Origin: Halomicronema hongdechloris C2206
Lineage (GTDB): Bacteria; Cyanobacteriota; Cyanobacteriia; Phormidesmidales; Phormidesmidaceae
Assembly: GCF_002075285.3 (NCBI RefSeq)
Contig: NZ_CP021983.2
Span: 120,001 to 152,000 of the forward strand
Length of the DNA stretch: 32,000 bases
Direction: 5' to 3'
Shown here: positions 1 to 32,000 of the stretch, piece after piece
How the letters are laid out: each line of letters opens with the position of its first letter
Numbering within the stretch: the stretch's first letter is position 1
Made by a program: the position numbers and the translations under genes
The notes under the pieces: model-generated
The model's database searches: none
Seen by the model: only the letters and a program-made list of their open reading frames with translations
Told to the model about the DNA's origin: nothing

Positions 1-1513
1 TTTCTAGGCGGTTAGCGTCTTCGGCATAACTCATGAGCACGATCCAATCGACCCACCCCTGCTCGGCCCAATGCTCCCAGTCCTGCTGGATCTTAAGCAG
101 ACGTTCTCGTTCTGGCTTGGCGAAGGTCGCCGCCGATAGTAGCAGCTCTGGCCGTTGTCGCTGCACCAGTCGGGAGACTTCAGCCACAAAAGAACTCACC
201 TGCTGAATCCGAAATTCAGTCCAGCGCTCCCACAGATAGAGCTGGCGCTGCCGTTCCGGTCCTGAGAGATCTGACTCTAAACGGGGGGATAGCTCTACCG
301 GGTCGATGCCAGTCATAGCCTTAAATCGCTGCCTGGCTGCCTGGCCATAGCCAAAGGTGCGATCGGCGCTGGGGTCTTGAAACGGATAGCGAATATAGTC
401 CAGCTGCAATCCATCGACCTCATACTGGGTGATGATTTCCGCAATCAACCGCAGCAGATAGTTGCGCACTTCCGGATTGGCAGGATCTAAAAATGGCTTA
501 GTTTGTCCCCGAGGAATTAACTCACCTCGGTTATCCCGGCCAGCCCAATCAGGATGCAGGCTCAGCACCGGCCCTGGGTAGTCTGTCGGCAGATTGAGAA
601 TCCGATTGTGAAGCTGGTTGCCAGCAGCAAAGGTCCAGATCCAGGCATGGAGTTCCATGTCGCGCTCATGGGCCAGCTCCACGGCCGCTGCTAAGGGATC
701 CCAGTGGCGGCTCAGGGGGTTCTGGGTCGGAGCCACCCGGCTGGGATAAATGGGATACCCCGCGTTGACTGTCTCGAAGAATACGGTATTGAAGCCTGCC
801 GCCGCCAAGCGATCGAACACGTTTGCCAGACGCTGGGGAGAGCCAGCTCGCACAATGGTGCCTCGATCCAACCAAACCGCTCGGATTTCGGGCTGGTTCA
901 GGGGGCGATCCATGGGGAAGTTATTCCAGATGGCTTGGCGGGTTGCCAACCAGCGCTGTCGGGCGGCCTGGTATTCCTGGTGTTCGATCAGGGTGGACCA
1001 TTCCGCCAGCAGCTGACGGCCCTGGGCTAATGCCGGATGCAATAGCGGTGAGGTCAGATCGACTTTGCCGGCAGAGGCGGTCAATTGCTCAGTCCCGGGC
1101 GCCAAGGTCAGCTCTGACGCCTGACTCGAGGCCCGAGCCAGCAGTAAGGCACTCTCGAAGCGCCCCATGAGTTGCTCTAGCTCCTGACGCATGGCCAAGG
1201 CCAGGTAGGGGCTAATGGGTTGCTCCCCCGGTAGCACGGTGAGACCAGGTGGGGCAATGGCTTCGGCAGGATCGGCTATGGCCTGAGATACTCGCACACT
1301 CTGCCCGGAGGAATTGTCTACGGCAGTTGCTGCCGGGATATCTGTCACTGGGGCAGCGGGGGAGGACGGGGGGACGGAACTGGGCGACGGGGAGTCTTGC
1401 TCGGCTCGGATGGCCCCTGGCCATAGCAGTACTAGGGCGATACCCAGGCTGCTGGTGATCAGCTGTTTGACCGTGAGACCCCACTGGGGGGAGGTGATAT
1501 GAACCGTTGCCAT
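1..1513 (-). CDS. Glycoside hydrolase-like family 10 (GHL10 / former DUF187, YngK-like) exported protein; 3' end lies beyond the window edge
   Basis: Absent from the supplied track because no stop codon falls in the window. Manual reverse-strand translation from the ATG at 1513-1511 stays open to position 1 (504 codons). It reads MATVHITSPQWGLTVKQLITSSLGIALVLLWPGAIRA (signal-like), then IRAVWLDRGTIVRAGSPQRLANVFDRLAAAGFNTVFFETVNAGYPIYPS, MELHAWIWTFAAGN and VDGLQLDYIRYPF. I recognise these blocks as the GHL10 TIM-barrel family. Confidence 0.7.
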   Translation of the reverse strand, partial: MATVHITSPQWGLTVKQLITSSLGIALVLLWPGAIRAEQDSPSPSSVPPSSPAAPVTDIPAATAVDNSSGQSVRVSQAIADPAEAIAPPGLTVLPGEQPISPYLALAMRQELEQLMGRFESALLLARASSQASELTLAPGTEQLTASAGKVDLTSPLLHPALAQGRQLLAEWSTLIEHQEYQAARQRWLATRQAIWNNFPMDRPLNQPEIRAVWLDRGTIVRAGSPQRLANVFDRLAAAGFNTVFFETVNAGYPIYPSRVAPTQNPLSRHWDPLAAAVELAHERDMELHAWIWTFAAGNQLHNRILNLPTDYPGPVLSLHPDWAGRDNRGELIPRGQTKPFLDPANPEVRNYLLRLIAEIITQYEVDGLQLDYIRYPFQDPSADRTFGYGQAARQRFKAMTGIDPVELSPRLESDLSGPERQRQLYLWERWTEFRIQQVSSFVAEVSRLVQRQRPELLLSAATFAKPERERLLKIQQDWEHWAEQGWVDWIVLMSYAEDANRLE

Positions 1514-1835
1514 GAATGAAGTCAATGAAGCAGTACCAAGTCTTCGGTAGGTCTAGCCCCTGAAAGCACTCAGTGCATCTTACACTGGCGTATCTTGCTA
1601 TTTCTCTGGAGAGAGAAGCCCTATGCCGGGATGCGATCGCAACCGCCACTAATAGTAGGTGGTGTCCAAACGCTATCTCTCAATTCAGCCTGCTCGTTAG
1701 CCAACCCGGAGAAAACCCCTTGCTGACAGAGTTCACAGGGACTTCATCCCATGGCATCTCTCCGATTTGATTGAATATAGCCTGACCTAGGCCTGAGATT
1801 GTCGTAACCAGAGGGCTAACCCACCGCCGCGATCG

Positions 1836-1861
1836 CAGGCGGCCATATCAGGCGGCCATAT
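1836..1861. repeat. Perfect 13-nt tandem duplication (CAGGCGGCCATAT x2) in the divergent intergenic region
   Basis: Direct reading: 1836-1848 and 1849-1861 are identical. Confidence 0.95.
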
Positions 1862-1923
1862 ATTGAGCTGCCCCAGGGACCGGTGTGCTGCCATAATGAG
1901 GGGCGACTGCTCAGGACTCTGCC

Positions 1924-2781
1924 ATGACCTCTCCTCCCAATCGCCTCCGGGTTTCCCTGCCTGCCTTTGTGGGCCGAGGGGCCACGGTGTCTAGCGTCCT
2001 GATGATGGCAGGCATCGCGATTACCGGGGTTTTCATCCTATTGGCCCTACTGGCACCGCCCCTACAGGCTGGGGGCATTCTCCAGGATCCTACTGCTGCC
2101 CTGCAAAACCCAGTGCATCAGGCTCCATCGCTGCAGTATTGGTTTGGCACCACGCGTCAGGGCTATGACGTGTTGTCTCGGGTGATCTTTGGCAGTCGGG
2201 CAGCTTGGCAGGTGGTGCTATTAGCAACGGCCATCAGCGTGCTGCTGGGGGTCCCCTTGGGCATGGTTAGCGGCTATCGGGGTGGACGCTTGGACCGGGT
2301 CGTGCTGTTTTTCATGGATACCTTGTATACCTTGCCAGGGCTATTGCTGTCGGTGACCTTGGCCTTCGTGGTGGGGCGGGGAGTCGTGAATGCGGCAGTC
2401 GCCCTGAGTATTGCCTACGTGCCTCAGTACTATCGAGTGGTCCGAAATCACACCGTGAGTGTGAAGACGGAATTATTTATTGAGGCGGCCCAGGCCATGG
2501 GAGCCTCCACCAGAACGGTACTGAGTCGCTATCTGTTTCTGAATGTGATTCAGAGCGTGCCGGGTGCTGGTTACCCTGAATGCGGCCGATGCCATTTTGA
2601 TCCTGGGGGGTTAGGCTTTCTGGCCTGGGGCTGCCAGAGCAAACCCCCCGGAATATGGGGCGCTGATATTCGCCAGGCATTGGATGCGCTACCCACCGGT
2701 ATCTGGTGGCCGGCTTTATTTCCGGGCTTGGCCCTAACGGCCATAGGTGACAGGCCTGTCCGCTGGTCGGCGAAGGGTTAA
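1924..2781 (+). CDS. ABC transporter permease, peptide/nickel (DppC/OppC-like) type; C-terminal third disturbed by local indels
   Basis: Track ORF of 285 aa. WFGTTRQGYDVLSRVIFGSR and LDRVVLFFMDTLYTLPGLLL...SIAYVPQYYRVVRN are typical of DppC/OppC permeases. From about 2563 the ORF peptide (GAGYPECGRCHFDP) loses sense, while the adjacent frame reads VLVTLNAADAILILGG, a normal permease helix. Around 2765-2800 another frame reads GEGL.EWVNPLLRREK. The true stop is uncertain. Confidence 0.7.
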   Translation: MTSPPNRLRVSLPAFVGRGATVSSVLMMAGIAITGVFILLALLAPPLQAGGILQDPTAALQNPVHQAPSLQYWFGTTRQGYDVLSRVIFGSRAAWQVVLLATAISVLLGVPLGMVSGYRGGRLDRVVLFFMDTLYTLPGLLLSVTLAFVVGRGVVNAAVALSIAYVPQYYRVVRNHTVSVKTELFIEAAQAMGASTRTVLSRYLFLNVIQSVPGAGYPECGRCHFDPGGLGFLAWGCQSKPPGIWGADIRQALDALPTGIWWPALFPGLALTAIGDRPVRWSAKG

Positions 2782-2840
2782 AATGAATGGGTGAATCCCC
2801 TGCTGCGTCGCGAGAAAACTGGAATTAGGTCTCAACCCCC

Positions 2841-5048
2841 ATGCCATCCATCCTCAGCCATGAGCCTGCATCACCAAGCCCTGAGGATGGCTCCACAGCG
2901 TCTGGATTAGGTGCCTTTGGCGGCGTCTTTACACCGTCGATTCCTGACCATCCTAGGGTGATCATGTACCTGCGATTCGGCTGGATCGTAGGGAATGTGG
3001 CCCTGTTGGGGACGCTGATCATTGTCACCCTATCCACGGCAATTACCCTACTGACGGCGTTGTCGGTCAGTGCGATCGCAACCGATCGAGTAGGTGCAGT
3101 GGGGGGAAGCCTATTACATGATCAGCCGCTCCCTGGGCAATTGAAACGGCGGGGCGTGGGCATTCCCTTTAACTTTGCCCCAGGCTCTCCTGTGGCCCTC
3201 TATACTTTGGGTTTTGCCGAGAGTGTGGTCAGTGCTTTCGGTCAATTCAACCAGCTCTACGTGGCCCTGATCACCACTATTGCCGTGGCGATTTTGGCCA
3301 TCACCTCGGCCCAGATTGTCATCAAGGCCCCAATACGTCATCATGGCCGCCATTGTCCTGTCCCTGCTGTCGCTACTAGCCGGGCAGCCCTCAAGCAACA
3401 CCGAGATCGAACTGTGGGCACGCCCCAAGGCGAGCCCTTCTGGCACGTTTTCGCCGTCTTCTTTCCAGCGGTGACTGGGATCATGGCCGGGGTCAATATG
3501 TCAGGGGACCTACGAGATCCGATCCGGGCTATCCCCATCGGCACCCTAGGCGCTGTGCTACAGGCTATGTGGTGTACATGGGCTGCCCTTAATACTCGCC
3601 AGCCGCGCCGACGCACCACCTTGGTCGCTGATCCCTTGATCATGCAACGCATCGCCCTGTGGGGACCGGCCATTCTGCTGGGGGTATGGGGCTCCACTCT
3701 CTCCAGCGCCCTGGGCAGTATTTTAGGGGCCCCCCGGGTGCTGCAGGCCCTGGCCCGGGACGGCGTCTTGCCCCGCTGGATGTCGTTTCTGGGGAAGGGC
3801 AGCGGCACCAACGATGAACCCCGCATCGGCACCGCTGTGACGCTAGCTGTGGTGATTGCGGCGGTCTGCATCGGTGATCTGAATCTGATTGCCCCGGTGC
3901 TGACCATGTTCTTCCTCACCACCTACTTGGTCTTGAACATGGCGGCAGCCCTGGAGAGTTTCCTGCGCAGTCCCTCCTTTCGCCCCTTGTTTCGAGTGCA
4001 TTGGTTAGTGTCCCTAGTGGGGGCTGGGGGCTGCTTCGCGGTGATGATGCTGATCAACCTCACGGCCACTTTGGTGGCGGCAGCGGTTGTGCTGATCATT
4101 TATGTCTGGCTGCAGCGGCGGGGACTGAGAACCACCTGGGGGGATGTGCGACGGGGGCTGTGGATGATGCTGGTGCGCACCGGGCTGTTTCAAATTGGCT
4201 ACCAAAGGGATGCCAAAAATTGGCGGCCCGATATTCTGGTGCTGTCTGGGGCCCCCATGCACCGCTGGCCTCTGATCGAATTAGCCAATGCGTTCACCCA
4301 GAATCGGGGGCTGATTACGGTGTCCAGTATCCTGCCCCGAGAGTCTCGCAACCTCATGCAGCAGGAACACCTAGAGCACACCATCAGTGATTATTTGGCT
4401 GAGCGGGGAGTTCAGGCCCTGGTGCGCTTGTTGACAGCAGCCGATCCGTTTGAAGGGGCAGAGCGCCTAGTGGAGGTTTACGGATTAGGCCCCCTAGCCC
4501 CCAACACATTGCTCTTGGGCAATAGCGAGCAACCCCAGCGGCTGCCAGGCTACTGTCGCTTGATTAGGCGCCTCTATCAGGCCCAACGGAATGTCTTGAT
4601 CTTTCGCGAAGATCCAGAGCGCGGGTTTGGTCGCCGTCGCCGCATCGATGTCTGGTGGGGAGGTCTCCACCGCAATGGCGGGTTGATGCTACTGCTGGCC
4701 TATCTGCTGCAGGCCAGTATTGACTGGAGCCAGGCTCAGATTTATCTCAAGTTAGTGGTCCCCAATGCCGAGGCGGTACCGGCAACCCGAGATAATCTTG
4801 ACCGCCTCAGCGGTTCCCTGCGGATCAACGCAATGTCCCAAGTACTCATCGCCGCTGGCCGCCCCTTTGAAACGATTCTGCGCACATCTTCGCAACGGGC
4901 CGATCTGGTGTTGTTGGGGATGGCGGCACCAGGAGCCGAGTTTGTTCAGTATTACCAAGATCTACAGCGCCGGACGGCCGGGCTACCGACGACCCTCTTC
5001 GTGTTGGCCGGGGAAGGCTTTAATGTCACCCCAATCCTGACAGAATAA
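2841..5048 (+). CDS. APC-superfamily / SLC12-like (cation-chloride cotransporter-like) amino acid permease with large cytoplasmic C-terminal domain; several compensated frameshift segments
   Basis: Track ORF of 735 aa. Family-typical blocks include GLGAFGGVFTPS, YLRFGWIVGNVALLGTLIIV, FAVFFPAVTGIMAGVNMSGDLRDPIRAIPIGTLGAV, WGSTLSSALGSILGAPRVLQALARDG and the C-terminal DVWWGGLHRNGGLMLLLAYLL. Four stretches only make sense in another frame (see findings). Confidence 0.7.
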   Translation: MPSILSHEPASPSPEDGSTASGLGAFGGVFTPSIPDHPRVIMYLRFGWIVGNVALLGTLIIVTLSTAITLLTALSVSAIATDRVGAVGGSLLHDQPLPGQLKRRGVGIPFNFAPGSPVALYTLGFAESVVSAFGQFNQLYVALITTIAVAILAITSAQIVIKAPIRHHGRHCPVPAVATSRAALKQHRDRTVGTPQGEPFWHVFAVFFPAVTGIMAGVNMSGDLRDPIRAIPIGTLGAVLQAMWCTWAALNTRQPRRRTTLVADPLIMQRIALWGPAILLGVWGSTLSSALGSILGAPRVLQALARDGVLPRWMSFLGKGSGTNDEPRIGTAVTLAVVIAAVCIGDLNLIAPVLTMFFLTTYLVLNMAAALESFLRSPSFRPLFRVHWLVSLVGAGGCFAVMMLINLTATLVAAAVVLIIYVWLQRRGLRTTWGDVRRGLWMMLVRTGLFQIGYQRDAKNWRPDILVLSGAPMHRWPLIELANAFTQNRGLITVSSILPRESRNLMQQEHLEHTISDYLAERGVQALVRLLTAADPFEGAERLVEVYGLGPLAPNTLLLGNSEQPQRLPGYCRLIRRLYQAQRNVLIFREDPERGFGRRRRIDVWWGGLHRNGGLMLLLAYLLQASIDWSQAQIYLKLVVPNAEAVPATRDNLDRLSGSLRINAMSQVLIAAGRPFETILRTSSQRADLVLLGMAAPGAEFVQYYQDLQRRTAGLPTTLFVLAGEGFNVTPILTE

Positions 5049-5132
5049 GCGGCCACTTCATCCTTGTGCCCTCTGCAATCCGTCATCTGCATTTGCCCTG
5101 TTTCCGAAAATGTCAATTCACCTTAATCTAAA

Positions 5133-5160
5133 TTGTCATTAATTTATGTTTCGTTACAAT
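5133..5160 (+). promoter_or_regulatory. Putative sigma70-type promoter (TTGTCA-N16-TACAAT) upstream of the acyltransferase gene
   Basis: TTGTCA at 5133-5138 and TACAAT at 5155-5160 with a 16-nt AT-rich spacer. It lies in the 292-nt intergenic region, leaving a 5' leader of about 175 nt before the ATG at 5341, which is preceded by AAGGGGAGGGAAC. Confidence 0.3.
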
Positions 5161-5340
5161 ACGGGGTATGTTCGATTACTCACACATTGAGCTGTTGTAG
5201 AGGTACAGGGGGGGCTTGATGGCTTGGCGTGCTGCAGGATATCCCATAGAAGGGACGGTTACTCGTTAAGTAGCCGCTGGTGTTGTGTCGAGGCTCCCGT
5301 TGCCCTGTGATGGGGGCCTCAGTATCAAGGGGAGGGAACG

Positions 5341-6081
5341 ATGCTGAGTAATGTCATGGAGTTGGATCATCCCTTGGCTCTGTCTCAGGGATTGCTGACG
5401 GCGCTGGGGGTGCATCAGTCGCTTCACTTTTGCGATCGCATTCCAACCGCCTCCTCGTCCATTCTAGTGGTGAGTAACCATCGCAGTATCTTAGATGCAC
5501 CATTGCTGATGACGGGGCTGAACCGTCCCGTTCGCTTCGCCTGTCACCACTACATGAGCCAAGTGCCCTTGATGCGAGAACTGGTGACTACCATGGGCGG
5601 TTTTCCCCTGGCAGCTGCGGGACAGCGGCCCACCACGTTCTTGCGGCAGGCCCATCAGTTTCTACAGCGGCAACAAGCCGTTGGCATCTTTCCGGAAGGA
5701 GCGCTACCCATGGTGCAATCCACCCAACCCCAACAGTTGACGACCTTTCAGCGGGGGTTTGCCCATCTCGCCCTGCGAGCCCCTGTCGACCCCTTGGTCA
5801 TCCTTCCCGTCGCCATTGCCGCCACAGATGAGATCAGTCATTCTGCCTTTCCCCTGAAACTCTTAAGCTGGTTCGACCCCTCCGAACCCCTCTTCGATCA
5901 GCCCGGCTGGCATCCCTTCGTCCTCTATCGGCAAGTATCGCTACTGATCGGCCATCCGATTCAGATCACCGCCGCCCACCGCCACCAGTACCGGGGTCAA
6001 CAGGCTGGCACCCTGGCCAGTGAGCTCACCGACCAGTGCCGCACCAGCATTGCCGATCTGCTGCAACACGGATGCTATTAA
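5341..6081 (+). CDS. Lysophospholipid / 1-acyl-sn-glycerol-3-phosphate acyltransferase family protein (PlsC-like)
   Basis: Track ORF of 246 aa. It carries the HX4D acyltransferase motif (VVSNHRSILDAPLL) and the second motif GIFPEG. Confidence 0.75.
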   Translation: MLSNVMELDHPLALSQGLLTALGVHQSLHFCDRIPTASSSILVVSNHRSILDAPLLMTGLNRPVRFACHHYMSQVPLMRELVTTMGGFPLAAAGQRPTTFLRQAHQFLQRQQAVGIFPEGALPMVQSTQPQQLTTFQRGFAHLALRAPVDPLVILPVAIAATDEISHSAFPLKLLSWFDPSEPLFDQPGWHPFVLYRQVSLLIGHPIQITAAHRHQYRGQQAGTLASELTDQCRTSIADLLQHGCY

Positions 6082-6093
6082 GAGTGGGGAAGT

Positions 6094-6149
6094 GAAGGAT
6101 GAAGGATGAAGGATGAAGGATGAAGGATGAAGGATGAAGGGTGAAGGAT
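6094..6149. repeat. Heptanucleotide tandem repeat (GAAGGAT)x8, one variant GAAGGGT
   Basis: Direct reading, starting 13 nt after the stop codon at 6079-6081. STRR-like repeat as known from cyanobacteria. Confidence 0.95.
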
Positions 6150-6150
6150 G

Positions 6151-6185
6151 ACTCGTCACTCGTTACTCGTTACTCGTTACTCGTC
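6151..6185. repeat. Heptanucleotide tandem repeat (ACTCGTY)x5
   Basis: Direct reading. It abuts the previous repeat with a 1-nt junction. Confidence 0.95.
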
Positions 6186-6295
6186 ACCCCATCACCCCAT
6201 CACCCCTAAGCCCTGCGGGCAGGCTCCGCCTACACCCCATCACCCCTAAGCCCTGCGGGCAGGCTCCGCCTACACCCCATCACCCCATCACCCCC
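6186..6295. repeat. Octamer repeat (ACCCCATC) framing a perfect 40-nt direct duplication
   Basis: Units ACCCCATC lie at 6186, 6194, 6234, 6274 and 6282. The 40-mer ACCCCATCACCCCTAAGCCCTGCGGGCAGGCTCCGCCTAC occurs at 6194-6233 and again at 6234-6273. Each copy contains the mini-hairpin GCCC-TGC-GGGC. Confidence 0.95.
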
Positions 6296-6414
6296 TCTCC
6301 GTCCTCCCCACCTCCCCACCCCCCTACTGCCCATGCCTCATTCCTCCTCCCTGCGACTCTTAGCTCCCCTACCGCCTTCGACCCCAGCGACCGCTGTGGG
6401 TATTTCTACCAGGG

Positions 6415-7263
6415 ATGGATGGTACTGGGACGCTGTATCAGCGGCAGGTGGATGCTCTGGCCACGGTCTTCGATATTCGCTGTCTAGCAATTCCCCCAGA
6501 CGATTGCACAGACTGGTCTGGGTTAGCCGAGCAGGCGGTAGCTCTCATCTCTGATGCTCAGGGAAATCGTCCCCTATACCTGTGTGGAGAGTCCTTTGGG
6601 GCCTGTTTAGCGCTACAGATAGTTACCCGGGCATCCCAGTTGGCGGATTATCTGGTGCTGATTAACTCAGCCACGGCCTTTCACCGCCAAAATTGGGGCA
6701 GCTGGGCCAGCTCAATCACCCGCTGGTTACCGACCAGCGCCTACAGCCTATCCACTTACGGTCTGTGGCCGCTGCTGGCTGCCTTACATCGGATAGATGC
6801 CCCAGAGCGTCGCTCGCTGCTAACGGCGATGCAATCGGTGACTCACCGCAGTGCCGCTTGGCGCTTGTCCCTGCTGGCAGATGAGGCCTTAGCCCAGTTG
6901 CCCCTGGAAACCATTCAACAACCGGTGTTGCTGCTGGCGGCAGCGGCTGATCGGCTGTTGCCGTCGGTGCCGGAGGCTGAGCGTCTGGCTCGGCGATTAC
7001 CCCACGCCCAGTTGCGAGTCTTGCCCCATAGCGGCCATGCCTGCCTGCTAGAGCGCGACATTAACCTGTTCAACATCTTGCAGAAAGAGCAGTGGTTGCC
7101 AGCCCTAGTCGGCAGCTCTCAACGGGGGTGCACGGTAGGTGCTGCGCTTCATGCCGTCTCCCCTACTCCCGCTGCACTAGTCAATAAATGGGGCAAGGGT
7201 TCTGCCCCTGACGGTCACGGCAGGATGACGACGCAATTGCGGCCTGCTTGCTTGGCCTGGTAG
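6415..7263 (+). CDS. Alpha/beta-fold hydrolase; N-terminus probably longer (possible start at 6333 joined by a frameshift)
   Basis: Track ORF of 282 aa. It has the GxSxG nucleophile elbow (LCGESFGACLAL) and a late HSGHACLLE histidine motif. The frame of 6415 reads PLWVFLPGMDGTG upstream of the ATG with no in-frame start after the stop at 6361-6363. The ATG at 6333 is in another frame, which implies an indel near 6385-6395. The 3' tail overlaps the corrected end of the convergent GGDEF gene. Confidence 0.65.
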   Translation: MDGTGTLYQRQVDALATVFDIRCLAIPPDDCTDWSGLAEQAVALISDAQGNRPLYLCGESFGACLALQIVTRASQLADYLVLINSATAFHRQNWGSWASSITRWLPTSAYSLSTYGLWPLLAALHRIDAPERRSLLTAMQSVTHRSAAWRLSLLADEALAQLPLETIQQPVLLLAAAADRLLPSVPEAERLARRLPHAQLRVLPHSGHACLLERDINLFNILQKEQWLPALVGSSQRGCTVGAALHAVSPTPAALVNKWGKGSAPDGHGRMTTQLRPACLAW

Positions 7264-8133
7264 AGGGCGCGATCGCATCGCTGCAGCCAGCTGTCGCTGG
7301 TATCGTGCGATCGCATCTGGCTGACGCCACAGCTAACGGTCACCGGCTGGGCTTCTTAAGATAGAGGTCTGGGCAATCTGCCGGGTTAAATCTTCAGCCA
7401 TCTGCCTGGCCTCGTTTAAAGTCGTGGCGGGCAGCAAAATCACAAACTCCTCGCCACCAAAGCGAAATATAGTATCCGTTCGCCGCAGGCGCTGACGCAC
7501 CTGCTGAGACAGCCGCTGCAGGGCCAGATCCCCCATCTGATGGCCAAAGCGATCGTTAATCTGCTTGAAATGGTCAATATCAAATAGAACCAACGAAGTG
7601 GTAATTCCGTATCGCGCCTGTTGGGCCAAGGCTGTTTCCAGACAGTGATGCAGGTGTCGGCGATTAAAGGTTTGAGTCAGAGGATCAGTAATCGTCAACC
7701 TCTGCAGCGTCTGCTGTTGCCGCAGGACAATAGCAGCAAATATTCCCGTAAAGGCGCTACTGACGGACAATGTCAGCACAATGCGTAGGGTCTCGGCCCA
7801 GCCCAACTGTGTCCCTGCCAGCGGAATGATGCCGACAATGAAGACCACACTCAATCCAATGGCCAGATTCGGCTGCATGAGAAAGTGAAAGGCGATGACC
7901 ACCGGATAGGCCCAATAGACGCCATGGATCCCCTCTCGGTAAATGGCCAGGTAGGTGGTCGCTATCACCAACAACAACAGCAGCGGTGCCGGCATCAGCA
8001 ATCGCCGATGTCGCCAAAATATCAGGGCATTGCTCACCATCAGCAGTATCACCAGGCTAACGGTCCCTCCCAACAGGTAGTAGCCCCGCAGCAGATCCTG
8101 AATCGCAAAGGGCAACAGGCACAACGCCGCCAC
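7215..8133 (-). CDS. Membrane-anchored diguanylate cyclase (GGDEF domain), interrupted by a 1-nt frameshift near 7357
   Basis: Track ORF 7333..8133 has about 5 hydrophobic helices, then TITDPLTQTFNRRHL, DIDHFKQINDRFGH and FRFGGEEFVILL. It stops prematurely (PAGDR*). The adjacent frame continues EAQPVTVSCGVSQMRSHDTSDSWLQRCDRALYQAKQAGRNCVVILP* to a TGA at 7217-7215, which is the canonical GGDEF C-terminus. The start at 8133 is GTG and uncertain. Confidence 0.75.
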
Positions 8134-8411
8134 CCAAAGCCATTAGGGCAAAGAAAAATATTACGATAGGTAGTCATTCCCTCGAGTTGAGTAGCTATGG
8201 CTGCCAGCATCTATCTGCCCCATTAGGAGCCCCATCCCATGGCCCCCTCTTCCCTACAGGAAACTGGAGACTTCCCCTCACGAATGACATCTGGGGAACT
8301 ACGGACTGGGCAAGTCTCCATTATTCAGCAGGCGGCGTATCCCAGCTCTGATAAATTGTAAAAAACTATACAATTTGAGGGGCGACACCCCCCCATCCCC
8401 GTAATCACGAA

Positions 8412-8429
8412 TTATGCAGCTTATGCAGC
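8412..8429. repeat. Perfect 9-nt tandem duplication (TTATGCAGC x2) abutting the amidase stop codon
   Basis: Direct reading: 8412-8420 equals 8421-8429. Confidence 0.9.
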
Positions 8430-9871
8430 TAGATCGCCATGGCAGGGCGTTGGTGGCTCCAAGGGTGCTGGGCCTCCAGTTGGGCGGCCAAGGCCACTAG
8501 GGTGGCCTCGTCGGCAGGACGCCCCACCAGTTGCACGCCTAAGGGCAAGCCCTGGGCTGTGAAGCCAGTGGGAACAGCGATGGCCGGTTGACCGCTGGCG
8601 TTGAAGGGAGGACAGGGAGCGATCCAGTGGATGATATTCTCTAGAATCTGTCGGGGTCGCTGGTGTCGCCATTCCCCAATGCGAATGGCCGGATGCATGT
8701 AGGTCGGCAACAACACCACATCATAGGGCTGGCAAAAGGCGACGATCTCTCGCGAGCGATTTGTCGGGAGCTTCGAAACCGCCCGCAGATAGGGACCGGT
8801 GCGCTGCCAGAAGGCCCGCCAAAACAACCAGCGATTCATCCGCTCCAATACCAGCCAGGGCACAGCGGCTTCCACCAGCACACCCTGCCAGACGGTCACG
8901 AAGGGATCAATCAATTGCCCCAGATCCGGAAAGGTAATGGCTTCTACGATATGCCCCAGCTCAGCCAAGCGATGGGCCGTCTCTTGCACTGCTGCCTGGC
9001 AATCGACGTCGGCCTCTCCCAGGGGAGGGAAGGCGGTAGCGAAGCCAATTCGTAAGGAATCCAAAAGTGGTTGCTGCGTCATGGTCAGGAAACTGGGCTC
9101 TGGGGCCGGTAACCAGTAGGGATCGCCGACGACATAGCCACTGAGAACGTCTAAGAGGGCGGCGGCATCGGCAACGGTACGCCCCAGGGGACCATTGATG
9201 GCTAAGCCCTCTAGGCGCTCCCCGGCCGGGGCAAAACTGATGCGCCCCCGCGAGGCTTTCAGGCCCACCAAGCCACAGCAAAAAGCGGGGCCGCGAATGG
9301 AGCCCCCGCCATCAGAGCCCTGGGCAATGGCACAGAGCCCTGCCGCCAAGGCCGCGGCCGCCCCACCACTGGAGCCGCCAGGGGTGTGCTCTAATCGCCA
9401 GGGGTTACGGGCCGGGGGAAACCCGGGGGGCTCAGTGTAGGGTAAAGACCCCAGCTGCGAGGTGGCCGTTTTACCGAGAAGAATGCAGCCAGCCTGGCGC
9501 AGCTGGGTGACCACATAGTCATCTTGGGCAGGCACCAGATTGCGCGCAGCCTTGATGCCATAGGCACAGGGAACCCCAGCAACCGGATTGAGATCCTTCA
9601 CCGACACCGGCACCCCAAAGAAGGGGGGGAATTCTGAGGGATGGCCAGCTAGTTGCTCCGTTTTCGCTTTGGCATCGGCGAGGGCCATCTCTGCCATCAC
9701 AGTCACATAGGCCCCCAACTGTGGGTTCAGGTGCTCGATGCGCTCTAGATATAGCTCTGTGAGCTCCAGAGGCGAGACGATTTTCTGGCGAATCAGGCGG
9801 GCCTGTTCTAGGGCAGGGGTGAAGGCAAGGTCGGTCGGATTCATACCAGAGCGGGAATCATGTGTCCCCAT
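8429..9871 (-). CDS. Amidase-signature family amidase
   Basis: Track ORF of 480 aa. Amidase-signature blocks include VSVKDLNPVAGVPCAYG, GGSSGGAAAALAAGL and GSDGGGSIRGPAFCCGLVGLKASRGRIS. An alternative, more typical start is MNPTDLAFTPALEQ at 9844. Confidence 0.85.
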   Translation of the reverse strand: MGTHDSRSGMNPTDLAFTPALEQARLIRQKIVSPLELTELYLERIEHLNPQLGAYVTVMAEMALADAKAKTEQLAGHPSEFPPFFGVPVSVKDLNPVAGVPCAYGIKAARNLVPAQDDYVVTQLRQAGCILLGKTATSQLGSLPYTEPPGFPPARNPWRLEHTPGGSSGGAAAALAAGLCAIAQGSDGGGSIRGPAFCCGLVGLKASRGRISFAPAGERLEGLAINGPLGRTVADAAALLDVLSGYVVGDPYWLPAPEPSFLTMTQQPLLDSLRIGFATAFPPLGEADVDCQAAVQETAHRLAELGHIVEAITFPDLGQLIDPFVTVWQGVLVEAAVPWLVLERMNRWLFWRAFWQRTGPYLRAVSKLPTNRSREIVAFCQPYDVVLLPTYMHPAIRIGEWRHQRPRQILENIIHWIAPCPPFNASGQPAIAVPTGFTAQGLPLGVQLVGRPADEATLVALAAQLEAQHPWSHQRPAMAI

Positions 9872-10050
9872 TGTGCCCCGTTTTAGCCGGGAATGGATTT
9901 GGCTTGGCCTGCCGCCATGGAGCGAGTGAGCCTGCTACTAGTCCCCCGTGGCAGAAGTCAGCCGACTATTTGGTTCCCTTGCTTCTCTGCCCCCTGAGCC
10001 CTTGTGTGGCAATCCATGGTGGGGGCGAACTGGCGCTGCCGTCTACTAGG

Positions 10051-10434
10051 TTACTGTTGGGAGCTCTTGAAGGAGCACTCCACGGTGATGCGTAGGTTAC
10101 TTTCGGCTCTGCCCTGGGTGACATAGGGAATCCCCGCTTCTCCACCGACGGAGACGCCAAACTCCAGCGTGACCCGTTCTACCTCTGCGATGGCCAGCTC
10201 TCTGAAGGCATTGAGGGTATAGCGGGTATAGGTGCGAATGGTCCCTTCTATGGCCTGAAAGCTCTGAGTAATCCGTTGACTGGCTTGATGACTGGGAAGA
10301 CCGAGGCCCTTGGCTGTCCGGGTCGTTTCGCCGGCGGTGGCGGGGCCATCTGGAGTTGGCGTCGCAATATCCTCAGTCGCTTCAATATAGATCTGGGTTC
10401 CATCTTCTAATTGGATGGGAATCAGTTGAGCCAT
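10051..10434 (-). CDS. Small trypco2-like (CU044_2847-like) protein, paralogue of 14244..14600
   Basis: The track ORF extends to 10500. The internal ATG at 10434 (MAQLIPIQLEDGTQIYIEATEDI) aligns with the paralogue start and is preceded by GGAGGG 7 nt upstream. The C-terminal block VTLEFGVSVGGEAGIPYVTQGRAESNLRITVECSF is about 55 percent identical overall to the 14244..14600 product. Family assignment is from memory. Confidence 0.6.
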   Translation of the reverse strand: MAQLIPIQLEDGTQIYIEATEDIATPTPDGPATAGETTRTAKGLGLPSHQASQRITQSFQAIEGTIRTYTRYTLNAFRELAIAEVERVTLEFGVSVGGEAGIPYVTQGRAESNLRITVECSFKSSQQ

Positions 10435-10666
10435 GGTGCACCCTCCAGTGGGTAAAACAATTAACTCTCTCAGGATGCCTGGTTTGGGCACGGAAGTCAC
10501 AGACCCCTCGCCTCCGATCCCACTCTCTTATCCTCCGACTTCCCCAGGCCATTACTCTCTCACTCAGCCACTCCCTATTTCTAAGATCAACGACTTTCTC
10601 TGGTCCAAAGGGGCAGTTTTTTTCTATAACTTAGGAGGTAGCTCCCGCCGTGCCTAGGACCCCACG

Positions 10667-11134
10667 ATGGCAGAACAGTATGCTTCGGAAGACGCTCAGC
10701 AGATTCTGCACCTTGCGATCGCACGTCAGACCGAGGGTGGCGAACTGACACGCACGCAACTGCTGGAAATTGCTAGTGAGCTAGGCATTGCCCCAGAAAC
10801 CCTGGCGGCAGCTGAGCAAGAGTGGGAGCAACGCAAGAGCGAGTTTGAAGAATTAAAACTCTTCGAAGAGCATCGACGCCAGCGATTTCAATCCCACCTG
10901 GTGCGATACGTCATCGTTAACTTGTTCCTCCTAGCCCTGAATTTCCTGACTACTGGGGGCTTTAGCTTTGCGCTCTTCGTGATCCTGGCCTGGGGATTGG
11001 GGCTATCCCTCCATGCCTGGCACACCTACCAGCCCAACAAACACCGCTATTACGACGAATTCGAGAAATGGCGACGGCGGCGGCAGCTACGCCAGTCCTT
11101 CACCCGTATGATCGATCGACTCCTGGGCACCTAG
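10667..11134 (+). CDS. 2TM-domain membrane protein with N-terminal helical region
   Basis: Track ORF of 155 aa. HLVRYVIVNLFLLALNFL...FALFVILAWGLGLSLHAWHTY forms two adjacent helices of the 2TM type, followed by a basic tail. Confidence 0.6.
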   Translation: MAEQYASEDAQQILHLAIARQTEGGELTRTQLLEIASELGIAPETLAAAEQEWEQRKSEFEELKLFEEHRRQRFQSHLVRYVIVNLFLLALNFLTTGGFSFALFVILAWGLGLSLHAWHTYQPNKHRYYDEFEKWRRRRQLRQSFTRMIDRLLGT

Positions 11135-11239
11135 GGGGAGTCGGTCACTAAGGTTTTCAGAACCAGCGTGAACGCTCCTGCAAGATCCCTATAAGCCTTG
11201 AGATTGAGACTCTTTAAGACTGCCTTTGCAAATTAACTC

Positions 11240-11920
11240 TCAGGCATGGATCTGGTGACAAGCAGCCCTAGCAGTTGCCTGGGCCGAGTCACATTGGTTG
11301 ACTAGGCAAGGCTGCCCATAGACCTCTTCGTCTTCCAAAGAGGGAGGCAATTGCCCAAAGACCATCTTGCAGCTATAGTCCTCAAAGTTAGGAGTCAGGG
11401 TCAGGGGAATGGCAAAGTCGCGGCTGAAAAACTCCTGGGTGGGGAGCTTGCACAGATTAATACAGGTGCCGACACAGCGACTCTGCGCCAGGTAGCGGCA
11501 CTTTTGAATTTGTACCCCACTACGCTGATGATGAACCTGACCATCGGCGTCGGTAATCTCTACCTCAGTGACCTCGCAAGGGCCCACCAGCCACTGAAAT
11601 AATCGAGCCGCAAACCAGGCATTTAGTTCACAAACCAGCTGGGTGGGAGAACACAACCGACGAACTAGCCAGAGCACCTGAGCCGGCACCAGAGATCTGA
11701 GAACCACCGCTACTAACGCCTGTTGCTCCGCAGCATTGCGCCCCGCCATGATGTGCCGAGATAACTCCACAAACCCGTCATAGCCCGGCCGAGTCCTACG
11801 TTGGCCCACAGCCCGGGCCATCTTACGACTGAACAGCCAGATGAAGGCCCGATCGATGGGGCCATCATGGTAGACCGTCTCAGGGGGCTGGGATTCAGAT
11901 GCCGCTGGGGGGCCTGTCAT
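11240..11920 (-). CDS. DUF4033 / beta-carotene isomerase D27-like protein
   Basis: Track ORF of 226 aa. CRYLAQSRCVGTCINLCKLPTQEFFSRDFAIPLTLTPNFEDYSCKMVFGQLPP closely follows the conserved D27 Cys-rich core (CKYLE.SGCVGMC.NMCK.PTQ.FF...PL.M.PNFEDMSC.M.FGQ.PP). Confidence 0.7.
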   Translation of the reverse strand: MTGPPAASESQPPETVYHDGPIDRAFIWLFSRKMARAVGQRRTRPGYDGFVELSRHIMAGRNAAEQQALVAVVLRSLVPAQVLWLVRRLCSPTQLVCELNAWFAARLFQWLVGPCEVTEVEITDADGQVHHQRSGVQIQKCRYLAQSRCVGTCINLCKLPTQEFFSRDFAIPLTLTPNFEDYSCKMVFGQLPPSLEDEEVYGQPCLVNQCDSAQATARAACHQIHA

Positions 11921-11994
11921 GGATTCTGTCCTTGAGGCTACCTATCCAGGGTACTGGTTAGGGAGTGGGGCCGGGGCATTCGATCGCCGTCCTC

Positions 11995-12113
11995 AGAGGA
12001 CATTTGGAAACTCGGCTGAAAGGCCTGTAAGGTAGGCATTTTAGAGTGTATGACCCTGCTGGCCAGAAACCAGTCTGGAGATAAGGTTGCAGGGTACTTT
12101 CCAAGCATCCTCT
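11995..12113 (+). mobile_element. MITE-like element, copy A (119 nt, 16-nt imperfect terminal inverted repeats)
   Basis: Left end is AGAGGACATTTGGAAA (11995-12010). Right end is TTTCCAAGCATCCTCT (12098-12113), giving 13/16 complementarity. The whole element is about 84 percent identical (about 100 of 119 by hand alignment) to the reverse complement of 30754..30871. Confidence 0.7.
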
Positions 12114-12125
12114 CAAACTGATGCC

Positions 12126-12173
12126 GCCGTCTCCTAAAGCCGTCTCCTAAATAGGACCGCAATAGGACCGCTA
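12126..12173. repeat. Two adjacent short tandem duplications (GCCGTCTCCTAAA x2, then TAGGACCGCWA x2)
   Basis: Direct reading: 12126-12138 equals 12139-12151, and 12152-12162 nearly equals 12163-12173. They lie between MITE copy A and the ABC-F start. Confidence 0.9.
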
Positions 12174-12204
12174 GACTAGGTAATCGGACCCGTCTGCGAT
12201 CGCA

Positions 12205-14152
12205 ATGGCCATCTTCACCCTAACCTCTGTCAAAAAGGACTTCGGCATCAAGGAAATCCCTACGGGATGCCAGCTTCAGCCTGGAGGAAGGCGACAAGGT
12301 GGGGCTGATTGGCACCAATGGCTCCGGCAAATCAACGCTGCTGAAAATGATTGCCGGCCTAGAGCCCATCGATGGCGGTGAGCTCTGGACTAACTCTGGG
12401 GCCAAGGTGGTCTATCTGCCCCAGCAGCCCACCATGGACGATGACCATACAGTGCTGCAGCAGGTGTTTGCCGGTGCCGGCGAGCGCATGGCCCTAATTC
12501 GAGAATACGAAGCCATTTCCCACCGCATGGCCCGCGGCCAGGACAACCTGGATAGCTTGCTGGGAAAACTATCCCGACTGACGGAGCAGATTGAGGCCGC
12601 CAACGCCTGGGATTTAGAGACCCAGGCCAAGGTGATTCTGAGCCGCCTGGGTATCGAAGATTTGGATAAGCGAGTCGGCGAGCTGTCTGGGGGGTATCGC
12701 AAGCGCATCGCCATCGCCGCTGCCCTCTTGGCCGATCCCGACGCCCTACTGATGGACGAGCCGACCAACCACCTGGATGCGGCCTCGGTGGAATGGTTGC
12801 AGACCTATCTGGATGGCTTTAGGGGAGCCCTGTTGCTGATCACCCACGATCGCTATTTTCTCGATCGGGTCACCAATCGCATCCTGGAAGTGGACCGGGG
12901 CGACCTCTACAGCTATGACGGCAACTACAGCTATTATCTGGAAAAAAAGGCGGAGATGGAAGCTGCCGCCGCAGGAGCTCAGCGCAAACACGCCAATTTG
13001 CTGCGGCGGGAGTTGGCCTGGCTGCAGCGTGGCCCCAAGGCCCGCAGCACCAAGCAAAAGGCCCGCATCCAACGCATCGAAGGGTGGCAGGAGCAGGAAT
13101 TCAAAGAGACCCTGGGAACAGTCGATATTGCCACCGCTGGCCGCCGCATCGGCAAGAAGGTAATCGAGTTAGAGGAAGTCACCAAGGGCTATCACGGCCA
13201 GCCCCTGATTGAGAATTTCACCTACACCTTTGAACCAAATGACCGGATTGGCATTATCGGCCCCAATGGCGTCGGTAAGTCGACCCTCATGGACGTGATC
13301 ACAGGCCGGACAGCCCCCGATGCTGGTCGGATCGACATCGGCAGCACCATCCACTTTGGCTATTTCGACCAGCACTCTGACGACCTGATGACCAACCCGA
13401 ATCAGCGGGTGATCGAGTATCTCAAGGAAACGGCAGAGCTAGTGCGCACCGCTGACGGCAGCGTGATTACGGCTTCCCAGATGCTAGAGCGGTTTCTGTT
13501 TCCGCCCAATCAACAGTATGCCCCCATCCACAAGCTCTCAGGCGGGGAGCGGCGACGCTTGTTTCTGTTGCAGGTGCTGATGCAGGCCCCTAATGTCTTG
13601 ATCCTGGACGAACCCACCAATGACCTGGATGTGCAGACCCTGGGGGTCTTAGAGGACTATCTGGACAGTTTCAATGGCTGTGTGATCGTGGTGTCCCACG
13701 ATCGGTACTTTCTAGATCGCACCGTCAACACCATCTTTGCCTTCGAAGGCCAGGGACGCATCCGCCAATATCCCGGCAATTACTCGATCTATCTAGACCT
13801 ATACCAGGCTCAGTCGGGCTCTGACTCTTCCAGTCAAACGCCATCAGCTGAGACGACGGCGCAGCAGGCTGATCCACAGCCCGCGCAGCAGACCTCGAAG
13901 TCCAACAGAGCCTCCCCAGCCCCGTCTCGGCCTAAGCCATTGTCTTACAAAGAGAAGCGAGAATATGAGCACCTAGAAGCCCAGATTCCCGAGTTAGAAG
14001 CCGAGAAAACCGCCATCGAAAAAGCCCTCTACGGCAATCCTCCCAGTGACTACACCGAGGTGACCACCCTGTCGGAACGGCTGTCAGAACTGACCCAGGC
14101 CATTGATGATGCCACGGAGCGCTGGTTGGAGCTGGCAGAACGGGCCGACTAG
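12205..14152 (+). CDS. ABC-F family ATPase (Uup-like, two ABC cassettes plus C-terminal coiled coil); 1-nt frameshift near 12258-12260
   Basis: Track ORF 12299..14152 begins inside Walker A (GLIGTNGSGKSTLLK). The ATG at 12205 encodes MAIFTLTSVKKDFGIKEI and then shifts. Removing one C from the CCC at 12258-12260 restores ...ILRDASFSLEEGDKVGLIGTNGSGKS. The second cassette has GIIGPNGVGKSTL, signatures LSGGYRKR and LSGGERRR, and an acidic/coiled C-terminus. Confidence 0.85.
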
Positions 14153-14243
14153 AATATCGAACTAAAGTGAACCCTTGGATTCGGACAGTTGATCTTTGTC
14201 TACATTTCTACGCACCTTGAAAGGGCTGGGCTTTTTTTCATGG

Positions 14244-14600
14244 CTAAGAGTTTTCGGGAAAGGAGCACTCCACAGTGATCTTCAAATTTGATTCTGCCGT
14301 GCCCTTGGTGACGTAGGGGACACCGGCCTCGCCGCCGATCTTGATGCCAAACTCCAGGATGACCTTATCCACATTCGCCCCGGCCATGGAGCGGAAGGCG
14401 TTGAGGGTGTAGCAGGTATAGGCGCAGATGGTGCCTTGCATCGCCTGGAAGCCGCGCAGCACCTGATCGCTAGCGCCTTTGCTGGTGCGGGTGGGACCTT
14501 CGGGAGAGCCGACCGGCTGAATTGGGGCGGCGACGTCGTCGGTGGCTTCGACGTAGATCACCGTGTTGTCATCGAGGGTGAGGGGGACAAGCTGGGTCAT
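14244..14600 (-). CDS. Small trypco2-like (CU044_2847-like) protein, divergent partner of the caspase-STAND gene
   Basis: Track ORF of 118 aa: MTQLVPLTLDDNTVIYVEATDDV...YTCYTLNAFRSMAGANVDKVILEFGIKIGGEAGVPYVTKGTAESNLKITVECSF. It is a paralogue of 10051..10434 and lies 79 nt from the divergent 14680 start. Confidence 0.65.
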   Translation of the reverse strand: MTQLVPLTLDDNTVIYVEATDDVAAPIQPVGSPEGPTRTSKGASDQVLRGFQAMQGTICAYTCYTLNAFRSMAGANVDKVILEFGIKIGGEAGVPYVTKGTAESNLKITVECSFPENS

Positions 14601-14634
14601 GGTGAATTTTTCCGAAAAGTAGGGACTTGCCCTG

Positions 14635-14647
14635 TAGTCTATGACTA
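14635..14647. promoter_or_regulatory. Conserved inverted repeat TAGTC-TAT-GACTA in the shared 79-nt divergent control region
   Basis: The identical 13-mer, within the conserved context CCTGTAGTCTATGACTAA, recurs at 18171-18183 upstream of the second paralogue. It sits 45 and 39 nt before the respective ATGs. Confidence 0.3.
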
Positions 14648-14679
14648 AGCTGAATCCCTAGAGGCCTTAGGTATCCGCG

Positions 14680-17600
14680 ATGAGTCGCAACGCTCTGATC
14701 GTCGGCATCAACCCCTACCACCACCTCACCCCCCTCAAAGCCCCCGCCACCGACGCCGAGGCGATCGCCCAGCGGCTAGAAGGCGAGGGGGAGTTTCGGG
14801 TGAAGCGGCTGCCGGAAGTGGTGCCTGACGGAAAGCCGACGGTATCTCAACAGGCAGTGGTGACTCTGGCGGAGCTGAAGAAAGCCTTGGTGGAGCTGTT
14901 CAACCCTGGCGGCAACCAGTACCCCGATACGGCGCTGCTGTATTTCTCGGGCCATGGTCTGCGGGATCAATCCGGCATTGTGGAGGGCTACCTGGCCAGC
15001 AGCGACGCCGACCCAGAACGGGAGTTTTTTGGCCTCTCCCTCACCTGGCTGCGGCGCCTGCTGGAGGAAAGCCCGGTGCGTCAGCAGATTATTTGGCTGG
15101 ACTGCTGCCACAGCGGGGCATTGCTGGATTTTGCCGAGGCTGATCCGGGGGACCGGGGCGGGGGGCGCGATCGCAACTTCATTGCCGCTTCCCGCAACTT
15201 TGAGTTGGCTTATGAAGACCTGGGCAGCGACCACAGTGTGTTGACCCGCGCCCTGCTGGAGGGGCTTGATCCAGGGCGGCTGGGCGATCGCTGGGTGACG
15301 AACCTGTCCCTGACCGACTTCATCACCGAAACCCTGAAGCGAGAACTCCAGACCCCCATCTGCAACAACTCGGGGGAGCCGATCAACCTCACCCGCCGCT
15401 GGCAGGCCACCGCTGAAACTACGGCAACCGTCGAAGACACGGGCATCTGTCCCTACAAGGGCCTGTCCTACTTCGACTGGAACAGCGACGACCCCAACTA
15501 TTTCTATGGTCGCCAGACCCTGACCGACGAACTGCTCGACCATGTGCGCACCGATAATTTCCTGGCCATCACCGGGGCCTCCGGCAGCGGCAAGTCTTCC
15601 GTGCTGCGGGCCGGGCTGCTGCACCAGCTGCAGCAGGGGCGGCGCATCTTCGGCAGCGATCGCTGGGAGATTCGGCTGTTTCTCCCTGGCGACAACCCCT
15701 GCCAGAACCTCGCCGCCGCCTTCATCGACGAGGGCATTACCCACATCGAGCGGGCCGAGCAGCAGGGCAAAGCCGAAGCCCTGATTAAAGAAGGAGCGGA
15801 TGGTCTGCGCCGCCTGGTGCAAACTACCACCGCTCCCCGCGTGGTGCTGGTGGTGGATCAGTTCGAGGAGGTGTTTACCCTCTGCCAGGACGCCGCCGAG
15901 CGAACCCAGTTCTTCGCCACCCTGCTGGGGGCCTTGGAACACTGCGGTGACAAGCTCTGCCTGATTCCGGCCATGCGGGCCGACTTCGTCGGGCGCTGCT
16001 TCGAGCAGGACTACAGCGGCCTGGCCCAGCAGGTACAGGACCATCTGGTGGCTGTAAAGCCCATGAGCCGGGAGGAGCTGACCCAGGCGATCGAGAAACC
16101 AGCCCAGCGGGTGGGACTGGCGATCGAACCGGAGCTGGTCACTACCCTGCTCAACGACGTGGAAACCTCCCCCGGTGGCCTGCCGCTGATGCAGTACACC
16201 CTGAGAGAACTGTGGAATCGCCGCCAGGAGAATACTCTAGAGCTGAAAACCTACACCCAGCTCGCGGCGTCACCCGGCACCCTGAAGCAGCGAGCCGATG
16301 AGGTGTATGAGGGCTTCAGCTCCGATAAGCAGGCCACCGGCCCGCCATATTTTCTTGAACCTGACCCAGCTGGGCGAAGGCACCGAAGACACCCGCCGGC
16401 GTGTGGCCAAGAGCAGTTTGGTGACGGAAAGCATCCAGAACCGCTGATTGACGAAGTGGTGAAATGCCTGGCCGATGCGAATTTGGTGGTGACGAGTGAG
16501 CTGGTGGGGAAGGGGGGTAGGGAACAGGGAGGAGGGAATAGGGAACGGGTAGCGATCGTGGATGTGGCCCATGAAGCGCTGATTCGGAACTGGCCCAGGT
16601 TGAGGCGGTGGCTAGAGGGAGACCGCGATCTGCTTATGCAGCAGCGGAAGATTGAGCTGGCAGCGGATGAGTGGACGACCCAGAACCAGCGCAATACCTA
16701 CCTGCTAGAAGGGCACATGCTCTCCGACGCGCTGGCATTTTGCAAAAAACACGGTCAGGAGCTGCCGATTTCCAACCAGGCGGAAGTGTTGCTCAACCGC
16801 AGCCTGAGACAGCGACGAGTAAACTGGCTGAAGCTAAGCAGCGTGCTGATTTTGCCTTTGACCCTAGCCTATTTCATTCTTGAACCCACGATACGCCGAG
16901 GTCGTATTCAAGAAGCCAGAGCCCAGATTCGCCAAAAAGGGCCTGGTACTCGTGAAGCTGTGGAATACGTCGTTAGAGGCTGTCCAATGCATAAGAAGCT
17001 AGGGAATAGCCTAATCCCTGCATCTGTTGTTTCAACCATCTTTGGTGATTGCATCAACCTCTACAGTTACGATCTGAGCAGCGCTGACTTGAGCACCGCT
17101 AACCTCAGCGGTGCCGACCTCAGCGGTGCTGACCTCAGCAGCGCTAACCTCAGCAGCGCTAACCTCAGCAGCGCTAACCTCAGCGGTGCCGACCTCAGCA
17201 ACGCCAATCTCAGCAACGCTAATCTTTACTCTAGTGACCTAAACGAAGCAGGCCTCTACTCTGCCAATCTCAGCGAAGCAGACCTTAGTGGAGCTGATTT
17301 CAATAGCGCTAACCTGAGCTCCGCAGACCTTCACAACGCTGAACTCTACGCTGCGGTCCTCAAAAACGCTAGCCTACACGACGCTAAACTGAATGACGCT
17401 AACCTCAGCTATGCCAATCTCCATAGTGTCGATCTCCGCAATGCTGATTTAAGTAACGCTAGACTCCACTCTGCTGACCTTCGCTTTGCTTTTCTCAGAT
17501 CTGCTGACCTTAGCAATAGCAACCTCCGCTCTGCCGACCTCCGCCAAGCTTACTTTCACTATGCCAACTTCGACTCTGCCTTTCTCCGTTCCGCCAACTT

Positions 17601-18096
17601 CACCTACGCCGATCTCAGCTACGCCAGTCTCATCAACGCTGACCTCAGCGGCGTTAACCTCAGCAATGCAGATCTCAGCAATGCAGATCTCAGCAATGCA
17701 GATCTCAGCAATGCCAACCTCAACGAAGCTTTCTTAGGCTCAGTCAAATTCAACCATGCCAATCTTAGCGACGCTAACCTTAGCGACGCTAACCTCATCA
17801 ACGCAGATTTTCAGAATACCGACCTCCATGATGCCAGCCTCCGTAATGCTAATCTCCGCTTCGCCTACTTTTTGTCTACTGATTTAAGGTCAGCTCGAAA
17901 TCTCATAGGTAGTCAGTTAACAGGCAAAAATCAGCCGGATCTGTGCAATGTTCCGCTGCCTCTTGAGATCAACATTAATAAAGATCGAGACTGCGACCTG
18001 TTGCCTCAAAAATTCGACTCATGGGGAGGGTTTGACAATCTTGAAGAGGCCAAAGCCTACGTCGAGGAGGCACGTCAGAAAGTTTGGGAGGAGTAA
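14680..18096 (+). CDS. Caspase (peptidase C14) - STAND P-loop NTPase (nSTAND/NACHT-like) - single hydrophobic helix - pentapeptide-repeat protein, paralogue 1
   Basis: Track ORF of 1138 aa.
- Caspase dyad motifs: LLYFSGHGL (His codon 14952-14954) and [10 protein letters not shown] (15100-15117).
- NTPase: [10 protein letters not shown]...DPNYFYGRQ, Walker [18 protein letters not shown] (about 15574-15600) and Walker [13 protein letters not shown] (15841-15876).
- Hydrophobic helix [20 protein letters not shown] (about 16825-16887).
- About 55 contiguous A(D/N)LSx units (17068-17904).
- Conserved tail [19 protein letters not shown]...[19 protein letters not shown]. Confidence 0.85.
17068..17904 (+). 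repeat. Coding pentapeptide-repeat array (about 55 x 15 nt, no register break) with perfect 15-nt tandem copies
   Basis: Peptide counted in fives from YDLSS to TDLRS. At the DNA level GCGCTAACCTCAGCA occurs x3 at 17141-17185 (the last copy differs at 1 nt) and AATGCAGATCTCAGC occurs x3 perfectly at 17665-17709. Confidence 0.9.
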
Positions 18097-18170
18097 AAAA
18101 GGGAAAGCAGCAGCAAGGTAACGAGGAGAGAGGACGCTTTAATTTCTCCGAAAATACAACTCTCTCCCTG

Positions 18171-18183
18171 TAGTCTATGACTA
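18171..18183. promoter_or_regulatory. Second copy of the TAGTC-TAT-GACTA inverted repeat upstream of paralogue 2
   Basis: Identical 13-mer and flanks (CCTGTAGTCTATGACTAA) as at 14631-14648. The motif TCCGAAAA also precedes both copies (14611-14618 and 18147-18154). Confidence 0.3.
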
Positions 18184-18209
18184 ACCCCTAGGCCCCCTAG
18201 GCATCCACG

Positions 18210-21086
18210 ATGAGTCGCAACGCTCTGATCGTCGGCATCAACCCCTACCACCATCTCACCTCCCTCAAAGCCCCCGCCACCGACGCCGAGGCGATCGCCC
18301 AGCGGCTAGAGCAAGACGGCGACTTCAAAGTCACCCGCCTGCCCGAGCGCATCCAACCCGGCGACGTGAATCAGCCGGTGATGGCTGAAACCCAGACCAT
18401 CACTCAGACTCAGCTAGAACAGGCGCTGAAGCAACTCTTTCTACCCAAAAGCACTCAACTCCCTGAAACGGCTCTGTTTTACTTCTCTGGTCATGGGATT
18501 GCTGACGAAGAAGGCTTCTACAAAGGCTACCTGGCCACCAGCGACACCCACCCCGACCGGCCCCGCTCTGGCCTCTCCCTGCGCTGGCTCCAGTGGCTGC
18601 TCTCCGAGAGCCCGATCCCGCAGCAGATCATCTGGCTCGACTGCTGTCACAGCGGCTCCATCATCGTCGACGTGGGGGCCGCCAACCCCGGCAACAGCGC
18701 CAGCCGCGATCGCTGCTTCATTGCCTCCTCCCGCGACTTCGAGCGATCGTGGGAAGACCTCAACAGCCCCTACAGCACCCTCACCAAAGCCCTACTGGAT
18801 GGCCTCGACCCGACCAAATCACCGGGGCGCTGGGTGAATACGGCGGACCTGGTGGCCCATGTGCATCAGGCCCTGACCGGAGAGCTGCAGACCCCGGTCT
18901 GCACCAACTTTGGCGAGGCGATTAACCTCACCCGCAGCTGGCAGGTGCCGGTGGAGCGGGCGGAGGGGGCGATCGCCACCGACATCTGCCCCTACAAAGG
19001 GCTGGAGTTCTTCGACTGCAACGACGAAGACCCCAAATACTTCTTCGGTCGAGAACAGCTGGTGAGTCAGCTGCTGGACCACGTGCGGACCCGCCCCTTC
19101 CTGGCCCTGGTGGGGGCCTCCGGTAATGGCAAGTCCTCCGTGCTGCGGGCCGGACTGCTGCACCAGCTCAAGCTGGGACGCCGGATCGCCGGTAGCGACC
19201 AGTGGCGCATCTGCCTCACCCGCCCGGACCGGCAGCCGATGAAAAACCTGGCCCTGGCCTTTGTAGAGGAAGGGCTCTCGGATCTGGACCGGGCCGAGGC
19301 CCTGGGCAAGGCCGAAGGCCTGCTGGGGGAAGGCAGCGCCGGGCTACAGCGCCTGGTGCAGGCCTCCAGCGCCCCCGGGGTGATTCTGGTGATTGACCAG
19401 TTTGAGGAGGTGTTTACCCGCTGCCAGAACCCAGCGGAGCGGGAACAGTTCTTCGCCTGCCTGATGGGGGCCGTCGCCGATACCACCGACAAGCTCTGCG
19501 TAGTGATTGCCATGCGGGCCGACTTCGTGGGCAAAATGCCTGGAGCGCACGAATACAGCGGCCTAGCCCAGCAGGTGCAGACCCACATGGTCAGCGTGCT
19601 GCCCCTGAAGCCCGAGGAACTCGAAGCTGCCATCTGCAAACCCGCCGAGCAGGTGAATTTGAGCGTCGAGCCCGCCCTGGTGACCGAAATCTTGAACGAC
19701 ATCGACGGTGCCCCCGGCAGCCTGCCCCTGCTGCAGTACACCCTCAAAGCTCTGTGGCAGCAGCGCCAGGGCAACACCCTGCAGCTCGCCACCTACCAGG
19801 CCCTGGGCGGCATCAGCGGCACCCTCGACAAGCGAGCCACCAAGGTTTATGAGAGCTTCGACCCCGACCAGCAGCGCACCGTGCAGCATGTGTTTCAGCA
19901 GCTGACCCAGCTGGGAGAAGGCACCGAAGACACCCGCCGCCGCGTGTTTTTAGACAACCTGATCGCCGAGCCCCTGCATCCCGCCGACCGGGTGAAGACC
20001 GTAATCGAGACCCTGACCGACCCCGACAACCGGCTGCTAGTAACCAGCGAAGTAGTAGGCAAAGGACAAGCGGCAGAACGACGGGCGATCGTCGATGTCG
20101 CCCACGAAGCCCTAATCCGCCACTGGCGACTCCTGCGACAGTGGATCGAACAAAACCGCGACCTGCTCAGACAGCAGCGCCGCATCGAAGCCAGCGCCGT
20201 CACCTGGCAGGAACGGGAGAAAGCGAAGGGATACCTGCTGCAGGGCCTGCCGCTGATTGAGGCGATGCAGTTTCAAAAACGGCGGGCGGATACCTTTCCA
20301 CTGTCGGATGCAGCGAAAGCGTTTATTCAGAAAAGCCGGCAACAGCGGAACTGGGATCGGCTCAAGACCGCCAGCTGGCTGATTATTCCGGCCCTGGTAC
20401 TGATTCCTGTGGTGGAACACAGCCTTCGCCAGAGCCGGATTGAAGCCAACTTGGATCGCATAACAGAGCAAGAAGGCACTATTGCTGAGCGCCGCGCCCT
20501 GCAGGAACTTGTGGCCGGGTGCGCTGAACAGCGATCAATGAATTGGCTGCCTACGTACATTACAGAACGGCTGTTTGGCAACTGTCATCCCCTCTGGGAA
20601 GCTCCACTAGAAAACGCCAACCTCAGCAACGCCGACCTCAGCTACGCTGACCTCATCACTGCTGACCTCAGCGGTGCCAGTCTCATGAACACCGACCTCA
20701 GCTACGTCGAACTCAGCGGCGCCAACCTCAGCTCCGTCGACCTCAGTGATGCCGACCTCAGCGACGCTAACCTCATCGCCGCCGATCTCCGCTACGCCTT
20801 CCTCAGTAACACCGACCTTAGTGATGCCGACCTCGGCGCTGCTAACCTCAGCGAGGCCATATTTTTTGGCCTGGATTTACAAGCAGCTCAACATCTATCT
20901 GTTGATCAGCTGCAGGGGGAAAACCCTCCCTATCTCTGCAATGCTTCGCTGCCAACTGATATCCAGATTGACAAAGACCGAGACTGCGATCAGCTGCCTC
21001 AAGTATTTGTCGATAGAGGATGGTTCAATAACCTCGAAGAGGCCAAAGCCCTTGTTGAGGAGCTGCGGCAGAAGACTTGGGATTAA
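18210..21086 (+). CDS. Caspase (peptidase C14) - STAND P-loop NTPase - single hydrophobic helix - pentapeptide-repeat protein, paralogue 2
   Basis: Track ORF of 958 aa with the same architecture: [29 protein letters not shown]...DPKYFFGRE, Walker [18 protein letters not shown], Walker B VILVIDQFEEVF, helix TASWLIIPALVLIPVV (about 20367-20415), about 19 pentapeptide units (20613-20897), and tail LCNASLPTDIQIDKDRDCD...NLEEAKALVEELRQKTWD. Confidence 0.85.
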   Translation: MSRNALIVGINPYHHLTSLKAPATDAEAIAQRLEQDGDFKVTRLPERIQPGDVNQPVMAETQTITQTQLEQALKQLFLPKSTQLPETALFYFSGHGIADEEGFYKGYLATSDTHPDRPRSGLSLRWLQWLLSESPIPQQIIWLDCCHSGSIIVDVGAANPGNSASRDRCFIASSRDFERSWEDLNSPYSTLTKALLDGLDPTKSPGRWVNTADLVAHVHQALTGELQTPVCTNFGEAINLTRSWQVPVERAEGAIATDICPYKGLEFFDCNDEDPKYFFGREQLVSQLLDHVRTRPFLALVGASGNGKSSVLRAGLLHQLKLGRRIAGSDQWRICLTRPDRQPMKNLALAFVEEGLSDLDRAEALGKAEGLLGEGSAGLQRLVQASSAPGVILVIDQFEEVFTRCQNPAEREQFFACLMGAVADTTDKLCVVIAMRADFVGKMPGAHEYSGLAQQVQTHMVSVLPLKPEELEAAICKPAEQVNLSVEPALVTEILNDIDGAPGSLPLLQYTLKALWQQRQGNTLQLATYQALGGISGTLDKRATKVYESFDPDQQRTVQHVFQQLTQLGEGTEDTRRRVFLDNLIAEPLHPADRVKTVIETLTDPDNRLLVTSEVVGKGQAAERRAIVDVAHEALIRHWRLLRQWIEQNRDLLRQQRRIEASAVTWQEREKAKGYLLQGLPLIEAMQFQKRRADTFPLSDAAKAFIQKSRQQRNWDRLKTASWLIIPALVLIPVVEHSLRQSRIEANLDRITEQEGTIAERRALQELVAGCAEQRSMNWLPTYITERLFGNCHPLWEAPLENANLSNADLSYADLITADLSGASLMNTDLSYVELSGANLSSVDLSDADLSDANLIAADLRYAFLSNTDLSDADLGAANLSEAIFFGLDLQAAQHLSVDQLQGENPPYLCNASLPTDIQIDKDRDCDQLPQVFVDRGWFNNLEEAKALVEELRQKTWD
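20613..20897 (+). repeat. Coding pentapeptide-repeat array (about 19 units) of paralogue 2
   Basis: Peptide counted in fives: [95 protein letters not shown]. Confidence 0.85.
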
Positions 21087-21087
21087 G

Positions 21088-21128
21088 AAGGGCAGGGGGG
21101 CAAGGGGGCAAGGGGGCAGGGGAGCAAG
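21088..21128. repeat. G-rich octamer tandem repeat (GGGGGCAA-like x5) just after the paralogue 2 stop
   Basis: Direct reading: AAGGGCAG GGGGGCAA GGGGGCAA GGGGGCAG GGGAGCAA. Confidence 0.85.
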
Positions 21129-21289
21129 CTTTCTCCCTTCGAGAGACGCAAAGCGAACGACTCCGCTCAGCTAGCGAAGTGGCGCAGTGCCAAAGGTAGA
21201 AGAGATGAGAAGTGCAAAATTCAAAATTTTCAATCCCTTGGCGTGCCTTACTCAACTACGCTTAAAAAACGCGAAATCGCCCCAAAACC

Positions 21290-21526
21290 ATGAGTCCCCT
21301 ACTCCAGCAAATCCTGCAAGAGATTGATCAGCTACCCCTGGATGAGCAAATGCAGGTGCTCGAATACGCCGTCGGCAAAGTCAAGCGACAACTGCTGGTG
21401 AGTGAACTCCAACAGCGCTGGAGCGACCTCAAAGGCATTGCCCCCTATCCGCTGCTCGGAGAAGGCGCCCAGGCCTGGGTTAGCAGCACCCGCCGAGGAA
21501 ACGATAGTCACTGTTCAAAATGCTGA
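21290..21526 (+). CDS. Small antitoxin-like protein (DUF2281-like N-terminus), first gene of a coupled three-gene cassette
   Basis: Track ORF of 78 aa. MSPLLQQILQEIDQLPLDEQMQVLEY and WSDLKGIAPYPLLGEGAQAWVS resemble small cyanobacterial type II antitoxin-like proteins. It overlaps the next gene by 7 nt (ATGCTGA, 21520-21526). Confidence 0.5.
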   Translation: MSPLLQQILQEIDQLPLDEQMQVLEYAVGKVKRQLLVSELQQRWSDLKGIAPYPLLGEGAQAWVSSTRRGNDSHCSKC

Positions 21527-21975
21527 CCCAGGCAGAATTTGATCAAATCCTCGATGATCCCTCAAAGCGCATCGACGGCGACATTACCTGGACCAACAGC
21601 AACAATACCCTCTGGAGCCAATTCCGCGCCGACATCATCACCAGCAGTGATCACGACCTTTTCATTCAAGGCAGCTACAATCCCGTCATCCCAGCTCTGA
21701 GCTACATCCTGATCTACCCCGCCGCAGGCTGCCGCATCTATGGCCTTGACCTAGGCAAAGATCACCGCAACCCCGATGGTCGCCTCGTAGGCGAAACCCA
21801 CAAACATAGCTGGACAGAAACCTTCCGCGACAAACAAGCCTATGCTCCACCCGACATTACCGCCCCTGCCAGCAACCCTGTCGAAGTATGGCAACAGTTT
21901 TGCCAGGAAGCTCGCATCACCCATAATGGCATCATGGCCCCGCCGTCGGACTCACAGCTAGACCTGTTCCTATGA
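21520..21975 (+). CDS. Hypothetical protein with His-rich motif (DHRNPDGRLVGETHKHSW)
   Basis: Track ORF of 151 aa. It has start/stop overlaps on both sides (ATGCTGA upstream, ATGA at 21972-21975 downstream). I cannot name a family with confidence. Confidence 0.5.
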   Translation: MLTQAEFDQILDDPSKRIDGDITWTNSNNTLWSQFRADIITSSDHDLFIQGSYNPVIPALSYILIYPAAGCRIYGLDLGKDHRNPDGRLVGETHKHSWTETFRDKQAYAPPDITAPASNPVEVWQQFCQEARITHNGIMAPPSDSQLDLFL

Positions 21976-22745
21976 CCACCGCCCTCTGCCAACACGTTGC
22001 AGAAACCATCGGACAGCTCTACGACTGCGCCGAAATCAACAATGGCTTTATCCGAATTCGGACCCCCTATCTCTACCCCGACGGCGACATCATCGACCTC
22101 TACTGGAAAGAAAAAGACGGTCAGCAAATCCTTACCGATCTCGGCGAAACCCTCCGCTGGCTTGATGGCCAGACCGCCAACCAAAAACTCTCCAAGCGGC
22201 AAACCCAGGCCCTAGAAGATATTCGCCTTACCCACGGCATCGAACTCTATCGCGGCACCCTCACCCTGCGCATTCCCTCCGATGCTTCCCTGGCCGATGG
22301 CCTTACCCGCCTGGCCCAGGCTGCCCTGCGCACGGCTGATCTATGGTTTCTCTCTAGAACCCGGACCACTAGCTCCATCACCGACGACGTTGCCGAATTT
22401 CTCTCAGAGAAGCGCATCCGTTTCGAGCAGGACCAAACCTTGTTAGGCCGCTCTGGTCGCGCCCTGAAAATCGACTTTCAAACCTGGCATCCGCGACGCA
22501 CCTCCTTTGTAGAAGTGCTTAGCACCGGCAGCAAAGCCGCCGCTAACCAAAAGGCCAACAACGTCCTGGCCACCTGGTATGACCTATCGCAATACAAAGT
22601 TAGCGACCAGCCTATTCGCTTTGTTTCACTCTTTGACGATACCCTCGACGTCTGGAGCAGCGAAAACTTCAGCCTGCTGCAAGAATTTTCAGACATCGCC
22701 TACTGGTCGCGTCCCGATGAATTCGCCGAGTTGCTGGTGGCCTAA
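21972..22745 (+). CDS. DUF1828/DUF1829-like protein
   Basis: Track ORF of 257 aa. The N-terminal FIRIRTPYLYPDGDIIDLYWKEKDGQQILTDLGETLRWL matches my memory of the DUF1828 pattern (beta-hairpin ...PDGD.I.LY... L.D.G.T). The remainder has a length consistent with DUF1829. Confidence 0.5.
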   Translation: MTTALCQHVAETIGQLYDCAEINNGFIRIRTPYLYPDGDIIDLYWKEKDGQQILTDLGETLRWLDGQTANQKLSKRQTQALEDIRLTHGIELYRGTLTLRIPSDASLADGLTRLAQAALRTADLWFLSRTRTTSSITDDVAEFLSEKRIRFEQDQTLLGRSGRALKIDFQTWHPRRTSFVEVLSTGSKAAANQKANNVLATWYDLSQYKVSDQPIRFVSLFDDTLDVWSSENFSLLQEFSDIAYWSRPDEFAELLVA

Positions 22746-23119
22746 CGCTGGCAAACAGTGCATCGCTGCGCGGATGCACCCTACGGCTAGCTATTGGCTG
22801 ACGACGGTTATCACCAGGATTGCCCCTAGGGACCAACGGGATCTATATCCGGTTACCCAGTGCAACCATAACCCGATTCCTAACCGGGCTTATGGGTCCT
22901 CTAGGGGGAGCACTGGTTAGGGTTGAATCTGAGTTAGAGATGATTTGCACCCTTCATGAAAGGCAGTCACATCAGCCTTCCAACATGACATGGTCAAACC
23001 GTGGCAGAGAGCTGCAGGTCTGACCAGAAGGGGGATGGACTGCTCCCTGAGATTCCCTGTGCAAATTAACTCTTAGAAGGTACATAGCCTTCAGCTCAAG
23101 CAGCTATCTACTTAACACT

Positions 23120-24271
23120 ATGGTTAACGTTCGCAGACTGCCAAAAATCAGCCGTTGGCTGGGCATCGTCCTATGTGCCGGCGTGCTGACCCTGGGCATT
23201 GGACTGGCGCAGGCAGCCTCTTCCTTTTACTGGGATGCCATCACTGTAGATCTGGTCCTACAGCCCAATGGCGACTTACTGGTCAGCGAAACTCAAACAT
23301 ACACCTTCACCGCCGATCACACCGAACAGCGCTATCGCTATATCCCGCTGGATCGAGTTGACCAGATTACCGATGTCGAAGTGTACGAGGGTGACGAGCG
23401 GCTCGCCGCCCAGACCGGCATCGAAGATAACAACTACTGGATTCGCTGGCGGCATGATCTCGAGGCTCCAGAATCCCATACCTTTGAGATCAAATATCGG
23501 GTCATTGGTAGCGTTCGTGACCAGGGCGAGTCTCGGCAAATCCATTGGCGGGCTCTATTTCCAGACCGCCATGCCGACATCAAACAGGGCAAGGTCACGG
23601 TGCAGGTACCAGAGGCTGTGGCCGGAGACCTAACCCGCTTCCAGAGTGCCGGTGTCGACGCTAGTAAAACCCGCATCAACCCTACGACGGTTGAATTTGC
23701 CGTTAACCAGCCCTTGGAACCGCAGCAGTTTCTGGATGTTAAACTCAGCTTTCCTGCTGACATTCTTAACCTAGAGACCCCCGAGTGGCAGCGCACTGGT
23801 TCTGGGCAAGACTCCTTGCCATTGCAAACTATCGATGTCAGCACCCTCTGGCAAAACCCGCAGTTTAGGCAGGGCTTCTGGCAATGGTTGGGGTTCATGG
23901 TAATCATCACCAGCCTAGGACTGCTGATTTATAGTTGCATCAAACGCTGTCCCGGTTGCGGCTGGCCTACCTTGCGACGCACTCAGCGGGTATCGCAACC
24001 GCCCACTCGCAAACGAGAGGGACGACGGGAAATCCATGATTCTTGCGATCGCTGCGGCTACTCCCGCACCCACTACCGGGCGATTGCGCAGCTGCCAGCC
24101 TATTCCTATGCCAAAAAATCCAGATCCCGCTCTAGGGGTTATTACGGTGGCGGCGTTAGCGGCTACGGTGGCTTTGGCGGCGGTGGTTTCGGCGGTGGCG
24201 GCGGTGCTGGCGGCGGTGGTGGTGCCAGCGGCGGTGGCGGTGGTGCCAGCGGTGGTGGCGGTGGCGGTTAA
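23120..24271 (+). CDS. DUF2207-like membrane protein with cytoplasmic CxxC...CxxC zinc-ribbon insert and poly-Gly tail
   Basis: Track ORF of 383 aa. It has a signal/anchor (ISRWLGIVLCAGVLTLGIGLAQA) and a DUF2207-like start (FYWDAITVDLVLQPNGDLLVSETQTYTF), followed by TM helix WLGFMVIITSLGLLIYSCI. Then come CPGCGWPTLRRTQ...CDRCGYSRTH and a C-terminal GGFGGGGFGGGGGAGGGGGASGGGGGASGGGGGG. Confidence 0.6.
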   Translation: MVNVRRLPKISRWLGIVLCAGVLTLGIGLAQAASSFYWDAITVDLVLQPNGDLLVSETQTYTFTADHTEQRYRYIPLDRVDQITDVEVYEGDERLAAQTGIEDNNYWIRWRHDLEAPESHTFEIKYRVIGSVRDQGESRQIHWRALFPDRHADIKQGKVTVQVPEAVAGDLTRFQSAGVDASKTRINPTTVEFAVNQPLEPQQFLDVKLSFPADILNLETPEWQRTGSGQDSLPLQTIDVSTLWQNPQFRQGFWQWLGFMVIITSLGLLIYSCIKRCPGCGWPTLRRTQRVSQPPTRKREGRREIHDSCDRCGYSRTHYRAIAQLPAYSYAKKSRSRSRGYYGGGVSGYGGFGGGGFGGGGGAGGGGGASGGGGGASGGGGGG

Positions 24272-24417
24272 GACCTGATCACCCTCGAGTAAAGTGCTCT
24301 TACGTTGCTGCTACGGGTATCTAACCTTAAAGTCTTGGCCAACCTGCTTCTATATCATCTGGGCTAGCGGTCTGCCTGTGGCAGCATGAAAATGTTGCTG
24401 ATACTCCTTGGGTCACC

Positions 24418-25035
24418 ATGGCTGACTCTGAAACATCTGGATCCCGCTTACGTTCCGCCACAGAATTTCCCAAAACTGTCAGGCACTTGGAACCAGCCGA
24501 GGCGGAGAGTCTTTACGAAGAGATGCGTAGGTGCTTGATTTTCACGAATCGCAGTCGTTCTCAATTGCTGCGCCGCAATGAAGAGCACAAGGCTAAGACC
24601 GCTTTAGTCAAACAGGATGTGCAGCGTTTGCAAGGCATCATCCAGCGATTAACCACCGAGAAACAGACCATTTCCCGAGAGAATCAGCACACTATCCAGG
24701 CCCTAGAGGCAGAAATGACAACGATGGCCACTCACCTAGATGAGCTGTCTAAAGCCTTCGATACCGTAGCTGATGTGGCTGCATCGCGACCTCCCCAATG
24801 GGGCGTGATTTCTTTGCCTGCGCGATTCTTTTGTTTTTTAAGAGCAGTACAAGCCATTGTCCTTTGGTGGCGTGATGATCGCCCCGATTTGCCTCCCTCT
24901 GAGAATTCCGTATCATCGCAGACTCTCTTACCCAGCAGTAATCCGGATAATCGCCATCACAGCGACGATCGTCGGGATCGTCCTCAGATGTATGATGACC
25001 CTGCCTCTAGAAATCGTTCACTGTTAGACCGTTAG
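24418..25035 (+). CDS. Hypothetical coiled-coil protein with one hydrophobic segment
   Basis: Track ORF of 205 aa. It has a heptad-like stretch (KTALVKQDVQRLQGIIQRLTTEKQTISRENQHTIQALEAEMTTMATHLDELSKAF), a hydrophobic segment WGVISLPARFFCFLRAVQAIVLWW, and a polar tail. The next gene starts 4 nt after its stop. Confidence 0.45.
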   Translation: MADSETSGSRLRSATEFPKTVRHLEPAEAESLYEEMRRCLIFTNRSRSQLLRRNEEHKAKTALVKQDVQRLQGIIQRLTTEKQTISRENQHTIQALEAEMTTMATHLDELSKAFDTVADVAASRPPQWGVISLPARFFCFLRAVQAIVLWWRDDRPDLPPSENSVSSQTLLPSSNPDNRHHSDDRRDRPQMYDDPASRNRSLLDR

Positions 25036-25039
25036 AGTC

Positions 25040-25414
25040 ATGGGAAGACGACGCATTGCGCAATTATTAGGGCAGCTCAAGGACAATCAGGCCCGGGATA
25101 TTGAAAATGCAGCCGCCATCTATACGGTGGCTCAAGGGGCTGTCAATGCGCTCGATGACTCTCAGACAGTGCCTACCTTACCTGTTAGGCGCATTACCAA
25201 GGCGGAATTAGTACAGCGCTATGGTTCGTTTAATGGCTGTCGGCGAGCGGCTAAGGAGCAGGGGATTACGTTTCGCAAAACTCCTTCTTGGCATCAGTTA
25301 GAGGCGGCCTTTGCCTATCGAGATGCTTGTCATCAAATGGTCCGTGACTGCCTGACTAACTATCCCGAGGAACTACTGCAGGGAGTGAGCTTAACCATAT
25401 CGCTCCAGGATTAG
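25040..25414 (+). CDS. Hypothetical protein (124 aa), co-transcribed with 24418..25035
   Basis: Track ORF. The YGSFNGCRRAAKEQGITFRKTPSWHQLEAAF block resembles a conserved cyanobacterial hypothetical family I cannot name. Confidence 0.4.
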   Translation: MGRRRIAQLLGQLKDNQARDIENAAAIYTVAQGAVNALDDSQTVPTLPVRRITKAELVQRYGSFNGCRRAAKEQGITFRKTPSWHQLEAAFAYRDACHQMVRDCLTNYPEELLQGVSLTISLQD

Positions 25415-25499
25415 GCCGAGTTACCCTCTAAGCAAGGCTGTTCTTGGGGACATCTCATAGCTTGGTGCCATCGTCGGCGACATTGTCGGCTCTATCTAC

Positions 25500-25773
25500 G
25501 AAGGGCAGGTGCTACGGCGTCGGGATTTTCCGCTATTTGGCCAGGGCTGTTGTTTCACCAATGACACGGTGCTGACGGTTGCGATCGCCTGTGGAAAGGG
25601 CACCACCTCGGCCTGGAGATGATAGCTGTAGTGTGAGGGGGACTGTCCTTGAGCAGGACGTCCCGCTTGGTCATGAGGCACGATTGGCGGTCAATCGCTT
25701 CGACCAACCCCATTTCGTCAATGATGCCCGACACAATGCCCAGGTGATTGAGGTCTTGAACCTGTATACTCAA
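25500..25773 (-). pseudogene. Decayed N-terminal fragment of an IS4/IS1634-type transposase (DUF4277-like)
   Basis: Track ORF 25555..25773 starts MSIQVQDLNHLGIVSGIIDEMGLVEAIDRQ. This matches the conserved N-terminus (..IQN.DHLGIVAGIIDEIG.VE.I...LG) of cyanobacterial IS4-like transposases. Similarity then degenerates across frames, and no DDE domain follows. Confidence 0.45.
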
Positions 25774-25955
25774 ATCTCAAGGTATGAACGCTTCAAAAAA
25801 TACCCTACAGCTTTGTTCTTACCTGCGAAATGTCGGCTGGAACAGCACCGAGTCGAGCGACTTAAGTCCTTGATGGAGATCGCCAAGTGCTGAAACGATT
25901 TCGCAAAGAGATCTCCTAACTCGCTAGCAATTCACACTGTCCATGAATGCGATGG

Positions 25956-26306
25956 TCATGCGACCCGCCTAAGGCGAACGCACCACTGCTGAGCAAGTCT
26001 AGCAATCTCCTGTCGCTGACTCTCACTTCCCCAAAGCTCTGACCAACTTAGCTTCCATCGACTCAGCAATCGTTGCAGATCTACCAGCTCAGTCGCAAAG
26101 GCTATATCCGAATCCAAATCAATGCTTGGGACAGCCCACTCAATGAAGAATTGACTCTCTCTAACCAGGTGTTGAGCCACTGACTCATCTGTGCCGCTCT
26201 TTGCCAAGAGCTGGATCCGGGTCAAATTCAAGGCCAAGCTGTCCAGCTGAGTTGCCCGATTGGCCTGTAAATACTGTGTTTTGAGAATGTCCCAATTCAT
26301 TGCCAT
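25956..26306 (-). CDS. Hypothetical protein (116 aa), downstream partner of the DUF5674-like gene
   Basis: Track ORF. It overlaps the upstream gene by 10 nt (ATGGCAATGA). The internal ATG gives a classical ATGA overlap. Confidence 0.45.
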   Translation of the reverse strand: MAMNWDILKTQYLQANRATQLDSLALNLTRIQLLAKSGTDESVAQHLVRESQFFIEWAVPSIDLDSDIAFATELVDLQRLLSRWKLSWSELWGSESQRQEIARLAQQWCVRLRRVA

Positions 26307-26641
26307 TCAACGCCACCCAAAAGAGACTGCACGATTTGGCTGATATTTTCCCGCAGGCCAGAATCTTGAATTTCCATTGACCGATTATTGGCACTCGGAC
26401 GAATGTTGATGAGCGATTCGTATCCCACCGTCTGCCTGAGAGGATACCAGTCAGCGCCCCAAACATTAGCCTGCTCGCTGCCATCAGCCAGTAATACTAG
26501 CTCGCAATCCGCATGAAGCTCCCCACCTCCAGCCAGAATTCGGCGCTCGATATCTACCGCCAGTTTAATGTAGATCCCCAGAGCCTCCAGCATCTGACGC
26601 ATTTGTTCAGGTTCCGCACGGCTGCGGATGATATGAATCAT
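26297..26641 (-). CDS. DUF5674-like protein
   Basis: Track ORF of 114 aa. IKLAVDIERRILAGGGELHADCELVLLADGSEQANVWGADWYP...ESLINIRP matches my memory of the DUF5674 pattern. Confidence 0.5.
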   Translation of the reverse strand: MIHIIRSRAEPEQMRQMLEALGIYIKLAVDIERRILAGGGELHADCELVLLADGSEQANVWGADWYPLRQTVGYESLINIRPSANNRSMEIQDSGLRENISQIVQSLLGGVEWQ

Positions 26642-26824
26642 GGCAGTTCAGTTAACGGAATAGATGCAAATGTACCATGTCATGCTCATGATGAATGCCG
26701 AAGCTTCGGTACTTGCTGCCCAACATTTGCCCCTATTTTCCACAAACCTGCCATAGCCGCCCCTTAATCTTTGGCTTAAAGGGCCTCCGAGGGAACCCAT
26801 CCTCCACCCCTCGCCCTGGGAGTC

Positions 26825-27299
26825 ATGCCCAGCCGCCTTCCCAAAAATCTAACCGCCCTTCTCCTCGTCAGGATTTTAGCCCTCATCCTGCTGCTGGCCC
26901 CTATCTTTGGGCTTCCCCCAGCTCACGCTGAAGTCTGGGACGAGCATATCCCCTCCACCGTCTACAACGGGGCACTTGTCCCCGACTGGGGCCACATCAC
27001 CTTCTCCACCCTGCCTGTCATCAGCGAAGCTGGCTCCCTGCAAATCCCCGATTCCCTCGCGGCGCAACTGGGCTACAATCCTTCCCGCATCCAGAAAACA
27101 CCTCTATCGGGTGTTGATGCTCGGCGATCTGCAAGATGCCTTTGGCCTGGGAAACTTCGACCTCGCCACCATCGCCCAACTCACCGGGCAAACAGCCGTT
27201 GGCCACCTTGATCCTCCCGTTCACCGCTTCATGGCCGCCTATGGTCTGGGGCCAAGTCTGCCCAAGGATGGTTTCCCCGGGGCCGGTCAATCGCTTTAA
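26825..27299 (+). CDS. Short secreted protein gene, frameshifted near the A-run at 27094-27097
   Basis: Track ORF 26825..27211 has a signal peptide (LLLVRILALILLLAPIFGLPPAHA), then loses sense after GYNPSR. The overlapping frame (track ORF 26907..27299) continues VLMLGDLQDAFGLGNFDLATIAQLTGQ... to a TAA at 27297-27299. Confidence 0.5.
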
Positions 27300-27450
27300 T
27301 AGACTAAGAGTATTCCATCTAAAAAAATATTCTGATCTAGGCTATTGAACTCAGCCTATCTGGCCTGTTCAGCCAGCCCTTGGCTGAGTATTTAGCTGGA
27401 ACACTCTAAAACTGGTATAGCCCCTCAATAATCGCATCCAGGAGGTGTCC

Positions 27451-28542
27451 ATGCCCCTTGCCACTGAACTGCCGATTCCAGCTTTCTTCGACCCCACTCG
27501 GGTGGGAGAAGTCTGGCGGGTGCCCTATCAAGAGCGGGCTCAACAGGCCCAAGCCTGGGCCGAGAAGCAAGGCATCGCTCCAGTGTCCCAAGATGCCCGC
27601 CGCATTTGCCTGCTGCTGGTGGATGTGCAGAACACCTTCTGTATTCCTGGCTTCGAGCTATTCGTGGCCGGGCGTTCGGGTCAGGGCGCTGTGGACGACA
27701 ATCGCCGTCTCTGCGAATTCATCTATCGCCACCTCGGCCGCATCACCCAGATTGCCGCCACCCTGGATACCCATACCTCGAATCAGGTCTTTCATGCCCG
27801 GTTTTGGGTAGACGAGGACGGCAATCTGCCCCCCCCCATGACCTCCATCAGCTATGACGAGGTGAAACAGGGGAAATGGCGAGTCAATCCAGCGGTGGCA
27901 GATACCCTGCCCCATATCAGCTACGACGAGCTACAGCGCTATGCCCTGCACTATACTAAGCAGCTGAACCTCGACAGCAAATATCCCCTGACCATTTGGC
28001 CCTATCACTCCATGCTGGGGGGTATCGGCCATGCCCTAGTGTCAGCGGTGGAAGAAGCTTGCTTTTTTCACGACCTGGCCCGGGCCAGCCAAACCCGCTT
28101 CGAGATTAAGGGGGGCAATCCCTTGACGGAAAATTACTCGGTGTTGCGGCCCGAGGTCTTAGAAAACAGCCAGGGCGACGCCATCGCCCAAAAGAATACG
28201 GAGTTCTTAGAAACCCTACTGAGTTTCGACGCCATCATCATTGCCGGGCAAGCCAAGAGCCACTGTGTCGCCTGGACCATCTCCGATCTCTTGGACGAGA
28301 TCACCACTCGCGATGATCATTGGCGCAGCCGCCCCAAAGGGGCTAGACCGGTGCAGGGCCATCGCACCTTGGCCCAGAAGATCTATTTGCTAGAAGATTG
28401 CACCTCACCGGTGGTGGTACCCGGGGTAGTGGACTTTACCCAGCAAGCCGATGACGCCTTCCAGCGCTTTGCCGACGCCGGCATGCATCGGGTGAGCTCC
28501 ACGGATCCCCTAGAGGGCTGGCCAGGCTTTCCGGCGGCGTAG
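27451..28542 (+). CDS. Isochorismatase-family cysteine hydrolase (nicotinamidase-like)
   Basis: The track ORF starts at GTG 27445. The ATG at 27451 is preferred because GGAGG lies at 27441-27445. Motifs are CLLLVDVQNTFC (catalytic Asp region) and IIIAGQAKSHCVAWT (nucleophile Cys region). Confidence 0.7.
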   Translation: MPLATELPIPAFFDPTRVGEVWRVPYQERAQQAQAWAEKQGIAPVSQDARRICLLLVDVQNTFCIPGFELFVAGRSGQGAVDDNRRLCEFIYRHLGRITQIAATLDTHTSNQVFHARFWVDEDGNLPPPMTSISYDEVKQGKWRVNPAVADTLPHISYDELQRYALHYTKQLNLDSKYPLTIWPYHSMLGGIGHALVSAVEEACFFHDLARASQTRFEIKGGNPLTENYSVLRPEVLENSQGDAIAQKNTEFLETLLSFDAIIIAGQAKSHCVAWTISDLLDEITTRDDHWRSRPKGARPVQGHRTLAQKIYLLEDCTSPVVVPGVVDFTQQADDAFQRFADAGMHRVSSTDPLEGWPGFPAA

Positions 28543-28558
28543 CCCTCCAGTTGCCGGC

Positions 28559-30721
28559 TCAAATCACATCAAAGCTGATGGCTAAGGCCGCCAGTTGCCG
28601 GGCATCAATGGCCAAGGTATCCGCTTGCTCTGACGGGGAACGGCTCAAATCACTCAGCAGGCTGTCCACTACCTGGGTTGGATCCTCTAAGCCCACAGGT
28701 CCCCGGGTCTGTCCCGATTGGGAGGCCAGCTCTCGCAGGGCTCGCAGGGCCTGATCTAAGGGCGCGCTACTGGCAATCACCAGCACTTCCGTAGCACCTC
28801 GAGGCTCCTGGGTGACCAGGCGGAAGGGATCGCGGCCGGGATGGGGCAGGTAGAGCGTTTGCCCGGCCCCCAGACGAGTGACATCGCTGGCAGCGGTCCA
28901 TTGGTTGGGAAACAGCACCGCCATCTCGCCAGTGGCATCGATGACCAGGACACTGAGGTAGAGATCGCGGGCTTCCCGGTTCTCAATCCGAAACTGAATG
29001 CCCTGACCCACCGCCAATTGCCGCACCTGGGGGCGGGGAGCCGGTGGGGTGGGACTCCCCCGCACGGTAACGGCATTGGCCACAATGGCATCACCGCCTT
29101 CTGGGCTCATGGTCACGGCCACATCCAGACGAGAGGCCCCCGGATTCAAAATCAACTTCACCAGGCGAGCGGCCAGCAGGGATTGCACCTTCCCCTGCAG
29201 ACGAGCCAGGGCGGCATCCAGGTCTTCCCCAGGATGGCCGAAGGAACCCGGCAGGGGTTCCAGTTCCTGAGAAAACAGCCCCAGACTGTGATCGGGAGGC
29301 AGTGGCTGGGCGACCGCCAGGTCCGCTCGAGAAGCCGGCAACATCCGCCCCAGAATGTAGTGCACTTCCCCCTGGCCCAAGGGCAGCGGTTGAATGCGAG
29401 GCCATTGGCCAAGCGTTTGAGCTGCAGCATCTAGGTCGTCTCCCAGCGACGGATCGAGACCAAGGCGCAGCGACACATCTGTCGGGACGCCCCGTACCCT
29501 TTCCTGCAGGAGGGTGCCGGGCTGTCCTTCCCGTAGCAGGGTACCACGGCCAATCAGCCCCTGGCGTTCGCTCAATTGCAGGAAGCCCTGCTCGTCACCG
29601 TTGGCATCGATGGTGCTGAGTAAGGCATTCTGCTGAAAGGCTTCCAGGCTACGGGGATCAATGCCGCCCAGCCACACTTCTGCTTGCCGCCCCTGAATCT
29701 GGGTAATCACGGCCTCGGCTGGGGGGGCGACCTCGCCCACGAAGTAGATGGGTCGTTGACCATGGTCTTGGCCGGGGGCGACTTCCAGTTGAGGCTCTTG
29801 GCCACTGAAGGAAAGCTGGGTGGTGCTGCGGGCCACATTGGGCAGGGCACTGTTAAAGGGCTCTGCTCCCGTCTGCTGCCAGAGGTATTGGGTCAACAGA
29901 TAGGTGAAGGCGCCGGCGTAAAAGTCTTCGAAGGGGGCATCCGCGGCATATTGATCGCGACGGGTGGATGCGATCGCAACTCCCTGGGCAATTCCCTGGC
30001 GCCGCCGCCGGATAAACGCCTGGGGCGAGAGATCCAATCGCGATAACCAACTTTCCTGATAGGCCAACTCCTCCGGACTCATCTGCAGCTGGCCGCCACC
30101 ACTGCGGGCACGAATCCGCACATTGCCCCGGGTCCCCCCACCGGAGTGGCAACTATCCAACACCACCGTCACCTGATCTGTGGCCAGGGCCGCTATCAAC
30201 AAAAACAACGTATGGCCGGTGATATCTTGAACCACGCCGCCGGATTCTGGAAACCCCTGCGGCAGGGGGCTATCCACCGGCACTAGAGTGCTATTGAGGC
30301 CATCGGGATGGTCCTGATCGGGGTCCAACACCCGGGAACCATGGCCCGAGTAATGAAACACCACCACATCCCCTGGCCGAGCCTGCTGAATCAAATGCTC
30401 TTCAAAGGCCGTGAGGATGCCGGTACGGGTGGCCTGCTGATCGGTGACTGTGACAATGTCCTCAGGCTTGAACCCAAAGCGATGCACTAATAGGTGGTAT
30501 TGCAACTCCACATCGGTCAGGCATCCCAATAGGGGGGGAATCAACCCATCCTCAGGGTACTCATTGATTCCCACCAATAACGCCAGCTTGCGGGGCGTCT
30601 GCTGGGCCAACACCCGACCATGGCGCTGCGCCTGATACACCAGCTGGGCCTGGCTTAGCCCTAGCGCTGCCGCCATTCCCCCCATGAGTTGTAGGAAGTG
30701 CCGCCGCCTTAAATCAGCCAT
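28559..30721 (-). CDS. Exported caspase-family (peptidase C14) protein with Tat-type signal and DUF4384-like C-terminal domain
   Basis: The track ORF starts at TTG 30733. The ATG at 30721 gives MADLRRRHFLQLMGGMAAALGLSQA (twin-arginine motif). Caspase motifs are LALLVGINEYP, VVFHYSGHGS and VVLDSCHSGGGTRG. The C-terminal block IQFRIENREARDLYLSVLVIDATGEMAVLFPNQW...ATEVLVIASSAPL is like DUF4384. Confidence 0.8.
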   Translation of the reverse strand: MADLRRRHFLQLMGGMAAALGLSQAQLVYQAQRHGRVLAQQTPRKLALLVGINEYPEDGLIPPLLGCLTDVELQYHLLVHRFGFKPEDIVTVTDQQATRTGILTAFEEHLIQQARPGDVVVFHYSGHGSRVLDPDQDHPDGLNSTLVPVDSPLPQGFPESGGVVQDITGHTLFLLIAALATDQVTVVLDSCHSGGGTRGNVRIRARSGGGQLQMSPEELAYQESWLSRLDLSPQAFIRRRRQGIAQGVAIASTRRDQYAADAPFEDFYAGAFTYLLTQYLWQQTGAEPFNSALPNVARSTTQLSFSGQEPQLEVAPGQDHGQRPIYFVGEVAPPAEAVITQIQGRQAEVWLGGIDPRSLEAFQQNALLSTIDANGDEQGFLQLSERQGLIGRGTLLREGQPGTLLQERVRGVPTDVSLRLGLDPSLGDDLDAAAQTLGQWPRIQPLPLGQGEVHYILGRMLPASRADLAVAQPLPPDHSLGLFSQELEPLPGSFGHPGEDLDAALARLQGKVQSLLAARLVKLILNPGASRLDVAVTMSPEGGDAIVANAVTVRGSPTPPAPRPQVRQLAVGQGIQFRIENREARDLYLSVLVIDATGEMAVLFPNQWTAASDVTRLGAGQTLYLPHPGRDPFRLVTQEPRGATEVLVIASSAPLDQALRALRELASQSGQTRGPVGLEDPTQVVDSLLSDLSRSPSEQADTLAIDARQLAALAISFDVI

Positions 30722-30753
30722 GGGAGCACACAAAACCGCTGTAGACCATGCTT

Positions 30754-30871
30754 AGAGGATATTTGGAAGGTTCCCTGCAACCTTGCTTCAGACTGGCTTC
30801 TGGTCAACAAAACCATACACCCTAAAACGCCTACCCTAGAGGCCTTTCAGCTGAGTTTCCAAATGTCCTCT
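30754..30871 (-). mobile_element. MITE-like element, copy B (118 nt), inverted relative to copy A
   Basis: The plus strand has AGAGGATATTTGGAAG at 30754-30769 and TTTCCAAATGTCCTCT at 30856-30871, giving 14/16 complementarity. The reverse complement aligns over its full length with 11995..12113, with 19 differences including one 1-nt gap. Confidence 0.7.
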
Positions 30872-30930
30872 TAAGCCTACAGCGCCTGAGAGCACAGATC
30901 CCGATCAAAATCGGGAGTCTTTGAGCCTTC

Positions 30931-31656
30931 TTATTGATAATTCACAATGCGAGCAAAGCCCTCCGGATCCAAGCTGGCTCCCCCCACTAAAGCCCCGTCA
31001 ATCTCCGGTTGAGCCATGATGTCATCAATGTTGCCGGGCTTCACCGAGCCGCCATACTGAATCGACACATTCGGATCGCTCAATTGTTGCCGAATCAAGC
31101 CAATGACTCGGTTTGCCTCCTTAGCTTCACAGGTGTCCCCAGTACCGATGGCCCAAATCGGTTCATAGGCCACCACCAAATTGCTCTGGTCAATATCCAC
31201 CAAATCCCGAGACAGCTGCTGGCGAATCACCGCTTCCGTCTCTCCAGCATCCCGCTGCTGCTTCGTTTCTCCCACACAGAGGATCGGTTTCAGCCCATGG
31301 CGTTGGGCTGCCTGGAGTCGCTGGTTTACGGTTTCGTCAGTCTCACCAAAGTACTGCCGTCGCTCGCTATGGCCCACGATGACATAGCGAACGCCCAACT
31401 CCACCAGCATATCTCCGGAAATTTCGCCAGTGAAGGCTCCCGAGTCTTCCCAGTGGATATTCTGGGCTCCCACCTTAATCAAGCCCCCATGGAGGTGTTT
31501 AGAGAGGGCGCTGAGGGCGGTAAACGGGGCACAGAGAACCACCTCTCGCTCATCTGGAGCGGTCTCCATCTGCCCCATAAATCCCTTCAAGAACTCCAGG
31601 GCCTCCGCCTGGGTCTTGTTCATTTTCCAATTACCGGCAATAACGATTGTGCGCAC
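30931..31656 (-). CDS. tpiA: Triosephosphate isomerase
   Basis: Track ORF of 241 aa (GTG start). It carries the canonical TIM motifs [24 protein letters not shown] and YGGSV. Confidence 0.95.
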
Positions 31657-31773
31657 AGGCCGTTCGATCCATCGATTGCATCATTGCATCGTACCGAGAA
31701 AGGGAGTCTGAATCAAATGGGAGGGCATAAGCGATCCATTTCCATAATGAGAATTACTGGCCTCCTAGCGGGG

Positions 31774-31915
31774 CAAAGGTGAGCGAACGCACCATAAAGG
31801 TGAGTGGATGCACCCAAAAGGTGGATGAGAGCAGCAAAAAGGTGCTCGGGTCCACCCTAAGGGTGAGCGGGAGTACCAAAAAGGTGCTCGGATCCACCAG
31901 AAAGGTGCGCTTAAA
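31774..31915. repeat. Seven strictly phased 21-nt tandem repeats (core AARGTG ... CAC)
   Basis: The GTG of the core falls at 31779, 31800, 31821, 31842, 31863, 31884 and 31905, exactly 21 nt apart. The interior of the units is variable. Confidence 0.9.
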
Positions 31916-32000
31916 ACATGGATAGGACCGGTCTAGCCCCTCTGAGACGGCTTAGCCAATGACCCTCGCACGTCTCATCCCAGGCAATCCTACGAGGTTA

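Follow-up and report, generated by a model that had tools for sequence, protein, structure and literature searches.

The question raised by the large orthocaspases of cyanobacteria is what they act on, for multidomain members are numerous and, to our knowledge, almost none has a known substrate. We consider it here for a locus of Halomicronema hongdechloris C2206, contained in a 32,000-nt stretch of DNA (the window), in which two adjacent genes each encode an orthocaspase joined to a STAND NTPase, a transmembrane (TM) helix and a pentapeptide-repeat array, and in which a small gene is transcribed divergently beside them. A sequence-only reading had described the three genes as a candidate conflict or programmed-death module. 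We think it reasonably probable that the locus is a cell-suicide/defence module of the Pepco-protease-STAND kind, Pepco (Trypco1/Trypco2) having been identified by experiment as a pore-forming toxin that is activated by a protease (Evans et al. 2025, bioRxiv 10.1101/2025.11.14.688446).

Every sequence feature of the earlier reading is present, and the three open reading frames and their divergent spacer have exactly the coordinates that it had given. The small gene (14244..14600, minus strand; 118 aa, 100% identical to XM38_001110) is separated by a 79-nt spacer, defined by the ORF coordinates (14601..14679), from paralogue A (14680..18096, plus strand; 1138 aa; XM38_001120 by tag order), beyond which lies paralogue B (18210..21086, plus strand; 958 aa; XM38_001130 by tag order). 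The spacer, which contains no sigma-70 consensus, is presumed to contain a control region shared by the small gene and A. A third caspase gene also lies within the window.

Both large proteins contain, in the same order and on the plus strand, an orthocaspase domain (about 14686-15270 in A and 18216-18902 in B) with an intact His/Cys dyad (SGHG ... DCCHSG; p20 fold), its His motif YFSGHG at residue 88 (A) or 91 (B) and its ten-residue Cys motif at residue 137 or 140; an nSTAND1 NTPase (about 15451-16692 and 18990-20228) with the entry motif CPYKGL (residues 257 and 260), Walker A GASG[SN]GKSS (299 and 302) and Walker B DQFEEVF (393 and 396); a single hydrophobic helix (residue 716, about 16825-16887, and residue 718, about 20361-20423); a pentapeptide array (about 17038-17904 and 20601-20888); and a conserved tail with Cys pairs, common to the two (about 17905-18093 and 20889-21083). 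The arrays are unbroken runs of A(D/N)LXX units in one five-residue register; A has about 57 and B about 20, close to the 55 and 19 first claimed. Profile searches are significant for all three families in both proteins: Peptidase_C14 (PF00656; A 4.5e-14, 53.1 bits, B 1e-15, 58.5 bits, cut-off 21.4), nSTAND1 (PF20703; A 8.8e-111, 371.6 bits, B 1.5e-122, 410.3 bits, over model positions 1-378 of 379) and Pentapeptide (PF00805; A 2.3e-63, 209.7 bits, B 5.6e-21, 74.2 bits). Their adjacency and shared architecture bear out the description as tandem paralogues, though not as recent duplicates: they are only 50% identical overall, and each resembles orthologues of other genera more closely than it resembles its neighbour, so that A and B are old paralogues lying side by side, from two lineages that each have single-copy orthologues in other genera.

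More specific labels were rejected. A exceeds the whole-protein cut-off of Alr5209 (182 vs 125), a score composed of five repeat-driven stretches in a 1138-aa multidomain protein, and is not taken as an Alr5209 equivalog; B remains below the same cut-off (71.5). The EACC1-associated caspase model NF047832 was also set aside, both scores (97.7 and 95.6 bits) being under its cut-off of 140 and the small neighbour being Trypco1, not EACC1. In PADLOC, whose 2023 library predates the Pepco work, no system model matches (Avs, bNACHT and others were tried); its generic 'caspase' model matches at 1e-15 to 4e-17 and a P-loop weakly, with no match for the small protein.

The small protein had been likened to the trypco2/CU044_2847 family. 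Its relation to CU044_2847 is confirmed (NCBIfam NF041216; 7.4e-25, 87.5 bits, cut-off 23), but Trypco2 is ruled out, its profile giving zero matches even at E<=10, and Pfam PF19493 (Trypco1) matches instead (1.6e-21, 77.2 bits, cut-off 24.6). The three-gene module, correct as to the adjacent small gene, had overlooked a second Trypco1 gene about 4 kb upstream (10051..10434, minus strand; PF19493 3.9e-23, 82.3 bits; 55% identity to the first by BLASTP), the frame of which is open to 10500 and the likely start of which is an ATG giving 127 aa. This copy is an orphan with no protease gene adjoining it, as is one distant homologue, and it is possibly the partner of one of the two caspase-STAND proteins. 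For the first Pepco, AF2 yields a monomer of low confidence (pLDDT 61), to which no structural match was found, with a predicted N-terminal beta-hairpin, a disordered linker (aa 21-43) holding a K41-G42 that is invariant by residue conservation, a helix (aa 45-72) and an amphipathic C-terminal beta-hairpin (aa 79-113). In the strands at aa 79-88 and 105-114, polar and hydrophobic residues follow one another in strict alternation, an amphipathicity compatible with a beta-barrel, and these strands and the variable, Pro- and charge-rich tail together match the published barrel with its hydrophobic exterior and charged lumen. Beyond the conserved ECSF, the tail comprises 4 aa in this protein, 2-13 aa in caspase-linked relatives and up to 48 aa in the wider family. 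I108 and V110 are conserved, and the partner protease type prefers a basic P1.

That the small gene belongs with the caspase genes is indicated by related genomes: among 74 Trypco1 loci with upstream DNA, a caspase gene adjoins in 70, of which 68 show the divergent layout with a short spacer and 59 include nSTAND1. A C-terminal pentapeptide array is present in 41 of 45 complete neighbours, preceded in nearly all 41 by a TM helix about 20 aa past nSTAND1, and dozens of cyanobacterial genomes contain the caspase-nSTAND1-TM-pentapeptide arrangement with Trypco1. Pepco and caspase remain paired, with Pepco and caspase-domain identities correlated across loci (Spearman 0.84), and the NTPase and sensor are swapped, for NB-ARC with helical repeats, nSTAND1 with WD40, or nSTAND1 with TM and FGE; the nearest Pepco relatives, 70-74% identical to the window protein, have caspase-NB-ARC partners. 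In Electrothrix, a cable bacterium and not a cyanobacterium, a 59%-identical Pepco neighbours a caspase-nSTAND1-TM-FGE protein. The conflict-module idea thus keeps its STAND, peptidase and repeat-sensor components and gains support from strong synteny and from the literature for the small gene, while its novelty is lost: the locus is a member of a common, already recognised suicide/defence family rather than a new type of system, and cysteine proteases, cyanobacteria and 'transmembrane STAND ATPases' have been named for Pepco partners (bioRxiv 10.1101/2025.11.14.688446).

Membrane topology, which the sequence-only reading held to be undecidable, can be inferred from homologues. The N-terminal flank of the helix is more positive than the C-terminal flank in 41 of 44 and less so in none; Cys residues after the helix number zero in 29 of the 44 and exactly four in 9, compared with 8-13 in the cytoplasmic part, and the subtype to which the window proteins belong has exactly four in each of its 10 proteins, as two conserved pairs. 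This charge bias and Cys pattern argue for an N-in/C-out orientation with the array outside the cytoplasm, where the tail Cys pairs would probably form two disulfides capping it, and such a topology makes the DNA-mimic decoy once suggested for the array unlikely. Array length is highly variable among the homologues.

The domain identities, gene linkage, topology indicators and Pepco conservation pattern computed here can be combined into the following mechanism. A and B would each be a single-pass membrane receptor, with orthocaspase and nSTAND1 ATPase in the cytoplasm and the disulfide-capped pentapeptide beta-helix facing the periplasm or thylakoid lumen. A signal sensed by or through the external array would lift the autoinhibition of the STAND ATPase, the oligomerisation of which would bring together and activate the N-terminal caspase domains; the active caspase would cut the neighbouring Trypco1/Pepco, a pre-assembled beta-barrel, and the cut protein would form a membrane pore leading to cell death or arrest, presumably in an anti-phage or anti-invader role. 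The toxin step is taken from the literature on Streptomyces subrutilus, where SsPepco and trypsin-Avs4 are the tested pair, with anti-phage data: deletion of Pepco abolishes toxicity and truncated Pepco kills by itself; SsPepco is described as starting with an amphipathic helix and as ending in an unstructured 20-aa tail, which is lost through cleavage behind the conserved Ile97; and Pepco, pre-assembled before the cut, is characterised by SDS-resistant 9-10-mer beta-barrels and by membrane permeabilisation once cleaved (bioRxiv 10.1101/2025.11.14.688446). Since Trypco1/Trypco2 is an experimentally established protease-activated toxin, the small protein is most likely both terminal effector and substrate, with the caspase as the activating step, which calls for a revision of the earlier casting of the caspase as effector and of the small protein as adaptor, substrate or inhibitor. 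Orthocaspases are reported to cleave after Arg/Lys and not Ile, the Asp of their D-C-C motif having been placed in the binding pocket by a docking study (PMC6426788, PMC8283722); A and B would be expected to share this specificity, so that the activating cut must differ from that of SsPepco. With its tail of only 4 aa, the window protein is probably not autoinhibited from the C terminus in just the published way, and the invariant Lys41 is a candidate cleavage site.

A fuller picture, in which NLR-like transmembrane receptors, a cut at Lys41 and a network of two receptors and two Pepcos are taken together, is a tentative one that we should not expect to hold in all its parts. Array length would change fast by repeat slippage; the array would detect an outside event, for example the adsorption or entry of a phage, damage to the envelope or a neighbour-cell signal, relayed by the single helix to the cytoplasmic STAND-caspase; the cut would most plausibly fall after Lys41 in the disordered linker, freeing the N-terminal hairpin instead of a C-terminal tail; and the two diverged receptors with the two nearby Pepco genes would form a small receptor/effector network.

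Three other explanations have to be weighed, the most serious of which, although we regard it as the minority case, is partial decay, with A a non-functional remnant and only B active (perhaps with either Pepco), or with the whole module silent. Three-frame translation, DNA alignment with B and comparison of a repaired A with the L012 orthologue, which it matches, place a segment of about 30 codons (16339..16429, plus strand; +1 nt near 16339, -1 nt near 16429) in a frame that differs from that of every orthologue, so that about 30 residues of a conserved region, marked by a 15-residue stretch, are replaced and a 20-residue nSTAND1 motif kept by all orthologues is lost from the deposited protein. 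The disruption would reflect either compensating 1-nt indels or assembly errors; the latter are a realistic alternative, as both indels sit within short homopolymer runs, 454, Solexa and PacBio data were combined in the hybrid assembly of the genome and the adjacent, expressed ABC-F gene has an apparent 5' frameshift too. Moreover, the A frame is open through 1138 aa and keeps every catalytic motif intact. A published proteome table, with low coverage and visibly misaligned GO columns, lists two TMT peptides for B (weak evidence) and zero for A and the first Pepco, a pattern that agrees with decay as far as such a table can be relied upon.

It is unlikely, in our estimation, that the same machinery serves developmental or stress-induced programmed death, or kin or neighbour discrimination in filaments, instead of anti-phage defence, the external array then sensing a self-derived or environmental periplasmic cue. 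Characterised antiviral STANDs take phage proteins as cytoplasmic ligands, and an extracytoplasmic sensor is atypical among them; the window copy has housekeeping genes around it (ABC-F, D27-like, amidase), and Pfam scans of the larger ORFs of the window show no mobile element close to it; filamentous, multicellular cyanobacteria are where the family is chiefly found; and the literature ties cyanobacterial orthocaspases to stress-induced death. The hallmarks of defence systems are nevertheless there, in the sensor and NTPase swaps, the variable array length, the copies on conjugative Acaryochloris plasmids beside integrase, transposase and TIR genes, and the transfer beyond cyanobacteria, and the sole experimental data on Pepco are anti-phage. 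Quite improbable is a caspase that is itself the terminal effector, degrading cell proteins, with the small protein as adaptor or inhibitor and the array as a cytoplasmic DNA-mimic decoy or sensor. Certain bacterial caspase-like proteases do act as executioners, and DNA mimicry is known in some pentapeptide proteins, the Qnr and MfpA models giving weak sub-threshold matches here; yet the tested system is non-toxic without Pepco, the truncated toxin being lethal alone, the charge bias and Cys pattern set the array outside the cytoplasm, and both paralogues score far under the curated NCBIfam cut-offs for Qnr (79 vs 240), MfpA (62 vs 360) and HetL (224 vs 260).

For a large subgroup of orthocaspases, the Pepco-protease-STAND reading offers the adjoining Trypco1/Pepco as a concrete candidate substrate, together with a candidate cleavage residue and a prediction that the sensor lies outside. 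If true, it would extend protease-gated pore-toxin logic from trypsin-Avs to caspase-type proteases and provide a case of a bacterial STAND receptor responding to a signal from outside the cytoplasm; genes that at present carry no label beyond 'pentapeptide repeat-containing protein' and 'CU044_2847 family protein' could become annotated as a linked Pepco-caspase-STAND module.

Several known systems are close to the locus. One is that of SsPepco, a protein of the family equated by its authors with Trypco1/Trypco2 and compared here by its description. Both proteins are small (117-118 aa), have amphipathic beta-strands and a variable Pro/charged tail, and have as gene neighbour a protease-STAND sensor fusion, but the window Pepco has a predicted N-terminal beta-hairpin and a 4-aa tail, and its gene is divergent, whereas that of SsPepco lies directly upstream in the same direction; the partner has an orthocaspase with an expected Arg/Lys P1 in place of an Ile-specific trypsin-like protease, nSTAND1 in place of Avs4, and an extracytoplasmic pentapeptide array in place of a cytoplasmic portal-binding domain. 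The domains were defined in the conflict-system literature (Kaur et al. 2020, PMC7159879; Kaur 2021, PMC8195603). There, PMC7159879 defines PF19493 as an effector-peptidase neighbour within conflict systems that multicellular prokaryotes build around an NTPase, and ties Trypco1/2 to trypsin-like peptidases and caspases to an alpha/beta-hydrolase neighbour. The vWA-MoxR (VMAP) ternary systems share this family with the locus, where Trypco1 is instead paired with a caspase and Pfam scans of the window ORFs show no vWA, MoxR or VMAP component. The putative antigen sensors of nSTAND1-TM-CLec/FGE type, diversified by DGRs (Dore et al. 2024, PMC10907252), likewise have an nSTAND1 core, a TM helix and an external, fast-varying sensor, with Trypco1/2 and peptidases close by; their sensor is a DGR-mutagenised C-type lectin fold, whereas that of the window is a pentapeptide beta-helix varying by repeat number, and Pfam profiles run on the window's larger ORFs gave no DGR or reverse transcriptase. 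As proposed here, a STAND NTPase would activate a caspase-family protease by induced proximity, as in the Apaf-1 apoptosome, with which the cyanobacterial caspase-NB-ARC proteins are grouped here, although the caspase is directly fused instead of CARD-recruited, the protein is membrane-anchored, and the predicted substrate is a pore toxin and not executioner caspases. Finally, the predicted freeing of a pore-former by a protease cut, with permeabilisation and death, resembles the logic of bacterial gasdermin-protease systems, from which Pepco differs in its unrelated fold and family and in being pre-assembled before cleavage.

The small gene that lies divergent to the caspase-STAND pair (14244–14600, −) encodes a 118-aa protein, here called Pepco no. 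1, that is 100% identical to XM38_001110 of Halomicronema hongdechloris C2206. The sequence-only reading had likened it to the trypco2/CU044_2847 family, and half of that comparison stands: profile searches match the protein to NCBIfam CU044_2847 (7.4e-25) and to Trypco1 (PF19493, 1.6e-21), with no match to Trypco2 even when E-values up to 10 are allowed. Trypco1 and Trypco2 were defined by Kaur et al. 2020 as neighbors of trypsin-like peptidases in conflict systems (PMC7159879), and Evans et al. 2025 merge the two into a single family, Pepco, for which they cite Nicastro et al. 2023 and Kaur 2020 (bioRxiv 10.1101/2025.11.14.688446). In that work, a Streptomyces subrutilus Pepco (SsPepco) with a trypsin-Avs4 partner forms SDS-resistant 9-10-mer beta-barrels beforehand, is cut after Ile97 by the partner protease with loss of a 2-kDa tail, and once truncated kills cells on its own (bioRxiv 10.1101/2025.11.14.688446). 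By analogy with these data, Pepco no. 1 is most likely a terminal effector rather than the adaptor or inhibitor previously proposed.

The predicted fold fits the general Pepco description. A low-confidence AF2 monomer (pLDDT 61) is built, from the N-terminus on, of a beta-hairpin, a disordered linker (aa 21–43), a long helix (aa 45–72), and a C-terminal hairpin, and the low pLDDT might be expected of an obligate oligomer. Strands 79–88 and 105–114 follow a strict polar/hydrophobic alternation, and across 500 cluster representatives the family core reads ...LKITVEC(S)F(P), followed by a tail of 0–48 residues rich in proline and charged residues. A Foldseek search with the same low-confidence monomer returned only noise, and PDB sequence searches, run with the Trypco1 profile and with each of the caspase and nSTAND1 domains, gave nothing usable.

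The two large genes, paralogue A (14680–18096, +; 1138 aa; XM38_001120 by tag order) and paralogue B (18210–21086, +; 958 aa; XM38_001130 by tag order), have the architecture first described for them, and the coordinates of all three ORFs and the 79-nt spacer of the divergent pair were recovered unchanged; a sigma-70 promoter scan of the region, in itself uninformative, found no site. Pfam supports a Peptidase_C14 domain (4.5e-14 in A, 1e-15 in B), a full-length nSTAND1 domain (8.8e-111 and 1.5e-122), and pentapeptide repeats (2.3e-63 and 5.6e-21), and every caspase and NTPase motif quoted earlier is found in both proteins at equivalent positions. Each has a single hydrophobic helix about 20 residues C-terminal of nSTAND1, then an unbroken array (A, about 57 units; B, about 20) that keeps to one five-residue register, and a conserved tail. 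The array of A includes perfect 15-nt tandem copies at 17659–17714 (3.7 copies) and 17764–17795 (2.1 copies), both at 100% match and consistent with recent growth of the array by slippage; it also holds a 9.7-copy repeat at 82% match (17077–17222), and GC content in 17001–18000 falls to 0.505, with GC skew reaching −0.26.

Overall identity between A and B is 50%, and over their cytoplasmic 700 residues it is about 55–57%. A shares 87% identity with a partial orthologue in the filamentous cyanobacterium CCP5 and about 70% with genes of Sphaerothrix and Almyronema; B shares 72–76% with genes of Acaryochloris, Leptolyngbya, and related taxa. Since each lineage is single-copy in those other genomes, with its own divergent Pepco gene, and none of 80 Trypco1 loci contains a tandem caspase-STAND pair, the window juxtaposes two old lineages, and a recent tandem duplication was rejected.

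These 80 loci come from a scan of reference genomes with the Trypco1 alignment, and for 74 of them more than 1.5 kb of DNA is available upstream of the Trypco1 gene. A caspase gene adjoins Trypco1 in 70 of the 74 (68 divergent, as in the window, and 2 on the same strand) and carries nSTAND1 in 59 of these 70, so that the association of the small gene with caspase-STAND genes, which the sequence-only reading had left for comparison, proves to be conserved. Among 45 complete caspase-nSTAND1 neighbors, 41 end in a Pfam-supported pentapeptide array of highly variable length, and nearly all have a strong hydrophobic helix directly after nSTAND1. The closest Pepco relatives of the window protein (70–74% identical) adjoin caspase-NB-ARC proteins with helical repeats, and elsewhere the partner is caspase-nSTAND1-WD40 or, in the cable bacterium Electrothrix, caspase-nSTAND1-TM-FGE. 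Because partner NTPases and sensors differ among loci, Pepco plus caspase is the constant cassette, with NTPase and sensor exchangeable; across loci, 2,485 non-independent pairs give a Spearman correlation of 0.84 between Pepco and caspase-domain identities, which is consistent with this. The exhaustive profile search and a second homology search for actinobacterial trypsin-linked Trypco1 returned Thiohalocapsa-like orphans without an adjacent protease.

Copies also lie on conjugative or mobilizable Acaryochloris plasmids beside integrase, transposase, and TIR genes, where they are annotated as no more than "pentapeptide repeat-containing protein" and "CU044_2847 family protein". In this genus the modules are multi-copy; on Acaryochloris marina pREB7 (locus L081) and Acaryochloris sp. 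"Moss Beach" pMB04 (L082), their neighbors are genes for a tyrosine recombinase, an ISKra4 transposase, TIR-domain proteins, UmuD, and a Y-family polymerase, and pMB04 has another, shorter CU044_2847 gene in divergent orientation to one for a "caspase family protein". Outside the cyanobacteria, a Trypco1 with 59% identity to Pepco no. 1 is encoded on the chromosome of Candidatus Electrothrix sp. YB6 (L075, 10001–14215); downstream of it, in the same orientation, lies a caspase-nSTAND1-TM-FGE-sulfatase gene. This suggests that the cassette was transferred horizontally and has another external sensor there.

Membrane topology had been judged undecidable from the sequence, which is fair for A in the window, where the flanks are ambiguous, but comparison across the family resolves the question. 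In 44 homologues with a clear helix, the net positive charge of the 15 residues before it exceeds that of the 15 after it in 41, equals it in 3, and is lower in none (mean +3.7 vs +0.45). In the same set, 29 proteins have no cysteine after the helix and 9 have exactly four; the cytoplasmic part of about 705 residues holds 8–13. In the window's subtype, all 10 proteins have exactly four post-helix cysteines, as two conserved pairs that bracket the array: GC and a further Cys about 20 residues on before it, and (L/I)CN, then 16–18 residues, then DRDC after it. The charge bias and the Cys pattern, together with the need for cytoplasmic ATP, support an N-in/C-out orientation of the caspase-nSTAND1-TM-pentapeptide proteins, in which the array would be extracytoplasmic and probably capped by two disulfides. 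From this predicted placement, the cytoplasmic DNA-mimic role once considered for the array is unlikely.

Characterized orthocaspases cut after basic residues, and docking work puts the Asp of the D-C-C-H-S-G arrangement, which A and B both carry, in the substrate-binding pocket (PMC6426788; PMC8283722). Loss of a 20-residue tail after Ile is an improbable mechanism here, because only four residues follow the conserved ECSF in the window Pepco and 2–13 in its caspase-linked relatives. In 72 distinct caspase-linked Pepco sequences, the positions of K41, K79, and K107 are always basic and K41 is invariant; it lies in a linker of varying length and predicted disorder, in which K41-G42 is the sole conserved element. 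We hypothesize that K41 is the most accessible candidate cut site, with K107 as an alternative.

The deposited sequence of A departs from that of its relatives at about 16339–16429, where the deposited frame gives 31 residues and the +1 frame another 30. Aligned with B at the DNA level, A has gained a base near 16339 and, in compensation, lost one near 16429, so that some 30 codons of a conserved nSTAND1 motif are out of frame in an ORF that is still open. Removing the one base and restoring the other yields a near residue-for-residue match to L012, an orthologue of the A lineage, and the motif common to all homologues. In the closest Pepco relatives (L001, L086, L087), the contigs end short of this region; the more distant L012 covers it and settles the ancestral frame.

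Either this is a real compensated frameshift, and part of nSTAND1 in A is destroyed, or the assembly contains two indel errors. Several points favor the latter: both indels fall in short homopolymer runs, the genome is a hybrid assembly of 454, Solexa, and PacBio data (PMC6416890), and the neighboring ABC-F gene, detected in the proteome, is likewise 5'-frameshifted. Its ORF (12299–14152, +) begins exactly at the Walker A motif, and the N-terminus to be expected, MAIFTLTSVKKDFGIKEI, lies immediately ahead of it (about 12190–12300, +) in a different frame, with LRDASFSLEEGDKVGLIG carrying on in the next, a 1-nt frameshift. Such a frameshift in a proteome-detected gene suggests that indel errors affect this part of the assembly. 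In the published proteome table, two TMT peptides are assigned to XM38_001130 (B by tag order), and neither XM38_001120 (A) nor XM38_001110 has any; this is weak evidence because the table's GO columns are visibly misaligned. In this supplementary table (PMC6416890), GO terms are shifted against gene IDs, a caspase-STAND "pentapeptide repeats containing protein" being labeled photosystem I reaction center, and caution is advised for the other columns too.

In total, three caspase homologues and two Trypco1 genes lie in the 32-kb window. The second Trypco1/Pepco gene (10051–10434, −, in an ORF open to 10500; PF19493, 3.9e-23) probably starts at the ATG at 10434, giving 127 aa, and is 55% identical to Pepco no. 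1; no record matched it exactly, whichever start codon was used. Its neighbors are an amidase gene (8429–9871) and a 2TM-domain gene (10667–11134), with no adjoining protease gene, and a partnership with the amidase was dropped because the amidase/2TM/D27-like neighborhood is not conserved in other loci. Orphan Trypco1 genes occur in other bacteria too, and this one could serve receptor A or B. The third caspase gene (28559–30733, −; 724 aa) combines Peptidase_C14 (1e-21) with a C-terminal DUF4384 and has no STAND domain. Directly downstream of B, three overlapping small ORFs (21290–22745, +) of 78 aa (no Pfam match), 151 aa (DUF6978, 7e-18), and 257 aa (DUF1828, 1.3e-13) look like an operon, and the 80 related loci yielded no homologues of them.

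The original finding is accurate and biologically meaningful, but published work and the frequency of this architecture have overtaken its claim to a new kind of system. Curated thresholds place the locus outside Avs, bNACHT, EACC1 (including EACC1-caspase), HetL, and Qnr, and likewise rule out MfpA. Profile membership assigns it to the Pepco-protease-STAND class, which the Aravind group predicted and Evans et al. characterized in part, and by analogy it would work like that class. The main interest that is left lies in the predicted external sensor and in the proposed non-canonical Pepco cleavage, and the locus differs from SsPepco with trypsin-Avs4 in protease class and NTPase clade, in sensor type and predicted sensor location, and in gene orientation and Pepco tail length.
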